A stretch of 64,000 nt of DNA from positions 13,952 through 77,951 of IMG/VR virus record IMGVR_UViG_3300049255_000083. One strand, given 5' to 3'. Below the pieces are notes generated by a model. That model was not told the origin of the DNA, ran no database searches, and saw nothing but the letters and a program-made list of their open reading frames with translations. A program made the position numbers and the translations under genes. This document shows positions 1 through 64,000 of the stretch, piece after piece. Positions within the stretch are counted from its first letter, which is position 1. The number at the start of each line of letters is the position of its first letter. Source of the stretch: a virus.

Positions 1-1691
1 GCGCCCGAGTCTCCCACCGCCTCTTGGAGGCCGATGGTGTCGATGAACGTGACCTGCCCGCTCGTTCCATCGAAGAGGATATCGGTGCCGGGGTTGAGCG
101 TGACGTAGTTGTTCGTGTTCGGCCCGGTCTCGAGGGCAAACGTCAGAGCGCTCGATTGAACGAGAGGATCGGGCAGCATGATCGCGCCCGAGGGCTTGAG
201 TAGCGGCACGAGGACGTTGTTCTTGCGGAACGCCCACTGGAAGAGCCGCTGGTCGTAGTTGATGACGTAGCCGTAGGTCGGCCCGTTGCCGGGAGGAAGC
301 GGGACCGATCCGTCGAGGATCGGCAGGACACCCGGCGTGAACGTGCCCGTGCCCTGGGACACGAAAATCTGGAGGGACCCGTCGTCCCGAGGGGTGGACG
401 GGAGGAACACCTGCGGCGAGCCCCCGATGGGGTTCGCATACGTCGCATTCGTGACGTTGTAGAGGGCCGAGACGTCCTTGGTCCCGCCTTGGGAGATGGG
501 CGTCCCGCTGAGGTTGATCGGCGTTCGGAACAGCCGAAGGGAGATCCCGCGTTCGATGGGAAGGTCGCCCGAGATGTACGTCACGGGGTCCGAGCCATAC
601 GTCTGCTGGTCGGGGACCGAGAACTGGACGAGGAGATTCCCTCCCGAGGGTTGGAGCTGGACGGTGCCAGGCTGCCCGAACCCGAAGCTCGTCACGTACT
701 CGAAGTTCGGAAACTCCGGCTCGTTCGTGACCGTCTCCAGGCGGAAGATGAAGTCCCCGCCTTCGATGGGGGCTGGCGAGATAGTGCCCGGCGAGGCAAC
801 GGTCCCGAGGGCCTGCCGCGGGAGCTGGACGCCGTAGGCCATGAGCACGCCGTCGTAGTAGACGGGCTTGCCCGTGGCCGCGTCGGCGGTGCTGAGCTGC
901 ACGAGCCCAGTGCCGATCTCCCAGTTGAACGTGCCCGTGGGCGGCGGCGCTCCGATACTCGGGACGGCGTTCGGGGTAAGCCATGCGCCGTAGCCGAGAC
1001 GCAGGAGCGGGAACTGGCTCGCATCCGGCAGCGGATTGAGGATGAGGCCCGCGTCCGTCGAGAGACCGATGCGACCCGAGGACTGCTGGAAGGTGAAGAA
1101 TGCCTGCTGCTGGAACCGGACCGCCTCCGTGTTGTAGGTCACGAGGTCGGAGGGGTTCCATGCGATGTCACCGGCCTTGTTGCCGGACATGTCATCGTTG
1201 AGGAGAATCCACACCTGGCCGGGCGACGGATTGCCGGAGAAGGACTCGACGAGCGTGGCCGGGAACGTGATGCCGGCGCCCGACGCTCCCACGGAGACGC
1301 GGAAGGGGGCCGGCGCCGAGGGAGCGTTCACCGCCTGGGGGACCACGCTCACATTGAGGCGGCTTCCTGGCGTGTTGATGGACGGGCCGATCTGCCCGAG
1401 GGTCGCGACGGGAGCGCCGGGAAGTGTCTTGAACCGCTGGTCGGGGCCGCTGTAGTCGAACCGCTGGACGACCTCGTTCTTGGTCCACCCGAACTTGGCG
1501 TCGGGCAGGAGCCCGTCGCTCATCACGAGGACCATGTACTCGACCCGCGGGTTCGGCTCCGATCCTTGCGGGAAGTAGATCGCGAACGTCGCCGGGTCAC
1601 TCTCGACGTCGTTCGGCGTCAGCGTGTAGGCCGAATTCGACTGCCCTACGCGCGGCGGTTCCAAAACATAGCCAAGAATGTTGAAAGCCAT
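1..1691 (-). CDS. Large virion structural protein, probably baseplate wedge/peripheral component (N-terminal part; runs off the left edge)
   Basis: Missing from the ORF track. ATG at 1691 overlaps the HNH stop (TGATG). The frame I translated by eye is open to the window edge (MAFNILGYVLEPPRVGQSNSAYTLTP...), beta-rich and G/P/T-rich, and lies downstream of the spike gene. Confidence 0.7.
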   Translation of the reverse strand, partial: MAFNILGYVLEPPRVGQSNSAYTLTPNDVESDPATFAIYFPQGSEPNPRVEYMVLVMSDGLLPDAKFGWTKNEVVQRFDYSGPDQRFKTLPGAPVATLGQIGPSINTPGSRLNVSVVPQAVNAPSAPAPFRVSVGASGAGITFPATLVESFSGNPSPGQVWILLNDDMSGNKAGDIAWNPSDLVTYNTEAVRFQQQAFFTFQQSSGRIGLSTDAGLILNPLPDASQFPLLRLGYGAWLTPNAVPSIGAPPPTGTFNWEIGTGLVQLSTADAATGKPVYYDGVLMAYGVQLPRQALGTVASPGTISPAPIEGGDFIFRLETVTNEPEFPNFEYVTSFGFGQPGTVQLQPSGGNLLVQFSVPDQQTYGSDPVTYISGDLPIERGISLRLFRTPINLSGTPISQGGTKDVSALYNVTNATYANPIGGSPQVFLPSTPRDDGSLQIFVSQGTGTFTPGVLPILDGSVPLPPGNGPTYGYVINYDQRLFQWAFRKNNVLVPLLKPSGAIMLPDPLVQSSALTFALETGPNTNNYVTLNPGTDILFDGTSGQVTFIDTIGLQEAVGDSG

Positions 1692-2398
1692 CAGGCGCCC
1701 TCCTTGTACGGCTGGATACCCAGTCGCTCACGGAGAGTCCTATCAACCCCAAATTGTCTTGCGAGATGCCGGTCAGAATGCCGGCCGAGCAACGGCAAGG
1801 CTTTCTCTCGAAAAATATCCGCGCGACGCCGCCTCTCGACTCCCCGAGCGCGCTGTTTCTTGCGCCACTCGGCGTCCTCGAGGCGGCCTGTCGGCCGGCG
1901 AGCTGTGGTGCGTTTACGATGGCAGCATGCGCATAGGAGGTCGCACTTCGCGGCTTCCATCTGCATTTTTTCCCACGTCCACAAATACGAGACCGCCGCC
2001 GTCTTGGCTCCCGTGTGGTCGAACTCCATCGCTGCTGGCGCAAACACCCGAGAGCCATCCATGCACGGCTTCGACTTGAGGGTGTTGAGCTTTCCCATCA
2101 GCCACTGACGATGTGGGTTTTGGGACCGGCCCTTCCTCGATTCCGTCCGCACACGATGGCAGTTCGCGCAAACGAGATCGCATTTAGCGACCTCCGCCAG
2201 AATGGTCGCGACGCTGAACCGGCCCATCTGGCTCACGGGCTTTTTCTTGATCCCGCGAACGTGATCGAAATCCATGCAGAAGGGCGGGTAAGTTTCGCCG
2301 CAATCGGCGCAAACGCGACCGACTTTCAGGCCGTTTATGAACGCACGGCCCGCATCTTCTGCACGACGATTGTAGTTTCGCTCGGTCTCCGTTTGCAT
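1691..2398 (-). CDS. Free-standing HNH homing endonuclease with two tandem HNH/Zn modules and a C-terminal HTH-like tail
   Basis: CADCG..MDFDHV...CDLVCANCHR and CMDG..MEFDHT...CDLLCACCHR; codon usage looks atypical for the flanks. Confidence 0.8.
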   Translation of the reverse strand: MQTETERNYNRRAEDAGRAFINGLKVGRVCADCGETYPPFCMDFDHVRGIKKKPVSQMGRFSVATILAEVAKCDLVCANCHRVRTESRKGRSQNPHRQWLMGKLNTLKSKPCMDGSRVFAPAAMEFDHTGAKTAAVSYLWTWEKMQMEAAKCDLLCACCHRKRTTARRPTGRLEDAEWRKKQRARGVERRRRADIFREKALPLLGRHSDRHLARQFGVDRTLRERLGIQPYKEGA

Positions 2399-2405
2399 CT
2401 GGATC

Positions 2406-2975
2406 TCATGTGATTTTGCCGGTGCCCACTCCGGCGGAGGCGACGATTGACGGTGGGCCGACGATGGGAGTGGGGAGGACGAATTCGGTGAAGGTAAGGT
2501 CGAGGGCCATCCCGATCGCCGTGGCCTGTTTGACTGCGCCAGGGCCGGTCATTCCAGCACTCGCAAAGCCCGAGATCATAGACGGAATCGCAGTCCCGGT
2601 GATCTTGATGACCCCCGCGCCCACGCCCACGCTCGGGTGCGTCGTGACGACGAGGCCCTCCGCGAGGCCGAGGGAGAGCCCGTTGGACAGGCCCACACAC
2701 TCGAGCGGGGCCATCGGGCCGAGCATCGCCTGGGCGGCGAAAGCCGTCGTCAGATTCCCGAGGATGAGCGGCGACGGCACGACGAGGGGCACGGCTCCGG
2801 CCCCTACCCCGAGCGTCCCGGTGTCCACGGTCGTGACCACAGCCCCCGAATTCGCCCACAGAACGACCCCCATGGCGACGCCCTGGGCGAGCTGCGGCAT
2901 CCCCGGCCCCACGATGGTCGCGGCCGTCAGGGCAGGGATGAGGGCGCCGACGAGGCCTGGGGGCGTCAGGGGCAT
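2406..2975 (-). CDS. Gly/Ala/Val-rich structural protein next to the spike (possible spike-tip or baseplate component)
   Basis: ATG at 2975 (MPLTPPGLVG), 2 nt after the spike stop; position only. Confidence 0.55.
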   Translation of the reverse strand: MPLTPPGLVGALIPALTAATIVGPGMPQLAQGVAMGVVLWANSGAVVTTVDTGTLGVGAGAVPLVVPSPLILGNLTTAFAAQAMLGPMAPLECVGLSNGLSLGLAEGLVVTTHPSVGVGAGVIKITGTAIPSMISGFASAGMTGPGAVKQATAIGMALDLTFTEFVLPTPIVGPPSIVASAGVGTGKIT

Positions 2976-2977
2976 GC

Positions 2978-5212
2978 TCAGAGGCTCCGGTTGACGGCAC
3001 ACCCCATGAGCGGGAGGCCCGTGATCCAATCGAGTGACGGGGCGCCAGGCGGCATCATGGGCGTTCCTCGAGCGATCCCGAGCACCGCCGCCGGACCGCC
3101 GAGAAGGCTCTGGGGCGCCACGAGGGACACCGCCACGCCCGATGTCACCGTCGCGGCCAAGCCCGCCGTGATGCTCACCGCCGCCCCCGCCGTGGCCGAG
3201 TAGGCACCACCCGCCGTCTGGGAGATGGCGCCTCCAGCCGTGGTCGAAGCAGCCCCGCCCGCCGCCAAGGAGTACGCCGCACCTACGTTGTCCGACATGG
3301 CGCCACCCGCCACGTTCGTGACCTGGGCGCCCGCGAGGACGTTGCGGATGTACCCGCCCGCGAGGATGGTCTGGATTTTCCCGCCCGCCGCGATGTTCTC
3401 GAGCACGACGAGGGCGTAGTTCATCTGGGTCTTGCCCGAAATCATGTGGTTGTACTCCGCCGCGTTGAGGGAGTAGCCGTAGATCCCGTTGATGAGGACG
3501 CGCGTGCCCTGCTGGGTGATCTGCCCGTCCACGATGGTGTGGTGCGAGCCGTTGACGGTCGTCACCGTGTCGCCCGTGATGGCCCTTCGGTGGTTGCCTC
3601 GGATGTTCTCAGAGAGCGCGTTGTTGTCGTTGTCGTTCCCGCCGAGGTAAGTCGCGTTGACCGAGCAGTGGTAGACGGGCGTGAACCCCTTGCCGCGTGC
3701 GTCGGGTCCGAATTCGACGTGGACCGAGCCCTCGCAGAAGAGGTGAACGCTCTCGCCGGAGAGAGCTTCTTTGCCGATGTACGCCTTGAGGCCGCCTCCG
3801 AGGCTCGCTTCGAGGCTGACGTTCTTGGTCCCGTCGTAGGTGTCCTCGACGGTCGAACCGGGGATGTTGACGAAGGTCTTGCCCTGCTTCGAGACGCAGA
3901 TCGCAAACGGGTCGTCCTCGGCGTTGCCCGAAGGCGGGTTGATGCGAAAGAGGTACGCGCCAGCTTGGTTGTTGACTTCGAGGTCGCTCGTGCCAACCGT
4001 GCGAGTCGCCTCCAGCATCTTGAAGCGGCCCGGCTGCGACGACTGCCAGTTGTCAAAGAGGGACGGCTTGAGGACCCGCCCATAGAGGTTCATCCCGTCG
4101 TCGGTGTTCGGGTCGTTGCCGACGACCGTCCCGAGAACGTGCTCGATGTAAAGGCGCGGATGGTAGGTATCGACGTTGAAGCCGTCGATCTCGTCGAGGA
4201 CGTCCTGCACCGCGTCGGTCGTGTGTTTCAGCTCGACCCGATGCTCGGTGAAGATGTCCGCCGGCGACTTCTGGCTCTCGAAGTTCGCGTTCGGGATGGT
4301 GGCGGCGAAGAAGACCTTGCGCCCGTTCGAGTACGTGACCGGCGGGAACTCCGCCGTGTTGTTGAAGAAGGCGTTCACGACGCCGCTCTTGTTGCAGTAC
4401 TTCGTCGGGTCGCCCGTGTTACCGGGTCCGAGCCCTTCAAGGACGCTCTGGCCGAAGTAGTGCTCTTGGATCTGCGGCGAGATGGAGTTGGGCTTGGCCG
4501 GGTTGTCCCCGCCCGGTGCCTCGACGAGAGGCTTGGTCGGGTCGTTGTTCTGGAAGATGTCGTAGGGCAGGTAGAAGGCCCCGCGACGCGCAGGGCCGTA
4601 CTGGACCTTCACGCCCGATGACGAGTGGAGCGTGTTGATCGACTGCGTGATGAGGGTCCGCTCGGAATCGCGCAGCTCGATGAGGTCGCCCGCGCGGTTG
4701 AGCATGACGATGCTGCGGTTAAGCACCAGCTCCGAGCCGTCCGCGGACATGCCACCGACGTCGCCGGGGCGGAGCTTGAGGCGCTTGACCCGGTAGGTCG
4801 GGCTGAAGAGCTGCTTGTAGAGGTCCGCCTCGTCCGAACTGACCGTGGCAGGGTCGTCGGGGGCGATCGGGTGGAAGTTGAGCCCACCGCGCGAGGCGAC
4901 GGGCAGGTAGCCGACGATCATCGGCTCGCGGACGATGCCCTTGCCGTGCTTCGGCCGGTATGCGAGGACGACGACGCTGTTGACCTCGGGGACGCCACCC
5001 CAGAACGAGCGAGGTCCCGACATGGCCTGCGTGAGGTCCAGCTCGAAAGCGTCTGCGCCACCCGTGATGACACGGATGTCGGCCTTCATGTGAAGCTCGT
5101 CGACGCGCGTGATGACGCCGATGCGCAGAGCGCCGGGCGGAGCGTCTTGGAACTCTTTGCCTCCCCATGTACCGGGGGCGTGTCTCGGGGTCTCGGGGAA
5201 CTTGTTCGCCAT
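2978..5212 (-). CDS. Baseplate central spike, T4 gp5/VgrG-like
   Basis: N-terminal OB-fold-like segment (LRIGVITRVD...GGVPEVNSVVVL); C-terminal 8-residue beta-helix repeats (IRGNHRRAITGDTVTTVNGSHHTIVDG; AGGAASTTAGGAISQTAGG); follows the hub gene. Confidence 0.8.
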   Translation of the reverse strand: MANKFPETPRHAPGTWGGKEFQDAPPGALRIGVITRVDELHMKADIRVITGGADAFELDLTQAMSGPRSFWGGVPEVNSVVVLAYRPKHGKGIVREPMIVGYLPVASRGGLNFHPIAPDDPATVSSDEADLYKQLFSPTYRVKRLKLRPGDVGGMSADGSELVLNRSIVMLNRAGDLIELRDSERTLITQSINTLHSSSGVKVQYGPARRGAFYLPYDIFQNNDPTKPLVEAPGGDNPAKPNSISPQIQEHYFGQSVLEGLGPGNTGDPTKYCNKSGVVNAFFNNTAEFPPVTYSNGRKVFFAATIPNANFESQKSPADIFTEHRVELKHTTDAVQDVLDEIDGFNVDTYHPRLYIEHVLGTVVGNDPNTDDGMNLYGRVLKPSLFDNWQSSQPGRFKMLEATRTVGTSDLEVNNQAGAYLFRINPPSGNAEDDPFAICVSKQGKTFVNIPGSTVEDTYDGTKNVSLEASLGGGLKAYIGKEALSGESVHLFCEGSVHVEFGPDARGKGFTPVYHCSVNATYLGGNDNDNNALSENIRGNHRRAITGDTVTTVNGSHHTIVDGQITQQGTRVLINGIYGYSLNAAEYNHMISGKTQMNYALVVLENIAAGGKIQTILAGGYIRNVLAGAQVTNVAGGAMSDNVGAAYSLAAGGAASTTAGGAISQTAGGAYSATAGAAVSITAGLAATVTSGVAVSLVAPQSLLGGPAAVLGIARGTPMMPPGAPSLDWITGLPLMGCAVNRSL

Positions 5213-5299
5213 GCTATTTATGCGCTCCCGCGAACTTTTTGTTTACCAATGATTTCAGTGAGTTCCACGCTGTTCACCAGAGAACGGCTAAGTTGACAC

Positions 5300-5328
5300 T
5301 TGACGCCAAGGTTGGCCCCTCGCATCAT
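5300..5328 (+). promoter_or_regulatory. Sigma70-like promoter, probably giving a leaderless RHH transcript
   Basis: TTGACG (5300-5305), N17, CATCAT (5323-5328); ATG at 5336 is 7 nt downstream. Confidence 0.5.
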
Positions 5329-5335
5329 GTACCTC

Positions 5336-5488
5336 ATGGTGGCTCCCAAGAAACGGCAGCGCGTCGAGGGGATCAAAATCCACTTCGATCCGCCGTTGCT
5401 CGCATGGCTGCGACTCGAAGCAAAGCGACTCGACGTATCGATCTCCGAGGTCCTGCGGCGGCTCGTCCGCAAGGAGATGGGCGCGTGA
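5336..5488 (+). CDS. Ribbon-helix-helix (CopG/Arc-like) DNA-binding protein, 50 aa
   Basis: GIKIHFDPPLLAWLRLEAKRLDVSISEVLRRLV fits the RHH pattern; its stop overlaps the tnpB GTG (GTGA). Confidence 0.75.
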   Translation: MVAPKKRQRVEGIKIHFDPPLLAWLRLEAKRLDVSISEVLRRLVRKEMGA

Positions 5489-6619
5489 TCCTCGGCCAGC
5501 GCATCCGGCTCGATCCGAACAACGTTCAAGCAACGTTCTGCGGCCGGTGGTAAGCCGAACTGGCGGGCGCTCAACGCCGAGCTGAATGTTCGCAAGGCCA
5601 CGGACCTCACCTGGATGAAGGAGATCCCCTGGGCGGTCTCGAACAATGCTCTCCAAGATCTCGACAACGCCTTCTCTCACTTTTTCCGGCGGGTGAAGCT
5701 CGGACAGAAGCCAGGCTATCCAAGGTTCAAGTCGAAGAAGCGAAGCACTCCGTCCTTCGCCATCGAAGCCAGAGCCCTCCGCTTCGATGGGCGCCGCATC
5801 AAGCTCCCCAAGCTCGGCTGGGTTCGCACCCGGCAGGAGCTTCGTTTTCCGGGCAAGATTCTCTCGGCACGATTCACGAAGCGCGCCGGTCACTGGTACG
5901 TCTCGATCATGGTCGAGATCGATGAGTCCCGCTGGTCGTATCCCCACCGTTGCGAAACTCAAGCAGCGGTGGGGATCGATCGTGGAGTCGTCGATCTCGC
6001 CGTGCTCTCCAGTGGAGAGAAGATCGAAGCGCCCCGCGTCCTGCGGCAGTACGAGGACAAGCTGCGACAGCTCAACAAGGAGCTGTCGCGGCGCACCAAA
6101 GGAGGTCAGAACTGGCAGAAGACCAAGGCGAAGCTCGGTCGCTTGCACGAGCGGATCGCCAACATCCGGCGCGACGTGACACACAAGCTCACTACGAGCA
6201 TCGTGCGTCGCTTCCGATGGATCGGCATCGAGGACCTCTGCGTCAAGGGCATGGCGCGCACCCGGCTCGCCAAGTCGATCATGGATGCCGCGATGGCCGA
6301 GGTTGGACGCCAGCTCAACTACAAGGCGCCGCTCGCCGGAAGCACCATCGTGCGGGCCGACCGCTTCTACCCGTCGTCGAAGACCTGCTCGGTTTGCGGC
6401 GTCGTCTACGCTGACCTCGTGCTCGGCGAGCGACGCTGGACGTGCGACACCTGCGGCGCCGATCACGACCGCGACGTGAATGCCGCGAAGAACCTGGAAG
6501 CTCTGGCCGCCGCCCTGGCGGTGACAGCCTGTCGTCAAGGGAGCGCTGGTCCCGATCTTCGGGTCGGAACGAAACTCCCTCTTGGGCAGGAATCGAGCAG
6601 CGCTGTTAACTCCGGTTAG
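5485..6619 (+). pseudogene. tnpB: TnpB RNA-guided nuclease with a frameshifting N-terminal deletion
   Basis: GTG 5485 frame reads VILGQRIRLDPNNVQATFC then stops at 5551-5553. A different frame from 5543 reads AGGKPNWRALNAELN...WMKE to RuvC D (GIDRG), E (IEDL), Zn finger (CSVC/CDTC) and D (DRDVNAA). Confidence 0.8.
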
Positions 6620-6640
6620 CATCGTTCAAGTCTCGAATGG
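6520..6640 (+). ncRNA. Putative omegaRNA/right end of tnpB element 1
   Basis: Overlaps the tnpB 3' end (GTGACAGCCTGTCGTCAAGGGAGCGC...GGGCAGGAA...GAATGG), the usual omegaRNA position; limits approximate. Confidence 0.5.
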
Positions 6641-6646
6641 GATCGC

Positions 6647-9600
6647 TTACCCTGCGTTGCCGCCCGCGTTCGGCGTCTGGGTGCCTTGCGCCTGCTTCGC
6701 GCGGAGTTGCTGAAGCTGCAAGCTCTCCGACGCGATCTTCTGCTGGAGCTTCGTGATCTGTTGCTGGAGGGATGCCACTTGCTGTGGCGTGAGGCTCGCT
6801 TGCGTCCGCGTGAGCTGCGCCTGGAGCTGGGCGAGGTCGTTCTGGTCGCTCGAGAGCTGGGTCGAAAGGGCCGCGATCTGCGTGTTGGCCTGGAGGTTCT
6901 GCCCGAAACTGTTCCATGCCTGGCTGATGTTCGCCGCTGACGTCTCGGCTTGCTGGGCGATGGCGTTTGGATCGCCCGTGGCGAAGCGGCTCGTCGGACT
7001 GAACGGCGGCGGGAAATTGCCGAGCGCGGAGTTCGGCCCGACTTGGAGCGTGCCGTTGGAGCCCGGTTGGGGCGCCTGGTACGAGCCACCTCGAAGCTCC
7101 GCCTCGTACTGCTGGTGAGGCGTGTCGAGCGCCATGTAGAGGTTGAAGAGGAAGTCGTCGATGATGGTCGTGACCTGATCGGGCGAGAGCGAAGCGAGGC
7201 TCGGAGATACGCTCGAGCCCGCCTTAGCCGAGGACGCCTGGAGCGCCTGGTACTGCGAGTTGAGCGAGTCGAACTGGGCTTGATCGGCGGCGAGCGCTTG
7301 TTGGGCCTGTTGGATGAGCGCCTGGTCCCCCGACTGCTGCGCCGCCTGGAGCTGGACCTGGTCGAGTTGGACCTTCTGCTGAGCGGCCGAAATCTGATTC
7401 AGCAAGTCGAGCGCTTGCTGCTGCGCTTGGGATGGTTGCGATGTCCCGCCCGCGATTTGAGGACTCCCCACGGCCGCGAAGGCGTTGGGGTTGTAGAGGG
7501 ACGTGGGGTCTTCCACCGTGCCGGCGATGGTCGGGAGCAGTTTGTAGCCCGTCGAGATGAACGCCAGGTCGCTTCGGCCCAGGAGGCACGAGCACTGGGG
7601 CTGACCCGAACTCGTGCCGTCTTGCGACCCAAGCTGGTCGACAACGGTCATCTCCGCGAGCGTGAGGCCCGCAGCCAGCTCGGACGCCTCGACGCTAGGA
7701 TAGACCCCCCTCTGTTGGGGGGAGCCGAGGACGGGCAGGTTCGCGAAGTTCGTCTGCGTGTTGCCGTAGCTTGCCTGCCCTAGCCCCGAGGTCCCATCGA
7801 CGCTGGGCGTCGTGAAACCCGACGTGCGCAGGTCGTCCGGTTGGAGCTGGGCGAGAGCGTTCACGGGGTTAGGGTAGCTGTACGTGAGCGACGTGAGGCC
7901 CTGGGACTGCGCCGTGAGGGACGCGAAGAGATCCCCACTCAGGGCGACCTGGATGCTCACGTTCGCCGCCTGATAGTTGTCCTGGCCTCCGACTTGGATG
8001 AGCTGCCCATCGCTCAGGCTCAGTCCACGCCCGTATCGGTAGTGTCCGATGACCTCGAAGCCGCGCTCGTCGGACACGGGGCGGATCATCGTTGTGGCGT
8101 TTTTGACCTTCGGCGTCGTGTCCGTCGTGTTCGATGTTGCAGTGTTGAGCTTGCCCGCGGGTACGAGCACGAGTTCCCCGATGACGCCCTGGGTTTGCGA
8201 TTGCGTAGCCGGACTGTTCGCTTTGCCGATGTCGTGCGCATAGACGAACGTGCCCGCGGACGTGAGGCCGAACCACGAACGGTTCGTGAGGTGCTTGTCC
8301 GTGATCTTCGAGTAGGCGTCCGCGGTCACCCGCGAGAGCTGCTGCTGGGCTGCCGTGGTTTGGTTCTCGATGACCTTCTGCCGCTGGGCTGCGTTCACAC
8401 GCTTCGACGTGTTGCCTACGCCAGCGACGTCCTCCCAGTCTCCGATGCTCCCGGCGTAGGGCTGCAAATACGCCATGACCACGTTCGGGTAGCCGAGGAT
8501 TCGACCGCTCTGGGGGTCACGGAGAATGAGCGGCTGGTACGGGTTGCTGTTCGGATTGGCGGCCGTGAGGTCCACGGGATAGGCGGGGACCTCAGCCGCA
8601 TCCCCAGCCTTGAGGAGGAAGGTTCCTCCGTCCGAGAGCTGGGCCCCCGTGTACTGAATGCCCGCACCGGCAAGGTTCGCCTTGCCAGGGTTCGTCCCCG
8701 TGCCGGGCTTGGCGGCGCTCGGGTTGTAGTTCGTGAGGACGAGTGTCCCGATGCCCTGTGGCGCCTTGAACTTCTCGCGACGAGCGGTGAGCGTGAGTGT
8801 CGTGGTCGCCCGCCCGCCGAACGAGATGTTGTGCGAGATGCCCTGGATGTACCAAATCTGATCCTTGGGCGCGATGTAGATGGGGAACCCCATGCGCAGC
8901 TCGGGACGGAACGGGATAGTCACCGTGCCCCGGTGGCGGCGGGAGTTCATTTTGTCGAGCAGGTCGAGCCCGTAATAGAACATGTGCAGGGCGTTGTTGC
9001 CCATGAACTCCGAGTTCACCTGCTGCGGACGCCACCCGTACTTGCGGAGCAGGTGATAGTCCGTGACGTTCGTGAACGGAGTCATCTCCGCCGGCCAACC
9101 CCAGTCGGTGTTGCCGGAGTAGTTGCCCTGGATCGTGAGCTGAGTGACGACCTCGGCCTCGGAGTCGGAGAAATCCCACTCGATGATGTCGATGTCCTGA
9201 ATCCACGACACCGGCTTGTTCGAGAGGATGTCGAGATTGTAGAAGGGCGGCTTGAACACGATGTCGCCCGTCGTGTCCATGTAGAACTCGTAGCCGATCG
9301 CCTCCTTGGCGGCGTTGGCAATCTCCAGCTTGGTCTGGAACTCGCTCTGCCAGAAGTTCACGCCGAGGCTTGCGTTGTTGGTGCGGACCGATGTGACGCT
9401 CGGGTCGGTCGGGTCGTAGAGGAGTTGGGCGCCTTCATCGCCACCGTTCGCCATGCGGACGGTCTTGGACGCGAGTGTGCGCGCGTCGGCTCCGGCATTC
9501 TTGCTGTTGAACTGCTTCTCCTGAAGGACGTCGCCCCGCACCGCGACTCCCGAGGAGCCGTAGAGCATGAGGTTTCGCGAGACCGCTTGGAACCTCTGCG

Positions 9601-10267
9601 ACCAGTACGCCATGATGTCGGAGAGGGCCGCCATGAAGACAGGGCGCTGGGGCGAGTCCGTGGTGAGGGTGACGAGCGACCCGCCTCCGATCACGATGTC
9701 GCCGTAGGCCTGCTGGGCGAGCGTCCAGATGATGTCGAAGGGGTTAGCCCCCGAGAACACGTTGCCGTTGAGCGTGATGCCGAACTTGCTCGGGACCGGC
9801 GACGTATACGCCGGGTTCACGTTCATCTTGCACAGCTCCCACCACTTGAGGATGTCGGAGCAGTGGATGGCGACCGAGTGTTCGCCCGAGGAGTACGAGT
9901 CGCTGACCTCGGTCACGAGACCCCAGAAGATGGGATAGTACTGCGGCAGCCCTTCGACGAGGTAGTACCCCTTGGCGTAGATGTTCACCTCCATCATCGG
10001 GGAGATGACCGGCACGTTGTCGAAGTAGAAATCGTCGATCGTGTGGCGCGGAACCGAGAGGCTGATGGAAGCCGAGCCGGGCACGCTATCGATCGAGAGA
10101 TCGACCTGGATGCTCGTGATGTACTTGTTGATGTCGAACGAGCTGTTGCACGTGGGGCAGCCGACGACCTGGGTGCTGTTGTTGATGAGCACGATGGCGT
10201 CCGGCGCCGTGACCACCACTTGGCGGGCGTTCGGCTGGAAAGTGCCTTGGAACGGACTACGGGCCAT
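6647..10267 (-). CDS. Baseplate hub/tail protein (gp27/gpD-like) with Gln-rich coiled-coil C-terminus, 1206 aa
   Basis: YITSIQVDLSIDSVPGSASISL; FQTKLEIANAAKEAIGYEFYMDTTGDIVFKPPFY; RPELRMGFPI; sits between tube initiators and spike. Confidence 0.75.
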   Translation of the reverse strand: MARSPFQGTFQPNARQVVVTAPDAIVLINNSTQVVGCPTCNSSFDINKYITSIQVDLSIDSVPGSASISLSVPRHTIDDFYFDNVPVISPMMEVNIYAKGYYLVEGLPQYYPIFWGLVTEVSDSYSSGEHSVAIHCSDILKWWELCKMNVNPAYTSPVPSKFGITLNGNVFSGANPFDIIWTLAQQAYGDIVIGGGSLVTLTTDSPQRPVFMAALSDIMAYWSQRFQAVSRNLMLYGSSGVAVRGDVLQEKQFNSKNAGADARTLASKTVRMANGGDEGAQLLYDPTDPSVTSVRTNNASLGVNFWQSEFQTKLEIANAAKEAIGYEFYMDTTGDIVFKPPFYNLDILSNKPVSWIQDIDIIEWDFSDSEAEVVTQLTIQGNYSGNTDWGWPAEMTPFTNVTDYHLLRKYGWRPQQVNSEFMGNNALHMFYYGLDLLDKMNSRRHRGTVTIPFRPELRMGFPIYIAPKDQIWYIQGISHNISFGGRATTTLTLTARREKFKAPQGIGTLVLTNYNPSAAKPGTGTNPGKANLAGAGIQYTGAQLSDGGTFLLKAGDAAEVPAYPVDLTAANPNSNPYQPLILRDPQSGRILGYPNVVMAYLQPYAGSIGDWEDVAGVGNTSKRVNAAQRQKVIENQTTAAQQQLSRVTADAYSKITDKHLTNRSWFGLTSAGTFVYAHDIGKANSPATQSQTQGVIGELVLVPAGKLNTATSNTTDTTPKVKNATTMIRPVSDERGFEVIGHYRYGRGLSLSDGQLIQVGGQDNYQAANVSIQVALSGDLFASLTAQSQGLTSLTYSYPNPVNALAQLQPDDLRTSGFTTPSVDGTSGLGQASYGNTQTNFANLPVLGSPQQRGVYPSVEASELAAGLTLAEMTVVDQLGSQDGTSSGQPQCSCLLGRSDLAFISTGYKLLPTIAGTVEDPTSLYNPNAFAAVGSPQIAGGTSQPSQAQQQALDLLNQISAAQQKVQLDQVQLQAAQQSGDQALIQQAQQALAADQAQFDSLNSQYQALQASSAKAGSSVSPSLASLSPDQVTTIIDDFLFNLYMALDTPHQQYEAELRGGSYQAPQPGSNGTLQVGPNSALGNFPPPFSPTSRFATGDPNAIAQQAETSAANISQAWNSFGQNLQANTQIAALSTQLSSDQNDLAQLQAQLTRTQASLTPQQVASLQQQITKLQQKIASESLQLQQLRAKQAQGTQTPNAGGNAG

Positions 10268-11991
10268 CAGCCACCACCGAGCGTGGCCCCAAACTGCTCA
10301 CGCTCGGCCTCCTGGGTTTGGGTCTCTTGAAGTTGTGACACCGGACCGCCGCCGCTTTGCCCGACGTTGGCGCCGTAGGAGATGGAGTTCAACGCCGTGG
10401 CCTCGGGGTCGCTCTGCGTGGGGGCCGTTCCCGCTTGCGGGGTGATGCCCTGTTTCGGCGTGGTGCTCACGGGCGGCTGGAAAGCGAGTTGCGGGTCCTG
10501 CTGAGTGTCGAGAACGAACCACGCACGCACCGTGAAGCTGAACGAGTATTCGAGAGCGTAGGGGGCCTCGTCGGACTCGGTGATGCTGAAGTTGTCGAAC
10601 GAGCCGATGTAGAGGATGTGGTCGTAGTAGAGGTAGATCGAGCCGAGCGTCGCGAGGTTGACCTTCGTCACCTGCGGCGTGCTCGGATTGATGTAGTCCT
10701 GCGTCCAGATGCCCGCGTTGCTCTTGTAAAGGAGGTAGAGCGACAGGAAGTTCTGGTACGAGGTCGAGAAGTTGCGCGCCATGCGCGTGATGCCTGGTCC
10801 GGCCGAGGCGCTTCCAGCGTTGTCGAGGCCGGGCGGCGCGGAGTCGATGGCGTAGAACGCGGCGATCTTGCCGGAGCCTTCGATCTTGTCGAGGTTCTCG
10901 CCCCAGTGCTCGATGATGGGACCGTTGCGACCCCAGTTGCCGTCCGCCGTGATCTTCTCGAGGGAGTTCTTGAAGCTGCGCGGATTGACGAGGAGCCGCA
11001 GAGGCGGGGTCGCCGCCATCTGATTGATGCGGTTCGTGAGGTCCGTGATCTGGGCTTGCTGCTGCGCGAAAAACTGCTGCCCTAGATCCGACTGATTCAG
11101 ATTCTGGTTGGCAACGGAGTCGTTCTGCTGTGCCGCGATCTGGGCGTTCGAGGAGCCGCCTTGGGTGTTCCACGAGTCCTCGTTGGGGACATCCGACTGC
11201 ACGGACGTTTGCCCATTGCCCGGCGTGTCCGGCTTGCTGAACAGCACGCCCTCATCTTGGCGCCGAGCGAGGAGCGCCGGATTCACGGCGCCCGTCGTGT
11301 CGTGGACGTACTGCCCGAAGAGACCAACTGCCGCGTCGTAGTTGTTCGAGTTGAGCGCGTTTGCGATGGGACGGGGGACGCTCCCGAGGTTGTAGGCGAG
11401 TGATGTCAACGCATCGAATTGATTTTGGGTGAGCGGCGCCGACACCGACTGCTTGACCCGCTGCTGGTACTTGGCGGTGTCACTCAGCAGAAGCTGCTGG
11501 CCTTGGGCGCGGGTGATGGGCGGGTTGAACGACTCCCCAGGCTGGATCTGATGCCCGTAGCCGATGGAGAACGTCTTGTCCTGACCCGGCGGGTCCGCGT
11601 AGGGGTTCGGGCTGAACCCCTCGTGGTTCGCGATGAAAGTGAGGCCCTTCGGAGAGAGGCTCGTGGCCGTGCCGCCCGCGCCGGAGACGCCAGGATTGAG
11701 GCTCGCCAGGCCGCTGCCGGGTGGGGACGTGTTGCTGAGCGAAGCGACGCTCGCTTCGCGGGAAATGAGCCGGCCCGTAGGAAGCGGCGGGGCGATGAGT
11801 CCGACGACGAACGGTAGGGTGTTGAAATTGTCGGGCGGCTGAACGTCCGTGAGCGGCAGATACAGCGTGCTGTCGCTGTCATTGTTCGTGATGAGCGAGC
11901 TGTACCTCGTGAGCAGATCGTAGACGAGCGGCGGGTAGAAACCGGCCGTCTGCTGAATTTGCTCGTCGATGGAGGGGCTCGTGTTTGCCAT
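10267..11991 (-). CDS. GH24 lysozyme fused to a tail-tube-initiator/baseplate domain, 574 aa
   Basis: HEGFSPNPYADPPGQDKTFSIGYGH...LTQNQFDALTSLAYNLG...LLARRQDE is GH24-like; C-terminal LLVNPRSF...IIEHWGENLDKIEGSG resembles the next gene. Confidence 0.85.
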   Translation of the reverse strand: MANTSPSIDEQIQQTAGFYPPLVYDLLTRYSSLITNNDSDSTLYLPLTDVQPPDNFNTLPFVVGLIAPPLPTGRLISREASVASLSNTSPPGSGLASLNPGVSGAGGTATSLSPKGLTFIANHEGFSPNPYADPPGQDKTFSIGYGHQIQPGESFNPPITRAQGQQLLLSDTAKYQQRVKQSVSAPLTQNQFDALTSLAYNLGSVPRPIANALNSNNYDAAVGLFGQYVHDTTGAVNPALLARRQDEGVLFSKPDTPGNGQTSVQSDVPNEDSWNTQGGSSNAQIAAQQNDSVANQNLNQSDLGQQFFAQQQAQITDLTNRINQMAATPPLRLLVNPRSFKNSLEKITADGNWGRNGPIIEHWGENLDKIEGSGKIAAFYAIDSAPPGLDNAGSASAGPGITRMARNFSTSYQNFLSLYLLYKSNAGIWTQDYINPSTPQVTKVNLATLGSIYLYYDHILYIGSFDNFSITESDEAPYALEYSFSFTVRAWFVLDTQQDPQLAFQPPVSTTPKQGITPQAGTAPTQSDPEATALNSISYGANVGQSGGGPVSQLQETQTQEAEREQFGATLGGG

Positions 11992-11994
11992 GGC

Positions 11995-12765
11995 TCAGCG
12001 GGACGTAAGTGCGGCGGCCTGCGCCGCGAGGGCTTGGTTCGCTTGGTTCTGAGCGATCGTGTTGGCGGCGTTGGCCCCGGTGGCGCTCGCCGGACCCGCG
12101 TTGACCTGGATGTTCTGGACCTGGAACGGCGGGTACACCCCGACGAGGTTCGTCGAGGTGCCGAGTCCCGTGTTGCCGATGACGCCGGGGATCTGGAGGA
12201 TGGTCTGCTCGACCTTGAAGTTCCACGAGATGCTGAACGTGAACGGCGAGCCGTCCGTCTCTTCGCTCTCGAACGACGAGAAGTACCCGAGGTACAGACC
12301 CTTGTCGTACATGAGCATGACGTTGCCCTTGAGCACGACGTTGCCGTAAGGGTCGTAGACGTCACCGTTGTTGCGATAGAGGTCGTGCAAGTCGCGGTAG
12401 CGGTCCCACGCGATGGTGGACTGCCGGAGCACAGAGGACGTGCCCGTGTAGAGGTTCATGAAGGCGCCGGTCGAGCCGTCCGCCGAAATCTCCGTCAGCT
12501 CGTCGCCCCAGTGCTGCTCGACGAACCCGCCCCGCGTCTGAATGACTTCCTTCTTCTTCGTCGCGCTCTCGTTGAAGTTGGCCGGGTTCACGTGCATCAC
12601 GAGCGCGTGCGGCATGAGCGCCATCATCGCGTTCAAGGGGCTCGTGATCTGGAACGCCATCGGGATCGTTCCGCTTTTGACCGTCGCCGGATGCCGGTAG
12701 AACGGCGATGTGGTCGGCGCCGGGTTGGCCTGGAAGTCGTAGTTGGCGGACGGGATCGTCGGCAT
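11995..12765 (-). CDS. Tail tube initiator/baseplate protein (gp48/gp54-like)
   Basis: MHVNPANFNES...TRGGFVEQHWGDELTEISADG; directly after the tape measure gene. Confidence 0.7.
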   Translation of the reverse strand: MPTIPSANYDFQANPAPTTSPFYRHPATVKSGTIPMAFQITSPLNAMMALMPHALVMHVNPANFNESATKKKEVIQTRGGFVEQHWGDELTEISADGSTGAFMNLYTGTSSVLRQSTIAWDRYRDLHDLYRNNGDVYDPYGNVVLKGNVMLMYDKGLYLGYFSSFESEETDGSPFTFSISWNFKVEQTILQIPGVIGNTGLGTSTNLVGVYPPFQVQNIQVNAGPASATGANAANTIAQNQANQALAAQAAALTSR

Positions 12766-12768
12766 GGC

Positions 12769-15700
12769 TTACCGCTTCGTCCTGTTCCGCTCGTGGTTCG
12801 CGATCTGATTCTGAGCGCGGGCGTCGATGATGCGGGCCAGGTCGCCCTTCAACCGCAGCTCGACGACCTGGCCACCTGCGGCTGCGCCGACCGTAGCGCC
12901 GCCCGTTCGTGCAACAGGGGCGAGGCCCGCAACGGGGTTCTGCTGGTAGTACTGCGACGCGACCCGGCTGAAGCTCTTGAGGTCTCCCATCGTGGTGCCT
13001 TGCTCGTCAGCCGTCTGCGCCCACTTCGAGACGGCGTCCGCGTTCGTGAGCATGGCGTAATCGAAAAGGGCGTCGCTCGCGGCGTCGTACACGCCATCCG
13101 TGATGACCTTTTTGACGTTGTTCTCGAGGAACGGCCGGTCGATCTTGATCCCACGGAACCGGAGCGCCCGATAAATGTCATCGAGAGAGCCCCCATGCTC
13201 GTCGAGAGCGTCCTGGGTCTCTTCGTCCCGCTTCTCGGCATGCGTGTCGTGGACGTAGATGGAGTGCGGCGTGAGCATCTTCTGCGCGGCGATAGCCGTC
13301 TCAGGCGGATTGGCGTCTTCAATGGCCTTCTGCATCTTGTCTAGGCCACCCACCATCTGCGCGGCGATAACCGTCTCAGGCGGATTGGCGGCTTCAATGG
13401 CCTTCTGCATCTTGTCTAGGCCACCCACCATCGCCTGGAACGGGAACTGGTTCATCGCCTCCTTCATCGCGTCGCCGATGACGGCGGGGTCGATGCCGGC
13501 TTGAGACATCGCGTCCGTGACGTCCCCGGTGAACGCGGGGTTCTGCTTCAGCTCATCGAGCTTCTTCTGGACCTTGTCGAAATCCTGCTCACTCAGCTTG
13601 CCCTTGATGATCTTGAGGGCGTCATCCGAGCTGATGTTCTTGAGCGTCAGCTTCTTCATTTCGTTGAAATGCGCCTTCGCAAGGGCAAGCTCGGCCGAGA
13701 GCTGTGCCTTCTGATCGGCCGGCGTCTTGGGGTCGTCGAGCTTCTTCTGGAGGTTGGTCATCTTCTCGACCTGCTTGTCGATGGCCTGACCCATCTTGCC
13801 GAACGTGCCCTTTTGCAGCTCCTCGCGCATCTTGCACGTGTCGCCCTGAGCCTTGCCGAAGGCACTGATCAGTTCCGAGTTGCCGGACTTCTGAACCATG
13901 CGGCTCTCTTGGAGCTGTTCACGACGGCTCTTGGTGTTGTCACCCCCGACAACCTTGTCCACCAGGTCCAAGAGGGCGTCATACGTGTCGGACAGGATCT
14001 TGTAGAGCTGGTTCATCACGAAATCGACGAGGATGCCGATCTTGTCCTGCACGCTCGTCTGGAACTTAGAGGTCTCCTTCTGGAAATCGATTTCCGTTTT
14101 GCCGTCTTGGAGCAGGCGCTTCTGGTCGGCCGACATGGCGTCCCACACCTGCTTGGCCTTAAAGTCGCGTAGCTTCTTAGCCGCGGCGCCGGCAGTGCCG
14201 TCGATTTTGAGGGCCTTGAGAGCGTCCGTCTCGGAGTCAGTAAGCTCGATCCCCTTCTCGAGCTTGTGTGCCAGGTCCGCCTGCATCTGCTCGACGGCCA
14301 TGTTGAGTTTCGCGAAGGCGTCTTGCTGCTCGTCCGAGACGCCCATGGCCTGCTCAGCACCAAGACGCTCGACCCCCTTCAGCTCCTCGAATTTCTTTCC
14401 GAACATCTTCATCGACTCGGACTGGAGCTGCTCCATCGTGTCAAACGGGTCGAGGTTTCCGATGGCGCTGGCCAGGTCCACGGGCGTGCCCGCAACGATC
14501 TTGCTCTGCTGGCGGGCGGCTTCGTAGATGGCCTTCTTCGTGTCGTCGGTCATGCCCTCGCCGTTGTCGGCGATCCACTTGGCGAGTTCCTTGTCCGACT
14601 TCTTCAGGACCTGCTTCAGGATCTGCGGGTCCAGCTCCTGTCCGGTCTCCGCCCCGATACGACCAGCGAGCCCTTCGAGCTTCTTATCGAAGCTCTTCAT
14701 GTAATCGGCCGAACCGCGACCTCCCATGAGAACGTGCTTCGTGCGCTCCCCGAGGCCCTGATTCTTGAAAAATCCCGTGACGCCTTGAAGGAACTTCTGA
14801 GCATCGCGCGGGCTCATTGCCTTGCCCAGGCCGATCATCACCTTCGTGATGTCCTCCATGCGAAGGGTGAACAGCGTGAGGTCGCCGGAAAAACCTCGGA
14901 TGATGTTGAAGAACTTGTTGGTCGCGATGCCCGCTTCTTCAGCACCACGGATCATGTACTGGAACGACGTCTCGACATCGACGAGGTTCATACCGAGATC
15001 GGTCATCATCTCGCCCTCGAGCTGACCGATCTCTTGGAGACTCACGCCGAATGCAAGGGAGTACGCGACGGACATCTGCGTGAGCTTGCTCCAATCGGAG
15101 GCGTAGCCCGCGGCACCTTTCGAGTCCTTGCCGACCTGCTTGAACGACTCGTCGAGCTTTTTCAGGCTGACGCCCTCGGCCGTGATGGCGTTGAGGACAG
15201 CCTGGTGGGTCTCCTTGTTGATGCCCCAGTCGAGATTGTCGAGACTCGTCGCCTGGTCACGAATCTTCGTGAGCGTGTCTTCGAGATCCTGCGCGCCTGC
15301 CCCGACCGACTTCAGATTCTTGTGGAGGAACTCGGAGCTGCCAGCGGTCGATAGGATGTTCTTGTTGAACTCCTTTGCGCCCGCTTCGGCGTCGATGAGA
15401 AGCTGAACGATGGACGCGATGGCGCCTGCGGCCATCGAGAGGATCGGCCCGAGCGTTTTGAGCGTGGTGCCGAGTTTGCCGATGATGTCCCCCATCTTGC
15501 CCATCGCCCCGCCGCCACCGCCGGCTGCGGACATCTTGGCCCCGAGCTTCCCGAGACCGCCACCCACCGCCCCGAATCCGCGACCCAGGATCTTGCCCGC
15601 GAGCTTCGCCATCGTGGGCACGTCTTTGGAGAGAACCGCCTTGAGCGGCGCCGAGATCAGGTCACCGATCTCCTCCCCGGCGTCGAGGGCCGCATCGGTG

Positions 15701-16218
15701 ACCTCCTTGGGGTCGAACTCGAACTTCTCTTTGATCTCCTCGCTCCCCTCGTGGATCGACTCCTTCTGGTCGGAGATGTCGACGCGCTCATTGGCGAGCT
15801 TGCGCAGCTTGCCGCGGGCAGCGTCGATGGCCTTTGCGAGATTCTCCTTCTCCAGCGGCTCGGTCGCGCTCTTGATGGACTTCTGGAGATGGCGAAGCTC
15901 CGCACCCATCTCGCGCATGGCGTGCTTGTTGTTCACCATCGACTTGTTGAGCTTGTCGAGACCTTTGCCCTCCTTTTTGAGCTGGTCCATGTAGAGCTTG
16001 TGGTACGCCTTATGAGCGCCCGACGCCTTCCACATGGCCTCTTTGACGCCCTTGAAGACGCCCTTCATCGAGCGGTCGGACGTCTTCTCGATGAGGCGCA
16101 TCTTCTTCCCCCAGTCGGTCCCCATCTTCCGAATTTCGGAAGCGACCTGGGAGTAGTCGAATTCGGCGCCAAACTTGGCGAGCATCTCCGTCTTCGGAGC
16201 ACCGGCAGCGGGAGGCAT
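12769..16218 (-). CDS. Tape measure protein, 1149 aa
   Basis: Long helical K/A/G/L-rich protein with a G/A-rich hydrophobic stretch; canonical position after tube and chaperones. Confidence 0.85.
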   Translation of the reverse strand: MPPAAGAPKTEMLAKFGAEFDYSQVASEIRKMGTDWGKKMRLIEKTSDRSMKGVFKGVKEAMWKASGAHKAYHKLYMDQLKKEGKGLDKLNKSMVNNKHAMREMGAELRHLQKSIKSATEPLEKENLAKAIDAARGKLRKLANERVDISDQKESIHEGSEEIKEKFEFDPKEVTDAALDAGEEIGDLISAPLKAVLSKDVPTMAKLAGKILGRGFGAVGGGLGKLGAKMSAAGGGGGAMGKMGDIIGKLGTTLKTLGPILSMAAGAIASIVQLLIDAEAGAKEFNKNILSTAGSSEFLHKNLKSVGAGAQDLEDTLTKIRDQATSLDNLDWGINKETHQAVLNAITAEGVSLKKLDESFKQVGKDSKGAAGYASDWSKLTQMSVAYSLAFGVSLQEIGQLEGEMMTDLGMNLVDVETSFQYMIRGAEEAGIATNKFFNIIRGFSGDLTLFTLRMEDITKVMIGLGKAMSPRDAQKFLQGVTGFFKNQGLGERTKHVLMGGRGSADYMKSFDKKLEGLAGRIGAETGQELDPQILKQVLKKSDKELAKWIADNGEGMTDDTKKAIYEAARQQSKIVAGTPVDLASAIGNLDPFDTMEQLQSESMKMFGKKFEELKGVERLGAEQAMGVSDEQQDAFAKLNMAVEQMQADLAHKLEKGIELTDSETDALKALKIDGTAGAAAKKLRDFKAKQVWDAMSADQKRLLQDGKTEIDFQKETSKFQTSVQDKIGILVDFVMNQLYKILSDTYDALLDLVDKVVGGDNTKSRREQLQESRMVQKSGNSELISAFGKAQGDTCKMREELQKGTFGKMGQAIDKQVEKMTNLQKKLDDPKTPADQKAQLSAELALAKAHFNEMKKLTLKNISSDDALKIIKGKLSEQDFDKVQKKLDELKQNPAFTGDVTDAMSQAGIDPAVIGDAMKEAMNQFPFQAMVGGLDKMQKAIEAANPPETVIAAQMVGGLDKMQKAIEDANPPETAIAAQKMLTPHSIYVHDTHAEKRDEETQDALDEHGGSLDDIYRALRFRGIKIDRPFLENNVKKVITDGVYDAASDALFDYAMLTNADAVSKWAQTADEQGTTMGDLKSFSRVASQYYQQNPVAGLAPVARTGGATVGAAAGGQVVELRLKGDLARIIDARAQNQIANHERNRTKR
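13281..13432. repeat. Two 75-bp tandem copies in the tape measure gene
   Basis: MVGGLDKMQKAIE(A/D)ANPPET(V/A)IAAQ x2; two nucleotide differences seen. Confidence 0.95.
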
Positions 16219-16222
16219 CTAG

Positions 16223-17539
16223 CTATCTCCTGAACGGTTTGCCGGGGGTCCGGTCGGCGGGAATGGGGCGAGCGTCGGAAGGATCTCGGTCGGTCTGGCC
16301 GACCGAAGTGTCGATGTCGTAGCCAAGCTGCTTCCGGTTCAACCGCTCGAGGCGTTCGTTGAACTGGGTCTGCACCATCTGCTGGTGGACCTGCTGGGCC
16401 TGGAGCTGCTTGCGGCGCTGGATGCGCTCTTGGACTTCAGCGGGCGAAAGCGGACGGTCGCGGTCCGTACCTCCGACAACCCCGAGCTTCCCGAACTCCT
16501 CTTCGTGAGAGGCCGCGAGTTGCTTGAGGTGCTCCTGCTGCTGCGTCTGTGTCTCGCGAATGTGGCGCTCGTATGCCTCGATCACCTGGTCGTGCCAGTC
16601 TTTCTCACCGCGAAGGTCGTGTTCGAGCTGCGCCGACAGTTCTTCCGTCGTGCGTGCCGCGACGACGACCGCTCGCCCCTGCTGCTGCTTGGCGTCTTTG
16701 GGTTCCTCGCCGAAAACCGCCTGCCGGATGATGGCGTCTTTGCGGGCGATGATGTCTTCCTTGCGCTTGCGTCGTCGGTCGTTGTCCTGGTTGTAGACCT
16801 TCTGGATGCCCTTGCCGGCGAAACACGAGCCCACGAACTTCGCGTTCTCCCACTCCCGTTCCATCTGCTCATAGAGGTCTTCGTAGTGATTGATACTTCG
16901 CCACGTGAGCTGCGCGAAGTTCAGGCCCAGCCGTTCCGTCCCGGCGATGCCCGTCACGCTCGGGGACATGAGGTCGAGGCCGACAACCTGCGACCACCGG
17001 AACCGGGAGAAGCTCTCCGTCGCGAACGCCTCGGTGAGGATGGTCGCCGCGTTGGCACGGCGGTTCAGCTCCGAGAGGTGCCGGATGACGCGGGCACGAG
17101 CGTCGGGCGGGAACACGGAGAACGTCTTGGCAATTTCGGGGACGCTTCGATCGCGGTCGAGCAAGATGTTCTGCCCATCGACGAGGAAAACGCCGTAGGC
17201 GAGGAACAGGTCCCAGAAGTGCGACGTGGGCACCTGGTCAGGACGGTGCCCGCCAATGAGCCTCACGAGCGAGAACTCGTGGTGGTTGAAGTTCTTGAAC
17301 ACGAAGGGCACGCCGTTGATCTCGGCGGCTTGCGTGAGGAACCCTCGGTTCACGAGCGGGATGACGTCCCGGTAGATCTCGGGGTTGACCTCCGGCTCCT
17401 TGGGCGGCGGGATGCGAATGTCCCGCCGCCGCTGACGATCGGAGACCCCGCTGTTCTGCTCCTCGGCGAGCTTCTCCTGGTCGGCGAGCAACTCTCGCCG
17501 CTGATTCCAGGCTTCCTTCTCTTCCGTGGAGTACGGCAT
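16223..17539 (-). CDS. Tail assembly chaperone-like protein 2, 438 aa
   Basis: Position before the tape measure gene; GFLTQAAEINGVPFVFKNFNHHEF loosely resembles the chaperone-1 N-terminus. Confidence 0.55.
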   Translation of the reverse strand: MPYSTEEKEAWNQRRELLADQEKLAEEQNSGVSDRQRRRDIRIPPPKEPEVNPEIYRDVIPLVNRGFLTQAAEINGVPFVFKNFNHHEFSLVRLIGGHRPDQVPTSHFWDLFLAYGVFLVDGQNILLDRDRSVPEIAKTFSVFPPDARARVIRHLSELNRRANAATILTEAFATESFSRFRWSQVVGLDLMSPSVTGIAGTERLGLNFAQLTWRSINHYEDLYEQMEREWENAKFVGSCFAGKGIQKVYNQDNDRRRKRKEDIIARKDAIIRQAVFGEEPKDAKQQQGRAVVVAARTTEELSAQLEHDLRGEKDWHDQVIEAYERHIRETQTQQQEHLKQLAASHEEEFGKLGVVGGTDRDRPLSPAEVQERIQRRKQLQAQQVHQQMVQTQFNERLERLNRKQLGYDIDTSVGQTDRDPSDARPIPADRTPGKPFRR

Positions 17540-17542
17540 GCG

Positions 17543-18691
17543 TCAGACTCCGCGGGGCGGTGGCCGGTAGTGCGGGTTGATGCCGCCTTTGGGGGCCGGG
17601 TCCATGACGGACATCGCCGCCTTGGGGTCGGCCACAGGCTGCTTCTTCTCGAGGATCGGGACGTTCGACGGGCGAGCCGGAAGCGCCCCACCCGGTCCGG
17701 TGAGGGCGCCCGAGGCGTCGGCCTCGGCTTCGAGGGCGGCATTCTTCATGGCTCGCGCACCCGCGGACCCGTGGACGGGCGGGCCGGGGATCGCGCCGGG
17801 GATGGGCTTCTCCGGTTGCGGCACACGCTGGCCTTGAGCCGGAACGACGTTTTGCCGAGGCTGCGGCGACACGATGACCGGCTGCGAGACATCGACGGCC
17901 GCCGTGTTCATGGGCTGCCGGTTGCGAACGAGGTCGTTCGGGTCGGGGCCCACGGGCGCGGGGGCGGCGGCTGCCGCGACCGGAGGAGCGGGCGGGGCTG
18001 CCGGGGGCGGCGCGGGACTCGGGGGAACCGGAGGCGCTCCAGCTCCACCGCCTCGGGCCTGCTGCTGCTCACGGGCGAGCTTGTCCGCCGCCCCCATGGC
18101 GCGCTTGACCTCTTCGGCCGTGGACTTGCGCATGTACCCGGCGTCGTCGAGAACGTTGTCGACGAGCTTCTGGGGGAGGCCCTCCTCCAGTTCCTTCACC
18201 TCACCCACGAGGCGACGGAAACGGTCCTCGCTCGTCTCGTCGGGCGTGAGGAAGGTGATTCCGTCCTTCGCCTTCTTCTCGGCTCGCTCGACGGCATCCT
18301 CCACCTTGCGGTAGACGATGAACACCGCCTCTTTGCCCCACGTCGAGATGTAGTTCTTGAGGAGCCAGTCGGGCAGTTCGAGCTTGATCGTCTTGGTCTG
18401 CCCCGGCTTCTTCGGATCGTCTTCCTCGTCCTCGACGTACTGGACGCCGCGGAGGTCGACGCCGTTCATCTCGACGATGGCCCGCTTCACATGCGCGAGC
18501 TGAAAGCCGTAGAGGTAGTCGACGTCCTCCAGGCCCTTGCACTCGGCGTAGATGGCCTCGTACTCGTCCGGCCGTAGGTTGCGGACGATGACCTCTAGCG
18601 TGTCGAAGAGCGTGACACGCTCCTCGATGATGCCGATGTTCTCGGCCTTTTTGAGTGACTCTCGGAGCGCGCGTGCGGACAGGGTGCCCAT
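17543..18691 (-). CDS. Tail assembly chaperone-like protein 1 with Pro/Ala-rich C-terminus, 382 aa
   Basis: Start reassigned to ATG 18691 (MGTLSARAL) after a GAGGAAG RBS; EVIVRNLRPDEYEAI; follows the tube gene. Confidence 0.65.
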   Translation of the reverse strand: MGTLSARALRESLKKAENIGIIEERVTLFDTLEVIVRNLRPDEYEAIYAECKGLEDVDYLYGFQLAHVKRAIVEMNGVDLRGVQYVEDEEDDPKKPGQTKTIKLELPDWLLKNYISTWGKEAVFIVYRKVEDAVERAEKKAKDGITFLTPDETSEDRFRRLVGEVKELEEGLPQKLVDNVLDDAGYMRKSTAEEVKRAMGAADKLAREQQQARGGGAGAPPVPPSPAPPPAAPPAPPVAAAAAPAPVGPDPNDLVRNRQPMNTAAVDVSQPVIVSPQPRQNVVPAQGQRVPQPEKPIPGAIPGPPVHGSAGARAMKNAALEAEADASGALTGPGGALPARPSNVPILEKKQPVADPKAAMSVMDPAPKGGINPHYRPPPRGV

Positions 18692-18873
18692 TCTCTTGAT
18701 CTTCCTCTTTGTTTGAGGCCGACCCCGGGAAGGGCGACGAAGACGAGAGCGCAGAGGGGCTACATCTGGATCTGGATCTGGCGAGTCGAGAAACGGCCGG
18801 AGCCGATCTGGGTCTTGGTATGATCTGATTCCATCTGCATCTAGGGACTTCGTCGCCGACCAAAGGTCGACGT

Positions 18874-19611
18874 TTACAGGCCAGTGACCGCCGGAGCGAC
18901 ACCGCCCGTGAACCGGAGAGAGAAGCCGTTGCCCGCCGAGCCGTTCGTGCTCGTGGGGGCGAGGCCGGAGTTGATGAACTCGCCGTAGGTCGAGAGACCG
19001 TCGATGATGTCCGTGACCGTCACGGAGCTGTTCTCCGCGACCATGGCCGCGTCCGACGTGTAGCTCGCGGAGTAGCTGTTGAACCAGCAACCCTCGAAGT
19101 ACGTGTAGAGGGCCTGGATGTTCGAGATGCCGTCGCCCGGCCCGGCCCCGTTGGAGCCCGGCTGCACGATGGCCGGCTGGTTCTCGACGCCGCCGCTCGA
19201 GCCACCCGACGCGAGGCCGGACGACCCGATCAGCTCGGACATGACGATTTCCTGGCGGATGTCGAACGGCCAGCGGTGGTGCCGGAGCGAGCGCACCAGG
19301 CCGTCGATGCCGCCGAGGTAGCCCACCTCTTGGAAGAGGTTTGCCGTGTAGAGCATCGTCTTGTTGAGCGTGAGCGTCATCGGCTCCGTCACGGACGGGA
19401 CGAGTTCCGCGATCTGGTCACCGAACCCGACTCCACGCACCGGGTCGATGGTGCGCGACTCCTCGTGGCTGAACTCGGAGATCGCGCCGATCTGCTGGAA
19501 CCTGCCCGCACCCACGGCGTAGCCGTAGACCTTGTTCTTCTGGGAGATGACGGCCCGCGTGTTCGGGGCCGTGCCCATGCGGTAGATGTAGTTGCTGTTG
19601 TCGACGGGCAT
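18874..19611 (-). CDS. Tail tube protein, 245 aa
   Basis: QIGAISEFSHEESRTIDPVRGVGFGDQIAELVPS...LYTYFEGCWFNSYSASY; lies between sheath region and chaperones. Confidence 0.85.
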   Translation of the reverse strand: MPVDNSNYIYRMGTAPNTRAVISQKNKVYGYAVGAGRFQQIGAISEFSHEESRTIDPVRGVGFGDQIAELVPSVTEPMTLTLNKTMLYTANLFQEVGYLGGIDGLVRSLRHHRWPFDIRQEIVMSELIGSSGLASGGSSGGVENQPAIVQPGSNGAGPGDGISNIQALYTYFEGCWFNSYSASYTSDAAMVAENSSVTVTDIIDGLSTYGEFINSGLAPTSTNGSAGNGFSLRFTGGVAPAVTGL

Positions 19612-19644
19612 CTGATCTCTCCTCTAAGGGCTCGGGTCGAACGC

Positions 19645-20493
19645 TCAGACCTTGGCGGGGGCGAAGACACCGTGGAGGCGCTTGGCCTCCTCGTCGAGCT
19701 TCGTCAGCTCGCGCGTGGCGGCCGGCGTGGCGATGTTCCCGGCGACCACATCCTTGACCGCGTTCGCCACCTTGAGCAGGTCGCCCTTGGCGCGAGCGCT
19801 GTCGAACTTCTTGCCCGCCGTGACGAGCAGGTCGATCTTGTTCGAGGTCGACTCGAGGCGCGAGAGCGTCGCGTCCGCGAGGAGCGTGTTCTCCGAGACG
19901 AGCTGGTAGGACGCCTGCTTGGCGCTTCCGCCGACCATCTGCTCGGGGAGGCCGTAGTACGTGTTGTTCTTCGACTGGTCCCCGTAGGGAGACCCGCGGC
20001 GAAGCCATGCCGCGAGGTCGCGGAGCTTGGCCACTTCGTCCTTCTGGATGTCCTGGCCGATGGAGCCATGGCTAGCTTCACTCGCGTGAGAGCTGATGAG
20101 CGCGATCTGCTGCTCGATGCGCCCCACGAGGTTCGAGATCGCCTGCTGCTGCGCCTTGTCCGCTTGCGAGACTTCGTTCGCCATGACTCCTGGTCTCCCT
20201 GATCCGGTCGTAGATGCCCGATCTTGCACCGCTACAAGTGGACTATCGGACCCCCACCGGACCTTGGGAGGGGCCGTCAGCTCGGCAAGACGGTCCAGGT
20301 CGAGGGGGATCATCGCCTCCCCCGTCTTCAGGTACTCGTTCAAGGCCCGGCGGGCTTCCCGGCCGTTCCGGCAGCACTCGGAGACGAGTTTCGCCATGCC
20401 CACCTGCCCGACCATGACCTTGAGGCCATCGGGCAGCGTCACGAAGTCGCGAAGCCCGTCCGTGCTGATTGTGACCGTCTTGACCGTTCCCAC
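19645..20493 (-). CDS. Hypothetical (probably virion) protein with a possible internal start at MANEVSQ (about 20184)
   Basis: GTG start downstream of a late-promoter-like motif; internal CAGGAGTC-ATG RBS. Confidence 0.6.
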   Translation of the reverse strand: MGTVKTVTISTDGLRDFVTLPDGLKVMVGQVGMAKLVSECCRNGREARRALNEYLKTGEAMIPLDLDRLAELTAPPKVRWGSDSPLVAVQDRASTTGSGRPGVMANEVSQADKAQQQAISNLVGRIEQQIALISSHASEASHGSIGQDIQKDEVAKLRDLAAWLRRGSPYGDQSKNNTYYGLPEQMVGGSAKQASYQLVSENTLLADATLSRLESTSNKIDLLVTAGKKFDSARAKGDLLKVANAVKDVVAGNIATPAATRELTKLDEEAKRLHGVFAPAKV

Positions 20494-20508
20494 TCGTCAG
20501 GAGCGGCA

Positions 20509-20521
20509 TACGAAAGGATTA
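20509..20521 (-). promoter_or_regulatory. Candidate late-promoter motif TAATCCTTTCGTA
   Basis: Copy of the recurring intergenic motif. Confidence 0.45.
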
Positions 20522-20743
20522 CTCGTCGTCCAGGTGCTCGGAGGCGAGATCGAAACCCGGAGGGATGGTGGACGGCGGAATGACCACTTCGGGTACTGCG
20601 TCGCTCGGTGGAGGGCACGGCGTGGTGTCACGAGGTGCGGCTTCCACCGCGCGCAGGAGCACCTCGGAGATAGGGTCCTCCCACAGCTCGTCCGCAAAAG
20701 GCACGGGCGTAGCGGCCATGTTGTCTACTTCAAGCCCGTTCAT
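20519..20743 (-). CDS. Small acidic Pro-rich hypothetical protein, 74 aa
   Basis: ATG 2 nt after the upstream stop. Confidence 0.5.
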   Translation of the reverse strand: MNGLEVDNMAATPVPFADELWEDPISEVLLRAVEAAPRDTTPCPPPSDAVPEVVIPPSTIPPGFDLASEHLDDE

Positions 20744-20745
20744 AA

Positions 20746-21591
20746 CTAGACCCTCAAGAAGATTTCCAGCATGTGCGGGATCGCGAAAGTTGTTCCTTTT
20801 GAGGGACTGAACAACCAATCTCCCCGACACTCCCATTGAGCCGGCTCCCCCATTGCCGCTTCGACGTCGTTGAGGAGTTTCGTGGCGAGAGTCAGGTCGA
20901 AAGACACGAACCCACTCTTTCGCGTCGCGACGACTTGCCTTCGCCCTTCCTTCTCGGGACTCACGAGCACTCCGCGCACGAAACCCTCGGAAAAAAGAAC
21001 GACCCATCCTTCGACGAGATCGCCCGAAGTTTCAGCCAGGGCAAAGCCTCCCGTCCCGCGGTCGAGCACGTTGACATCGGGCAGCCCTGAGCGGATTGCC
21101 GGGTAGGCGCCCTCGGTGACGAGATCACGAATCCACATGCACGCGGTCTCGATGCGACCCCCCATGTCCCTCTTCGCGAGGCTCTCCGGAAAGTAGCTCC
21201 GCAGGAGTTTGATGAACCCGACCATAAACGGGTCGAGATGCGCCATCATCGAGACCCCACGCCGATGCACGAGATCGATCTGCGCCACGAGGTTCACCAT
21301 GCCCGGCACGAGAACGAGGTCTCGGTTGAGGAACAGGGTGATGGCAAACATTGTGTCCACGTCGCGCATCGATCGCGTCGCGAACGTCGTCGGCATCCGG
21401 CGACCGAGCGAGAGGTCCTCAAAGAAGCGCGTGAGCGAGCCTTGATGGATGACGGTGAATTCGTCTCCGTGGTGTTCGTAGACGAACTTGCTCGCGTCGG
21501 TTGCGTCCGCGAGAGTAGCGCCTGTCTCGAACGAGATGGCATCCGGCACGATGGCCGGAAGCGTCGACTCGACGACGACTCTCAGATCCAC
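20746..21591 (-). CDS. Hypothetical protein, weakly DHH-phosphoesterase-like
   Basis: YEHHG and RDVDT motifs loosely recall DHH/DxD metal-binding motifs. Confidence 0.45.
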   Translation of the reverse strand: MDLRVVVESTLPAIVPDAISFETGATLADATDASKFVYEHHGDEFTVIHQGSLTRFFEDLSLGRRMPTTFATRSMRDVDTMFAITLFLNRDLVLVPGMVNLVAQIDLVHRRGVSMMAHLDPFMVGFIKLLRSYFPESLAKRDMGGRIETACMWIRDLVTEGAYPAIRSGLPDVNVLDRGTGGFALAETSGDLVEGWVVLFSEGFVRGVLVSPEKEGRRQVVATRKSGFVSFDLTLATKLLNDVEAAMGEPAQWECRGDWLFSPSKGTTFAIPHMLEIFLRV

Positions 21592-21609
21592 GAAGGACCA
21601 CCTACACCG

Positions 21610-22101
21610 TCAGGGGCACGGATTCGGGGGGCAGTTGTTCGTCGGAACCGTCGCATCGTAGGGAATGTCGGGGAAGATGCGGATGGTGCGGGGACGGAGG
21701 TCCACAGTGGGGAGAGCCGTCCACGTGATGCCCGCCCGCTGATCGGCTTGCGCCGCCTGGTCCGCGAGAACCTGCCACGACGTGACCGGCACGGGCGTCG
21801 TGCCGTCCTCCCAGTCCGTGATCTCGCTCTCCATAACGCCGCAGAAAGCCGCCGCTTGGGCCACGCTCATGTTCTGGGCAAGGCGGATGAACTGGAACGT
21901 CTGCCCGTTCACGAGCGACATGTGCGCCAACGTGGAGGCTGCACGGCGATAGGCGGCAGCCACCGCACCTGGGATGAACTGGGCGGTCCCATCGGACTCG
22001 CGGAACCCCGTAAGGCCCGCCACGAAAACGATGCCCGTGTTGCCGACCGGCATCGAGAAGTCGATGAGGTCGTACAGCTCGATGTCGGGGCTGTAGCTCA
22101 T
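21610..22101 (-). CDS. XRE-family HTH protein (MqsA/HigA-like layout), 163 aa
   Basis: GQTFQFIRLAQNMSVAQAAAFCGVMESEITDWEDG; start overlaps the upstream stop (ATGA). Confidence 0.7.
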   Translation of the reverse strand: MSYSPDIELYDLIDFSMPVGNTGIVFVAGLTGFRESDGTAQFIPGAVAAAYRRAASTLAHMSLVNGQTFQFIRLAQNMSVAQAAAFCGVMESEITDWEDGTTPVPVTSWQVLADQAAQADQRAGITWTALPTVDLRPRTIRIFPDIPYDATVPTNNCPPNPCP

Positions 22102-22490
22102 TCCCAGCCGACGAAACCGCCCCCAGCAACCGCCGGGTCGGCGTCGTACTTCTCCATCATGTCCTCGACGCGCTCGCGGAGGTTGTCCTTCCAACCCTGC
22201 GTGCGCTTCACGATGGGCCACTTGCCGCTCTTGAGCGGGCGCCCGTCGCGGTAGAGACCGACGCGGATGGCATCATCCCCGACGCCGGCCGCTTGCTCGG
22301 AGCCTTTGTGGACCGACGTGAAGACCTTGATGGTCACGCGACTGTCGAGCGGGAGGTTGATGATGATCTCCCCGCGCTCCACCGTTTCCTTCTGAGGTTC
22401 GAGCGCGTGAAACGCCCGCTTGAGGAAGGTCCGCATGTCGTCGAGCGAGACCTCCTGGTACTGCGCGGCCATGCCGACGACGGTGGTCAT
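22098..22490 (-). CDS. Hypothetical protein, 130 aa
   Basis: ATGA-coupled to the helicase stop; typical codon usage. Confidence 0.65.
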   Translation of the reverse strand: MTTVVGMAAQYQEVSLDDMRTFLKRAFHALEPQKETVERGEIIINLPLDSRVTIKVFTSVHKGSEQAAGVGDDAIRVGLYRDGRPLKSGKWPIVKRTQGWKDNLRERVEDMMEKYDADPAVAGGGFVGWE

Positions 22491-25400
22491 CGCGCCCTCC
22501 GGTCGTAGCTCATCTCGACGTCGCCGTAGCGGCCGATGATCTCGTCCAGATCGACAGCCGAGACCTCGAAGGCCACCTTCACCGCCTCGGGCGTCGACTC
22601 GGGGTGAACGTTCTGGCCCGGCGCGAGCCCCGCCTCTCGAACGAACACGCCGAGGGTGGGGGGATCGCCCGGCTTGCGCTTCACGCGCTCTTGCGAGCAA
22701 ATGACCTGGAGGTCCGTCTTGGCGCGCGTGATCCCCACGTAGGCCAGGTTGCGCTCCGAGATCATCCGGTCTTCGATGTGCGTGTGGGCGCGCTTCACCG
22801 CGTACTCACGCTCGTCCGGCGGCCACGGGATGCGAGCCCCGAGCTTCTGGAGTTCGGTCTCGAGGAGCGTGCTGTCGTCCTTCTTCTTCCCAGGGAAGAA
22901 CCCGTAGGAGCAGCACAAGGCCACGTGATCCCACTGGGCGCCCTTGACCGAGTGAACCGTCGAAAGCGAGAGCTGGTCGGGGTTCAGGTTCTTGTCTTGG
23001 AGCTTGCGGGATTCGGTCTTGTAGCGATCGAGCTTGCGGTAGAAACCTGTCGCCTCGCCAGGGTTGACCCCGAGCGCCTGGTCCTTCGAGTTCGGACGAG
23101 CGATGTCGAAGAGGTAGCGCACGGTTCCGAGACCAGCGAGCGGGTCCGGCTTCTCGCTCGCTGGCGCACCTTCGCCGGGAGGGGCGTTGGGATCGGTGAG
23201 GTGCGTCCCGTGCTCGTCGATCGTGACCTTCTTCTCCGAGTCGGGCGCAGGCTCGTCGTCGTCGGGATTGCGGTTGAAGGCGATCGATTCCTTGATGGAC
23301 TGCTTGAGCGAGACCGTCTTGCGCGTGTCCTGCTGCGTCTTCTTGTTGTAGTAGCCGACCTCGGTCGTGATGCCGTCGAGGATGCGGTTGAGCAAGTCCT
23401 CGGTCTTGACATTGCTTCGCATCTGTGTGCGAAGGTCCATCACCTGTCGGCCCATTTCGAGGAGCTTGTCGGTGAGCTTGTCGACGTCCTCCCACCACAT
23501 CCAGTCTTCGCCCTTGTAGCGAATCTGGTCGGCAAACCACCCACCACGCTCGCGTTCGAGCTTGCGCGCCGCCGCGATCTTGGCGGCCCGGTACGGCTCC
23601 TTGAGGTCCGCGGCGAGCTTCTTCGCGATCTGCGGCCGGGTGAGGCAGTCGAGCGGGTTGAAGCTGCGGACGTCCACGCCCTCGGCTTGAGCGATGCCCT
23701 TGAGGGAGTCCTTGACGATCCGTTCGATGGCCTCGTCCCCGAGGAAGATCTCTCGGTTCGGCGCATTGACCGTGTGGACCAAGGCTTCCGTCAGCTCCTC
23801 GTTGTCCGAGGAGAGCGCGAGGTCCATGTAGCCGAGGACGGCGTTGGACTCCGTGCTTTCGAGGAATCCCTTGCCCTTGCTACGGCGGTACGGGATCTCG
23901 TGGATGATGCACTGGTCCTCGAACGCATTCAGCTCGTTGTTGGTACGGCTGAGGACCGCGAAGCCCTTGGCCCACGTCGAACCCTCGACGGCCTTGGTCT
24001 TCTCGAAGGACTCGATGATGTCGCCCGCGATGCCCACGTAGCTCGGCGGGGTCTCGACCACGATGCTCGCGCGCCCCCGCGGCTTCTTCGGGTCGGGCCG
24101 CGCCTGCATCTCGATCTGGCCCGTGTTGTGGGCCGTGACCTTGTTTGCCGCCTCGACGATCTCGGGGTCGCAGCGGTAGTTCGTCTGGATCTTCCGCGTG
24201 ACCCAGCCTTCCTTGCCGTCGAGGGCCGAGAAGAGGCCCGGCCGCGCGCCGCGGAACTGGTAGATCGCCTGCTTGTCGTCGCCGACGATCCAGAAGCTCT
24301 TGCCCGACCCCGGCTGCACCTGGTCGGTCATCATGCGGAAGATGTCGTGCTGCACGACGTTGAGGTCCTGAGCCTCGTCGACGAGCACGTGGTCGAACAT
24401 CTGGTTGGCGGCCTTCCGAGCCGCCGGGTCACGCTCCAAGATGTCGCGGAAAATGAGGAGCATGTCGTTGAGGTCCGCGAGCCGGCGTCCATCGGCGCGG
24501 AAGTCGCGCATGAACTTCTGGAATGCGGCGGAGGGGCGCGGCGGCTTCCAGTCGGGTCCACGGTCGCCCTTGAGGCCGGCGTAGACCTCCATCCACACGG
24601 CGCCGTAGACCTCTTCCACGGTCTCCGCGCCCTTGAGCGCGGTCTCGAAGTCCACGTCGTTGCCGAGCCAGTTCTCCTTCAACTGGTTGCAGAGCTTCGC
24701 CGGAGGGGCGCCCCCAAAGAGCTTCTCGGGCAAGCCGGTCATCGCCGCGAGACCCCCAGGGCCGATGTCGCGGATGACGGCGCGAACCGCCGCGGTCATT
24801 TGGCGCGGCGTCGGGGCCTTCTTCTTTCCGCGATCTCCGACTCTCTCGCCGGTCTCGTCGATGACGAAACCTTCCTCGCCCTCGTCCTCGTTTTTCTTGC
24901 CGCGAGGCGTGGCGATGAGGCTCCCGTCCGAGAGGGCCGCGCGCTCGGCATCGTTGCCGAACCCCTTCTTCCCGTTCGTCCCGATGAAGTTGCGGAAGAC
25001 GGAGTGCATCGTTCCGCACGTCACGGAGTCCCCAGCCGAGCCCAGCTCTTTGCCGATGCTCGCCCGCAGGTCTTCGGCCGCTCTCGTGTTGAACGTCGCC
25101 ACGAGAATGCGCGACGGCGACTCGTGCTTGACCTGGATGAGGTACTTGAGCCGGCCCACGAGCGTCGTGCTCTTGCCGGCACCTGCACCGGCCGCCACGA
25201 GCACCTTGCCGTCCGTGAGCGCCGCCGCCCGCTGCTCCTCGTCGAGCGGGTACCCGCCGACCGTGAGGGCCGCCTTCATCGCGGGGCTATCGGGGTCGGT
25301 GGCGATGGCTGTAGCAACGGCCGTGGCGATGCCGGTGGCCTCGCTCCGCGTGACCGGCCGGTCCGGCGCCTTGACCATGTCGAGCGCCGCTTTGGCCGCG

Positions 25401-26104
25401 TCCGTCGCGTGGTTCTCGATGCGGGCGAGGGTGTTCGCCTGCGCCGCCTGAGCCTCGGCGTGAACTTCGGAGGAAGCGACCGCCCCCTCCTGCGTCACCT
25501 TCTGGTCGAGAAGGTTCTGGGCGTCCTCCCCGACTTGTTTGACCGCCTCGTGAACCGGGTTGACCGCCACGACGGGCTTGCCCGCCGCGTCGGCCGCATG
25601 GCCTATCCAGCCCTGGAGCCGCTTGTTCTTGAGGGAGATGGTCGAGAACTTGACGAGGGCTTCGGCCGACGCACCCGAAGTGGACGCCTCGATGGCATCC
25701 GAAACTTCCTTGCGGGCGCGAATCGAGGTCCCGAAGACATGCTTGAGGGACGACGGGCCCCCGCGTGTGAGGACCGTGCGGAGCTTGAGCGCCCGCATCG
25801 AGCACCCCTTGGCGCTCGTCGGGTACTTCATCGACGCTTCGAGCATCTTCAGCGCGCCAGGGGACTTGACGCCCGCTTCGATGACGGAGCGCACCTTGTC
25901 GAGGTGATCGCGCTCCATCATCTTCGCGAGCATGCCTCCGCGCATGAACAGCGCGTCGGCCTTCTGTCCGGTCTCCTTGAGCCAGCGGAAGTAGGTGTCG
26001 AAAGCGAGGAGGAAGACGAGGTAGTCCGCGACTTCCAGCTCGCTGAACGCCTCTTCCTGTGTGGCCTCGTCCGCGAGGAAGTGGCGCTGGTACTCGAATG
26101 CCAT
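22487..26104 (-). CDS. uvrD: UvrD/Rep/PcrA-type SF1A helicase with long N-terminal extension, 1205 aa
   Basis: Motifs AGAGAGKST, VLVDEAQD, VGDDKQAIYQFRGA, TNYR, LSRTN, STVHSVKGAQW, ERNLAYVGITRAK. Confidence 0.92.
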   Translation of the reverse strand: MAFEYQRHFLADEATQEEAFSELEVADYLVFLLAFDTYFRWLKETGQKADALFMRGGMLAKMMERDHLDKVRSVIEAGVKSPGALKMLEASMKYPTSAKGCSMRALKLRTVLTRGGPSSLKHVFGTSIRARKEVSDAIEASTSGASAEALVKFSTISLKNKRLQGWIGHAADAAGKPVVAVNPVHEAVKQVGEDAQNLLDQKVTQEGAVASSEVHAEAQAAQANTLARIENHATDAAKAALDMVKAPDRPVTRSEATGIATAVATAIATDPDSPAMKAALTVGGYPLDEEQRAAALTDGKVLVAAGAGAGKSTTLVGRLKYLIQVKHESPSRILVATFNTRAAEDLRASIGKELGSAGDSVTCGTMHSVFRNFIGTNGKKGFGNDAERAALSDGSLIATPRGKKNEDEGEEGFVIDETGERVGDRGKKKAPTPRQMTAAVRAVIRDIGPGGLAAMTGLPEKLFGGAPPAKLCNQLKENWLGNDVDFETALKGAETVEEVYGAVWMEVYAGLKGDRGPDWKPPRPSAAFQKFMRDFRADGRRLADLNDMLLIFRDILERDPAARKAANQMFDHVLVDEAQDLNVVQHDIFRMMTDQVQPGSGKSFWIVGDDKQAIYQFRGARPGLFSALDGKEGWVTRKIQTNYRCDPEIVEAANKVTAHNTGQIEMQARPDPKKPRGRASIVVETPPSYVGIAGDIIESFEKTKAVEGSTWAKGFAVLSRTNNELNAFEDQCIIHEIPYRRSKGKGFLESTESNAVLGYMDLALSSDNEELTEALVHTVNAPNREIFLGDEAIERIVKDSLKGIAQAEGVDVRSFNPLDCLTRPQIAKKLAADLKEPYRAAKIAAARKLERERGGWFADQIRYKGEDWMWWEDVDKLTDKLLEMGRQVMDLRTQMRSNVKTEDLLNRILDGITTEVGYYNKKTQQDTRKTVSLKQSIKESIAFNRNPDDDEPAPDSEKKVTIDEHGTHLTDPNAPPGEGAPASEKPDPLAGLGTVRYLFDIARPNSKDQALGVNPGEATGFYRKLDRYKTESRKLQDKNLNPDQLSLSTVHSVKGAQWDHVALCCSYGFFPGKKKDDSTLLETELQKLGARIPWPPDEREYAVKRAHTHIEDRMISERNLAYVGITRAKTDLQVICSQERVKRKPGDPPTLGVFVREAGLAPGQNVHPESTPEAVKVAFEVSAVDLDEIIGRYGDVEMSYDRRAR

Positions 26105-26130
26105 CGTCGGGGCCTACACCTGGATGTGGC

Positions 26131-29100
26131 TCAGATTTGAGCGCGCAGATTGAACGTCAGGACGAGGTACTCCAGGGGGAAGATCGGCTGGTAGTACGCC
26201 TCGAAGAGGAGGACGGTGGGGTCGTCGGGGCTGATGCTCGAGGAGATCCCCGTGAACGCTCCGACGATCTCCGCTTGGACGAGCTGCTTGAACAGCGCCG
26301 TCATCGTGACGTTGACTTCGTTCGTGCGCGTCGAGAGGAACTTCGTGCCCACGAACTGGTCGAGGGCCTGACGCGACTGCTGCTGAACGAAGTCCGCGAT
26401 CTGCGTGACGGTGGGCAGCCGGGTGAGAACCGACTGCATGTTCGTCGTCAGACCCTGACGGATGCGGACGAGGTTGGTCAGGGCCTCGATGAGAGTGACG
26501 CCCGCGACCGCGGTCTGGTTCGCCGTCACCGGGTCGAGCGTCCGCGGGATGCTCGTGAAGCCCTGGAGGCGGCGGCGCGTGTACGGGGTCGCGACGTCGA
26601 CGGACGGGCTCACGACCGCTCCGGCCACCGCGGCGGCGAAGAAGGTGCCGTCCACGACGGATTCGGTGGCGTTCCCGAGTTCGTCCGTCAGCGTGATGAT
26701 GGAGCTGTCGGGGTAGAACGCGACGATGCGGCTCGAAACGAGGCTCTGAGCCACAGACTGTGCGGTCTGCGGCGTCGTGCCCGACGCGAACCCGATGAAG
26801 CCCATCCGCTCCGACTGGTTCTGGATGAGGCTCATCGTCTCGCAGCTCTGCGTGAGGTACGAGTAGACGGCCGTGCTCGTAGCGAGCGGCACGATGATGT
26901 CGGGCTTGATGTTGCCGGGGAGCGGCGTCTGGAGGCCCTGGATGGCGTTGATGAACGACGTGTCGCTCGCTTGGTTCGTGTTCGGAACCTTCAGCACCTG
27001 CTGGATGCCGACGAGGAGCGACCCGTTGAGGATCGCGAGGTACGCCGCGAGGGACACGCGGTTCGACGCCGAGACCGTACCGAACGCAGCCTCGATGGAC
27101 GAGAGCTGGCGGTAGATCGCCGGGGAGAAGTCCTGCTTCATGTACTGGTAGGACAGGAAGTAGAAGTCCCCGATCCCAGGCGCGACGCCCGAGGGGTTGA
27201 ACGTCTGGATGGTCCCGGTGTCCGCGACGTTGACGCCAACGGTGTTCGAGACCGTCGTCTCGAGGCCGGGAATCGCGTACCACGGACGAGCCGGGTTCAC
27301 CTGGAAGGTCTGCGAGACCGTCATGGTGAAGCTGCCGCCGAGGTCGTAGCTCCCCGTCTGGGCCGGGAGAACCGTGAACCGGAGACCCGTCTGGGCCGCC
27401 GTGAACGTGACGCCGGGGATACCCGTGCCGGACGAACCCGCGGCCCCCGCGCTAGAGGTAACCGTGTAGTTCTCCAGCACGTCCTCGCCGTTGTCGCCGT
27501 CCACACCGGGGGTGAGCCCGATGTTCGTGCTCGTGTTGAACGCGCTGCTGTTGAGGAACGAGATGCTCGAGGCGGCAGCACCCGTCGTGAGCGACTCGAA
27601 CGTGATGTAGTTCGCGCCGTTGATGGCGTCCACGTAGGCGACCCCACCGGCCGCGACGAGGCCCTGCGAGAGCAGTTCGTCCACGACCTCCTGGGCCTTG
27701 ACCTGCTGCTGGCTCGCCGCCGTGTTCGTCGTGAACCCGAGGACCGCGTTGGCCGAGCCGTTGCCGATGAGGAGCGCCGACTTGGCGTCGTTGCTCGGGC
27801 TCGTCAGGCGGAGCTTGCCCGCGTTGCCGAGAGTTCCGTCCGACGCGACACCCGAGAGACCGGGCACCGCGTTGATGGCACCCACCACCGCCGAGATCGT
27901 CACCGATCCGCCCGGCAGCGTCACCGTGTACTGGATGCCGTTGACGCTGAGGACGAACTGGTCGTTGAGACCCGTCGTGATGTTGAACGGACCGGCGATC
28001 GAACCGAGGAGCGTCGCCGGCTTGTTCACCGCACCGGGGGTGCCCGCCCCGGACTGGAACATCGTGAAGCCGAGGAACGTGTTGGTTCCCGGCTCGTTGC
28101 TGGTCGTGACCGTCGTGGCCGAGTTGACCTTCACCGCCGAGACCGCATCGAACCCGCCCGGCAACGCACCGGGGGCCGTGTAGCTCTTGACGATGAAGAA
28201 GACGTCGCCCGTGGACCCGCCGATCTGCGCGAACGACGCGAGGTTGTTCGGTGCAGTGCCGCTGAACGCCGCGTTGGCGTCGATGGCTGCGTTGATCGCG
28301 GCCACGATGGCGGTCGGAGTATGCGCCCCCGCCGTGAGGGTCACCTGGACATCGACGCCGTCGATGAGAAGGTCGAGGACGTTGTTCGGCGAAGCGTCCA
28401 CCGTGATGTGACCGCCGCTGTCGGGCGTCAGGTGGCCGCTCACGATGTAGCCGTGAGCCGCAGCGTCGAGGTTCGCCGTGAACGGCGTCCCGTTGACGCC
28501 CATCGACCACGTGGCCGAGTACGGCGAGAAGAAGTTGTACGGCTCGGCGCTGCGGTTCGTGAACGCCGCGTTGGCCGCGGGCTCCTGGCCGAACGTCACC
28601 GTGACTGTCTCGGAAACCGGCGTTCCCGAGCCCGTGTGGAACGCATCGGGGATCGTCTCCGACCCGCGCGGCCACTGGATGGTCTCCGATATGCCCGTCT
28701 TGGTCCCGAAGAGAACCTGGTAGAGGTTCTGACCGGACGCCGAATCCGTGACCGTGTACTGGCCCGTGCCCACCGGGCCGGGGACCTGGCAAGCCAGGAC
28801 ATACGTGTCGTCGCTGACGTGGTTGTAGTAGAACGTCGCGAAGACGGTCCAGTCCGGCGGGATCGGGTTCTGGAGCGTGATGGTGCGGTTCACGCCGTCG
28901 ACGACCGTGACCGTCTGCTTCGGACGGTTGAGGGCGTCGCGGAGGCCGCGGCCCGCGTAGACCTGCACGAGGTCGGGCCGATTCGTCACGAGGTCAAGAC
29001 GGCTGTTCGTGACCGTGTTGAACAGGGTCTGGCCGAGCGTCGTGTCGCGACCGTTGCCCGTGGTCGGGATCTCGGGGAGCACGAACTGCGTCGCCGAGAC

Positions 29101-30420
29101 CTTGGCCGGGATGACCGTCGTGTCCGTGACCGGGTTGCAGGTCGCGAGGTAATACTTCGCGTCCACCAGGAGCCCGGTGATCTGGGAGCTGTTGAACTGC
29201 GTGCCGCCCGTCGAGGTCGAGCCAGCGGCGACCGTGAAGCTCGTACCCCACGAGATGATGCTCGTGTCGGCCGTGGGGTTCGAGACCACGAAGTCGACGT
29301 TCTGGATGTAGTCCGCGCGACCCGGCGAGATGCCGCACCGGAGGACCGTCGTCACGAGGCTGTTCGGCAGGTAGTCGAACGTGTTCTGCCAGGTGTTCGC
29401 GAAGTACTGGATCGTGACCGTCGTGCCAGGCGCCGGAGCGTAGGGCAGCGTCACGATGCCGTTCGAGCCGTCCACGGCGCTCGCGATGACCTGGGCGTTG
29501 TTGACCTTGACGACGACCTTGCTCGGGTCCGTCGTGGTGACGCCGCCGCCCGTCCCGTCCACGATCGGACGCTGGAACACGCGGAACTGCGTGTTGCGGT
29601 TCGTCTGCGTGTTGGCCGTCCACCCGAGAACCCCGTTCGCCGTGCCCGATCCGATCTGGAGGGACGACGGAGCCGTGAGCTGGAGGTGGTTGAGGCCCTG
29701 GCCGTCCGTGTAGACGGACGCCTGGAGGTTCGCGATGGACGCCGCGTTGAGCGCCGTAGCGAGGTTCGACGCGGTGATCGCCGTCCCGGCCGGGAACGTC
29801 ACGGTGCTTGAGACACCGTTGACGAGCACCGTGAACTGGTCGTTCGAGCCCGCCGTGATCGCGAACGGCTCGTACCCTGGCGAGATGAGCGAGGCTTGCG
29901 CCTGCGTCACCTGCGCCGACACGTCATCCGTGAAGCTCGTGTCGCCGCGGTGGAAGTAGTACGTGCAGAGCACGTGATCGGTCGGCTGGGTCGGCACCTG
30001 GAGGGTGACGATGCCCTTCGCACCGTTGACCGCCCCGACCGAAACCGGCACGCCGTTGACCGTGACGGTCACCGTCTGCGGGTTGTTGGTCACGCGGCCG
30101 ATGCCCGTCCCGTCCGTGACCGGGAAGTTGCGGACGACGAACTGCGTCAGGGTGCCGGTTTGGGCGCCGAGCACGAGGTTGTTCGGGTTCGTCGCGTTGA
30201 CGACCCACTGGAGGCTCACGTCCTCGTTGACGATCTGCTGGTCGAGGGTCGCCGACGACCCGCGGACCAGTTCGAGGTCGTCTTGCTCCAGCGTCTCCTG
30301 CCCAACCCCGATGACAAACGGGATGCGAAGCCCGGCGACGATGTTCGCGACGTTGGCTTCGGTCAGCGTCCTCGTGTAGACGCCGGGCGGGACGTAGGTG
30401 ATGAACGGTCCGAGCGACAT
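26131..30420 (-). CDS. Contractile tail sheath protein with many inserted domains, 1429 aa
   Basis: N-terminal YVPPGVYTRTL; C-terminal QIADFVQQQSRQALDQFVG...YYQPIFPLEYLVLTFNL, typical of sheath termini. Confidence 0.9.
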   Translation of the reverse strand: MSLGPFITYVPPGVYTRTLTEANVANIVAGLRIPFVIGVGQETLEQDDLELVRGSSATLDQQIVNEDVSLQWVVNATNPNNLVLGAQTGTLTQFVVRNFPVTDGTGIGRVTNNPQTVTVTVNGVPVSVGAVNGAKGIVTLQVPTQPTDHVLCTYYFHRGDTSFTDDVSAQVTQAQASLISPGYEPFAITAGSNDQFTVLVNGVSSTVTFPAGTAITASNLATALNAASIANLQASVYTDGQGLNHLQLTAPSSLQIGSGTANGVLGWTANTQTNRNTQFRVFQRPIVDGTGGGVTTTDPSKVVVKVNNAQVIASAVDGSNGIVTLPYAPAPGTTVTIQYFANTWQNTFDYLPNSLVTTVLRCGISPGRADYIQNVDFVVSNPTADTSIISWGTSFTVAAGSTSTGGTQFNSSQITGLLVDAKYYLATCNPVTDTTVIPAKVSATQFVLPEIPTTGNGRDTTLGQTLFNTVTNSRLDLVTNRPDLVQVYAGRGLRDALNRPKQTVTVVDGVNRTITLQNPIPPDWTVFATFYYNHVSDDTYVLACQVPGPVGTGQYTVTDSASGQNLYQVLFGTKTGISETIQWPRGSETIPDAFHTGSGTPVSETVTVTFGQEPAANAAFTNRSAEPYNFFSPYSATWSMGVNGTPFTANLDAAAHGYIVSGHLTPDSGGHITVDASPNNVLDLLIDGVDVQVTLTAGAHTPTAIVAAINAAIDANAAFSGTAPNNLASFAQIGGSTGDVFFIVKSYTAPGALPGGFDAVSAVKVNSATTVTTSNEPGTNTFLGFTMFQSGAGTPGAVNKPATLLGSIAGPFNITTGLNDQFVLSVNGIQYTVTLPGGSVTISAVVGAINAVPGLSGVASDGTLGNAGKLRLTSPSNDAKSALLIGNGSANAVLGFTTNTAASQQQVKAQEVVDELLSQGLVAAGGVAYVDAINGANYITFESLTTGAAASSISFLNSSAFNTSTNIGLTPGVDGDNGEDVLENYTVTSSAGAAGSSGTGIPGVTFTAAQTGLRFTVLPAQTGSYDLGGSFTMTVSQTFQVNPARPWYAIPGLETTVSNTVGVNVADTGTIQTFNPSGVAPGIGDFYFLSYQYMKQDFSPAIYRQLSSIEAAFGTVSASNRVSLAAYLAILNGSLLVGIQQVLKVPNTNQASDTSFINAIQGLQTPLPGNIKPDIIVPLATSTAVYSYLTQSCETMSLIQNQSERMGFIGFASGTTPQTAQSVAQSLVSSRIVAFYPDSSIITLTDELGNATESVVDGTFFAAAVAGAVVSPSVDVATPYTRRRLQGFTSIPRTLDPVTANQTAVAGVTLIEALTNLVRIRQGLTTNMQSVLTRLPTVTQIADFVQQQSRQALDQFVGTKFLSTRTNEVNVTMTALFKQLVQAEIVGAFTGISSSISPDDPTVLLFEAYYQPIFPLEYLVLTFNLRAQI

Positions 30421-30542
30421 GGAGTTCCCTCAGAGGTTGAAAGTCGTCTGGGTCTGGATTTGATGAGGGACCGGCAAGGTATCGGATATGGATCGGGGTC
30501 TGAGTCCTCGGGGCCGTACTCCAGCCTCCTACCGAGAGGGGG

Positions 30543-30555
30543 TATCGAAAGACTA
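30543..30555 (-). promoter_or_regulatory. Candidate late-promoter motif TAGTCTTTCGATA upstream of the sheath gene
   Basis: Copy of the recurring motif, about 120 nt before the sheath ATG. Confidence 0.45.
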
Positions 30556-30993
30556 GCGGCCCTCTCGAGTCTCCTTGGCCGCCTGGAGCCGGGAGAGGGC
30601 GGTTTTCGCCAGATTGCGGCGGGCTTCCCGGCCGGCGGGGTTCAGGCCCTCGTACTCCACGTAGTTGTCGCCCGTCCGGCGCATGAGCGCCGGGCTACCA
30701 CCTTGCGCCCGCACCTGCTGCTTCACCTTGTCCCGTTCGGCGTAGTGCGCCCACCTCCGCTCCGCATCCCGGCCCACCGCGTGGTCGGCGGTCGGGTAGT
30801 CTTCCTTGTGAACGCCCGAGTTGCCCTCTTTGGCCGGGTCGCCCTTGAACCCGAAGGCGAAACCCTCGAGGACGCGCGGGGCAAGTTCCCCGCAAGCCGG
30901 ACATTCGAAGCTCGGCCAGTTTTCCTGCTTGAGCGTGCGCTCGAAGCGAAGGTTGCACCCGTCGTGCTGGCATTCGAACGTGTACTTCGGCAT
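30553..30993 (-). CDS. FmdB-family zinc-ribbon protein
   Basis: MPKYTFECQHDGC...FECPACG. Confidence 0.8.
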   Translation of the reverse strand: MPKYTFECQHDGCNLRFERTLKQENWPSFECPACGELAPRVLEGFAFGFKGDPAKEGNSGVHKEDYPTADHAVGRDAERRWAHYAERDKVKQQVRAQGGSPALMRRTGDNYVEYEGLNPAGREARRNLAKTALSRLQAAKETREGR

Positions 30994-31002
30994 GGCCCAT
31001 CC

Positions 31003-32151
31003 TCATTTGATCTTCTCGAAGGCCGAGTTCCGGCCCGCGAGTACAGGTACGGTCGCGAAGAAAAGGTCGGAGGCTGGCTGCTGGTCCGGCCTCGGAATCG
31101 TCTGCTCGATGCGCTGGATCGTGAGCGGCAGCGGGATGTGGATTTCCCAGTCGGCGCGTAGCTGCACCGAGACGGTCGAGTTGTAGTACATGAGGTCGGC
31201 CGTCTCGTCGTAGGTCTCCTCGACTTCTCCGCCCATGGACACGTCGAGGATCTCGATGCCCTCGAATTCGAGGATGGGTTTCTTGACGCCCCAAAGGGAC
31301 ATCACCGTGAAGTCCGTGACCTCCTCCATTTGAACCGGGTCCTGGGAGATCACGTTCAGCTCGAACGTCAGCTCGTACTTCCCGCCGTAGGCGTTGGCCG
31401 CGTCCACGCGGTCGGGGTAGACGACCACGGCCACCTTGTCGCCTTTCTTGGCGCGCTTCCCGAACGCGAGCACGACGCCGGGAAGCGTCGTGAAGTCCGC
31501 TTGGTTCCACTGGAACTTGATGGGCTGCGTCGAAGGCTGCGGGTAGCGATAGTCGGCGTTGAGGACAGTCTCCGGCGCGAAGTTGCGGAGGAGCGAGATG
31601 CTCCCGTTCTCGTAGTTCACCGAGAAGTCGGTCCCCTCGACGAGCTGGACCCGGTGGTTTGCCCAAAGGCGGACCGTGCCCTTGAGGGGCACGTTCTGTA
31701 GCTGGGCTTCACGCTCGACCCCGGTCACGAACTGGAGCAAGGCTTCGTCCGTGACCGTGAGGAGCGGGTCGATGACGTACCATCCGTACTCGCTCGCGTT
31801 CTCGGGCGCGTGGAGGATCTCGATGTAGTAGACGCCGGCCGCCGTGGGAAAGTACCCGTGCTCGGCGACGCACCGAAGATCCTCGCGTACCCACTCCAGC
31901 GGGTACGTAGGCGTTCCGATGTACGCGAGCATGACGTGGCTCTGGACCGTGCCGATGAAGTTGTCCCCGGCGAGCGCTACCTTGTTCGCCGAACTCCCTT
32001 TGACGACGATCCCGTACTGCGGACGCTCCGTGAAGACGAACTTGTTTTCGATGAACGGAACGATCTTGTTGTAGACGGGATGCCGCTCGAAGCTGTCCTT
32101 CAGCTCCAAGATGAGGCGTCGCTTGAGGGAGTTGACGAGGTAGTAGTACAC
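31003..32151 (-). CDS. Tail terminator/sheath-stabiliser-like protein, 382 aa
   Basis: Position between neck and sheath; YELTFELNVISQDPVQMEEVTDF completion-type segment. Confidence 0.6.
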   Translation of the reverse strand: MYYYLVNSLKRRLILELKDSFERHPVYNKIVPFIENKFVFTERPQYGIVVKGSSANKVALAGDNFIGTVQSHVMLAYIGTPTYPLEWVREDLRCVAEHGYFPTAAGVYYIEILHAPENASEYGWYVIDPLLTVTDEALLQFVTGVEREAQLQNVPLKGTVRLWANHRVQLVEGTDFSVNYENGSISLLRNFAPETVLNADYRYPQPSTQPIKFQWNQADFTTLPGVVLAFGKRAKKGDKVAVVVYPDRVDAANAYGGKYELTFELNVISQDPVQMEEVTDFTVMSLWGVKKPILEFEGIEILDVSMGGEVEETYDETADLMYYNSTVSVQLRADWEIHIPLPLTIQRIEQTIPRPDQQPASDLFFATVPVLAGRNSAFEKIK

Positions 32152-32153
32152 GC

Positions 32154-32492
32154 TCAGGTCCCGACTTTTTCGTCAGTCCCGTCCCACACGAACTCGCCGT
32201 CCTCGCCCACGGGGAAGTGCGTGCCGCACGCGCAGCAGAACGTGCCGTTGTAGAACTTGGGGTTGCGAGCGTAGGTCTCCGCGAGGGCCGTGCCCATGGT
32301 CGTCACGGAACCGCACTTGAGGTGGATGTACGACCGTCGCACCGGACGGACGAAACCCTTGGCGCGCTCCTCGGCCGTGAGGACGAGGTAGTCGACCTGC
32401 TGGCCGTCGGGACGGAGTTTCGTGTGCTCCCCGTAGGGGGTGCCATGGATGGTCTCGGCTTCCCCTTGCCCGGTGACGATCTTGCTGCTCAT
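32154..32492 (-). CDS. Small Zn-binding hypothetical protein, 112 aa
   Basis: HLKCGSVTTM...FCCACGTHF; ATGA-coupled to the actin-like gene. Confidence 0.7.
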   Translation of the reverse strand: MSSKIVTGQGEAETIHGTPYGEHTKLRPDGQQVDYLVLTAEERAKGFVRPVRRSYIHLKCGSVTTMGTALAETYARNPKFYNGTFCCACGTHFPVGEDGEFVWDGTDEKVGT

Positions 32493-33508
32493 CCGGCGTG
32501 CTCCTCCATCGCGAGGACGAGGAGACCTTCGGCCACGGCCGTCATCGGGTCCTTGGCCATGCGGATCTCGGAGATCTGGATGGGAAAGCCCTTCTTCTTC
32601 ACCTGCTCGAACTCGTCCTTGAAGACGGCCTCGAACCCGATGGCGCGAGTCGTTCCGCCCGAGATGATGAACGGGATGGGCTCGGGGAGGCTGATGGAGT
32701 TCTGGACCTTGCGGAACTGCACCGCGATGTTGTCGAGGCAGTACCGAATGAGGGCGCGGATGTAGAGCGCGATGGCCTCGGCCTCGCGGTCCCCGCCCGT
32801 GTGCGCGAGGTCCACGCCCTTCTCCTTGGTCGCGCACACGCGGGCGGCCGTGCTCCCGAGGGCCTTGGCCGCATGCTGGTCGATCCAGTCGCCTCCGCGG
32901 GCGAGCGAGAAGTCCATGCCCTTGACGGTCTGGAACGAGAGGGCGACGTTGCACATGCCCGAGCCGAACGACACGGCGAGGCCGGAGAAGTTCGTGTCGG
33001 CGCACTGCGAGTAGATGATCGCCATCGACTCGTTCATCGGGTGCGGCGTGTACCCGTGCTCGGAGATGATCTTGCGGAACACCTCCTGGTGGTAGATGAC
33101 GTCCTGGTCGGGGTCGTCGATGGGGCTCGCCGGAACCGAGTAGAAGCAGTGCTCCTTTTCCACGGTCGGCTCTTGGAGGACGTGGAAGACAAGGAGGCTC
33201 AGGATCTGCTGGGCTTCCAGTTCGCCAGCGGAGATCACACCGCGCGAAAGCGGCCGGCGAACCTCGCGCTTGAAGAGGTTCGCCATGTTGAGGGCGCTAT
33301 CGCCGAGGACGACGAGATTGCCGTCCTTCTCAACGTAGTTCACCTTCGAGAGCCGGAGCGTCTTCTTCGCCTCGAGGTCGAGGTCGATGAAGGCGTCACG
33401 GATTCGCGAGGTCTCGACGCTATCGCCCTTGAGGGTGCTACGCGCCGAAACGATGTTCATGGTTCCGACGTCGAGTCCGACGCCGGGCTTGTACTTGGTG
33501 TCTCCCAT
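32489..33508 (-). CDS. Actin-like ATPase (MreB/FtsA/ParM superfamily), 339 aa
   Basis: Phosphate 1 GLDVGTMN, connect 1 NESMA, phosphate 2 VSFGSGMCNV, adenosine ISGGTT, connect 2 DPMTAVAEG. Confidence 0.88.
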   Translation of the reverse strand: MGDTKYKPGVGLDVGTMNIVSARSTLKGDSVETSRIRDAFIDLDLEAKKTLRLSKVNYVEKDGNLVVLGDSALNMANLFKREVRRPLSRGVISAGELEAQQILSLLVFHVLQEPTVEKEHCFYSVPASPIDDPDQDVIYHQEVFRKIISEHGYTPHPMNESMAIIYSQCADTNFSGLAVSFGSGMCNVALSFQTVKGMDFSLARGGDWIDQHAAKALGSTAARVCATKEKGVDLAHTGGDREAEAIALYIRALIRYCLDNIAVQFRKVQNSISLPEPIPFIISGGTTRAIGFEAVFKDEFEQVKKKGFPIQISEIRMAKDPMTAVAEGLLVLAMEEHAG

Positions 33509-33530
33509 CTTTCATCTCCGTTTTCATCTC

Positions 33531-33548
33531 GAAGGCCGACCGGCCTTC
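33531..33548. promoter_or_regulatory. Perfect GC hairpin GAAGGCCG-AC-CGGCCTTC just upstream of the actin-like gene
   Basis: 8-bp inverted repeat; no U tract. Confidence 0.45.
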
Positions 33549-33558
33549 CCTGAGGGCC

Positions 33559-34362
33559 TCACCCAGACTTCCACCGGGGGTCGTTCGAGCCGACCTTCTG
33601 GCGGTCGTAGGATTCGGCCGTCTTCTGCGAGGCACGCTGCTTGAGGAGGTAGACGTGTTCCTCGTGCTTGTCGGCCACGCCCTGGAGCAGGTTGTCCATG
33701 CCGTGCGAGAGCAGGCCGTGCTGCTCGAGGGCGCCGTAGACCAGCTTGAGGACGATGAGGGTGCGCAAAACCGCTCGGAGCGAGAGAAGCGCATGCTCGT
33801 CGGGGGTCGGGTTCGGCGGGGCGTCGGCGTAGAACGACTGGACGACGGCGGACACGTGCTTGGCGTGAAGCACCGGGTGCGCGAGAATCGTGTTGCCCGC
33901 GCCCACCATGCGCTCGGCCACCTTGTCGATGTCCTCGACCACGCCCTCGTAGAGCCGGTCGAAGAGGAGGTGGTCACCGTAGTAGTTCGGGCCCTGGGAC
34001 TGCCAGTGGTGCGCCTGGTGGATGAGAGACTCGCCGCGGAGGAACGCGAGAAGCACGGAGAGGAGGCTCATCGGCATGTCGCCAAAGTCCGCCTTGATGT
34101 GCTGCATGATGACGAGGAGCGTCGTCGCCGCATCGGCGCCCGTCTTCTCCACAAGAGGGCGAACCTCGTCCTTGAGGGTCTTACGGTTCGCCGCGACCTT
34201 CGTCGCTTCGTCGGGCAGGTACGGCGGCCCGTGACGCAGAAGATCATAGGTCGTCGGGTCGTGCCAGATCGCGTACACGGCGTCGGCGTGCAAACCGGAG
34301 TAGGGGTCTTCGACCGGGACCCCGCCCTCGCGCAGCTTGTCCTCATCGGTCGGCATGCTCAC
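33559..34362 (-). CDS. Dps/ferritin-like protein with N-terminal extension
   Basis: HQAHHWQSQGPNYYGDHLLFDRLYEGVVEDIDKVAER...DKHEEHVYLL matches the Dps ferroxidase pattern. Confidence 0.8.
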   Translation of the reverse strand: MSMPTDEDKLREGGVPVEDPYSGLHADAVYAIWHDPTTYDLLRHGPPYLPDEATKVAANRKTLKDEVRPLVEKTGADAATTLLVIMQHIKADFGDMPMSLLSVLLAFLRGESLIHQAHHWQSQGPNYYGDHLLFDRLYEGVVEDIDKVAERMVGAGNTILAHPVLHAKHVSAVVQSFYADAPPNPTPDEHALLSLRAVLRTLIVLKLVYGALEQHGLLSHGMDNLLQGVADKHEEHVYLLKQRASQKTAESYDRQKVGSNDPRWKSG

Positions 34363-34910
34363 GCCTTCCAGGCCGGATCGTCCGATGCGTGCTTCTTCTT
34401 CGGCTTGGCCTTGGGCGCACTCTGCTTCGGGCCAGGGGCCGCGCCGGGGCTCTTCTCGACCTGCTTGAGTTCCTTCTGGACTTCCGACATCTGGAACTTC
34501 TCGGGACGCTGCGGGACGCTCTTGCCCGAGTAGGGCGAGTGGACGTTCTGCATGCGAGTCGGAAGGAAAAACTCCTTGCCCGAGTCCTCGTCGACGTACT
34601 TCCAGAGGACCGGAGCCGACGCGAGCTTGCTCACGAGCGCCTGGGCCGCCGCCAGGACCGGCATGGCAGGGCCTTCGACCTGGCGGAGTTCCTTCTGCAC
34701 CTCGGGGATCTGGTAGCGCTCGGGGTGCTGTGGGGCCGACTTGCCCGAGAACGGCGAGTGGACGGTCGGAAGACGAACGGTGAGGAAGAATTCCTGGTTC
34801 GAATCGGGGTCCACGTACTTCCAGAGAACCGGCGTTGCCGCCTCCTTGCCCGCGAGCTTCTGCGTCAGGTTCTCGGCTTGGCTCAGCAAAGCGGCTTGGC
34901 GGGGGTGCAT
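34359..34910 (-). CDS. Protein with two tandem Cys-free zinc-ribbon-like domains, 183 aa
   Basis: PVLWKYVD(P/E)DS..EFFL..R...VHSP(F/Y)SGKS.PQ.PE..Q..EVQKEL x2; start reassigned to ATG 34910. Confidence 0.75.
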   Translation of the reverse strand: MHPRQAALLSQAENLTQKLAGKEAATPVLWKYVDPDSNQEFFLTVRLPTVHSPFSGKSAPQHPERYQIPEVQKELRQVEGPAMPVLAAAQALVSKLASAPVLWKYVDEDSGKEFFLPTRMQNVHSPYSGKSVPQRPEKFQMSEVQKELKQVEKSPGAAPGPKQSAPKAKPKKKHASDDPAWKA

Positions 34911-34941
34911 GAAGACGGTCTCCTTCTCAAACCGGCGGGAG

Positions 34942-34953
34942 ATAGAACGACTA
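34942..34953 (-). promoter_or_regulatory. Degenerate candidate late-promoter motif TAGTCGTTCTAT
   Basis: Same position (starting at the upstream stop) as other copies. Confidence 0.3.
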
Positions 34954-35493
34954 CCGAGTCCCACCCTTGCGGAACTTTCGGAGCGCCGCGCCGGCCCCCG
35001 CAACCCCCGACCCTTCCGAGGTTTCGGACTTGACATCCACGTGGGCCTCGACGTCCTTCGGCTTGATCTCCGAGGGGATGTACGTCGGAACCTCGATTTC
35101 GACGACGTCGGACGCCGGCTTGCCGGACGGCGCGGCAGCCGGAGAGCCAGGCGCCACCTGACCGCACGCAAGCATCCCGAGGATGGCATCGAGCTTCCCC
35201 CCGTGCGTATCGAGGGCCGAGCGGAGCATGCGGTTTTGCTCGACGAGGTGACGGTTCTCTTCGCGAAGGCGGTCGACTTCTCCGTCCGGCGCCGGCGGCG
35301 GGGTCGCTTGTCGAGGCACGTCGCGCGGGTCCAACTGGAAAAGCATGCCCTGGGCGATGAGACGCCACAGGTCCTTGCTCTTGGCAGCCTTCAAGGCAGG
35401 GATGGTCACCGTCGCCCGATGGGGGACGTCCATGGCGATGTCCTCGATGAGGACGGTCTGCATCTTGAGACCGAGGACTCGAACGTCACTCAT
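34951..35493 (-). CDS. Coiled-coil hypothetical protein, 180 aa
   Basis: EVDRLREENRHLVEQNRML heptads. Confidence 0.7.
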   Translation of the reverse strand: MSDVRVLGLKMQTVLIEDIAMDVPHRATVTIPALKAAKSKDLWRLIAQGMLFQLDPRDVPRQATPPPAPDGEVDRLREENRHLVEQNRMLRSALDTHGGKLDAILGMLACGQVAPGSPAAAPSGKPASDVVEIEVPTYIPSEIKPKDVEAHVDVKSETSEGSGVAGAGAALRKFRKGGTR

Positions 35494-35990
35494 CGCCGAG
35501 AAATGGCCCTCCTAGCCTGGTTCACGTACTCCCTGTAGAGCTTGTCCCGCATGAACGCCCGCGCTTCCTGGCGGGCCTTCTCGAGGAAGGTGCTCGGGGT
35601 CCGGCCGGGGTGCATCCACTTGCCGTCCGCCATCGACTTCGGCGTGGCCGAGCGGAAGATGAGTTCCCCCGTCTCCGTGATGATGGGGATGGGCCGCTTG
35701 GCCTTGGTGAGCCACGTCATCTGCCCGGCGCGCTGCCCTCCGACGATGTACCGGAACGCCGGGTGCTTCGCGATGATGAGGAGGCTCGACGGCTGAACTT
35801 TGATCTCGATGGTCCTCGCGAGGGCCTTCTTCGCACGCTCCGAGAAAGTTTCTTGTGTGAGCTTGGCCTTGATCCGCTTGAGCATTTCGTTGCGCAGGCG
35901 GCGCAATGCGGAGGTCGGATCGATGTTCTTGAAGTCGCCCGTGAGCGGCCTGAGGTACGTCGTCTTGACCTTGAAGATCGGGCCGGGCAT
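35490..35990 (-). CDS. Basic neck/tail-completion protein (HK97 gp10-like), 166 aa
   Basis: Start reassigned to ATG 35990; basic, ends HPGRTPSTFLEKARQE; follows the head-closure gene. Confidence 0.55.
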   Translation of the reverse strand: MPGPIFKVKTTYLRPLTGDFKNIDPTSALRRLRNEMLKRIKAKLTQETFSERAKKALARTIEIKVQPSSLLIIAKHPAFRYIVGGQRAGQMTWLTKAKRPIPIITETGELIFRSATPKSMADGKWMHPGRTPSTFLEKARQEARAFMRDKLYREYVNQARRAISRR

Positions 35991-35991
35991 C

Positions 35992-37386
35992 TCAGTACTC
36001 GATGTTCTCCCACACGGGGGTACGGCCTCGGAGCTGCTCCTCGACGGGGACGTCTGGCTTGTTGGTGATCGCCGTCGAGGCTTCCTGCTCGGGGCCTGAC
36101 GGCTTGAACTCGACGTAGGTGTACTTGCGCGGCTGGTCCATCGGCACGCGGTAGCGGATGTCCTTCTCGTCGATGTGCCCGATGGTGAAGTGTTGCTGGA
36201 GCACCATGCCGCGGTTCGACGGCAGCCGGACCGCCCCAATCGAGTACCTGTCGCCGTTGAGCTTCACGAGGAAGTCCCGGTGGCGAAGTAGCGGCGAGGG
36301 ACCCGTCCACACCTCATACGAGTGTTCGACGGTCCGCCCGATGTCCGACTGCCGCACGCGCCGGTCGCCGTCGTCGGGCGCGATGATGGCGTCGAACGGA
36401 CCGTCGTAGCCGCCGACGAAACCGACGCCGTAGCATAGGGGGTCATCGTTGATGGGCTGCCCGTGGTAATCGTCGGGGATGCACGGGCAAGGGATGCCGT
36501 TCGTCTTCTGGAGAAAGAACTTCACACGCTCGCCTCCCTGCTCGAGGATGAAGCGGTTGCGACGAACGGCCTCCCGCCAGATGTAGTCGAGCTTCTCGAT
36601 CTCGTAGTTCGAGACCTGCGTGGCCTCTTCGAGCGGGGTCTCGATGAGGTCCTGCGGCTGCACGGTCGAGAGCGGCACGTTGATGGGGATGCCGACCGCC
36701 GTGATCCGGTAGAAGACACGCACCATGAGGTCCGTGCGGAGGAGTTTCCTCAGCCGGACATACGAGCACGTGACCCTGCTCCCCGGTTTGGGGATGACGA
36801 ACTGCTGGTAGGTCTGCGTACCCGGCTCGTAGGTCGCCTGATTGACCCCGTGCCACGACGGGTCGTAGGGGTAGCCGGCGTCGATCTCGACTTCGCCAGT
36901 GCGCCCGTAGACGCGGAGTACCCGAGCTTCCTGCCCATCGACGAACACACGCACGTCCTCGGGCTCGTGGGCAAACACGCCCTGCGAGCCCGACTTGATG
37001 ATGGGGTTGTAGAGCGTCTTGAAGACGTACCGAGGGGCGTCGGAGCCGGACGCGGAGCACTCCCCGAAGAGGACGAAGTTGTCGCTCACGTCCTCTTCGA
37101 CGATGCGCTCCGTGTCCGTCCTGTCCCGCCAGAAAGTCGAGCCCACCGGAACGCTCGTGACGCGCTCGTAGGGACCAAACTCCGAGTCGAAGCTCCGGTA
37201 GACGTTCACCCCACAGAGCACGAACCGGCTGTTGAGCGAGAGCGTCGCCGGGTCATCCCACTGGATGTCGTAGACGCCTGGATGAAACCCGCTCGTGAGG
37301 AAGACGTTGAGCGGTGGAGCCGGCCAAGGGGTCTTGGTCAGCTCCAGCTCGGTCGGGCGGCGGTCCCTGTTGCTCGCGTAGGGCAT
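35992..37386 (-). CDS. Neck/head-closure protein (gp14-like) with N-terminal FN3-like domain, 464 aa
   Basis: EQGGERVKFF...CPC...CYGVGFVGGY...HRDFLVKLNGDRYSI. Confidence 0.65.
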   Translation of the reverse strand: MPYASNRDRRPTELELTKTPWPAPPLNVFLTSGFHPGVYDIQWDDPATLSLNSRFVLCGVNVYRSFDSEFGPYERVTSVPVGSTFWRDRTDTERIVEEDVSDNFVLFGECSASGSDAPRYVFKTLYNPIIKSGSQGVFAHEPEDVRVFVDGQEARVLRVYGRTGEVEIDAGYPYDPSWHGVNQATYEPGTQTYQQFVIPKPGSRVTCSYVRLRKLLRTDLMVRVFYRITAVGIPINVPLSTVQPQDLIETPLEEATQVSNYEIEKLDYIWREAVRRNRFILEQGGERVKFFLQKTNGIPCPCIPDDYHGQPINDDPLCYGVGFVGGYDGPFDAIIAPDDGDRRVRQSDIGRTVEHSYEVWTGPSPLLRHRDFLVKLNGDRYSIGAVRLPSNRGMVLQQHFTIGHIDEKDIRYRVPMDQPRKYTYVEFKPSGPEQEASTAITNKPDVPVEEQLRGRTPVWENIEY

Positions 37387-37421
37387 CGAAACTCCCTACA
37401 ACAGCGACCCGAAAAGAAGAG

Positions 37422-37751
37422 TCACGCCTGGGGTGGCGCGGCCTCTGGCGCCGGGGCCTCGGGCGCCTGGCCGTTCGGGACGTTGAGCAAGCTGATCTTG
37501 CCGGTCTGCGGGTCCACCTCGACCGGGACGTTCGGCCCGAGCCCGCGGCTCGAGAGAACGGTCGCGAAGAGCTTGGACCGCTCGTCGTCAAGTCTGCGTA
37601 CTTCCACGAGAACTTTGACCTTCTCCTGCTCGAGGTCGACCATCATTTCCCCGAGCTGGAGGCGGCGGGTCTGGATCTCCCCCATGCGCTTGAGCGTCTG
37701 GGCGTCCACCGGGTCGTTGATCGTGAGCTTCTTCTCGGATTCGGTTCCCAT
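37422..37751 (-). CDS. Small coiled-coil protein, 109 aa
   Basis: RBS GGGAGATG; typical codon usage. Confidence 0.65.
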   Translation of the reverse strand: MGTESEKKLTINDPVDAQTLKRMGEIQTRRLQLGEMMVDLEQEKVKVLVEVRRLDDERSKLFATVLSSRGLGPNVPVEVDPQTGKISLLNVPNGQAPEAPAPEAAPPQA

Positions 37752-37829
37752 TTTTCATCTCCCGCGTTGATCGGCGGTGTGGTGGGCGCTTAGCACCCGT
37801 AGGGCTACGTCTATGAAAGGAATTTTCCC

Positions 37830-38204
37830 ATGCGTTCGACCGTGGAATTCGATTTGGCCGCCTTGCGGATCGCCGTCGACAATGCGACCGAGGGCCGGTA
37901 CTCGGCCCTCCGGCACGAGTGCGGCGCCAGCGGGTGGCAGCCTCGCATGTGGGCACAGACACCGGCGGAAGGGGCTCCCCGAGGGACAACGCGCGTTTTC
38001 TTCATCGGCCTCGACTCTCTCGGCCGAACGCAGTACTTCGATACCGCGCTGATCCCCGACAAGTCCATCGGCAAGAAGATCCAGATCTCCGAGACGGTTC
38101 AGGAAGCGGCTCGAACCGCGCACCGGCTCGAAGCCGGGCTCTCGCGACTCGACGCGGGGCTCGACCACGAGCCTCCGGCGCCCGAGGTTAGAGCGCTGAA
38201 CTAG
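37830..38204 (+). CDS. Hypothetical protein on the plus strand, 124 aa
   Basis: GAAAGGA RBS; fills the gap between minus-strand genes and ends 1 nt from a convergent stop. Confidence 0.65.
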   Translation: MRSTVEFDLAALRIAVDNATEGRYSALRHECGASGWQPRMWAQTPAEGAPRGTTRVFFIGLDSLGRTQYFDTALIPDKSIGKKIQISETVQEAARTAHRLEAGLSRLDAGLDHEPPAPEVRALN

Positions 38205-38205
38205 G

Positions 38206-38715
38206 TCACTCGCCCGCGCCGGCCTCGGACAGGAGCTTCTCGATGTCCTTGGTCGTCTTGCCGAGGTCGGCCACCCAGTCCACGAAGAAGTCGAAGGCGC
38301 CCTTGAGGTACTCCCACGCCTTCACGAGCGCGCCCGAGAGGAAGTCGAGGAGACCCGCCGTGCGCGGGGCCACCGCCGGCGCCTGCTCGGGGCCGGGGAC
38401 GTCCATGCCCTTGTCGAAGCGCTCGATGGCGTTCTTCAGGCTCTCCAGAACGGCCTTTTTGCCGAGGTCCTTCTCGGCCACCATCATCATGAACTGGAAC
38501 TCCTTCTCGAACTCGATGGCGTAGTTCGCGGCCTTGTCCTTCTTCTCAGCCGCCTTCGTCAGCGCTTCGAGCTGTTCCTTGGCCTTGGCGAGTTCCTTCT
38601 CGAACTTCGCCATGTCGCTCTTGGCCTCTTCGAGCCACTTCTGCTTCTGAGCGACGCCCTTCTGGCTCTTGGCCTTCGAGAGACCGTACTCGGGAAGTTG
38701 CTCAAAGTTGGTCAC
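38206..38715 (-). CDS. Coiled-coil protein, 169 aa (probable virion protein)
   Basis: Start reassigned to GTG 38715, overlapping the tnpB stop (GTGA); K/E/A-rich helices. Confidence 0.7.
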   Translation of the reverse strand: MTNFEQLPEYGLSKAKSQKGVAQKQKWLEEAKSDMAKFEKELAKAKEQLEALTKAAEKKDKAANYAIEFEKEFQFMMMVAEKDLGKKAVLESLKNAIERFDKGMDVPGPEQAPAVAPRTAGLLDFLSGALVKAWEYLKGAFDFFVDWVADLGKTTKDIEKLLSEAGAGE

Positions 38716-40127
38716 TGGGCAACCACCTGATTTGAGGCTGTGCCGGACCGTAGAGGTACTCCGGTAGTAAGCCTCCGGCTCGACGGTACGAGCGCGTTCT
38801 GTACTGACTCTCCCAAGGAACTCGTTCGGCAATGTGCCCGAAATCGCTCTCTCAGCAGTGTCTTCACTGCGGACGGGTGATCATCAAGACCAACTTGTTT
38901 GTCCTCGGAACGTCCGAGCAAGTTGATCCCTCCCACCACGTCCGCGTGACTTTTCCTGCCGCATGAGCGGCAGATGAACTTGATCCCTGACCTATTGCTC
39001 CTGGAGACGTAGCCGCAGCTAGGGCATGTCTGGCTTGAGTAGGCGGGGTTGACGACCTCGCAGGGGGCCTTCGTGGCAAGGCTGTGATGCAAAGCTCGAT
39101 AGGCGAAACGCTTGGCCCCCCGGCAGCCGCGAAGGTCGAGATCCTCAACGACGAACACGGCGCTGGGGTGAGCTTCCACGAGCTTGTTTGCACACTCACC
39201 GGCCACTGTCTTGACCAGCCCAGTGAGCTTGGCTTCAAGGTAGTCGAGCCTGGGCGAGTTTTCCTTGAATCCTTGTCGTTGTCGGTTCGCTCGAAGGTTG
39301 CGAACCTTTTGGTACAAGGTGTCGAACTTCGGTTTCAACGAGGCTCCGAGAAGCCTCCCTGACGACGTAGCGGCCATCACGTTGAGGCCAACGTCAATGC
39401 CGATCTTGGGGGCATCCAGATCACGCTCCGGCACTTCCCATTCCTTGCGCTCGACGACCTCGAAGCGCCATCGGCCTTGCTTGGTTTTGCGCGCCAAGAT
39501 GCCTTTTGAGACATCGGCTACGTCTTTGCAGTAGGGACTCGCCGCCAACGGAAGCTGAATCCTGGCCTTCCCCGCCTGTAGATGGGAGAACCCAAGCCAC
39601 CACTGAGTGACCTTCGTGTCCGTTGTCATGCTGAGCACGGCGGTCATCTCGCTCATCCGCATCCCGCAACGGCTGGAGATGCTTGGCGCTCGCCCGACGA
39701 TGACTTCGTCGAGCAACCATGACCAATAGAGATCGAGAGCTTCCTGGGTGACCTTGCCCCCTGGCTTGTCTACAAGGCGCTTACCGATGATATAGAGAGC
39801 TGAACGGGTTGCCTCGTCGATCTCCTGTGCTTTGAACTTCTGCTTGATGAGCGACTTGAGCTTTGCTGTGTACTTCGATGCTGCCCACCCCGAGACGATA
39901 CTGAGGGCGTGATCTCGGACGTTCTTGACGATTTGGCTGGAGAGTGTCTCGCACCCAGGGAAGAACGCCTGCTTCTCCCTGAGCGACACAGTGAACCTGT
40001 GGGTCGCGAGCATCGCTTGGACGCAGACTTCAAGATAGGCTGCATACTCTGCTTGGAGAGCTTCCAAGGCAGCGATCTTCCCTAAATTTGCCTCTGTGTG
40101 CAGGTAGAGAAAGCGGGACTTCTTCAC
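38712..40127 (-). CDS. tnpB: Intact TnpB/Cas12f-like RNA-guided nuclease, 471 aa
   Basis: RuvC D (IGIDVG), E (VVEDL), Zn finger CPSC/CRSC, D (HADVVGGINL); codon usage differs from the flanks. Confidence 0.88.
   Translation of the reverse strand: MKKSRFLYLHTEANLGKIAALEALQAEYAAYLEVCVQAMLATHRFTVSLREKQAFFPGCETLSSQIVKNVRDHALSIVSGWAASKYTAKLKSLIKQKFKAQEIDEATRSALYIIGKRLVDKPGGKVTQEALDLYWSWLLDEVIVGRAPSISSRCGMRMSEMTAVLSMTTDTKVTQWWLGFSHLQAGKARIQLPLAASPYCKDVADVSKGILARKTKQGRWRFEVVERKEWEVPERDLDAPKIGIDVGLNVMAATSSGRLLGASLKPKFDTLYQKVRNLRANRQRQGFKENSPRLDYLEAKLTGLVKTVAGECANKLVEAHPSAVFVVEDLDLRGCRGAKRFAYRALHHSLATKAPCEVVNPAYSSQTCPSCGYVSRSNRSGIKFICRSCGRKSHADVVGGINLLGRSEDKQVGLDDHPSAVKTLLRERFRAHCRTSSLGESVQNALVPSSRRLTTGVPLRSGTASNQVVAQ
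38727..38830 (-). ncRNA. Putative omegaRNA of tnpB element 2
   Basis: Hairpins GCTCG-N6-CGAGC and CCGG-N10-CCGG; loop GAGGCT is complementary to AGCCTC near the 3' end (pseudoknot-like); limits approximate. Confidence 0.5.
38727..40126 (-). mobile_element. Minimal tnpB-only insertion (1400 bp under the TCAG junction model)
   Basis: TCAG at both junctions (40130-40127 and 38730-38727); removal restores one in-frame small ORF. An alternative CAGTGA junction is possible. Confidence 0.6.
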
Positions 40128-40198
40128 TGAGGCGCCTCATCCGAGAGGATGTTGCGGGCGAGGAAGCGGCGGACGATGCTCGTGGCGGCGATGTTCAT
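40124..40198 (-). CDS. Small ORF MNIAATSIVRRFLARNILSDEAPQ (24 aa; 28 aa if the insertion is removed)
   Basis: AGGGA RBS and promoter-like motif upstream; stop overlaps the tnpB GTG. Confidence 0.55.
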   Translation of the reverse strand: MNIAATSIVRRFLARNILSDEAPQ

Positions 40199-40217
40199 GT
40201 CCCTACAGCCGGTGCCG

Positions 40218-40230
40218 TATCAAAGGACTA
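40218..40230 (-). promoter_or_regulatory. Candidate late-promoter motif TAGTCCTTTGATA
   Basis: TCCTTTGATA core identical to the copy at 41958. Confidence 0.5.
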
Positions 40231-40569
40231 CGGGCCGCCCTTCGCGTAGCGAGCCTCGAGAACCCGCAGAAAAAGGGCGAATTCGGCCGGATCGATGCCG
40301 TTCTTGAGGAGCGCCTCGCGCCGGGTGGCCTCGCCCTGGCTGTGCGGGCAGTCGGGCTCGTGGTGATCCGGCCGACCGCCGCACGCGGGACACGGCATGT
40401 AGCTCCGCGCCTTGGCGTTCTCGAGTTTGCTCGCCCGCCTTCGGGCGATGGTGAGGTCACGCGGATTCGGGCGATCGTGCCACGTGGCGCACTTGCGCCT
40501 GTGCCGCTTCATCTGCGCGTAGGTCGCGCACGTGAAACCGCAGAGGCAGGGATGAACGCGCGGCGGCAT
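40228..40569 (-). CDS. Cys/His-rich zinc-finger protein
   Basis: CLCG...HRRKC and CPACG...HHEPDCPH; start uncertain. Confidence 0.55.
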   Translation of the reverse strand: MPPRVHPCLCGFTCATYAQMKRHRRKCATWHDRPNPRDLTIARRRASKLENAKARSYMPCPACGGRPDHHEPDCPHSQGEATRREALLKNGIDPAEFALFLRVLEARYAKGGP

Positions 40570-40648
40570 CGCAAAGACCCACCGACGCAACGTCGATCCT
40601 GATGGCATAGGGGTTCCGCCCGTGGCTATACACCGCGGGCGCCTCAGG

Positions 40649-41551
40649 CTAGAGACCCACGAACTTTCGTGGGGAGAGAACACCACGTCCGGCATAAGGT
40701 CCGAACGCCGACCTGATTCCCGTTCCGTACCTCGGTTGCTGAAGGCCCTTGATGATGTTGACGGTGGCCTTGGCCTTTTCGAGCTGCTTGTCGAACTGCT
40801 CTTGGGCCGATTGAGCCGCCGCCTCGTACTTGCTCGACTTCTCCAAGTTGAGGGACACGCCCCCGATGGAGTAGTCGAACTCGTCCGCGATCCAGTTGAT
40901 CTGGAGAGCGTGTAGCGCGTACCACATCGCTCCCGTAAGCAGGAGCGTCGTCCACTCCCGGCGATAGGCCACCATGGAGTCGACGTTCGCGAACGGAGTC
41001 CGCGGGGGAGCGGCGATGATCTCGTCCAGGCTTCGCTGGATGAACTCGTCGAGTTCGCCGTCCTGCCAGATGTAGCCGAAGACGCGGTTGAACTGCCGCA
41101 CCGTGTCCTCGTGCGCCGGCGGCCGGAAATGATAGTTCCGGTCGGGGTTGTTGTCCCTCAAGAGGATGCGGAGGCGGCGGATGCAGTCCGCCTCTATGGG
41201 GGAGAACGACGTCGCGAGCGACTCCGGTCCGACGATCTGCTTGTCGGTGACCGTGAACTCTTGGAGGACCTGCTGCACGGGGCCGCCCACGAGTTCGCGG
41301 AAGGTCCACCGGATACGGTAGTCGCCGAGGTTCGCGTCGAGCGGGATGATGACGCTCGCGAAATACTCCCCCACGCTCGGGTTGGCCGGCTGCCGACGCG
41401 GCGGACCGAGGAGGGCCTCACGCCCCGTCGTGAAATCGAACAGGGCGTAGCTGATCTCGGCGGCGTTCGAGGGCGAGCCGTTCGAGTTGGTGAGAAAGAT
41501 GTTGAGGTCCCCTCGGCCGAGGGGCTGCCCTCTGAAGAAGTTGACGGCCAC
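40649..41551 (-). CDS. Head-tail adaptor/neck protein (gp13-like) with N-terminal Ig-like domain, 300 aa
   Basis: RRLRILLRD...LLLTGA...FDYSIGGVSLNLEKSSKYE adaptor-type helical domain. Confidence 0.7.
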   Translation of the reverse strand: MAVNFFRGQPLGRGDLNIFLTNSNGSPSNAAEISYALFDFTTGREALLGPPRRQPANPSVGEYFASVIIPLDANLGDYRIRWTFRELVGGPVQQVLQEFTVTDKQIVGPESLATSFSPIEADCIRRLRILLRDNNPDRNYHFRPPAHEDTVRQFNRVFGYIWQDGELDEFIQRSLDEIIAAPPRTPFANVDSMVAYRREWTTLLLTGAMWYALHALQINWIADEFDYSIGGVSLNLEKSSKYEAAAQSAQEQFDKQLEKAKATVNIIKGLQQPRYGTGIRSAFGPYAGRGVLSPRKFVGL

Positions 41552-41554
41552 GGG

Positions 41555-41929
41555 TCACTTCCCGTTCTTCTTCGCCTCGTGACGCTTGAACGCCGAGTTC
41601 GCCGCGAGGAGGTACTTGGCGTCGGAAGCGTGGTGCGGCTCGGCACCCTTGTTCTTCATGTACCAGGCGAGAGCCCAAGGGTTGTCGATCTCCTTGTGCT
41701 TCTTCATGTGCTTCACCGTGCCCTCCCAACCGGGGGGAGCCACCGCTTCCTCTTGCATCTGCGCCTGCTGACCGCCGGGACCGATCTGGATCTTCTCGTC
41801 GCCGTCGGGGTCGCGGATCGTCATCTCCCAATCCGCATGCTGCTCGTGGACGCCGTGCTCGTGGTGCTCGTGCTGTTCGTCGACGGCTTTCTTGAAGCGG
41901 CTCACGACGTTGGCGACGGTCTTGTCCAT
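41555..41929 (-). CDS. His-rich small head-associated protein
   Basis: HEHHEHGVHEQH; DNPWALAWYM. Confidence 0.65.
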   Translation of the reverse strand: MDKTVANVVSRFKKAVDEQHEHHEHGVHEQHADWEMTIRDPDGDEKIQIGPGGQQAQMQEEAVAPPGWEGTVKHMKKHKEIDNPWALAWYMKNKGAEPHHASDAKYLLAANSAFKRHEAKKNGK

Positions 41930-41957
41930 GGCGCAGTACCCTTCAAGGGTGCGCCTC

Positions 41958-41970
41958 TATCAAAGGAACT
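41958..41970 (-). promoter_or_regulatory. Candidate late-promoter motif AGTTCCTTTGATA
   Basis: Copy of the recurring motif. Confidence 0.5.
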
Positions 41971-41971
41971 G

Positions 41972-42973
41972 TCAGAGCCAGCCGTATTTGATGCACCGCC
42001 CCGAGAGCGCGTGGGGGTCTCCAGAAGTCACTTCGTCCACGACCTTGAACGGCTGCTCGACGCACTCCGTGGGTGTCCACCAAGAGCGCTGGTAGCGCCA
42101 CACGCACACCCAATCACCTGGTTGCCCAAGCTCGCCGGCCGTCCCCGTGGCGTAGTAGCGCCCCACCTTGCCTTCGCTCGTGTCCGCAGCGGGCCGCCGA
42201 TTCGGGGGTCCGACGAGCATCCGCTGTCCGCCGGCGACGACCTGGTAGAAGGCGTAGAGCACGACCACGGGGGCGAAGGGATTGCCTGACGTATCGCACA
42301 GATGCAGTTCGAGGTCCCCACGCCCGAGCGTGTAGCCGTAGCGGAACGTCGGGACGACCGGCCTTGGGCAGTACGGGGCCGGGACTTGGATGAGTTGGTA
42401 GGAGGCTGTGAGGAAGCCGTACCCGACCATCGGGAGGGGAAGGCTGTCCCCGAGCGTGCCACGCCCGACGAGGGGCAACGGGCGAGCTGCGAGCGCCTGG
42501 ACGGTGGTGCCGGAAAGACTCCCCGCGCCCGCCAGGACGCCCGCGGCCGTGATGAGTAGGTCGTCCGAGAGGGTGCCCGCCCCGACGACCTGGGCGCCCA
42601 CGATGACCGTTTGGCGGGGTGCGGCCGTGATGCTCCCAGCGCCCTCGAGCGACCCCGAGGTCTCGAGGACCCGCACGGGGCTGGCCGTGATGCCCCCCGA
42701 GCCCGCAAGGGTGCCCGCCCCGAGGAGGATGACCCACGTGGTGAACGTCGAGCTGCCCTCGATGACCGCCTGCGCTCGCCATGCGGCTGTCGGAAAGGCG
42801 CCTACGACGGCGCTCACGTACATGTGGGCTTGCGTCCCCGCGTAGTCCGCCGTCGCGCTTGACGTGAACGAGGCAGTCCCCGTGAGCGGGGCAACACCGG
42901 CCAGTTCGAGGTCGGCGTTCGCCATGACCTGCGAGCTGGCGACGATGATGGCGGTTGCTGCCTGGTCCGGCAC
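41972..42973 (-). CDS. Virion surface protein with G/A/S/T beta repeats and a C-terminal Ig-like domain
   Basis: xGAG(T/S)L repeats; C-domain resembles the N-domain of 40649..41551. Confidence 0.65.
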   Translation of the reverse strand: MPDQAATAIIVASSQVMANADLELAGVAPLTGTASFTSSATADYAGTQAHMYVSAVVGAFPTAAWRAQAVIEGSSTFTTWVILLGAGTLAGSGGITASPVRVLETSGSLEGAGSITAAPRQTVIVGAQVVGAGTLSDDLLITAAGVLAGAGSLSGTTVQALAARPLPLVGRGTLGDSLPLPMVGYGFLTASYQLIQVPAPYCPRPVVPTFRYGYTLGRGDLELHLCDTSGNPFAPVVVLYAFYQVVAGGQRMLVGPPNRRPAADTSEGKVGRYYATGTAGELGQPGDWVCVWRYQRSWWTPTECVEQPFKVVDEVTSGDPHALSGRCIKYGWL

Positions 42974-42990
42974 GGGGACCTACCTCCCCG

Positions 42991-43377
42991 TCAGGTCTCG
43001 GTGGCGATGACTTGTCCGGCCGGGAACTTGAGCTGGTCGTTGACCGCGACGTACCGCGACGACGAGAGGTTGGCGAAGTAGAGCAGGTTGCCGCCCGAGA
43101 TCGCGTCGTAGACCCCGAAGGCCACGACCGTCCCCCAGTCGGCCGTGATCGCGACGGGGAAGATGACGTCCGCCGAGTTCGAGCACTGACCGTTGCTGGG
43201 GGCCGTGAACGTGATGGCCACGCGCACGTAGCCGTTGCCCGCCACCTCGGTCCCTCCACCCGACGGCGTTGGAGCCACGGTGAAGAGGGCCAAGTACGTC
43301 TGGACCGGCGGCGTGTACGGCGTGTTCCTCAGGAAGAGGTTGAGCGCCGTGTTGTCGGCGTAGTAGCTCTTGGGCAT
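42991..43377 (-). CDS. Small beta-sandwich virion/fibre protein
   Basis: YLALFT..P...GTEV.G.GY.R..ITF...SN...I.F; paralogue of 44480..44872. Confidence 0.75.
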   Translation of the reverse strand: MPKSYYADNTALNLFLRNTPYTPPVQTYLALFTVAPTPSGGGTEVAGNGYVRVAITFTAPSNGQCSNSADVIFPVAITADWGTVVAFGVYDAISGGNLLYFANLSSSRYVAVNDQLKFPAGQVIATET

Positions 43378-43413
43378 CTCACCGAGAGCGCGCCGATAAA
43401 GAGAAACGGGGCA

Positions 43414-43812
43414 CTAGCAGTCTGGCTTGAGGAACGACGCTTTGAGACCTTGGTCAACCGTCGGGTTGCCCGTGGTCACGTCGTAGTCCTGGGCCGAGAT
43501 TTGCTGGCCCGCCGGGTACGTGATGATGAGCCGCCAGTAGCCGACCGCGTTGGGGCGCCACCGCACGGAGTAGATGCCGGGGCTTCCCGGCACTTCGAGC
43601 CAGTACACGTGGCCGGAGGCGATCTGCGCGTCCGTGAACCCGGAGCCCGTGACGAGCGGCCAGGGCTGGAGTTGATTGTCGAAGAAGATCTGGCAAACGA
43701 GCTGCGAGGGCGTGAGCCCGGTGACGCGCGTGAAACCGTCCGACTGAAAGAAGTCGGACTGATCATCGACCGTTTGGTTCGCCAGGACGACTCGGCCGCG
43801 CGTCGTGGGCAT
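43414..43812 (-). CDS. Ig-like virion protein, 132 aa
   Basis: EVPGSPGIYSVRWRPNAVGYWRL. Confidence 0.65.
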   Translation of the reverse strand: MPTTRGRVVLANQTVDDQSDFFQSDGFTRVTGLTPSQLVCQIFFDNQLQPWPLVTGSGFTDAQIASGHVYWLEVPGSPGIYSVRWRPNAVGYWRLIITYPAGQQISAQDYDVTTGNPTVDQGLKASFLKPDC

Positions 43813-43815
43813 GGC

Positions 43816-43998
43816 TCAGCCCTTCTTCACTTCGACCTTCGCGGAATCCACCTTCATCTCCCGGGCGGGAGGACGAGGCGGACCCCCGAAAGTCGAGCTG
43901 ATGGGGACGACGATCCCGACGCGGGCATTGGCGTGCAGCCCAATGCGCCCATCGGTCTTCGAGATCCCCGTCATGCGAACTTCGGCTTCGTGGTTCAT
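43816..43998 (-). CDS. Small hypothetical protein, 60 aa
   Basis: ATGA-coupled start at 43998. Confidence 0.45.
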   Translation of the reverse strand: MNHEAEVRMTGISKTDGRIGLHANARVGIVVPISSTFGGPPRPPAREMKVDSAKVEVKKG

Positions 43999-44459
43999 CT
44001 CTTCACGCTGACATGCACCGTCGTCCCAGGCTGCACGGGCGGCTTGGCCGGTTGGATGACAGTGTGTACCGTGGGCGGAGGTTGGGGAACCGATCGAACG
44101 ACCGGGAGGCCGTTGCTCGGCGGGGGCTTGGGCGGAGGGAAGTGGTGCGTGACGGTCGGCGGGAAGACCCCGAAGGCGGAGTCGGCCGAGATCGAGCACT
44201 GGACGTGGTCTTCACCGCCGGCGTTCGCCGAGAACGACGAGGTGGCAGAGATGCTCGACGAAACGCCGCGATGGGCCTCCGCCGTCGCCGAGAACGACGA
44301 GGTGGCAGAGATGCTCGACGAAACGCCGCGATGGGCCTCCGCCGTCGCCGAGAAAGTCGCCGTAACCGCGACCGTGACGGCAGCGATGAACGCCGCCTTC
44401 ACGGATGCGGAGATCGAGGAGTCAGCCGTGATCGAGCAGGTGGCTGCTTGGTCTGCCAT
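43995..44459 (-). CDS. Ser/Ala-rich repeat virion protein, 154 aa
   Basis: Repeated FSATAEAHRGVSSSISATSS; Pro-rich tail. Confidence 0.7.
   Translation of the reverse strand: MADQAATCSITADSSISASVKAAFIAAVTVAVTATFSATAEAHRGVSSSISATSSFSATAEAHRGVSSSISATSSFSANAGGEDHVQCSISADSAFGVFPPTVTHHFPPPKPPPSNGLPVVRSVPQPPPTVHTVIQPAKPPVQPGTTVHVSVKR
44225..44354. repeat. Perfect 60-bp tandem duplication (about 2.2 copies)
   Basis: Consecutive 60-nt lines are identical from 44225 to 44354. Confidence 0.95.
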
Positions 44460-44479
44460 GGGAGGCTACCTCCCTTGGC

Positions 44480-44872
44480 TCACTGCTCGGTGACGCTGAG
44501 GGCCGCAGCAGCGAAGCTGAGGGTGTCGCCCGCGTTCACGGTCTTGGAGACCGCGAGCGAGCCGTAGTACAGCTCGTGGCCGATGCTCACGTCGTCGTAG
44601 ATCGCCGCCTCGACGATCGTGTACGGACCCGACGCAGCACCCGCCCCGAAAAACGCGAGCGTGCCCGTGTTCGAGACCGTGCCGCCGCTCGGAGGGCCGA
44701 ACGTCACCGCCTGGCGCGCGTAGTTCGAGTCCACGACCTCGGTGCCCGGCGTCGTGGGGGTCGAAGCCGTCGTGTTCAGGGCGACGTAGACCGTCGCGGG
44801 CGACGAGTACGCCGTGTTGCGAAGAACGGCGTTGAGCAGAGCCTGGTCGAGGTACTGGGACTTGGCAGCCAT
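44480..44872 (-). CDS. Small beta-sandwich virion/fibre protein (paralogue of 42991..43377)
   Basis: YVALNT...GTEVVDSNYARQAVTF...SNTGTLAF. Confidence 0.75.
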   Translation of the reverse strand: MAAKSQYLDQALLNAVLRNTAYSSPATVYVALNTTASTPTTPGTEVVDSNYARQAVTFGPPSGGTVSNTGTLAFFGAGAASGPYTIVEAAIYDDVSIGHELYYGSLAVSKTVNAGDTLSFAAAALSVTEQ

Positions 44873-44919
44873 CGGTGATCTCTCCTTGGAGGGCGCGCTT
44901 GCAGCTACTCCTCGAGAGC

Positions 44920-44932
44920 TACAAGAGGACTA
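44920..44932 (-). promoter_or_regulatory. Candidate late-promoter motif TAGTCCTCTTGTA
   Basis: Degenerate copy of the recurring motif. Confidence 0.35.
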
Positions 44933-45093
44933 TTCGGGGCCGGGCTCGAAGTCGGACCCATGAGCGGCATTTGCTCGAGCGCCGGCTTGGCAGCCCAGCT
45001 GTACGAGATCGAGCTTGTGTTGTCCTTCTCGCACTTCGGACATCGCTTCTTCATGGGCGCTTACTACACCGCCCGAAAAGCTAATGATTCCAC

Positions 45094-45360
45094 TTATTTG
45101 AGATGGCAGAGAGCCTTGAGAGATTTGATGTTGTAGGCGTATGGGTTCGCAGCGACCTTGCCGCTGTTGTTGAACCACGCGGTCTTCAGCTCTTCGATGT
45201 TCGCGATGGACGTGTCGAACACGAAGTAGACCTTGCCGTTATCGGCATGCCTCTCGGTTCTCCGCATCGGGACACCTGCCGTCTGGAGGTACGCCGCGAA
45301 GTAGAGGTCCGAGGTGCGGATTTCTCCGGCGATCCCGTTCCCGTTAGGGGGTTTTGACAT
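45094..45360 (-). CDS. DUF5659-like small protein
   Basis: TSDLYFAAYL...GKVYFVF pattern. Confidence 0.65.
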   Translation of the reverse strand: MSKPPNGNGIAGEIRTSDLYFAAYLQTAGVPMRRTERHADNGKVYFVFDTSIANIEELKTAWFNNSGKVAANPYAYNIKSLKALCHLK

Positions 45361-45437
45361 CGTTTCATCCTCATCTCGGCGCGGTCAGGAAGCACGCCGT
45401 GGCTCATACGGATCTGGGATTGGGGTTTGGATCTAGG

Positions 45438-45469
45438 CAGCCCCGGCGCTCGCGAGAACGCCGGGGCTG
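45438..45469 (-). terminator. 11-bp GC stem-loop after the 529-aa gene
   Basis: CAGCCCCGGCG-N10-CGCCGGGGCTG; no clear U tract. Confidence 0.5.
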
Positions 45470-45484
45470 AGGAACGCGCGAGAC

Positions 45485-47074
45485 TCAGGTGACCGGGAAG
45501 AGAACCGGGCCGCCCTGGCTCCACGAGATCGCGCCGTTGTTGGCGTCGGGCGCCACGGCGCTGTCGTTGAAGAAGGTCACGCTCGAGGACGAGGGGACCG
45601 ACTGGATGATGAACGTGCCGTTGTTGGCCGCCGTCGCCGCACCGGAGATCGTGATCGGGGTACCGACCGCGCTCACCTGCATGTTCGAGAGGCCCGTCAT
45701 CGTCACGACCTGGTGGTTCTTGAGCGAACCGTCCGAGCCGATGTACGACTGCGACGCGACCGACGAGACCGTAGCCGCGGTGCCGTAGTTGCCGTTCGAG
45801 AAGGTCTCGTACTTGAGATCGACCGTCGAGCCGGCGACCCCGAGGGCGACACCCTCGACCGTCGTGAGGAGCGAGGCCGGGATCACGATGCTCGTGGCCG
45901 AGACCGAGCCCTGCGTACCGCCCGTGTTCGTGTGGGCGATGAGACGCTGGGGGAGATTCACGGACGGGACGCTGCTCACGCCCGCGCCCGAGCCAGGCGC
46001 GACCGCCGAAGTCGCCTGACGGACCATCACGACGGTGCCCGCCTGGCCGCCCTGGACCGAGTTGGCGCTGTACTCGGAGTTGCCGAGACCCACGCCCGTG
46101 ATGGTGATGTCGCCCGCGTTCGGGCTGTTGTGGACGGCGGCCGTGATCATCGGCAGCGGGGCCGAGAACGGCGTGTGCCCATCGTCCTGAACGACCTGGA
46201 TGGCTGGACCGCTCGTGATGGCCGGGAGCGCCCGCGGATTCGGGTTCCAGGTCAGCTCGAGGTACTTCGACAGGTTGCCGACCTGGAAGCTCTGGACGGC
46301 CGCCTCGGTCTCCGCGAACTGCGGAGCGATGAGCTGAGCGACGTTCGCGGCAGCCGGGGAGGCCCCGAGGGTCGCGAGGAGGGTTGCCGCCGACACGTCG
46401 ATCGAGCCCGTTGCCGGGGGCGTCACGACCGGGTTGAGCGCAGCGATGATGGTCGTCGCGCTCGGCATCGTGAAGGTCTGGCCCGCCGTCATGTTGATGC
46501 TGGCGAGCAGGGTGCCTCCCGTGACGTCGATGTACGACCCCACGCCGGGAACGGTGGACTGGATGACCACGAGGGTCCCGGTCGCATCCGCGACGGCCGT
46601 TGCGAGGCCGGTCGGAGAAAGAACCGCATTGATGGCCGTGAGGAGGGCCGACATCGTGGCGTAGGACCCGCTCGCGACCGTCACGGTGACGGGCGAGCCG
46701 CCAGATGAGTTCTTGACCGTGAGGGTGTCGTTGGCGCCCGAGATGGTGACGGGGAACGTCACCGCCGCCGAGGACTGGACACCCGCCGGAACGCCGCCGT
46801 AGCCGAACGACCCGAGCGGAATGGGGCTCGTCGTCGGCACGGTGACCGTGAACTCGTTGTTCACTTCATTGCCGTCCTCCCCGACGTAACTCCCCGTGTA
46901 GGAGTCGTCGGAGTACACTCCGGCGAGGAAGTTGGTCAGCGTCGTCGGGTTGGGACGGCTGACGTACCGGGACTGGCCGACCGGCTCCGTCGGCCAGTTC
47001 ATCTGGCTGGTGGGCTCGAGGTCCGCCAGAAAGATCGGGCTGGGGACGTCTCCGCGAATGACTCCGACGCGCAT
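45485..47074 (-). CDS. Multidomain virion decoration/collar protein, 529 aa
   Basis: Shares the 'ALLTAINA' module with the sheath and the 'NNGTF' module with 59267..61273. Confidence 0.7.
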   Translation of the reverse strand: MRVGVIRGDVPSPIFLADLEPTSQMNWPTEPVGQSRYVSRPNPTTLTNFLAGVYSDDSYTGSYVGEDGNEVNNEFTVTVPTTSPIPLGSFGYGGVPAGVQSSAAVTFPVTISGANDTLTVKNSSGGSPVTVTVASGSYATMSALLTAINAVLSPTGLATAVADATGTLVVIQSTVPGVGSYIDVTGGTLLASINMTAGQTFTMPSATTIIAALNPVVTPPATGSIDVSAATLLATLGASPAAANVAQLIAPQFAETEAAVQSFQVGNLSKYLELTWNPNPRALPAITSGPAIQVVQDDGHTPFSAPLPMITAAVHNSPNAGDITITGVGLGNSEYSANSVQGGQAGTVVMVRQATSAVAPGSGAGVSSVPSVNLPQRLIAHTNTGGTQGSVSATSIVIPASLLTTVEGVALGVAGSTVDLKYETFSNGNYGTAATVSSVASQSYIGSDGSLKNHQVVTMTGLSNMQVSAVGTPITISGAATAANNGTFIIQSVPSSSSVTFFNDSAVAPDANNGAISWSQGGPVLFPVT

Positions 47075-47098
47075 GGTACTCAGACTCCTTTCGGTCCT

Positions 47099-47461
47099 TC
47101 ACGCCGGGGAGATTGCGCCCCGAGCTTGATCAGTCTTGAGGAGCCAAAGAACGGCCCCGTACTCCAAGTAGAAACCCGCAGTTGCTTCGAGAAACGAGAG
47201 GTGGTTGGCCCGCCAGGCGTAGTGTGCTTGGCGAAACCAGAGGCGCATCCGAGTGAGCTTCGCGATGTACTTGTCGGCGCGGTTGAGCGTCCGAATCTCG
47301 TCTTCGGCTGCGGCGAGGTGCCGGTAGCGGCGCCCCATGTCGTACAAGAGCTGCTTCTCTTGCTGGACCATGAGCAAGTCGCGCGGGCGCCATCGGTACG
47401 TGACCGATTGGAATTCGCCGCCTTCTTGGCGGATGATCCAGTTGAGGAGCGGGTATTGCAC
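47099..47461 (-). CDS. Hypothetical protein, about 120 aa
   Basis: Fills the gap; start uncertain. Confidence 0.45.
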   Translation of the reverse strand: MQYPLLNWIIRQEGGEFQSVTYRWRPRDLLMVQQEKQLLYDMGRRYRHLAAAEDEIRTLNRADKYIAKLTRMRLWFRQAHYAWRANHLSFLEATAGFYLEYGAVLWLLKTDQARGAISPA

Positions 47462-47462
47462 A

Positions 47463-48113
47463 TCAGGTCATCGGGAACGTGTTGCTGTTCTGCTCGTTCG
47501 CGGTCACGTAGACCGTGTTGCCCGCGACCGGCGCCGTCGTGAACGCCGTCCCCGGGATCGAGATGGCCGTGGACGAGACCGATCCGCCTGCCGCGACGAT
47601 CTGGGCCTGCGTGAGGGTCGCCGGGGCCGGGGCGGTGCCGCCCGTGCCCTGAGCGAACGTCACGCTCGTGATGTCGGGCGCGACGCTCGTGAACGTCGTC
47701 CCGGTGATGCTCATGGTGCTTCCGTGGACCGAGGCGGTGATGACCGGCGCCACGAGCTGGGAAGCCGAGATCCCCGACACGACCGTGAGGAGGGGGAAGG
47801 CCGAGGCCCCGGCCAGGGTCGAAACCGCCGGCGTGCTCGAGAGCTTCGAGATCTTGCCCTTCTTCCACGAGAGCGTGACCCGGTTGGTCTGCGCGAGGGT
47901 CACGTACCCGGCCACCACGCTCCCGTTGGCCGTCGTGTGCGAGTACGGGACGTAGCAAGCCTGCTTGGGCTTGTTCGCATACCCGTCCCGCTCGTAAGCC
48001 TTGGGGTCCCCGAGGCTGCCGAGGCGGTGGACTTCCTTGTTCGGGAGGCCGTCGTCGATGTCGTCGACGACGATGGGGCCGGAGACGGTCTGGTTGTGAA
48101 TGAGCCTCAGCAT
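47463..48113 (-). CDS. Virion structural protein with an IPT/Ig-like C-terminal domain, 216 aa
   Basis: T/S/A/V/G-rich; VTANEQNSNTF. Confidence 0.7.
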   Translation of the reverse strand: MLRLIHNQTVSGPIVVDDIDDGLPNKEVHRLGSLGDPKAYERDGYANKPKQACYVPYSHTTANGSVVAGYVTLAQTNRVTLSWKKGKISKLSSTPAVSTLAGASAFPLLTVVSGISASQLVAPVITASVHGSTMSITGTTFTSVAPDITSVTFAQGTGGTAPAPATLTQAQIVAAGGSVSSTAISIPGTAFTTAPVAGNTVYVTANEQNSNTFPMT

Positions 48114-48159
48114 TGGTGCTCCTCGCAGGCGGGCATGAAAGTCCTCGTCGAAGACGCCC

Positions 48160-48172
48160 CATAAAAGGAAGT
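48160..48172 (-). promoter_or_regulatory. Candidate late-promoter motif ACTTCCTTTTATG
   Basis: Degenerate copy of the recurring motif. Confidence 0.35.
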
Positions 48173-48232
48173 GCTAGGCTCCAGCGGAAAGTGCCGGAAC
48201 CTCGCACCCTTCGGAGCCCGCCCTTTCGGGCC

Positions 48233-48361
48233 TCAGGTCATGTTCGAGTAGGAGTCGCCCCCGGCCAGGTTGTATTGCTCGATGGCTTGGCCACGGAAGA
48301 CGGCGTTCGTGTTCGGGCTGGCCGTGAAGGTGCTGGAGATGGTGCTGTGGTTGGCCTCCAT
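48233..48361 (-). CDS. Small ORF or gene remnant MEANHSTISSTFTASPNTNAVFRGQAIEQYNLAGGDSYSNMT
   Basis: Not in the ORF track; strong GC3 bias; followed by a GCCC-GAAA-GGGC hairpin. Confidence 0.45.
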   Translation of the reverse strand: MEANHSTISSTFTASPNTNAVFRGQAIEQYNLAGGDSYSNMT

Positions 48362-48397
48362 CGCGGCCAGGGCAGAGGGGCGGTAAAACGGAGAAGG

Positions 48398-48754
48398 TCA
48401 CTCACACACGCCGTAGCACTGCGACGGGCAGAACGTTCCTGCGGGCGGAGGGTTGCAACCGGGATGCTTGTAGCAAGTGCCCGTCGAGGGGTTCGTGACG
48501 AACACGCAGCTCTTCCCCGAGGGGCAATCGGAGTTCACCGTCGTGTTGCACGCCACGTAGCATCGGTGGTTGTAGCAAAGGTCGCCGTCCACCGAGGCAT
48601 CTTGCTGGCAGTCCGAGTCCGCGTTGCACCGCGAGGAGCGGACGGACTCCAGTTGATCGAGCTGCTGAGGGATCGGCGGCTCGACGTTGGTCGCGCACGC
48701 GAGTACGAGGGTCCCGAGCACACTGAGGGCGAGAATGGGTTTCGTCATGCCCAT
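48398..48754 (-). CDS. Cys-rich lipoprotein
   Basis: Signal peptide II MTKPILALSVLGTLVLA-C; 12 further Cys, including two SDC motifs. Confidence 0.8.
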   Translation of the reverse strand: MGMTKPILALSVLGTLVLACATNVEPPIPQQLDQLESVRSSRCNADSDCQQDASVDGDLCYNHRCYVACNTTVNSDCPSGKSCVFVTNPSTGTCYKHPGCNPPPAGTFCPSQCYGVCE

Positions 48755-48775
48755 GATCAGCGTATGAGGAGAAGT

Positions 48776-49114
48776 TCAGAGCAGCGTGGAGAAGAACTGG
48801 GGGTCGACGATCGCCTTGTTGATCGTCTCCACCGACGTGTCCTGCCCGAACACCTTGAGCTTGGCTTTGTACGGCGAGTGGGAGTTGTGGGTCTCGACCC
48901 ACTTGACCATGCCCTCCGCCGTGCCGTGCGTGAACACGTGAATGCGGTCGGGTAGCTCGCAGTAGGCGATGGCCACCTCGACACTTGAATGTACGAGTGC
49001 TTCTTCACGAAGAGGCTCTCCGGTGGGTCCGAAGAGCGGCTGATCGTTCACCATCTTCACGAGGTCGTCGTGGAAGTGGAAATGCCCGACTTCCTGCTTG
49101 TAGTAGGTCGCCAT
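48776..49114 (-). CDS. Hypothetical protein, 112 aa
   Basis: Clean ORF with phage-like codon usage. Confidence 0.6.
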   Translation of the reverse strand: MATYYKQEVGHFHFHDDLVKMVNDQPLFGPTGEPLREEALVHSSVEVAIAYCELPDRIHVFTHGTAEGMVKWVETHNSHSPYKAKLKVFGQDTSVETINKAIVDPQFFSTLL

Positions 49115-49123
49115 CGCGTTGCC

Positions 49124-49789
49124 TCAGAACTGGAGGTACTCGAAACCGGCGACGGCCGTCGACGCCGTTGTGCTGTTGGGCCTCTCCACGAGCCATAGAA
49201 GATCCGGTCCAGGGACCCCCATTGGGACCTGGAAGTCGTGATCGAAAGAGCTGCCCGCCAAATGGACGAGGGTCATCCCGATCTGGAGCTGCGGGTTGGT
49301 GGCCACGAGCGGGTTGCCGATGTGGTTCATGTTGGTCTGGCCCGCGACATCGGTTGCCCCACACGTCATGCTGAGGACGTAGCACGTGACGCTGGAAGGA
49401 ACGTAGTGGTGCGCCCAGAAAGTCATGTTGTCGCTCGCCGCGATGGACCCCCAAACCGAGCCCCCCACCCGCGGTTGCCGTCCACATCTGGATTGTGCCT
49501 GCGTTCCCGGCGCCCGTGCCGACCGACGCGACCACCATGTTCTCGAGGAACGCGATAGTGGTGTTCACCGTGTTCACGGCCGTGGTGCCGCTGAGGGTCA
49601 CAGTCTCGGAGGCCAGTAGAATGTTCGTGGCGTCCAGAAAGTTGACCGTCACGGTCCGTGCGCCCGTACCGGCCGAGGCGTCGCTTGCGCTGGTGGAGTT
49701 CACGCTGAGCTGGGCGTTGGCGCCCTGCGGAGTGTACGTCGTCGCTCGAATCGCTTTGCCGTGATGGTGTAACCGTCGAGAGTTCCCAT
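49124..49789 (-). pseudogene. Structural beta-sandwich gene split by one missing and one extra base at G runs (221 aa if repaired)
   Basis: ATG 49789 MGTLDGYTIT, shift at about 49760 to GKAIRATTY...TATAGG, shift at the G6 run 49461-49466 to GSVWGSIAA...FEYLQF; start and stop are in the same frame. Confidence 0.65.
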
Positions 49790-49792
49790 TGC

Positions 49793-52700
49793 TCACCACA
49801 CCTGGTTCCACGGACCTTCGGCCCAGTGGATGCTGAAGGAGTGCGACGCGGAGGCGCTGTTCGCATCGACCCAGAGGACAAGGCCCTGGTTCGGCTGGAG
49901 CACGATGGATGAATCGTCCCCATCCTCGCCGTGGAATAGAAGCTCAACGGGGACGAACGATCCGGCGGCGGTCGTGAGTAGACCGGGAGTACCCACCCAC
50001 AGGTCCGTCTGAAGCGTCGCAGTAGCCGGCGCCAAGTAGATCGCCAAGTTGAGCGCCGCGTCCGAGGACGAGTGGTACGTCTGGCTCTGCGTTGCCGCAG
50101 TCCCAGGGGAGCTGAACGAGCCGCGGGCGATGTGGTACCAGAACTTCGTCGTAACCGCGGCGGCCATCGACGATTGAATGTGGAGCTTCTTGATGTAGCA
50201 GCACACGTTCGACGTGGACGGGTTCAAGAAATACCCGAGATACTGGACCCCCGTGGAGCCGGTGATGTTGGACTTCGCGAACCGGCCTGACGCGAGATAG
50301 CGGCGGCTTGTGTTCGATACCGCGAGTTGCCCTTGGGCATGCACGGTCGCACGCTGCCACTGGTAGTAGGGATCGGAAATCAAACTCGCGGCGTCACGCT
50401 GGAGCCATACGAGCACCTGCGTGAGGTTCATGGCGGGAGCGGAACTGGCCGTCCCGTTGTTGATCCCCTGAAAGATGGGAACCGCCAATTTGATCGCCAA
50501 GCCATAAGCGAGCACCCCGAGGGGGTACTTGAAAACGGGCATCAGCAGGTCGTCGATATACCATTCGACCTGGGTCTGATTGATGCGAATTTCCCACCAG
50601 TGCCCACTGTTGTCGGCCTGCTTGACGAGTAGCTGCTTACACAGCACCCCACCGAAATTGTAGATGCTCGCGTAGATGTTGAGGCCGACGACCTCGAAAA
50701 CGATCCCGGTTCCGGTGCTGCCCAAACCGGCCGAGGTGCTGATCTGACCAGCTCCAATACCGAACGACCACTGCGCGGGGGCCCCCACGTTTGAGAAACT
50801 CATGTAACAGCCGAACGACAACCCACCGTCACGGATCGTTGCGGATAGGGCGTACTGCGGCGACTGCGCAGTGAAACCACCAGCACCGATATTGAGGTTG
50901 CCTTGGAGCTGGAAATAGTCACCCGAGGTCGTGCCAAGCGTGGGCGAGAATGTACCCGACGACAAAGACGACGAGGTGCCTGCGCTCGCAGTGTACGTCC
51001 ACCTCTTGGTGTCAAGGCTCGAGTACGGAGCGCTGGCATTGTACGGGCTGATCTCGAAGTTATCCGAGAACACGCACATGCCGGATTCGGCGAAGTTCCT
51101 CAGCTCCTGGCGCCGGGTGAGCGTCGCACGCATGCCAGGGATGTTGGGGTCCGAGATCTGGAACCCCGAGTGCTGAAGCTCACCCACCTGGCAGTCGGCC
51201 ATGTAGACGTTGGCCGTGACGCTGTTTGCTCCGGGAGTGGTGAAAAGCACAGCCGGAAGCGCGCCATGCGGAAACTGTCCGCCAGGGCCGTAGCCGCCCG
51301 TGAGAAGAGTCTGCGAGAAAACAGGCTTCTCCATGTCGTCGATGTAGAACTCGACCGACTCCGCTCTCCAGACGATGGCGTACTCGTGAAAGTTCGTGTC
51401 CGTGGGCGCATACGTGATGGCGTACTTGTTCGTGCCGATGTCTACGCTGATCACGCCGGCCCGGTTCTCGAATACGAGACCGCCAGTACTGGGTCCGGAG
51501 AATCCCAAGCCGCTAGCTATCGCTAGACCCCAGGCCGAATAGCTGTTCGCCACCACGCCTTGGTGGGCGACCGTCATGTGACAAGCAATGCCGCCGCCGA
51601 TCCCCACGCCGAAACTCTGGCTGCTGTAAATGGCCCCGTAGTTGCCGGACGTCGAAGCCATCGAAAGTTCGACGTAGCCGCCCGCGTTGGGCGTGATCGA
51701 AGCCGAGCCGTGGAGAGCCGTCGTCCACTTGGTGGTGTCGAGCGCCGTGGCGCCCGTCGACATGTAGGCGAAGTCATCCCAGAAAAGGTTGGACTCCTCA
51801 GACTGAACGCGAAGACGCCCACGATCGACGCGGGGTTTGCGCCACGGCTGCACCCCGTCGCTGATGGCCTTGGTATCGCCTCCGATGTCTTGCCATCCGA
51901 GCGACTGCACGTTGAACGTGGGAGCGCTCGATGGGGCGGTCGTGTTGTTGATGACACTGAGCTGCCAAGGGAGGGTCTGCCGGCTCGGAAGCGCGTAGTT
52001 CGAGGAGGCTACCGGAACATCCAGGTTGTCGAGGTACCAGTAAATGGCGTCGGCGCGGTAGGCCACGCCGTAGCGGTGGTAAGCGCCGTCGGTCGGCTTC
52101 GTGAGAGTCGAGGAGAAAGTCTTCGTTCCGCTGGCCCAGACGCAAGCATTGAGGTTTCCGCTCGTGTCGATCTCGAACCCGATGCCATCCGTCAAAGGGG
52201 CCGATGCGGTGGGCGCCGAGGGTACCGTGCCGATCCCCCAGAATCGGTGTGTATTCGATAGGATCGTCGCTTCGAGTTGAAGAGCGGTTCCGAACGCCTG
52301 GAAGACGAGACCACGAGAACCGAAATTGGGAAGCGACGTGAGATAGCCATACGCGCTTGCAGTCGTGCCCGTTGCGATGGCCAGGACGCCGTTGGATTGC
52401 GTTACGGTGCCGCCACCGCTCGTGACCGGAATGTTCCACCGAGTGTTGTCGATGGTCGCGCCATCGAAGGGATCATTGAAAAAGTCACCCTGGTCTACCC
52501 CAGCACGAAGGCTGCCCCACGGGTTGTTGAGGGCGTAGATGCCTGCCGCTGCCCCCGCCGGCGTGGCGAGGGTCGCCGCCACCGATAGCTGCTCGACGGT
52601 CTGACCCGTGATCTTGGAGACGCGGGGGATTTGGATGAGGCTCGATGCGTCGAGCCCAGCGACGACCGCGGCGGCGGGCGGAGCGGCGCCTCCGCTCGTC

Positions 52701-54232
52701 CCCGTGAAGTTTTGCGACGCATCCTGCTGCGTGCTGGCGCGAAGCGTAATCGAGGCGCTTCCCGACGTGTATGCCGACACTCGGACTCGGGCGAGACCCG
52801 AGCCACCGACGGACACCAAGCTGGCGGATGTCGCCGTGTTCGAGGACGCGAAGGTGATGCTCGATACAAAGCCACCTCCTCCGAACAGGGTGTCGAAGTA
52901 CGTCGCGTTCCAGGTGGTACCCCCGTCCAGCGAGATTTCGGGCACGATGGTGCCGATGAGGGTGCCCGCCGCGAGCTGCATGCCGCAACCGGCCGTACCC
53001 GCAAGCGTGATCTGCACGGTCGCGTTGAGGGCGTTGAGGGTGCCCGTGGCCGTGGTGTCACTCGCGCCCGAGCTGCTGACCGCGAGAGGGTGCGACGAGG
53101 TGCCGAGGATGTTCGTACCGTCCGTGATCTCGACCGGCCACCCGCTCGCCAGGGAGTTGGGAGTGCCTTGGTTGGCCGTGACGGTGCCCCCGCCTCCGCC
53201 GGAGCCCGAGGGCGTCGCGTTCTTCTGAACGAACGAGAGGTTGACATTCGTGAAAGACGGGCTCGTGCCGCCGACCGTCCACGAGACCTTCACGGCCGAG
53301 CTGTTGCTCGAGAGGTTGACGGAGCCCGCGTTGATCGCGCTGATGACCGACGAGTTGACCGCCGTGCCCGCCGACGTGGTCTGGTCCACGGGGTCCACGT
53401 CCACGAGCGAGAACTGGATGGTGGGGCTCGTGCCGGTGGGCGAGGACTTGATGTTCCACACGAGATCCACGTCGCGTGCGCCCACGCCCGTGATGACCTG
53501 CGACCCGCTCGCCGTGATGGTCCCGGCGTTCTCGATGGTCGTGACCTGAGGGTCGGAAGCCGTGAGGAGACCGCCCGTGGACTTCACGCTCGCCGTGTTC
53601 GCGCCGTCCGTGAGCTTGTGGAACGCCGCCCTCGCAACGGCATCCATCGTCGGCATCGTGTTCGTGCCGTCCGTGACCTGGACGGGCCACTTGCCCGAGA
53701 GCGCAGCGGCCGTCCCCTGGCCAACCGACCCGATGGCGTTCGTACCAGCCGGGAGCGGCGAGTTGGGCGAGAGAGCAACCGCGAGCGCAGGGTCAGCGGC
53801 CGTAGCAGCCGTGGACGCTGGCTTGACGGCAACGGGTCCGTTGCCCGCGGCGTCGTACATGACGTGCGTGCCCGCGACCTTGTTGACGAGGGTCGCGTAC
53901 ACGCCGTCAAACGACGGGGTGGTCCCGCTCACGGTCCACGTGACCTGAACGCAGCTCGCCTTCATCACCGGGAGCGTGAGGATTTGCGTCCCCGCGACCG
54001 TGATGGCGCCGCCTGTGACGGAGTTGCCGATAGTGGTCGTCTGGTTGCCCGGATCGACCTCCTGCAACGTGAACGTGACGGACGGGCTTGTACCCGAGAC
54101 CGTCCCGCTCACGTTGATGACGAGAACGATCTGGGAAGCGCCGAACCCGGTGAACGTCGCGGACGACCCCGAGGTTGTGACCGTGGCGTTCGAGAGGACG
54201 ACCTCTCTAAAATCGTCGAGGACGACTTCCAT
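49793..54232 (-). CDS. Long fibre/receptor-binding-like protein, 1479 aa
   Basis: Two copies of the shared N-terminal module and three LamG/ConA-like repeats (F.D.F.G..ID..RW). Confidence 0.75.
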   Translation of the reverse strand: MEVVLDDFREVVLSNATVTTSGSSATFTGFGASQIVLVINVSGTVSGTSPSVTFTLQEVDPGNQTTTIGNSVTGGAITVAGTQILTLPVMKASCVQVTWTVSGTTPSFDGVYATLVNKVAGTHVMYDAAGNGPVAVKPASTAATAADPALAVALSPNSPLPAGTNAIGSVGQGTAAALSGKWPVQVTDGTNTMPTMDAVARAAFHKLTDGANTASVKSTGGLLTASDPQVTTIENAGTITASGSQVITGVGARDVDLVWNIKSSPTGTSPTIQFSLVDVDPVDQTTSAGTAVNSSVISAINAGSVNLSSNSSAVKVSWTVGGTSPSFTNVNLSFVQKNATPSGSGGGGGTVTANQGTPNSLASGWPVEITDGTNILGTSSHPLAVSSSGASDTTATGTLNALNATVQITLAGTAGCGMQLAAGTLIGTIVPEISLDGGTTWNATYFDTLFGGGGFVSSITFASSNTATSASLVSVGGSGLARVRVSAYTSGSASITLRASTQQDASQNFTGTSGGAAPPAAAVVAGLDASSLIQIPRVSKITGQTVEQLSVAATLATPAGAAAGIYALNNPWGSLRAGVDQGDFFNDPFDGATIDNTRWNIPVTSGGGTVTQSNGVLAIATGTTASAYGYLTSLPNFGSRGLVFQAFGTALQLEATILSNTHRFWGIGTVPSAPTASAPLTDGIGFEIDTSGNLNACVWASGTKTFSSTLTKPTDGAYHRYGVAYRADAIYWYLDNLDVPVASSNYALPSRQTLPWQLSVINNTTAPSSAPTFNVQSLGWQDIGGDTKAISDGVQPWRKPRVDRGRLRVQSEESNLFWDDFAYMSTGATALDTTKWTTALHGSASITPNAGGYVELSMASTSGNYGAIYSSQSFGVGIGGGIACHMTVAHQGVVANSYSAWGLAIASGLGFSGPSTGGLVFENRAGVISVDIGTNKYAITYAPTDTNFHEYAIVWRAESVEFYIDDMEKPVFSQTLLTGGYGPGGQFPHGALPAVLFTTPGANSVTANVYMADCQVGELQHSGFQISDPNIPGMRATLTRRQELRNFAESGMCVFSDNFEISPYNASAPYSSLDTKRWTYTASAGTSSSLSSGTFSPTLGTTSGDYFQLQGNLNIGAGGFTAQSPQYALSATIRDGGLSFGCYMSFSNVGAPAQWSFGIGAGQISTSAGLGSTGTGIVFEVVGLNIYASIYNFGGVLCKQLLVKQADNSGHWWEIRINQTQVEWYIDDLLMPVFKYPLGVLAYGLAIKLAVPIFQGINNGTASSAPAMNLTQVLVWLQRDAASLISDPYYQWQRATVHAQGQLAVSNTSRRYLASGRFAKSNITGSTGVQYLGYFLNPSTSNVCCYIKKLHIQSSMAAAVTTKFWYHIARGSFSSPGTAATQSQTYHSSSDAALNLAIYLAPATATLQTDLWVGTPGLLTTAAGSFVPVELLFHGEDGDDSSIVLQPNQGLVLWVDANSASASHSFSIHWAEGPWNQVW

Positions 54233-54258
54233 CCTTCACAGGAGGACGTATCAGTGCA

Positions 54259-56745
54259 TCACTGGAAGACGCCGTCGATGCTCACGATTCCGCGGTTGAT
54301 CTGCCCCGAGGTCAGGTTGCCCGAGGGCACGCGCAGGATGATGTGGACGTACTTGCCGCCGTAGCACGCCTGCGGAACCTTCGGGGTCCAGATGAGCTGC
54401 GCAGGGTTCATCGCGTCACCGACGGAGGCGCTCTTCGGGGCCTGTTGCATGCCGAGCGCGTAGCGGACAGGCGGGTTTGGGGCGGCGGTTGCGAGCGACA
54501 CGGCGCTCGATCCCACGGCCAAGCCCCACTGGAGGACCGTGGGCGCGGTCGTGCTTTGGACACCAAGGAGCACCGTCTGGATCGTCACGCTGTAGATGAG
54601 GAGCGTGAAGTTCGCCGGGACTTGGTACGCGAAAAGGATGTAGTCGGTTTCCGCACTCGCCGGGGTGTTGAAAGCGAAGAGGCCGCCGAGGGTCGAGTAC
54701 GCCGCCGCCGTGTTCGAGAGCGAGGCCGCCGAGATGGTCGCAGGGGCCGCGCTGTTCGTGAAGTTCTGGAGCTGGGTGCCGGCGAGCGGGTCGAGGTTGC
54801 CGTGACGGCCGGCGTCCGCGAGCTGGACCTCCCAGGCCTTGTTCGTAGCGACGTCGAGCTGCGAGACCGTGACGCCCGTGAGGATCGCATCGGGCGCGGA
54901 CGAGGGAGCCGAGCCCGTGTTGTAGACGCGGACCGCGACCGGCGTGTGGCCGAGCTGGATGAGCGCACCCTGCGTCGCGGCGATCTGGAGCGTTGAGGTC
55001 GCGAAGACCGAGTTGTCGAAGTTGAGGATGTCGAGGCGGGCGAGGGTGCCGTACATGTAGACGACGAACGTGTAGTAGTCCGCCGCCGTGAGGGTCGGCG
55101 TCACGGTCGCCGTGACCTCGGTCCCGTTGAAGTTGATGACGAACTGCTGGGTGCCCGACGAGTTGATGCGGAAAAAGACACCGTTCGTCGGAGCCGAGGT
55201 GCCCGAAGCCGTAAGAAACCCGAGTTCGATGACGGAGTTCGTCTGCGGCGTGAGCTTCGCCTTGATGCGGCACTCGAGGGCGTACTCGCCCGTGTACATG
55301 AACGACTTGTTCGACGTGAGGATCGAGTAAGTGCTCGCCGTCGTCGTCGAGTTGTGGTTCATGTCGAACGACGTCTGGGCCTGAGCCTGCGTCATCGTCG
55401 ACGTAGACTGCGCCCACTTGAACGTGTTGACGTTCGTGCCGTCGAAATTTTCGACGAAATTGAGCGTCTCGATGCTGGTGCGGAGGCGGTACGACTCACC
55501 GAAAGCGAACTCCCCGACGAGGGCGTTGTCGGTGAGCGGCGCCATAAGCACCGGGTTGCCCACGATGGCCGCGCCACCCGCGGCGCCGCCGACGACGAGC
55601 TGGCGACCCGACCCGTCCGTGCTCAAGGCGCGGAGGTTCGTGCCGTCCCAGCCGGCGACGTAGACGGGGTTGCCGACCGGAGCGCTTCCGGCCGCCCCGA
55701 GACCGCCGACTTCCGCAAGGAGGTTGGCGGCCGTCGTGTTCGTCACCGCCAGAGGGTGCGACGAAGTGCCGAGGACGTTCGTGCCGTCCGTGATCTCGAC
55801 CGGCCACGCGGCCGAGAGAGCCGCAGCAGTGCCCTGGGCCACAGTCCAGGTGCCGCTCTGGGTGGCGGCGACCGTCCACGAGCCGCTCTGGGTCGCGGCG
55901 ACGCTCCATGAGCCGCCCTGGTTCGCCGTCACGGTACCCGAGACCGGCTGGGTGGTCGTTCCGGTCGGGTCGACGCGCACCGGGTGGCTGCTCGTGCCGA
56001 GGACGTTCGTCCCATCCGTCAGCTCGACCGGCCAGGCGTTCGCAAGCGTGTTCGGAGCGCCCTGGGTGACGGTCGCGAGGAGGTTGGCCGCCGTCTGATT
56101 GACGGGGCGGACCACGAGACCGTAGTCGCTCGTGGCCGGGTCCGCATTCTTGACGGTCGTCGGGCGGAGGTTGCCGGAGCCGTCGGGACCGCCGACCTGC
56201 GTCGAGGACGTGGGCGCCGTGGAGCCGTCCGTACCGACGGACGGGTTTGTCGCCGTGATGGAGCCAGTGACGGGGATGGCCGTGCCGCTCGCAGAGCCCT
56301 GGATGGTGAGGACCGCGCTGCCAGGCGTACCGGCAGTGCCGAAGACCGGGTTGCCCGAGGCGTCGTAGAGCGACGCCGTTCCCGCGACCTTCGAGATCAG
56401 GCTCGCGTAGACTCCGTTGAACGTTGGAGAGCCCGAGCCGCCGATCGTCCACGTGACCTTCACGGTGCCGCCGTACATGATCGGCAGCGAAACGATCTGC
56501 GTGCCGGTCGCCGTGATGGCGGAGCCCGTCTTCGAGTTGCCGAGCGCCGTCGTCTGGTCACCGGGATCGACCTCTTGGATCGAGAAGGTGAGGGTCGGCG
56601 TTGTGCCCGTCACGGACCCGCTCACGTTGATGAGCAGGTTCAGCTCCTTGGCACCGAAGCCGTCGAACACCGCGGACCCGCTCGCGGTCACGGTCTGGTT
56701 CGAGAGAACTACTTGCCGGTAGTCCTGCAAGACGACTTCAGCCAT
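54259..56745 (-). CDS. Fibre-like protein, 828 aa
   Basis: Shared N-module, TQSG(S/T)W(S/T)VAA repeats, one LamG-like domain, C-domain shared with 56799..57833. Confidence 0.75.
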   Translation of the reverse strand: MAEVVLQDYRQVVLSNQTVTASGSAVFDGFGAKELNLLINVSGSVTGTTPTLTFSIQEVDPGDQTTALGNSKTGSAITATGTQIVSLPIMYGGTVKVTWTIGGSGSPTFNGVYASLISKVAGTASLYDASGNPVFGTAGTPGSAVLTIQGSASGTAIPVTGSITATNPSVGTDGSTAPTSSTQVGGPDGSGNLRPTTVKNADPATSDYGLVVRPVNQTAANLLATVTQGAPNTLANAWPVELTDGTNVLGTSSHPVRVDPTGTTTQPVSGTVTANQGGSWSVAATQSGSWTVAATQSGTWTVAQGTAAALSAAWPVEITDGTNVLGTSSHPLAVTNTTAANLLAEVGGLGAAGSAPVGNPVYVAGWDGTNLRALSTDGSGRQLVVGGAAGGAAIVGNPVLMAPLTDNALVGEFAFGESYRLRTSIETLNFVENFDGTNVNTFKWAQSTSTMTQAQAQTSFDMNHNSTTTASTYSILTSNKSFMYTGEYALECRIKAKLTPQTNSVIELGFLTASGTSAPTNGVFFRINSSGTQQFVINFNGTEVTATVTPTLTAADYYTFVVYMYGTLARLDILNFDNSVFATSTLQIAATQGALIQLGHTPVAVRVYNTGSAPSSAPDAILTGVTVSQLDVATNKAWEVQLADAGRHGNLDPLAGTQLQNFTNSAAPATISAASLSNTAAAYSTLGGLFAFNTPASAETDYILFAYQVPANFTLLIYSVTIQTVLLGVQSTTAPTVLQWGLAVGSSAVSLATAAPNPPVRYALGMQQAPKSASVGDAMNPAQLIWTPKVPQACYGGKYVHIILRVPSGNLTSGQINRGIVSIDGVFQ

Positions 56746-56798
56746 GTGATGTCACTCCTTCGACCTTTGCAGCCGTAACAACGGATTGTGGAAGGTTT

Positions 56799-57833
56799 TT
56801 ACTGCTGGAAATAGCCTTCCACCGTGACGGTGCCTCGAAGGATCTGATTCGGCGTGGCGTTGCCCATAGGGACGCGCAGGATGACGTGAAAATAGTACGT
56901 CGGGTTCACGACAACCGGGATGTCCGGCACGAACTCCACGGGGCCGGGCGTGAAAGTGTCCCCTACATCGGAACTCTTGGGAGCCGATTGGACCCCCACT
57001 GGGAATCGGATGGGAGGGTTGGCCCCTCCCGTGGCGAGAGACACCCCGCTCGAGTTGGCGGCAAGTGCCCACTGGAGCACCGTGGCCGAGGTGCTGCTTT
57101 TCGCCCCAGCGATGAACGTCTCGATGCTCACGGAGTCCACATACAGGTGGTAGCCGGTGGGTACTTGGTACGCGAAAAGGGCGTAGTCCGTCTCCGCCCC
57201 GGCTGGAGCGGAGAACTGGAAGAGTCCTCCGAGCGTCGTGTAACCGGCCGCCGTGTTCGAGAGCGTCGCGGTCGTGGGCCCCGTGCTATTGGCGTAGTTC
57301 GCGGACTGGAGGCCCGTCGACGGGTCTTTGATGAGGTTGAGGCCCGCCGCCGCTTGCCCTGTCTCTGCCCCGACCGTGATGGCGCGACCCGTCGAATCGA
57401 CGAGAAGCGCGTGCTCCGTCCCCGAGGAGTCGACGCCAGAATCGACGGTCGTGTTCTTGGTCGTGAGCGTCGCGTAGACGCCCGTGAAGCTCGGACTCGT
57501 GCCCGTGACCGTCCACGAGACCTGGACGGCGCCTGAAAGCGTCAAACGAAGCGTGAGAAGCTGCGTGCCGGCTGCCGAGAGGGCCGTGCCGGTGACGCTC
57601 GAGCCCACAGGGGTCGTCCCATCGCCGGGGTCAATCTCTTGGAGACTGTACGCGATGGTCGGGAGAGTCCCGGTCGGGGCGTTTTTGATGTTGATGACGA
57701 GCGTGATCTCGCGCGTCCCGAAGCCAGTGAAAACCTGCGACCCGGAAGCCGTGACGGTGGCGTTCGACTGAACCGTCTGTTGGTTCGGGTCGATGAAGAC
57801 CGGGCCGGGGGATAGGAGGAAAACGCCGGGCAT
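56799..57833 (-). CDS. Short fibre-like paralogue, 344 aa
   Basis: Shared N-module and C-domain. Confidence 0.75.
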   Translation of the reverse strand: MPGVFLLSPGPVFIDPNQQTVQSNATVTASGSQVFTGFGTREITLVINIKNAPTGTLPTIAYSLQEIDPGDGTTPVGSSVTGTALSAAGTQLLTLRLTLSGAVQVSWTVTGTSPSFTGVYATLTTKNTTVDSGVDSSGTEHALLVDSTGRAITVGAETGQAAAGLNLIKDPSTGLQSANYANSTGPTTATLSNTAAGYTTLGGLFQFSAPAGAETDYALFAYQVPTGYHLYVDSVSIETFIAGAKSSTSATVLQWALAANSSGVSLATGGANPPIRFPVGVQSAPKSSDVGDTFTPGPVEFVPDIPVVVNPTYYFHVILRVPMGNATPNQILRGTVTVEGYFQQ

Positions 57834-57836
57834 CGC

Positions 57837-58553
57837 TCACACGTTCCGCACGACGGTCTCACCCGTCACTGTGTTGCCCGTGTATGAGTAGCTGATTGTG
57901 ACCTGGGCGATGATCGTTACACCGTCCGTGGCGTAAACTTTGCGTACCTCCTGCGTGTACTTGCCGCCCGTGTACGTGTAGTCGATCGTCTTGATGGTCT
58001 TGCCGCTCGAAGTGTTGACCCACTTCTCCTGCGTGACCGTGTTGCCCGATCGGGTGTTCGAGTAGGTCGTGCCCGTCGCCACGGGCTCGCTATCGAGCAG
58101 CTCGTGGTTCGAGATGTCCGTGATCGCGGGCTGGACGAGGTTTTGGGACGTGATGTTCTGCTTGGTCTGCGAGTAGCCGACGTCCTGGGCTCCCGAGGGG
58201 TACCGGAAGTTCGCGGAGCCGCCCGTGGAATTCCCAACGGTGCCACTCACCGTGAACTGCGTGTCGGAGACAACGCTCGCGACCTCAAAGGTACCGTTGC
58301 CGGCGCCACCGCTCGTGCCCGTGATGTCCACGAGGTCACCGTTGCCGCCGACCGCGATGGCCGCGGACCGGACGGGGTGATCGCGGCTCGTGAGGATGCC
58401 CTCGCCGTCGGAGGCCAGCGCAACGTTCACGATGTTCGGAGCAACGGTCGACGTGACGGTCAGCGTCAAGTAGACGACCGTGCTGTCCGAGTTCAGTTGC
58501 GCGGCATCGTAGAAATCATACGGACCGACGTCCGGCGCGAGAATCGGCGGCAT
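57837..58553 (-). CDS. Virion structural protein, 238 aa
   Basis: GNGTFEV module; C-terminal YTYTG beta repeats. Confidence 0.65.
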   Translation of the reverse strand: MPPILAPDVGPYDFYDAAQLNSDSTVVYLTLTVTSTVAPNIVNVALASDGEGILTSRDHPVRSAAIAVGGNGDLVDITGTSGGAGNGTFEVASVVSDTQFTVSGTVGNSTGGSANFRYPSGAQDVGYSQTKQNITSQNLVQPAITDISNHELLDSEPVATGTTYSNTRSGNTVTQEKWVNTSSGKTIKTIDYTYTGGKYTQEVRKVYATDGVTIIAQVTISYSYTGNTVTGETVVRNV

Positions 58554-58560
58554 CCAAAGG

Positions 58561-59034
58561 TCAAGGCTTCTTCGAGCGCTTGCCTCCGGAGGGCTTGTTG
58601 TTGGCCTCCGACTTCACCTCCGGCGTCCCTGCCCCCTCTTGAGCCGGGTTCGTGGGAGAAGCATGGACTTCCGGTTTCGCAGACTCCGCCTTCTCCTTTT
58701 CACGCTCGGCCATCTCCTGAAGACGGCGTTCCTCGAGCGTCGCGAACCCGTTGATGACCGAGTAGAGCACGCTGCTCATGGCCGAGAACCCGTGCGCTTG
58801 AGCCACGAGAGCGTGGTACTTGCGGAGGTGATCCTCCGCGTCTGCCATGCACTGTTGACGTCGACGCTCACCCTCTTGAAAGAGCTGCATCACCGTCTGG
58901 AGGTACGTGTCCGGTGTTGCTGCCCCGAGCTTGAGGAGATCCCCCACGCGCTTGCGCAGCCGGACGAGTTCCTCGGCCGGCTGGTAGTTCGTGTAGTTCG
59001 GGATGTCGAGCCTGGGCGGGATGACGTTGTTCAT
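58561..59034 (-). CDS. Helical hypothetical protein, 157 aa
   Basis: ATGA-coupled start at 59034. Confidence 0.65.
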   Translation of the reverse strand: MNNVIPPRLDIPNYTNYQPAEELVRLRKRVGDLLKLGAATPDTYLQTVMQLFQEGERRRQQCMADAEDHLRKYHALVAQAHGFSAMSSVLYSVINGFATLEERRLQEMAEREKEKAESAKPEVHASPTNPAQEGAGTPEVKSEANNKPSGGKRSKKP

Positions 59035-59270
59035 TTGATCTCTTTCTTTTGCTGGCCTGCAATCGCGTTCGCGATGACGAGGCACGGCTCACAATACACA
59101 CCGTCCACAGACGGGTTGGAGTCGCACGACACCTGGAAAAACTTGGTGCGCTCCAAAGGGGCCTTCGTCCCGCCCCGGTGCCACCACTCCGGCGCTTCGT
59201 GGCCGGAGTGGCAGTAGCGGTTCGGGGGCGTCGAGACCTCCTTCACCGTCATGCCGGGGCGCATCATCAC
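59031..59270 (-). CDS. Small Zn-finger-like protein, 79 aa
   Basis: CHSGH...YCEPC. Confidence 0.6.
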   Translation of the reverse strand: MMMRPGMTVKEVSTPPNRYCHSGHEAPEWWHRGGTKAPLERTKFFQVSCDSNPSVDGVYCEPCLVIANAIAGQQKKEIK

Positions 59271-61273
59271 AGGATGAAGTAGCTGATGTGGTCGTTCGCG
59301 TTGATTCGCGAGTACGGCGTGATGTGGGTTGTGTCCGTCTCCTGGTAGTCGTCACCGTTCGCGACGGTGCCGGGGTCGCGCATCAAACCGCGCCAGAACA
59401 CCCACATGTACTTGCCGTTGTTCGTGCCGTCGAGCGTGTACGACGCGCCACCAGGGAGGACGTGGCTCGTATTGGCCGGGATCGCCGCCGAGAGGCGCTC
59501 GATGTAGCGGACGACCGACTGCGAGCTGATGGCGTTCGAGAGCGCCTGGAGCGACGCCGTGATCGTCTGGCCGTTCGTGAGGTACGGACCCGTGTACGTG
59601 CGGTTGCCGGTCTGCTGATTCAGGGCGTTGAGCGCCGAGACCACCGTGTCGCCGGCACCGCCAGGCAGCGTCGAGAACGGGAAGTAGTTGCCCGTGTTCG
59701 TGAGGTACGACGAGAGGTTCGTCGTACCGTCCACCCACCCGCCCGTGGACTGGAGATCCGCGATGTCCTGGCGGAGATCGGCGTCACCCGTGAGGCCCGA
59801 GACGAGCGGGAACCGGAAAGCGTTCTGGTCGAGCTGGTCGAGGCGCTGGTTGTAGCCGTAGGTCAGGTCGACGAACGTCGGGACGAGCTTGTTGTACTCC
59901 GCCCACCCGACCGAGTGGGTCTCCGTGATCGCGGCGTGGTTCTGGATCGTGATCGCCGTCGTGCTCTGGACCGAGATGATGACGAAGTAGCCGTTGTTGG
60001 CCGAGTTCGTGAACCCGGTCAGGTTGATCCACTTGCCGACGTCGGCGTTCGTGAACGTGCCGCCCGTGAGGCCCGTGAGCGTTGCCGCACCATTGGTGGT
60101 CGGCGTGATCGTGACGGCCGTGGTGCCCGTGTTCGTGCCGGTCGCCGAGCCGACTTCCCACGTGTACGCGGTCGAGCTGGTCGCGATGTTCCCGCCGTTC
60201 GGGCACGAGTACCAGTGGATCTCGACGCTGTTGGGCGAGGTGGACGACCCGCCGTAGGTGATGCCGAAGATGTGCTCACCCGCGTGCAAACCGCTCTGGA
60301 CTTCGAGTTCGTTGCCCGTCGTCGCGTCCGTGACCTCGACGTAGGTCGAGTTCCAGTCGCTCGTGAACGGAGCGGCATCGAAGCAAGGTACGCCCGTGTT
60401 GTCCACGCTGTCCGCGTGCTTGAGGGCACTGGTCGCGTAGATGTCCGTGAGCGTCTGCTCGACCGCCAAGTTGAACTGGCCGCGGTTCACGCTCTTGGCG
60501 AAGGCGTCGAGCGTCTTGCCCGCGATGTTCGCAATGCTCGCCGGGACCGCGACGCCCGAAAGGGTCGGGCGCGTGTACGTGGGCATCGGCTGGTCGTAGT
60601 TGACGCCCTTGATGTACGTGCGGTCCGAACGCTCGAAGTCGAGGTCGTCGTTGAGGCTGTACGGCAGGCGCTCGACCCACGAGATGTTCGGGTTGTTCGC
60701 GTCGCTCGCGACGGCAGCGGCGTTGGCGTAGCTGACGCTCGTGGCCGAGTTGAACGCCGTGATGAGGAAGGTGCCGTTGTTGCCCGCCGAGGCCGCGCCC
60801 GAGATGGTGATGAAGTGCCCGACGGAGTTGGCGCTCATGTTCGCGACGCCCGTGATGGTCGCGATGCCACTGCTCACGGTCGTGATCGAGGCGGACTTGC
60901 CCGCGTTGTACTGCTCCCATTCGAGAGCGCCCGAGTTCGGCTCGGGGAAGTACCCGCTCGCATTCGTCAGGACATCGACCGTGGCGCTCGAGTTGGCGTT
61001 CACGAGGAAGACGCCGTTGTTGCCGGCGATGGCCGCGCCTCGAATCGAGATGAGCGTGCCGACGCTCGAGGCGGACTGCCCGGTGAGGCCGCCCACGGTG
61101 AGGTTCGGGCTGGCGAACGCGGTGATCGTGGCCGTGCTGCCGCTCGCGAGGATGACCGGAGACCCCAACCCCCCGGTCTCGTCCGTGAGAAGACGGTCGT
61201 TCGCCTGGCGCTCGACAGACCCCGCGATGTCGAGAAGCTGGTCGAGAGCGTTGTAGCGCGAGAAGCCTGCCAT
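59267..61273 (-). CDS. Multidomain virion structural protein, 668 aa
   Basis: Three NNG(V/T/Y)F barrel-like repeats; C-terminal VFWRGLMRDPG..DDYQE Ig-like domain. Confidence 0.7.
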   Translation of the reverse strand: MAGFSRYNALDQLLDIAGSVERQANDRLLTDETGGLGSPVILASGSTATITAFASPNLTVGGLTGQSASSVGTLISIRGAAIAGNNGVFLVNANSSATVDVLTNASGYFPEPNSGALEWEQYNAGKSASITTVSSGIATITGVANMSANSVGHFITISGAASAGNNGTFLITAFNSATSVSYANAAAVASDANNPNISWVERLPYSLNDDLDFERSDRTYIKGVNYDQPMPTYTRPTLSGVAVPASIANIAGKTLDAFAKSVNRGQFNLAVEQTLTDIYATSALKHADSVDNTGVPCFDAAPFTSDWNSTYVEVTDATTGNELEVQSGLHAGEHIFGITYGGSSTSPNSVEIHWYSCPNGGNIATSSTAYTWEVGSATGTNTGTTAVTITPTTNGAATLTGLTGGTFTNADVGKWINLTGFTNSANNGYFVIISVQSTTAITIQNHAAITETHSVGWAEYNKLVPTFVDLTYGYNQRLDQLDQNAFRFPLVSGLTGDADLRQDIADLQSTGGWVDGTTNLSSYLTNTGNYFPFSTLPGGAGDTVVSALNALNQQTGNRTYTGPYLTNGQTITASLQALSNAISSQSVVRYIERLSAAIPANTSHVLPGGASYTLDGTNNGKYMWVFWRGLMRDPGTVANGDDYQETDTTHITPYSRINANDHISYFIL

Positions 61274-61287
61274 GGGGTGAAATCTCC

Positions 61288-61797
61288 TTAGAGCGGTGCG
61301 ACCTGGTAGTCCGAGACGAGCGTGGACACGCCAACAGGCAAGAAAGTCAAAAGGTTTATTGTGTCGAAGCCCGTGCCAGCACCCCCGCTCTCCGAGCAGA
61401 AGAAGTCGCCGAAGCGCGGGTCAGACGTAGGCGACTCGATGAGACGGCGCCCGTTGTGGAAAACGTCGATGGAGACACCGTTCGCGTGTAGGAACTTGTC
61501 CGGCGTCGTGAACACCCGGTTGGTCCCGTCGAGCGGCCCGATGAGGTGGATGCCGGTCTTGCGCTGACCGACCGAGATGAGCGGCAGAATGCCGAGCGCC
61601 TGGAAGTTGTCGTACCAGTGGCGGCTCGGGTCGTTGCCGAAAATGATCTCGCGCAGCCGCGAGAGGAAGAAGACCTGGTAGTCCTCTTCCGTGAGCGACG
61701 ACGGGATCGCAAGGGTGATCTGCGCGGGCGTCTTGTTGTCCGCGAGGTTGTCCGCCAGCCGGACGCGCCTATCTCTGATGCGCGTGGGGCCACCCAT
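61288..61797 (-). CDS. Virion protein with a DGTN-F Ig-like domain, 169 aa
   Basis: GPLDGTNRVFTT...VFHNGRRL...GTGFDTI; paralogous to 61813..62130. Confidence 0.65.
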   Translation of the reverse strand: MGGPTRIRDRRVRLADNLADNKTPAQITLAIPSSLTEEDYQVFFLSRLREIIFGNDPSRHWYDNFQALGILPLISVGQRKTGIHLIGPLDGTNRVFTTPDKFLHANGVSIDVFHNGRRLIESPTSDPRFGDFFCSESGGAGTGFDTINLLTFLPVGVSTLVSDYQVAPL

Positions 61798-61812
61798 GGA
61801 AACCTCAGGACG

Positions 61813-62130
61813 TTAGGGAGTGATGTAGTCGACGAAGAGGTGATCGTCCGCGTAGGGAGCCTCGTTGAGTACAACCGTGTCGAATCCGGTCCCTGGTCCC
61901 TGACTCTCCACAGTCACGTAGTCGTCGAGTAGCGCGAGCCTCATCCCGTTCAAGTAGACGTGAATTCCGAAAAAGGGGAGGTTCTGGACGTAGTGCTCTC
62001 CTCCGGGCGTCGTGAACGTCACGTTCGTCCCATCCCTCGCCCCCATGAGCGTCTGCTGATCGCGGAATCTGTCCGCCGCGATGAACAGCGTCCGTGCGAG
62101 CTGAAGGGAGAGATAGTTTATGAGGTACAA
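61813..62130 (-). CDS. Virion protein with a DGTN-F Ig-like domain, 105 aa
   Basis: GARDGTNVTFTT...VYLNGMRL...GTGFDTV. Confidence 0.65.
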   Translation of the reverse strand: MYLINYLSLQLARTLFIAADRFRDQQTLMGARDGTNVTFTTPGGEHYVQNLPFFGIHVYLNGMRLALLDDYVTVESQGPGTGFDTVVLNEAPYADDHLFVDYITP

Positions 62131-62157
62131 GACGCACCCGGCCCTCCCTCCAGACCG

Positions 62158-62787
62158 TTACCTCGGGAACGCGAGCGTGCAGGTCGCGGAGAAGTTCACC
62201 GCCCCACCACCGCCGCGAACCCAGAGGCTTCCTTGCGATGCGTAGATCGTCGAGAGGCCATAGAACCCGAGCTTGGGTCCGATGGCGACCTCGGGACCGC
62301 TCTGCTCGGTAGAGACGTAGAGCGTGTTGGTCGCGTCGTTGTTCGTGATCTCCAAGTTCTGCATCAGGCTCGGAAGGTCGAGCTGAAGAGAGTTCGCGCT
62401 CGAGGCGCCGCTCGGGGCGTTCCCCTGGATGGTCACGATCCCCTGCCCCTTGTTTGCCGTGTCCGGCAGAAGGAGCGTGGGGGCCGACACCGCGGAGCCG
62501 TTGCGCCAGAGCTGGAGCCAGAAGCTCTTGGTGTCGTCGATGGAGAACGTCGTCGGGTCGAACGTCATCCGCACGAAGCCGTTGGTGTCCTGAAGCTCCG
62601 TCTTGCCCCGCGGGATGTTGTCGTCGTAGTACCCGATGTTCGAGCAGGAGAAGAGGCTCGCAAACGTCCCGTCGAAGTTCTGCGCCCAGTAGACGGCGTA
62701 GGCCGTCGTTCCGGAGACCACGGATGTGAGTAGGTCCACCACGTGGGGGCGGCGGCGGAAACACGAGAAAGTGCGGATGTTGCTCAT
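62158..62787 (-). CDS. Virion structural protein, 209 aa
   Basis: Beta-rich; LEITNNDATNTLYVS. Confidence 0.65.
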   Translation of the reverse strand: MSNIRTFSCFRRRPHVVDLLTSVVSGTTAYAVYWAQNFDGTFASLFSCSNIGYYDDNIPRGKTELQDTNGFVRMTFDPTTFSIDDTKSFWLQLWRNGSAVSAPTLLLPDTANKGQGIVTIQGNAPSGASSANSLQLDLPSLMQNLEITNNDATNTLYVSTEQSGPEVAIGPKLGFYGLSTIYASQGSLWVRGGGGAVNFSATCTLAFPR

Positions 62788-63191
62788 GTGCTCGATCCTT
62801 CCCGCCTAATGAGAGGAGTATATGTGGCGGTGTCCTTGCCGTCCTTTCGGGCGTGCTCCTGGGCCTCCCGCCAGCTCTCCGTCTGCTGGCCCTCGTAGTT
62901 CGGGATGAGCTTCGTCTTGAAGACGTGATCCCGCTCGCGCCGGGCCATCTCGACCCGGTGCTTGGCTCGCCACGTGTTCTCCTTGATCGCCTTGCTCTGG
63001 AACCCGCCGGTTTCGCCGTCCTTCATCACGAAGGACACGTTGCCGGGGTTGAACACGAGCTTGGCCTGGCCATGGCACGAGGCGCACTCGAGCGACTTGG
63101 CACCGAGCTTCACGCTCTCGTAGTCGACCATGGACATGCGGACGCTGGCTTCAGCTCCGCAGCCCTCACATCGGGTGGAGTAGTTGGGCAT
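62784..63191 (-). CDS. FmdB-family zinc-ribbon protein
   Basis: MPNYSTRCEGCG...LECASCHG. Confidence 0.75.
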   Translation of the reverse strand: MPNYSTRCEGCGAEASVRMSMVDYESVKLGAKSLECASCHGQAKLVFNPGNVSFVMKDGETGGFQSKAIKENTWRAKHRVEMARRERDHVFKTKLIPNYEGQQTESWREAQEHARKDGKDTATYTPLIRREGSST

Positions 63192-63203
63192 GGTTCTGAT
63201 CTC

Positions 63204-64000
63204 TCATTTCTTCTCGGCCTCACCCTTGGAGAGGGGGACTTCCCACTTGCGGATGAAGCTCAGGACGGCAGCCACGTGTTTACACACCTGATGCTGCCGG
63301 TGCGGGTCTCGAATGTTGGGGACGGAGGCCGTCCCTACGGGGCGACCATCCTGGTAGTTCTCGTGCTTGGCGTGATACTCGGGACCCTGCCATCGCCAGG
63401 CCGGGCACGAGCACGACATCTTGAGCTGCATCTTCACGAGCCGGACGATGTTGCCGACCCGATCGCCCTTGAGGCGGACGACCTTGGGGCCGTTGCCGCA
63501 ATCGACCGAGAAGATCCAACGAAGGTTGCTCGCGTCCACGCGGCGTACACGCACGTGGCATTGACGAGCCCGCTCCTCGATCTTGTCTTCGAGGCGGTTC
63601 GTGATCTGGTCGATGGTCGCCGCCGTCCGAACTTGGGTCGGCGGCTCGACGATGGCCTCGTGGGCGAACCGGAGAAGGAAGAGCTGGGCGACGTAGTCCG
63701 CCTCGGCGTTGAAGGGGCGGCTGGCGTAGTGCGGGTGCTTCGGGTCGTCGCGGTACGGGTACTTGGTCTTGGACATGTCCCGCGGGTCGCTCTTGCCCTT
63801 GCCCATCTCCCCGATGCCGTCGTGCGGCTCGCTCCAGTCTTCCTTCGTGTCGACGCGCTCACGATTCTTGAGCTGGTCGTCGGGACTGTCGCGCCGCCAA
63901 GGATCGGTGTTGTCGCCCTTGTCGAAGTCGCGGATGTCGTCCTCGGGCTTGTTGAACGTGGAGGTGCCGGGGATGTCCTTGTCGAGGCTCAGCCCGCGGT
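63204..64000 (-). CDS. SWIM zinc-finger protein (5' end lies beyond the window)
   Basis: SCSCPAWRW...VCKHV; the frame stays open from 63806 to the edge with an acidic D/E-rich segment. Confidence 0.75.
   Translation of the reverse strand, partial: RGLSLDKDIPGTSTFNKPEDDIRDFDKGDNTDPWRRDSPDDQLKNRERVDTKEDWSEPHDGIGEMGKGKSDPRDMSKTKYPYRDDPKHPHYASRPFNAEADYVAQLFLLRFAHEAIVEPPTQVRTAATIDQITNRLEDKIEERARQCHVRVRRVDASNLRWIFSVDCGNGPKVVRLKGDRVGNIVRLVKMQLKMSCSCPAWRWQGPEYHAKHENYQDGRPVGTASVPNIRDPHRQHQVCKHVAAVLSFIRKWEVPLSKGEAEKK

Follow-up and report, generated by a model that had tools for sequence, protein, structure and literature searches.

A volactin-family actin conserved in the neck-tail gene block of huge uncultured phages

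Closest described systems

To our knowledge, the phage cytoskeletons described so far are the PhuZ tubulin of nucleus-forming jumbo phages and one ParM-like prophage actin, AlpC. Neither the 2020 survey of huge phages nor a 2026 review of jumbo phages mentions a phage actin. AlpC is encoded by prophage CGP3 of Corynebacterium glutamicum and is an actin with an adaptor, AlpA (PMC4446434; PMC5539076). The founding member of the volactin family, Haloferax volcanii volactin (VolA, HVO_2015), forms dynamic filaments in vivo (PMC10869688).

The actin-fold ATPase described here (P0001) shares with VolA its Pfam family (PF25216), a four-subdomain actin fold and a similar length, as well as an unusual phosphate-2 motif (S/x-F-G-x-G) and the RGGDWID motif. 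The two differ in their setting, as VolA is cellular whereas the phage actin sits in a run of virion neck and tail genes of a huge phage. The phage actin is approximately 36% identical to one markedly acidic, possibly haloarchaeal, representative of the family, and it is far more strongly conserved within its own clade, some members of which carry inteins.

Genomic setting of the phage actin

The source record comes from a moss metagenome and covers 79 kb of the genome of a huge uncultured phage (CheckV completeness 17%); the window, as the term is used here, is the whole stretch of 64,000 nucleotides of that record that was analysed. A preliminary description of this DNA had assigned the carrier to the phages, and this agrees with its origin in a virus record of a very large phage and with the location of relatives, which reside on viral contigs of 200-570 kb. 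The clade that carries the gene is a large one; its huge phages have genomes of roughly 0.35-0.57 Mb, and volactin is a member of their core genome.

The span 32154-33548 consists of two minus-strand genes and a leader (Table 1). The actin gene belongs to a neck/tail-terminator/sheath run, in which it lies between the Dps-like and tail-terminator genes and upstream of the gene for the 1429-aa sheath. Such a neck-tail context had been proposed earlier and is upheld by two of the neighbours, namely the 1429-aa protein, with its weak sheath match and 56-68% identity in relatives, and the 382-aa protein, whose predicted structure has the gpU/gp15/p142 terminator fold. The VIA Z-scores of the latter are 15.0 for the phage 812 neck, 12.7 for T5 p142, 10.9 for lambda gpU and 9.3 for T4 gp15; the Mu and pyocin collar proteins fall in the range of Z 10-13, and dozens of terminator and collar chains head the match list. 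The position among structural genes is also compatible with a role as an assembly chaperone or as a virion component.

Table 1. Features of the actin locus and its surroundings (window coordinates)
Feature	Position	Strand	Basis or remark
Tail sheath, 1429 aa, large insertions	26131-30420	-	Weak C-terminal Pfam Phage_sheath_1C match, E 0.0066
Zinc-ribbon protein, 146 aa, between terminator and sheath	30553-30993	-	Pfam Zn_ribbon_8, E 4.5e-5, below curated cut-off
Tail-terminator protein, 382 aa, inserted beta domain	31003-32151	-	AF2 pLDDT 78; always follows actin
Cys/His-bearing accessory ORF, 112 aa (P0002)	32154-32492	-	ATGA overlap with actin stop; variable insert
Volactin-family actin-fold ATPase, 339 aa (P0001)	32489-33508	-	Pfam PF25216, AF2 model, fold matches
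Leader and ribosome-binding region, 12-nt tandem duplication	33509-33530	-	Proximal GAGATGAAA copy gives GGAG Shine-Dalgarno
GC-rich hairpin, 7-bp stem, 4-nt GGUC loop, just past Dps-like stop codon	33531-33548	-	Statistically unremarkable
Dps/ferritin-like protein, 267 aa, directly upstream of actin	33559-34362	-	Pfam Ferritin, E 3.8e-5
Protein of 183 aa, internal duplication (repeat D1), basic tail ending DDPAWKA	34359-34910	-	Sequence repeats
Protein of 180 aa: N-terminal beta-rich domain, short coiled coil, conserved C-terminal tail	34951-35493	-	Conserved homologues
Conserved neck-region protein, 166 aa	35490-35990	-	Conserved in relatives
Conserved virus-only protein, 464 aa, head of block, presumed neck protein	35992-37386	-	ESM Atlas clusters

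The remaining genes of the block are conserved to different degrees. The zinc-ribbon protein is present in 80 of 80 related loci, and the Dps-like gene is found upstream of the actin in 59 of 60; the 267-aa product of the latter also matches NCBIfam Dps (E 5.6e-7, below the cut-off) and PHROG 3636 (E 9e-11). Homologues of the 183-aa protein, which start with MHPRQA, occur in all close relatives and vary in length. WK-ending tails are present in both the Dps-like protein and the 183-aa repeat protein. The ESM Atlas clusters nearest to the 464-aa protein (score 0.98) are 97-100% viral.

The volactin gene is co-oriented with the late neck and tail genes and tightly packed with them, which points to co-transcription. 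A scan of positions 30000-38000 found no sigma-70-type promoters, and there are no tRNA genes in the 64-kb window to serve as a hint of the host. No RNA data set was found to contain the full stretch. One metatranscriptome run contained 5% of the sampled words and matched the window in only five short pieces of 36-87 nt, four of which are less than 90% identical, and these are unusable as evidence of transcription.

Leader and accessory reading frame

Upstream of the actin, the preliminary description had noted a duplicated sequence and a strong hairpin. The duplication is real: GAGATGAAA occurs twice in the leader (33510-33518 and 33522-33530) and represents a duplicated ribosome-binding region. 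The window contains 3 copies of GAGATGAAA, against 0.36 expected by chance, and the third lies directly before the start of the gene at 37422-37751, in the form GGAGATGAAA-R-ATGGGA. Since this copy precedes the start of another gene, GAGATGAAA is a Shine-Dalgarno-plus-spacer element (GGAGATGAAA-R-ATG). The stem of the hairpin also exists, but the region folds no better than chance (z -0.54; 61 of 200 shuffles fold equally well), so that a regulatory meaning is unsupported. It lacks a U-tract, the terminator scan made no call there, and relatives have different hairpins or none at the same position; a role as regulator or terminator is rejected on these grounds.

The 112-aa ORF, which had been described as a zinc-binding ORF coupled to the actin, has a coding-type GC3 (0.88), and zinc binding is plausible from its residues His57, Cys60, Cys86, Cys87, Cys89 and His92. 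While its overlap with the actin is real, no homologue is present at this site in any of the 69 related loci, and unrelated small ORFs take its place elsewhere. The ORF is therefore rejected as a conserved partner of the actin. By language-model features, a search of the ESM Atlas places it in a family of small viral proteins that is widespread (score 0.97).

Sequence and fold of the actin

P0001 matches Pfam Volactin (PF25216) over model positions 3-321 of 321 with an E-value of 4.8e-75 and 253.4 bits, against a cut-off of 35, and a six-frame search of the record gave 253.1 bits for this family. The MreB_Mbl (PF06723) and FtsA families do not match at E ≤ 0.1, and the NCBIfam MamK model scores 18.1 bits against a cut-off of 400. 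There is no HSP70 Pfam match either, and the substrate-binding domain is absent, as the protein ends at residue 339. PHROGs contain no family for the actin or for the 112-aa ORF. The protein is a volactin, and not a member of the MreB, FtsA or ParM families.

The preliminary description had reported an actin-like gene with all five motifs, including the catalytic Glu of NESMA, and an alignment of 71 sequences bears this out. The five actin-fold elements are all present and conserved: (i) phosphate-1, D13-x-G15-T16; (ii) connect-1, N-E160-S-M-A; (iii) phosphate-2, S180-F-G182-S-G184; (iv) the adenosine motif, G284-G285-T286; and (v) connect-2, G328. Residues D13, G15, T16, E160, G182, G184, G284, G285, T286 and G328 are kept in the alignment, in which the catalytic and nucleotide-binding positions show little or no variation. 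Phosphate-2 opens with a serine, not the usual aspartate, which is a trait of the family (S180 is at least 90% conserved), and ATP hydrolysis may be changed in a motif (S-F-G-S-G) without the canonical Asp.

The AF2 model of P0001 (pLDDT 95.3) adopts the four-subdomain actin/ASKHA fold and superimposes on an archaeal Volactin cluster model with a TM-score of 0.91 and an rmsd of 1.6 over 324 residues. Its closest solved folds are filament-forming bacterial actins, namely BeeR (Z 27.0), MreB (Z 25.5) and the MamK filament (TM 0.74-0.76). The nucleotide-binding domain of Hsp70, the only part of it that is matched, reaches Z 24.1, nearly as high as MreB, and the fold alone is therefore no proof of filament formation. 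In an alignment-profile search of solved chains, MamK was matched at E 1.3e-15, and BeeR, MreB and FtsA were also matched while Hsp70 was not; the MreB chains came behind MamK and BeeR, at an E-value of only about 2e-7. With the single sequence, a search of solved structures gave no match at E ≤ 1. Nothing close was found among the viral structures of BFVD, in which the best match is phage G gp506 (TM 0.55). The termini of P0001 are short and polar, with no membrane-targeting helix apparent on inspection of the sequence. A homodimer prediction with two copies of P0001 scored 0.00, which is no answer, neither for nor against self-association.

Conservation and origin

Of the related viral loci, 69 extend far enough upstream to be informative, and in all 69 the actin immediately precedes the terminator. 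This pairing is retained where phage actins are no more than 41-50% identical, and terminator homologues still follow an actin of only 44-50% identity. The actin is also the most conserved protein of the block, with a median identity of 70%, compared to 65% for the sheath, 59% for the terminator and 51, 39 and 35% for the neighbours (the small neighbours of the actin have medians of 35-39%), and it is more conserved than the terminator in 62 of the 69 loci. The volactin gene is under strong purifying selection. Inteins are found in the actins of relatives at three different sites, around phosphate-2 and the RGGDW motif; intein insertion is typical of essential, highly conserved proteins.

In the phylogenetic tree, the phage actins are monophyletic (support 98), with short branches, and are separate from the cellular sequences. 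The nearest cellular relatives come from Planctomycetota and Omnitrophota, are 33-41% identical and form a clade of their own. Cellular genes of the volactin family were found in 65 of the 151 Planctomycetota genomes sampled. The GC3 of the phage actin (0.91) matches that of the neighbouring phage genes.

A candidate adaptor

The nearby coiled-coil gene (34951) noted in the preliminary description is real and conserved: in 50 of 60 loci, a gene upstream of the actin encodes a homologue of its 180-aa product. While the protein as a whole is only about 35% identical among relatives, its C-terminal tail motif, A-x3-L-R-x-[LFMV]-R-K (LRxLRK), is nearly invariant. Because it is co-conserved and has this basic, nearly invariant tail, the 180-aa protein is the best candidate for an adaptor of the actin. 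Natural fusions of a coiled coil to a volactin domain exist (P0146 and P0149). A 224-aa protein of a distant phage (L025) aligns with the coiled-coil family over no more than the 27 C-terminal columns (hhalign E 0.0026, probability 12%), and homology was set aside as a lead only.

Proposed function

The best explanation of the volactin gene, with a probability of about 0.6, is that it provides late-infection filaments that organise virion assembly. The volactin would bind ATP and polymerise into dynamic filaments in the infected cell, and the basic C-terminal tail of the 180-aa coiled-coil protein would dock on the actin. Filaments and coiled-coil protein would then place or move large cargo during virion assembly, for which procapsids, tails or DNA are candidates, and the system as a whole would correspond, with actin in place of tubulin, to the PhuZ spindle. 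No element for the binding of cargo or membranes was identified. A more specific version, in which the huge-phage clade builds a late cytoskeleton of volactin-type filaments, engaged by a phage-only coiled-coil adaptor through its invariant LRxLRK tail and carrying or aligning capsids, tails or Dps-like cargo for assembly, is proposed tentatively and at less than even odds.

Of the other explanations, the one that survives best, though unlikely, is that the filament positions or segregates DNA as ParM or AlpC do. Through a DNA-binding adaptor, it would shift or tether phage genomes during their replication, or a carrier state resembling a plasmid. This is how AlpC of prophage CGP3, the one phage-encoded actin that has been characterised, works together with AlpA (PMC4446434; PMC5539076). 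The dynamics of volactin are ParM-like, and one bacterial branch of the family, P0245, is fused to an HU DNA-binding domain, although the context of this fusion is cellular and not phage. The conserved gene adjoining the actin is Dps-like, and Dps proteins bind DNA. However, no ParR- or AlpA-like DNA-binding domain was detected in the neighbours, and positions 32100-35600 hold no iterated centromere-like repeats, as the repeat search there found only the intragenic duplication and short chance pairs. The gene also lies in the structural module and not in a replication or partition module.

Next in rank, and also improbable, is remodelling of the host: to make room for very large virions, the phage actin would change the size or shape of the cell or stop it from dividing, either alone or by interference with the host cytoskeleton. 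Genes that manipulate the host are usually early and variable, whereas the actin gene keeps a fixed place within the late structural block. Phages of approximately 0.45 Mb must presumably have virions that are large relative to soil bacteria, and volactin itself acts in cell-shape transitions, a role of VolA that is not expected to carry over to the phage actin. Given how common volactins are in Planctomycetota (65/151 genomes), a host could own a related filament, but an identity of 33-41% to the nearest cellular relatives is too low for copolymerisation to be likely, and neither terminus has an apparent membrane-targeting helix.

A non-filamentous ATPase, which would serve as an assembly factor or virion component at the neck-tail junction, is less probable again. 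The Hsp70 homologue of closteroviruses, which is built into the virion tails, offers a parallel, and the fixed position immediately before the tail terminator would suit such a role, as would the Z-score of the Hsp70 nucleotide-binding domain (24.1) and the BFVD viral matches, which are mostly Hsp70 homologues, albeit weak (TM 0.5-0.6). On the other hand, the 339-aa protein is a bare four-subdomain actin core with no substrate-binding domain, its profiles match MamK, BeeR, MreB and FtsA and not Hsp70, and polymerisation has been demonstrated for a member of its family.

That a host cytoskeletal gene was captured recently, or is decaying after its capture, and does nothing specific for the phage can be dismissed as highly improbable. 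Bacterial chromosomes do carry members of the family, but the phage sequences form a single clade on short branches, the reading frame is intact and the catalytic residues do not vary. The gene was found in 69/69 relatives, its product is the best-conserved protein of the block, and its GC3 matches that of its phage neighbours. Nesting within host FtsA or MreB as a decaying capture, which had been raised in the preliminary description, is excluded by the same clade (support 98), by purifying selection and by the lack of an MreB or FtsA match; on the tree, the actin is not a recent host capture.

Comparison with known systems

Should the phage volactin indeed polymerise and its filaments organise assembly late in infection, these phages would be the first prokaryotic viruses known to use an actin for this purpose. 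They would also show an actin that evolves under a constraint like that seen in eukaryotes (identities of 70-90% within the clade), in which one could ask why certain actins are held so tightly, and they would provide a tractable homologue of volactin together with a candidate for the adaptor peptide. We know of no volactin partner to date.

Like PhuZ of the nucleus-forming jumbo phages (Chimalliviridae), the phage volactin is a cytoskeletal NTPase encoded by very large phages, with a proposed role in the positioning of large cargo. The two differ in fold, tubulin/FtsZ for PhuZ and actin here, and in phage lineage. Many relatives lack PhuZ, which is dispensable, whereas the phage actin is found in 69/69 loci with room for it; no tubulin gene (PF00091) was found in four related records of 203-350 kb, all of which are incomplete (43-73%). 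With AlpC/AlpA, the phage volactin shares the arrangement of a phage-encoded actin-like ATPase with an adaptor protein, here a candidate one. AlpC, however, is a divergent ParM-like protein that acts in the transport and replication of DNA, for which it is paired with alpS sites and a DNA-binding adaptor, while the phage volactin lies in a structural module, with no DNA-binding adaptor detected and no repeat sites. MamK, MreB and BeeR provide the best solved fold matches, and the family profile detects MamK, but Pfam MreB_Mbl does not match the phage actin, and its context is neither that of magnetosomes nor that of cell-wall synthesis. As a volactin fixed in the morphogenesis module of a widespread clade of uncultured phages of 0.35-0.57 Mb, it is a different case from both PhuZ and AlpC.

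Identity and Fold of the Actin

The span from 32154 to 33548, preliminarily described as a phage actin-like ATPase, comprises a leader and two minus-strand genes. The actin is intact and matches the Pfam family Volactin (PF25216) end to end (E 4.8e-75; 253 bits, cut-off 35), and the MreB, FtsA, and HSP70 families are absent from the Pfam search at E ≤ 0.1. No PHROGs family matches it, NCBIfam yields only MamK, far below threshold, and a single-sequence search of solved chains returned none similar. In an alignment of 71 sequences, the nucleotide-binding residues Asp13, Gly15, Thr16, Glu160, Gly182, Gly184, Gly284, Gly285, Thr286, and Gly328 are invariant or nearly so; the catalytic glutamate that had been read from the NESMA motif is Glu160. 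The phosphate-2 motif reads S-F-G-S-G, the serine replacing the canonical aspartate as a family-wide trait.

An AlphaFold2 model built on the same alignment (pLDDT 95.3, pTM 0.92) has the MamK filament (TM 0.74–0.76), MreB/Mbl, and the BeeR filament as its top Foldseek ranks. An exhaustive VIA search gave BeeR (Z 27.0), MreB (25.5), crenactin (25.0), and the BiP nucleotide-binding domain (24.1), followed by FtsA (23.3), actin (22.9), ParM (22.3), and MamK (20.8). The alignment profile of the family matched the solved chains of MamK (1.3e-15), BeeR (1.5e-10), MreB (~2e-7), and FtsA (~9e-7), and the best non-viral ESM Atlas match to the model is an archaeal Volactin cluster (TM 0.91, rmsd 1.6 over 324 residues). 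The phage protein is therefore a complete four-subdomain actin core. Filament formers and Hsp70-type domains are not separable by fold alone; family assignment does separate them, since the volactin of H. volcanii assembles in vivo into filaments that are dynamic and resemble those of ParM (PMC10869688). Membership in this family suggests that the phage actin polymerizes.

Phage Ownership and Relatives

The source of the window is a 79-kb IMG/VR virus record (17% complete according to CheckV), and its DNA recurs in moss metagenomes. The actin has more than 2000 homologues; the best 120 clusters are 73–92% identical, many on contigs of 200–570 kb, and one homologue lies on a 235-kb NCBI assembly contig with a gene order identical to that of the window. 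Related IMG/VR records of 203–350 kb are 43–73% complete, and the genomes are therefore roughly 0.45–0.5 Mb. One related huge-phage contig (L018) encodes a 127-aa protein matching Pfam Gp80 (PF23140), a family named after a phiKZ virion RNA polymerase subunit; the match would suggest remote kinship with phiKZ-like phages.

Among cellular proteins, the closest relatives found come from Planctomycetota and Omnitrophota (33–41% identity, without phage neighbors). Volactins are widespread among Planctomycetota: 65 of the 151 genomes sampled exceed the cut-off. A maximum-likelihood tree (116 rows) groups the phage actins at least 60% identical into one clade with short branches (SH-aLRT 98), which nests in a larger clade (support 97) with more phage-context sequences; named cellular genomes are placed elsewhere. 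This placement excludes a recent or decaying host capture, and the actin is the phage's own.

Gene Neighborhood

Features of the actin locus and of related loci
Feature	Location	Strand	Product or content
382-aa protein gene	31003-32151	minus	tail terminator
Actin/terminator junction	32152-32488		insertion hotspot
112-aa ORF	32154-32492	minus	112 aa
Actin gene	32489-33508	minus	339 aa
Initiation element, actin	33508-33522		GGAGATGAAA-R-ATGGGA
Hairpin	33531-33548
Dps-like gene	33559-34362	minus	Dps/ferritin-like protein
C-terminus of Dps-like protein	33559-33590	minus	SNDPRWKSG
C-terminus of 183-aa repeat protein	34359-34390	minus	SDDPAWKA
Duplication	34456-34862		188 nt, 72% identity
180-aa protein gene	34951-35493	minus	coiled coil
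Initiation element, second copy	37751-37765		GGAGATGAAA-R-ATGGGA
Gp80-like gene	L018:342-725		127 aa
Homing endonuclease gene	L025:6660-7769	opposite	NUMOD3 type

The genes around the actin all lie on the minus strand. In order of transcription, those before the actin encode proteins of 464 aa (virus-only), 166 aa, 180 aa (coiled coil), and 183 aa (internally duplicated) and the Dps/ferritin-like protein; after the actin come the 112-aa ORF and genes for proteins of 382 aa, 146 aa (zinc ribbon), and 1429 aa and for a UvrD-type helicase. The structure model of the 382-aa protein (pLDDT 78) identifies it as a tail terminator into which a beta domain is inserted: VIA matched it to the phage 812 neck (Z 15.0) and to T5 p142, lambda gpU, Mu, T4 gp15, and pyocin and diffocin collar proteins (Z 9–13), and Foldseek agrees. 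Because of this fold and a weak match of the 1429-aa protein to the sheath C-terminal domain, the proposed location inside a neck–tail block is supported. The internal duplication in the 183-aa protein gives two copies of a PVLWKYVD...SGKS...EVQKEL module, and homologues in relatives range from 104 to 407 aa.

Conservation and Inteins

The position of the actin is conserved and its sequence is under exceptional constraint. Eight viral loci found with the actin as query have the gene order of the window. In an independent sample of 80 viral loci found with the terminator as query, the actin lies upstream in all 69 with at least 1150 nt there, <60 nt from the terminator in 46 and separated from it by inserts of 130–1530 nt in 23. 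Measured against the window, the actin has a median identity of 70%, ahead of the sheath N-terminus (65%), terminator (59%), zinc ribbon (51%), Dps-like protein (39%), and coiled-coil protein (35%); it exceeds the terminator in 62/69 loci. The pairing is kept in phages with actin identity as low as 50% (L022) or 44% (L025, an AT-rich phage with otherwise different neighbors), and a 330-kb contig with a 41% identical actin has a similar layout, by the size alone of the ORFs that follow the actin (~416 and ~145 aa). In L025, a homing endonuclease gene lies between the actin and the gene whose product has a coiled-coil-like tail, and an intein-bearing helicase lies downstream.

The actin/terminator junction is an insertion hotspot (also in L010, L012, L015, and the 23 loci with inserts), and its contents, small unrelated ORFs or as much as 1.5 kb of additional DNA, differ from phage to phage. 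The actin does overlap the 112-aa ORF by ATGA, and this ORF appears to be coding; when the ESM Atlas was searched by language-model features, its nearest matches were a family of small viral proteins that is widespread. The partner role once suggested for it does not hold, as no related locus has a homologue and unrelated small ORFs take its site. It is an accessory insert at the hotspot.

Many actin representatives are ~470–800 aa long and match the query in two stretches. All nine long representatives scanned (P0123, P0124, P0126, P0128, P0133, P0137, P0151, P0160, and P0209) carry Volactin together with Intein_splicing/Hint and LAGLIDADG or HNH domains. Three of them revealed at least three insertion points (Gly182/Ser183, Asn187/Val188, and Arg204/Gly205 in window numbering), all flanking phosphate-2 and the RGGDW motif. 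Inteins favor indispensable, highly conserved sites, and their presence thus fits strong constraint on the actin. No description of inteins in actin homologues was found in the literature searched.

Other architectures occur in the family. On a bacterial branch (P0245, 35% identity; an ESM Atlas cluster with 69 members), the volactin domain is preceded by a fused HU (Bac_DNA_binding) domain at the N-terminus, and one such context, which is chromosomal, adjoins PilZ, SPOR-domain, and Amidase_2 genes; fusion and context hint at a connection with DNA or with cell division. Further architectures (P0146, P0149, and P0127; Omnitrophota loci L007 and L008) include long coiled-coil N-terminal extensions (proteins of 669 and 908 aa), a 729-aa tandem double volactin, and, in Omnitrophota, adjacent paralogue pairs with five copies in one genome.

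Leader Elements

The upstream duplication noted in the preliminary description is borne out, GAGATGAAA occurring three times against 0.36 expected. Because the third copy lies immediately before the start codon of another gene, GAGATGAAA is a ribosome-binding element, tandemly duplicated in the actin leader. The hairpin called strong exists; it folds no better than chance, is not called by a terminator scan, and is not conserved in relatives. No centromere-like repeats were found at the actin locus. A translation-initiation element is common to the actin and a second gene, and both proteins start with MG.

Candidate Partner and Possible Roles

Among 60 loci with room upstream of the actin, 59 have the Dps-like gene and 50 a homologue of the 180-aa protein. 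The latter is only ~35% identical overall, and its last ~15 residues keep a nearly invariant motif (A-x3-L-R-x-[LFMV]-R-K, following a stretch that is acidic or rich in Ser); just this tail recurs, as a weak match, in one protein of the distant phage L025. A protein that evolves fast but keeps one short terminal peptide invariant typically bears a docking motif there, as ParR does for ParM and the tail of FtsZ for FtsA. Volactin domains naturally fused to long coiled coils (P0146, P0149) also connect these two protein types. The tail motif, together with gene linkage, points to the 180-aa protein as a candidate partner of the actin, possibly an adaptor. The Dps-like and 183-aa proteins have similar D-P-x-W-K C-termini, and an x-W-K-x ending is also seen in the Dps-like homologues of several relatives; this end is possibly another docking or targeting peptide.

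The same linkage and motif suggest that the actin acts in assembly or trafficking; the rival explanations are DNA positioning, host remodeling, and an assembly ATPase that forms no filament. A tubulin-domain gene was not found in four related, incomplete records. The literature searched does not describe a volactin-type actin from huge phages; the systems found there are PhuZ, a phage tubulin, and AlpC, a prophage actin.

Follow-up and report, generated by a model that had tools for sequence, protein, structure and literature searches.

A probable 5′-truncated IS607-family TnpB element within a conserved gene of a huge phage

Introduction

The window considered here, a stretch of 64,000 nucleotides from the virus record IMGVR_UViG_3300049255_000083, raises the question of how a nuclease gene, tnpB, came to stand inside a phage operon with neither a transposase gene nor a transposon left end in front of it. 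An earlier, sequence-only reading of the locus proposed that positions 38727-40126 are a precise and translation-neutral insertion into a 28-aa ORF, with TCAG as the TAM and GTGGTTGCCCAGTGACC as the guide. Comparison with related elements and with intact phage genes argues for a different origin: the insert is most probably a 5′-truncated IS607-family element in a huge-phage genome, of which tnpB and an omegaRNA are left at 40127-38683.

A solo tnpB in a phage operon

Every feature of the locus lies on the minus strand. The tnpB gene (38712..40127) encodes 471 aa from a GTG start, confirming the ORF originally described, and its product matches the Pfam family Cas12f1-like_TNB (PF07282, E 1.5e-12) and, weakly, OrfB_IS605 (PF01385). 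The RuvC residues D245, E328, and D396 and the four zinc-ribbon cysteines are kept, and are essentially invariant across 112 TnpB homologues. With a dN/dS of 0.12-0.15 against seven relatives (about 0.13), the gene is, on these alignments, intact and under purifying selection.

In front of tnpB lies a 24-aa stub ORF (40124..40198) and, further upstream, a Cys-rich phage gene (40228..40695), a context marker that adjoins the intact form of the interrupted gene in relatives. The tnpB GTG overlaps the TGA of the 24-aa ORF as CAGTGA, while at the other end the TGA of tnpB shares bases with the GTG (38715) of a 169-aa frame (38206..38715). Both overlaps span 4 nt and are located where they had been reported, and tnpB indeed follows directly behind a phage start and the stub ORF. 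It is embedded in a structural operon and codirectional with the phage genes. The insert has a GC content of 56-59% versus 63-69% in the flanks. A late-promoter-like motif at 40212-40226, previously taken to drive the gene, has no sigma-70-like match, and its recurrence in the window is not above chance. No close relative of the region was found in the phage record collection searched.

Element family and the lost left end

Sequence comparison places the TnpB element in an IS607-type lineage and identifies the window copy as a remnant. In complete copies (L011-L013, L015), which share a left end, a 210-aa TnpA with MerR and Resolvase domains is encoded upstream, and its stop overlaps the tnpB start by 4 nt (ATGA/GTGA). 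A MerR-HTH and resolvase TnpA overlapping tnpB is likewise found in the IS607 family, for example in ISFba1 (PMC11061315) and IS607/IS1535 (PMC13565253). The complete relatives are further IS607-like in having no terminal inverted repeats, a right end in ..GG(T), a G-rich insertion site, and, in TnpB, both the RuvC triad and the zinc ribbon, though the window TnpB is longer than that of ISFba1 (471 versus 387 aa). Because complete copies carry both the tnpA-stop/tnpB-start overlap and an overlap of the tnpB stop with an ATG, the two overlaps in the window are element-intrinsic and not, as first argued, adaptations to the host operon. Homologues also have a conventional left end upstream, an outcome that the sequence-only reading had itself named as refuting its model.

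In contrast to the IS607 family, the window copy has neither tnpA nor a left end, an absence that the sequence-only reading had already recognized. A left-end motif built from L006, L008, L011, L014, L015, and L020 has no match in the window, even at 3 mismatches, and neither tnpA nor the motif occurs in the whole 79-kb record; as this record is only ~17% of the genome, tnpA, a left end, or a second intact copy of the phage gene may lie elsewhere. The same motif had no match in viral contigs and one in metagenome contigs, the miniature element L020. The six real left-end flanks, too few for a TAM logo, share only a purine before GGGTT.

At the 5′ side, phage homology stops at ~40137 and element homology starts at 40127-40133. 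The 9 nt between phage homology and the tnpB start (40128..40136) leave no room for a left end, and the truncation falls within about 10 nt of the tnpB start. This junction is either a deletion joint or a remnant of the tnpA tail. The last three codons and the stop of the stub (GCG CCT CAG TGA) are probably the end of the lost tnpA, given their resemblance to the tnpA tails of a sibling copy from the same sample (GTG GCC CAG TGA) and of L008 (GTA GCC TCG TGA). The bases before the GTG, once interpreted as a TCAG TAM, are accordingly not the flank of a left end but either filler at the junction or the final tnpA codons. A CAGTGA repeat offered as an alternative junction was rejected as a target duplication since target duplications are not made by IS607 elements (PMC13565253) and the two copies are both part of element-derived sequence.

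Further copies of this lineage are truncated too, at different positions. Remnants of tnpA are kept in L008 (a 118-aa fragment), L010 (30 aa), and L022 (~20 codons), and L009 is truncated at the start codon. In three independent copies (the window, L009, and L006/L014) 5′ homology breaks within a few bases of the tnpB start, which is more than random deletion predicts, although the queries were intact TnpB proteins, a choice that favours such cases. The contigs that carry this lineage have phage genes, and some are very large; a scan of genome contigs found a further truncated copy in one Planctomycetota MAG contig, too little to name a host.

Right end, omegaRNA, and guide

The right-end boundary ...GAGTACGGT (38683), which ends in or near GG, is common to the window and 10 independent loci, whose flanks diverge beyond it; it is also seen in loose ends and other copies from the same sample. 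The sequence-only reading had ended the element at ...AAATCAG (38727), but homology among the ten loci continues for 44 nt beyond that point. The guide it proposed (GTGGTTGCC..., or GTGGTTGCCCAGTGACC) and the target motif (TCAG followed by GTGGTTGCCCAG) fail because the real borders differ: the proposed guide belongs to the conserved scaffold inside the element and recurs in relatives inserted elsewhere, and none of the six left-end flanks carries TCAG.

The predicted omegaRNA scaffold (38683..38933) overlaps the last ~74 tnpB codons and extends 29 nt past the stop. Across the 10 loci, RNAalifold gives 59 consensus pairs, 16 with compensatory changes, and long-range pairs link columns 27-31 and 72-76 with the last 25 nt; the final 29 nt to 38683 engage in conserved long-range pairs. 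The single-sequence fold has a z-score of only -1.7. Synonymous sites in the tnpB tail are constrained. Between 37500 and 41500, no Rfam family matches at E <= 1, be it an omegaRNA, RAGATH-18, or a group I intron. The window copy thereby differs from RAGATH-18-type IS607 TnpB systems (PMC11061315), which points to a guide-RNA scaffold of another type.

It is established that the DNA next to the right end supplies the guide (PMC8612924, PMC11061315), and the boundary at 38683 therefore predicts a guide encoded by CTCTCGAAGGCCAAGAGCCA (38663..38682), the first 20 nt of phage DNA past the right end. It has a single match in the window, the phage's own flank. This guide would be part of any omegaRNA that the locus makes, since its right end is undamaged. 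A conserved leader peptide opening at the right-end start codon was also considered but does not hold as a general feature: L008 and L010 have a shifted downstream frame and L011 lacks the codon, so that the conservation is at the RNA level.

The interrupted phage gene

A single gene matches the 24-aa ORF at one end and the downstream frame (P0002) at the other in L002, L003, L016-L018, and 45 database homologues; it encodes 295-339 aa in 45 intact relatives. The ORF upstream of tnpB and the frame downstream, initially regarded as separate genes, therefore belong to a single conserved gene, of which they are the N- and C-terminal pieces, still in their proper order and orientation. Residues 1-21 of the stub align to residues 1-21 of intact homologues of 313-325 aa. 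The 169-aa frame is chimeric, its first 11 codons (GTG...GGT, 38715-38683) being right-end DNA and codons 12-169 corresponding to residues about 157-320. Residues about 22-156 (~135 codons), among them most of the invariant ones, are lost, and this missing middle is absent from the 79-kb record. Consequently, the insertion is not translation-neutral. Deletion of 38727-40126 does yield the proposed 28-aa ORF on paper, but no real gene corresponds to it.

PHROGs and Pfam gave nothing usable on the function of the interrupted gene and its neighbours, and the ESM Atlas had no match. Modelled with AlphaFold, an intact homologue (pLDDT 81) shows a helical N-domain and a long coiled coil, with no significant fold match in the PDB. 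A candidate second split allele, P0171 (182 aa), was discarded because it sits at a contig end.

Proposed origin of the locus

These borders are consistent with the following history. An IS607-type transposon, made up of a left end, a small ORF, a serine-recombinase tnpA, tnpB, and the omegaRNA/right end, would have entered a Gly codon (GG) near codon 157 of the conserved ~315-aa phage gene. A single later deletion of about 1.3 kb would then have removed codons ~22-156, the left end, and tnpA except for its last few bases; insertion followed by one deletion is the order we infer, although no intermediate allele was found. Translation from the native start of the phage gene would now read its first 21 codons and reach the old tnpA stop, which would still overlap the tnpB GTG. 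Given this overlap, tnpB is probably expressed by the signals of the phage gene through termination-reinitiation, and its product would presumably be an active nuclease. The window copy cannot transpose, which leaves descent or TnpB-stimulated recombination as its only ways to persist.

Alternative explanations

The truncated IS607-family element may have a current function in addition. With its guide corrected, the TnpB-omegaRNA would act as a drive between co-infecting phages, by non-restorative homing or marker exclusion. Intact alleles that carry the sequence of 38682-38663 behind a G-rich TAM would be cut, and repair templated by this genome would copy tnpB along with the 135-codon deletion. 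Homing of this kind is possible, and would supplement rather than replace the origin proposed above, but on present evidence it is unlikely. Both TnpB and the omegaRNA are intact and constrained despite the loss of tnpA and the left end, the guide-defining right-end junction is untouched, and both the gene and the stretch of it that holds the target are conserved. In relatives the native sequence 5′ of the site is G-rich (..GGG/GGA), alongside the AGGAG/GAGGG TAMs of IS607 TnpBs from another clade (PMC11061315), and inserts resembling inteins and free-standing endonucleases occur in the same gene block. In an abundant phage of moss metagenomes the disrupted allele predominates, and it does so in several samples. 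Moreover, ‘transposon non-restorative homing’ already exists as a category in the literature (PMC13565253). Against such a drive, no other phage among 46 homologues has tnpB at this site, and the closest intact alleles, at 67-70% protein identity, have 4-5 mismatches to the 20-nt guide, mostly TAM-proximal. No empty allele or skipping joint was found in the contigs of four runs.

A broader version of the drive is quite doubtful. It would hold that in this phage IS607 lineage tnpB-omegaRNA repeatedly outlives tnpA and the left end, fuses to host translation signals, and persists as an RNA-guided drive among huge phages that co-infect. Here a conserved gene of the structural module would have lost 135 codons, and the drive would have made that deletion dominant, with the conserved right-end start codon, overlapping the tnpB stop, restarting the downstream fragment and so softening the cost of insertion.

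It is very improbable that the locus is instead a domesticated TnpB with a role beneficial to the phage, such as RNA-guided repression or an anti-competitor nuclease, and not a selfish remnant. Phage-encoded TnpB derivatives with host-directed roles do exist (TldR; bioRxiv 10.1101/2023.11.30.569447), and the place of tnpB within a structural operon would suit one. However, the RuvC triad is intact, unlike in the nuclease-dead TldR, the guide matches only the phage's own flank, and the GC content and many truncated siblings indicate ordinary IS decay.

Nor does a contig chimera, built from collapsed repeat copies of tnpB and hiding a differently organized locus, seem at all likely. Element depth is several-fold above that of the phage flanks, the tnpB interior is repeated in the sample and cannot be phased by short-read unitigs, which break inside tnpB, and at a few interior sites the unitigs of run X1 disagree with the window sequence. 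Yet in X1 both junctions fall inside unitigs at phage depth (~290x), one of 25.3 kb at 296x and one of 4.2 kb at 284x, and a second run, X7, again yields a unitig for the 5′ junction (40100-40273). The depth beside that junction, 412, is not twice the phage depth, and the flanks are collinear parts of the same gene. The sequence-only model is next to untenable: its overlaps and paper deletion are arithmetically correct, but its guide, right end, ORF, and TCAG all conflict with the borders and homologues described above.

Relation to known systems

As a truncated IS607-family element, the locus resembles the non-autonomous, tnpA-less TnpB elements and IS605 TnpB homing systems in which a solo tnpB and its intact omegaRNA outlive the transposase (PMC8612924; PMC10055086), and in which the right-end flank likewise supplies the guide. 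Non-autonomous copies usually retain their two ends and are mobilisable in trans, whereas the window copy has lost its left end and is fused to a host gene stub. IStrons (bioRxiv 10.1101/2023.11.20.567912) similarly place a TnpB element inside a gene, with a potential conflict between omegaRNA processing and gene expression. The window differs in having no group I intron and zero bases available 5′ of tnpB. Moreover, with 135 host-gene codons deleted, splicing could not restore the phage gene.

The Seg and Mob proteins of T-even phages are free-standing homing endonucleases responsible for intronless homing and marker exclusion. Like their genes, this tnpB lies between or inside conserved phage genes and could bias inheritance in co-infection. 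In contrast to Seg and Mob, its recognition would be RNA-guided, and no presence/absence polymorphism was found at the site.

Implications

The locus is a clean natural example of IS607-type TnpB decay in a huge-phage genome, having shed the transposase and left end while keeping the nuclease and guide RNA intact, and leaving a conserved phage gene truncated in a phage that is still abundant. For a phage-associated IS607 lineage that has no Rfam model, the analysis defines both ends, a miniature derivative, and an omegaRNA scaffold. As it stands, the locus reflects ordinary IS biology, and its description corrects an over-reading. Should the module prove to cut intact alleles, RNA-guided homing between phages, until now mostly a concept, would have a natural example.

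Organization of the interrupted locus

The tnpB gene (40127..38712, minus strand) encodes 471 aa from a GTG start and matches Pfam Cas12f1-like_TNB (1.5e-12) and, weakly, OrfB_IS605. On the same strand, the TGA of a 24-aa stub ORF (40198..40124) overlaps the tnpB GTG, and a 169-aa frame opens at GTG 38715, which overlaps the tnpB TGA. The sequence-only reading had described the 471-aa protein and both overlaps accurately, and it was right that the locus lacks tnpA and a left end; a search of the whole 79-kb record found neither tnpA nor the left-end motif. The insert has a GC content of 56-59% versus 63-69% in its surroundings.

Two related viral contigs (L002 and L003) carry a single gene here, 321 and 313 aa long, whose two ends correspond to the stub and to the 169-aa frame; the gene directly before it is the Cys-rich one that also precedes the stub in the window. 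A profile search adds 45 homologues, almost all of 295-339 aa. In the closest of these (L016-L018, 67-70% identity), the stub corresponds to residues 1-21, and positions 12-169 of the downstream frame align with residues ~157-320. Residues ~22-156, sought across the whole 79-kb record, are missing. They hold most invariant positions of the family and form a helical domain that is modelled with confidence in the predicted structure. Since relatives carry a single long gene and this part of it is lost, the 28-aa ORF that excision was proposed to restore is without biological counterpart, and the insertion cannot be called translation-neutral.

In relatives, further selfish inserts occur within this structural gene block (L003:2363-4759; L018:4017-6218), including intein-like insertions (..SHNS motifs) in the homologue of the 300-aa upstream gene, a 265-aa free-standing ORF with a VEVNG..WH endonuclease-like motif, and a downstream gene with Hint domains. 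One homologue of the interrupted gene (L019:1-90) has an in-frame TGA at the family's invariant Trp (..GDEIEK*VKQ..); nonsense mutation, recoding and sequencing error are all possible explanations.

The viral record is ~17% complete (CheckV). Nearly all genes lie on the minus strand; among their products are a giant tail-sheath-like protein, a UvrD-type helicase and fibre-like proteins. Because relatives of the local genes sit on contigs of up to ~350 kb, the source is a large or huge phage; it occurs in moss metagenomes.

Ends of the element and its family

The window shares DNA homology with ten independent copies of the element (L004, L005, L006/7, L008, L009, L010, L011, L014, L015 and L020), and in every case it ends at the identical base (...TTTGAGCAACTTCCCGAGTACGGT, window 38683), past which the flanks are unrelated. 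The right junction proposed earlier thus falls inside shared sequence. As this homology runs to 38683, the first 11 codons of the supposed next gene (VTNFEQLPEYG) are element DNA; the same string also stands behind the tnpB remnant in L005. Most copies have ATG as the start codon that overlaps the tnpB stop, which makes this codon intrinsic to the element. L008 and L010 have a shift in the frame that follows, L011 lacks the codon altogether, and what the right end conserves is RNA rather than peptide. In the window this frame is in phase with the phage gene, for which the chance is one in three. The motif GCCCAGTGA is found at the window tnpB stop/right end (38712-38720) and also, in a sibling copy from moss run X1, where the tnpA stop meets the tnpB start; the window TnpB and the sibling's TnpA thus both end in ..VAQ with an overlapping start. 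This is probably a short-motif coincidence.

Complete copies (L011-L013, L015) encode a 210-aa MerR-HTH plus resolvase serine recombinase (tnpA) whose stop shares 4 nt with the start of tnpB, which is the IS607 layout. In these copies the left end, beginning (T/G)(A/G)GGGTT..GTTGAC, is located ~240 nt upstream of tnpA. Between L011 and L015 (3150-3420 in each), the ~240 nt from left end to tnpA are 93% identical, whereas the copies overall reach only 74%; this stretch contains a ~64-aa ORF, suggesting strong constraint on a regulatory RNA, a binding region or a small protein. Two copies from different genomic contexts (L006:3722-5445 and L014:540-2263; 87% DNA identity) have normal left and right ends and a 60-aa ORF in place of tnpA, which has no Pfam match and looks ribbon-helix-helix-like by eye. 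A MITE-like miniature element of ~85 bp (L020:1108-1192) consists of a left end and a right end with almost nothing between them, which implies mobilisation in trans.

Other copies are 5'-truncated and retain, upstream of tnpB, a 118-aa resolvase fragment (L008), the last 30 codons of tnpA (L010), ~20 degenerate codons (L022) or nothing recognisable (L009). In the window, homology to the element begins at 40127-40133, and phage homology extends to ~40137. The intervening GCG CCT CAG TGA resembles tnpA tails (GTG GCC CAG TGA in a sibling copy from the same sample; GTA GCC TCG TGA in L008), and the 5' GTGA 'wiring' is for this reason best read as the former tnpA/tnpB overlap. TnpBs of unrelated lineages also occur nearby: one of 435 aa directly abuts a 5'-truncated relic of the element (L005:2972-4755) and one of 416 aa lies 2.4 kb from an element copy (L015:352-1602), suggesting that insertion into these phage genomes has been repeated or nested.

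Nuclease and guide RNA

TnpB retains D245, E328, D396 and four zinc-ribbon cysteines, all invariant or nearly so among 112 homologues. Its dN/dS is 0.12-0.15 (codons 1-405, against seven relatives), and synonymous differences are strongly reduced in the tail overlapping the RNA. For the omegaRNA, RNAalifold on ten copies predicts 59 pairs, 16 with compensatory changes, and long-range pairs linking the 5' part (from ~38933) to the 25 nt before the right end. Other IS607 TnpBs use a RAGATH-18-type scaffold (PMC11061315); because an Rfam search of the region gave no family match, the scaffold here is of another type.

By the established rule that the guide is encoded immediately past the right end (PMC8612924, PMC11061315), the predicted guide is 38682-38663, whose single match within the window is its own site. 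The guide named previously is part of the scaffold, and slightly different versions of it occur in copies inserted at other sites. Its companion TAM, TCAG, is contradicted by six true left-end flanks: they lack TCAG and have a purine ahead of GGGTT, a pattern in line with the G-rich preference that has been reported for IS607 (PMC11061315, PMC13565253), although it fixes no motif.

Among solved structures, the best sequence match to TnpB residues 351-399 (window 38935-39077) is the CasPhi-3 C-terminal region (7odf, E 1.6e-10), which outscores every TnpB and Cas12f entry; this may be relevant to where huge-phage Cas12j came from.

Alleles in moss metagenomes

Contigs of four moss-metagenome runs were aligned to window 37700-41200. 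Both junctions are crossed in X1 by long unitigs whose depth (296x, 284x) is that of the phage itself; the disrupted allele is therefore dominant in an abundant phage. Summed depth over the omegaRNA/right-end part reaches 1400-1900x and unitigs end within tnpB, so several near-identical element copies are present in the sample. Its loose ends include other flanks at 38683 and one copy with a tnpA tail in front. No joint skipping the element was seen in contigs of the four runs, from which rare variants would escape. A loose end at 38655 in three runs (X7, X9, X10) may be a short chance match. A low-depth X10 contig joins 38762 to 40086, an internally deleted copy lacking 1323 nt.

Origin and significance

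The predictions made from sequence alone on junctions, TAM, guide and neutrality were all refuted, and the locus reads instead as an IS607-type remnant, most likely a decayed element for which transposition is no longer possible. The simplest history would begin with insertion at a Gly codon near residue 157 of the phage gene, where relatives have GGG/GGA; IS607 elements insert at GG (PMC13565253). A single ~1.3 kb deletion, presumably later, would have removed the DNA from phage-gene codon ~22 to the last tnpA codons, placing tnpB behind the phage gene's start and a 21-codon stub, where it is probably translated by termination-reinitiation at GTGA. Other TnpBs process their transcript into omegaRNA (PMC10278001). 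If this TnpB does likewise, GTG 38715 would lie inside the RNP-bound scaffold, and expression of the C-terminal gene fragment would compete with guide biogenesis.

It is unlikely that the TnpB module still serves as a drive directed at the intact alleles of co-infecting relatives. Its parts are intact and its target is conserved, but neither a cleavable allele among the homologues nor a second occupied allele nor any polymorphism was found.

Phage-encoded TnpBs, solo TnpBs and TnpB-driven homing have all been described already (PMC12607003, PMC8612924, PMC10055086, PMC13565253). The useful contribution here is that a phage-associated IS607 lineage gains defined ends, a miniature derivative and an omegaRNA, and that the truncated allele of a conserved gene interrupted by the element is seen to be dominant in the population.
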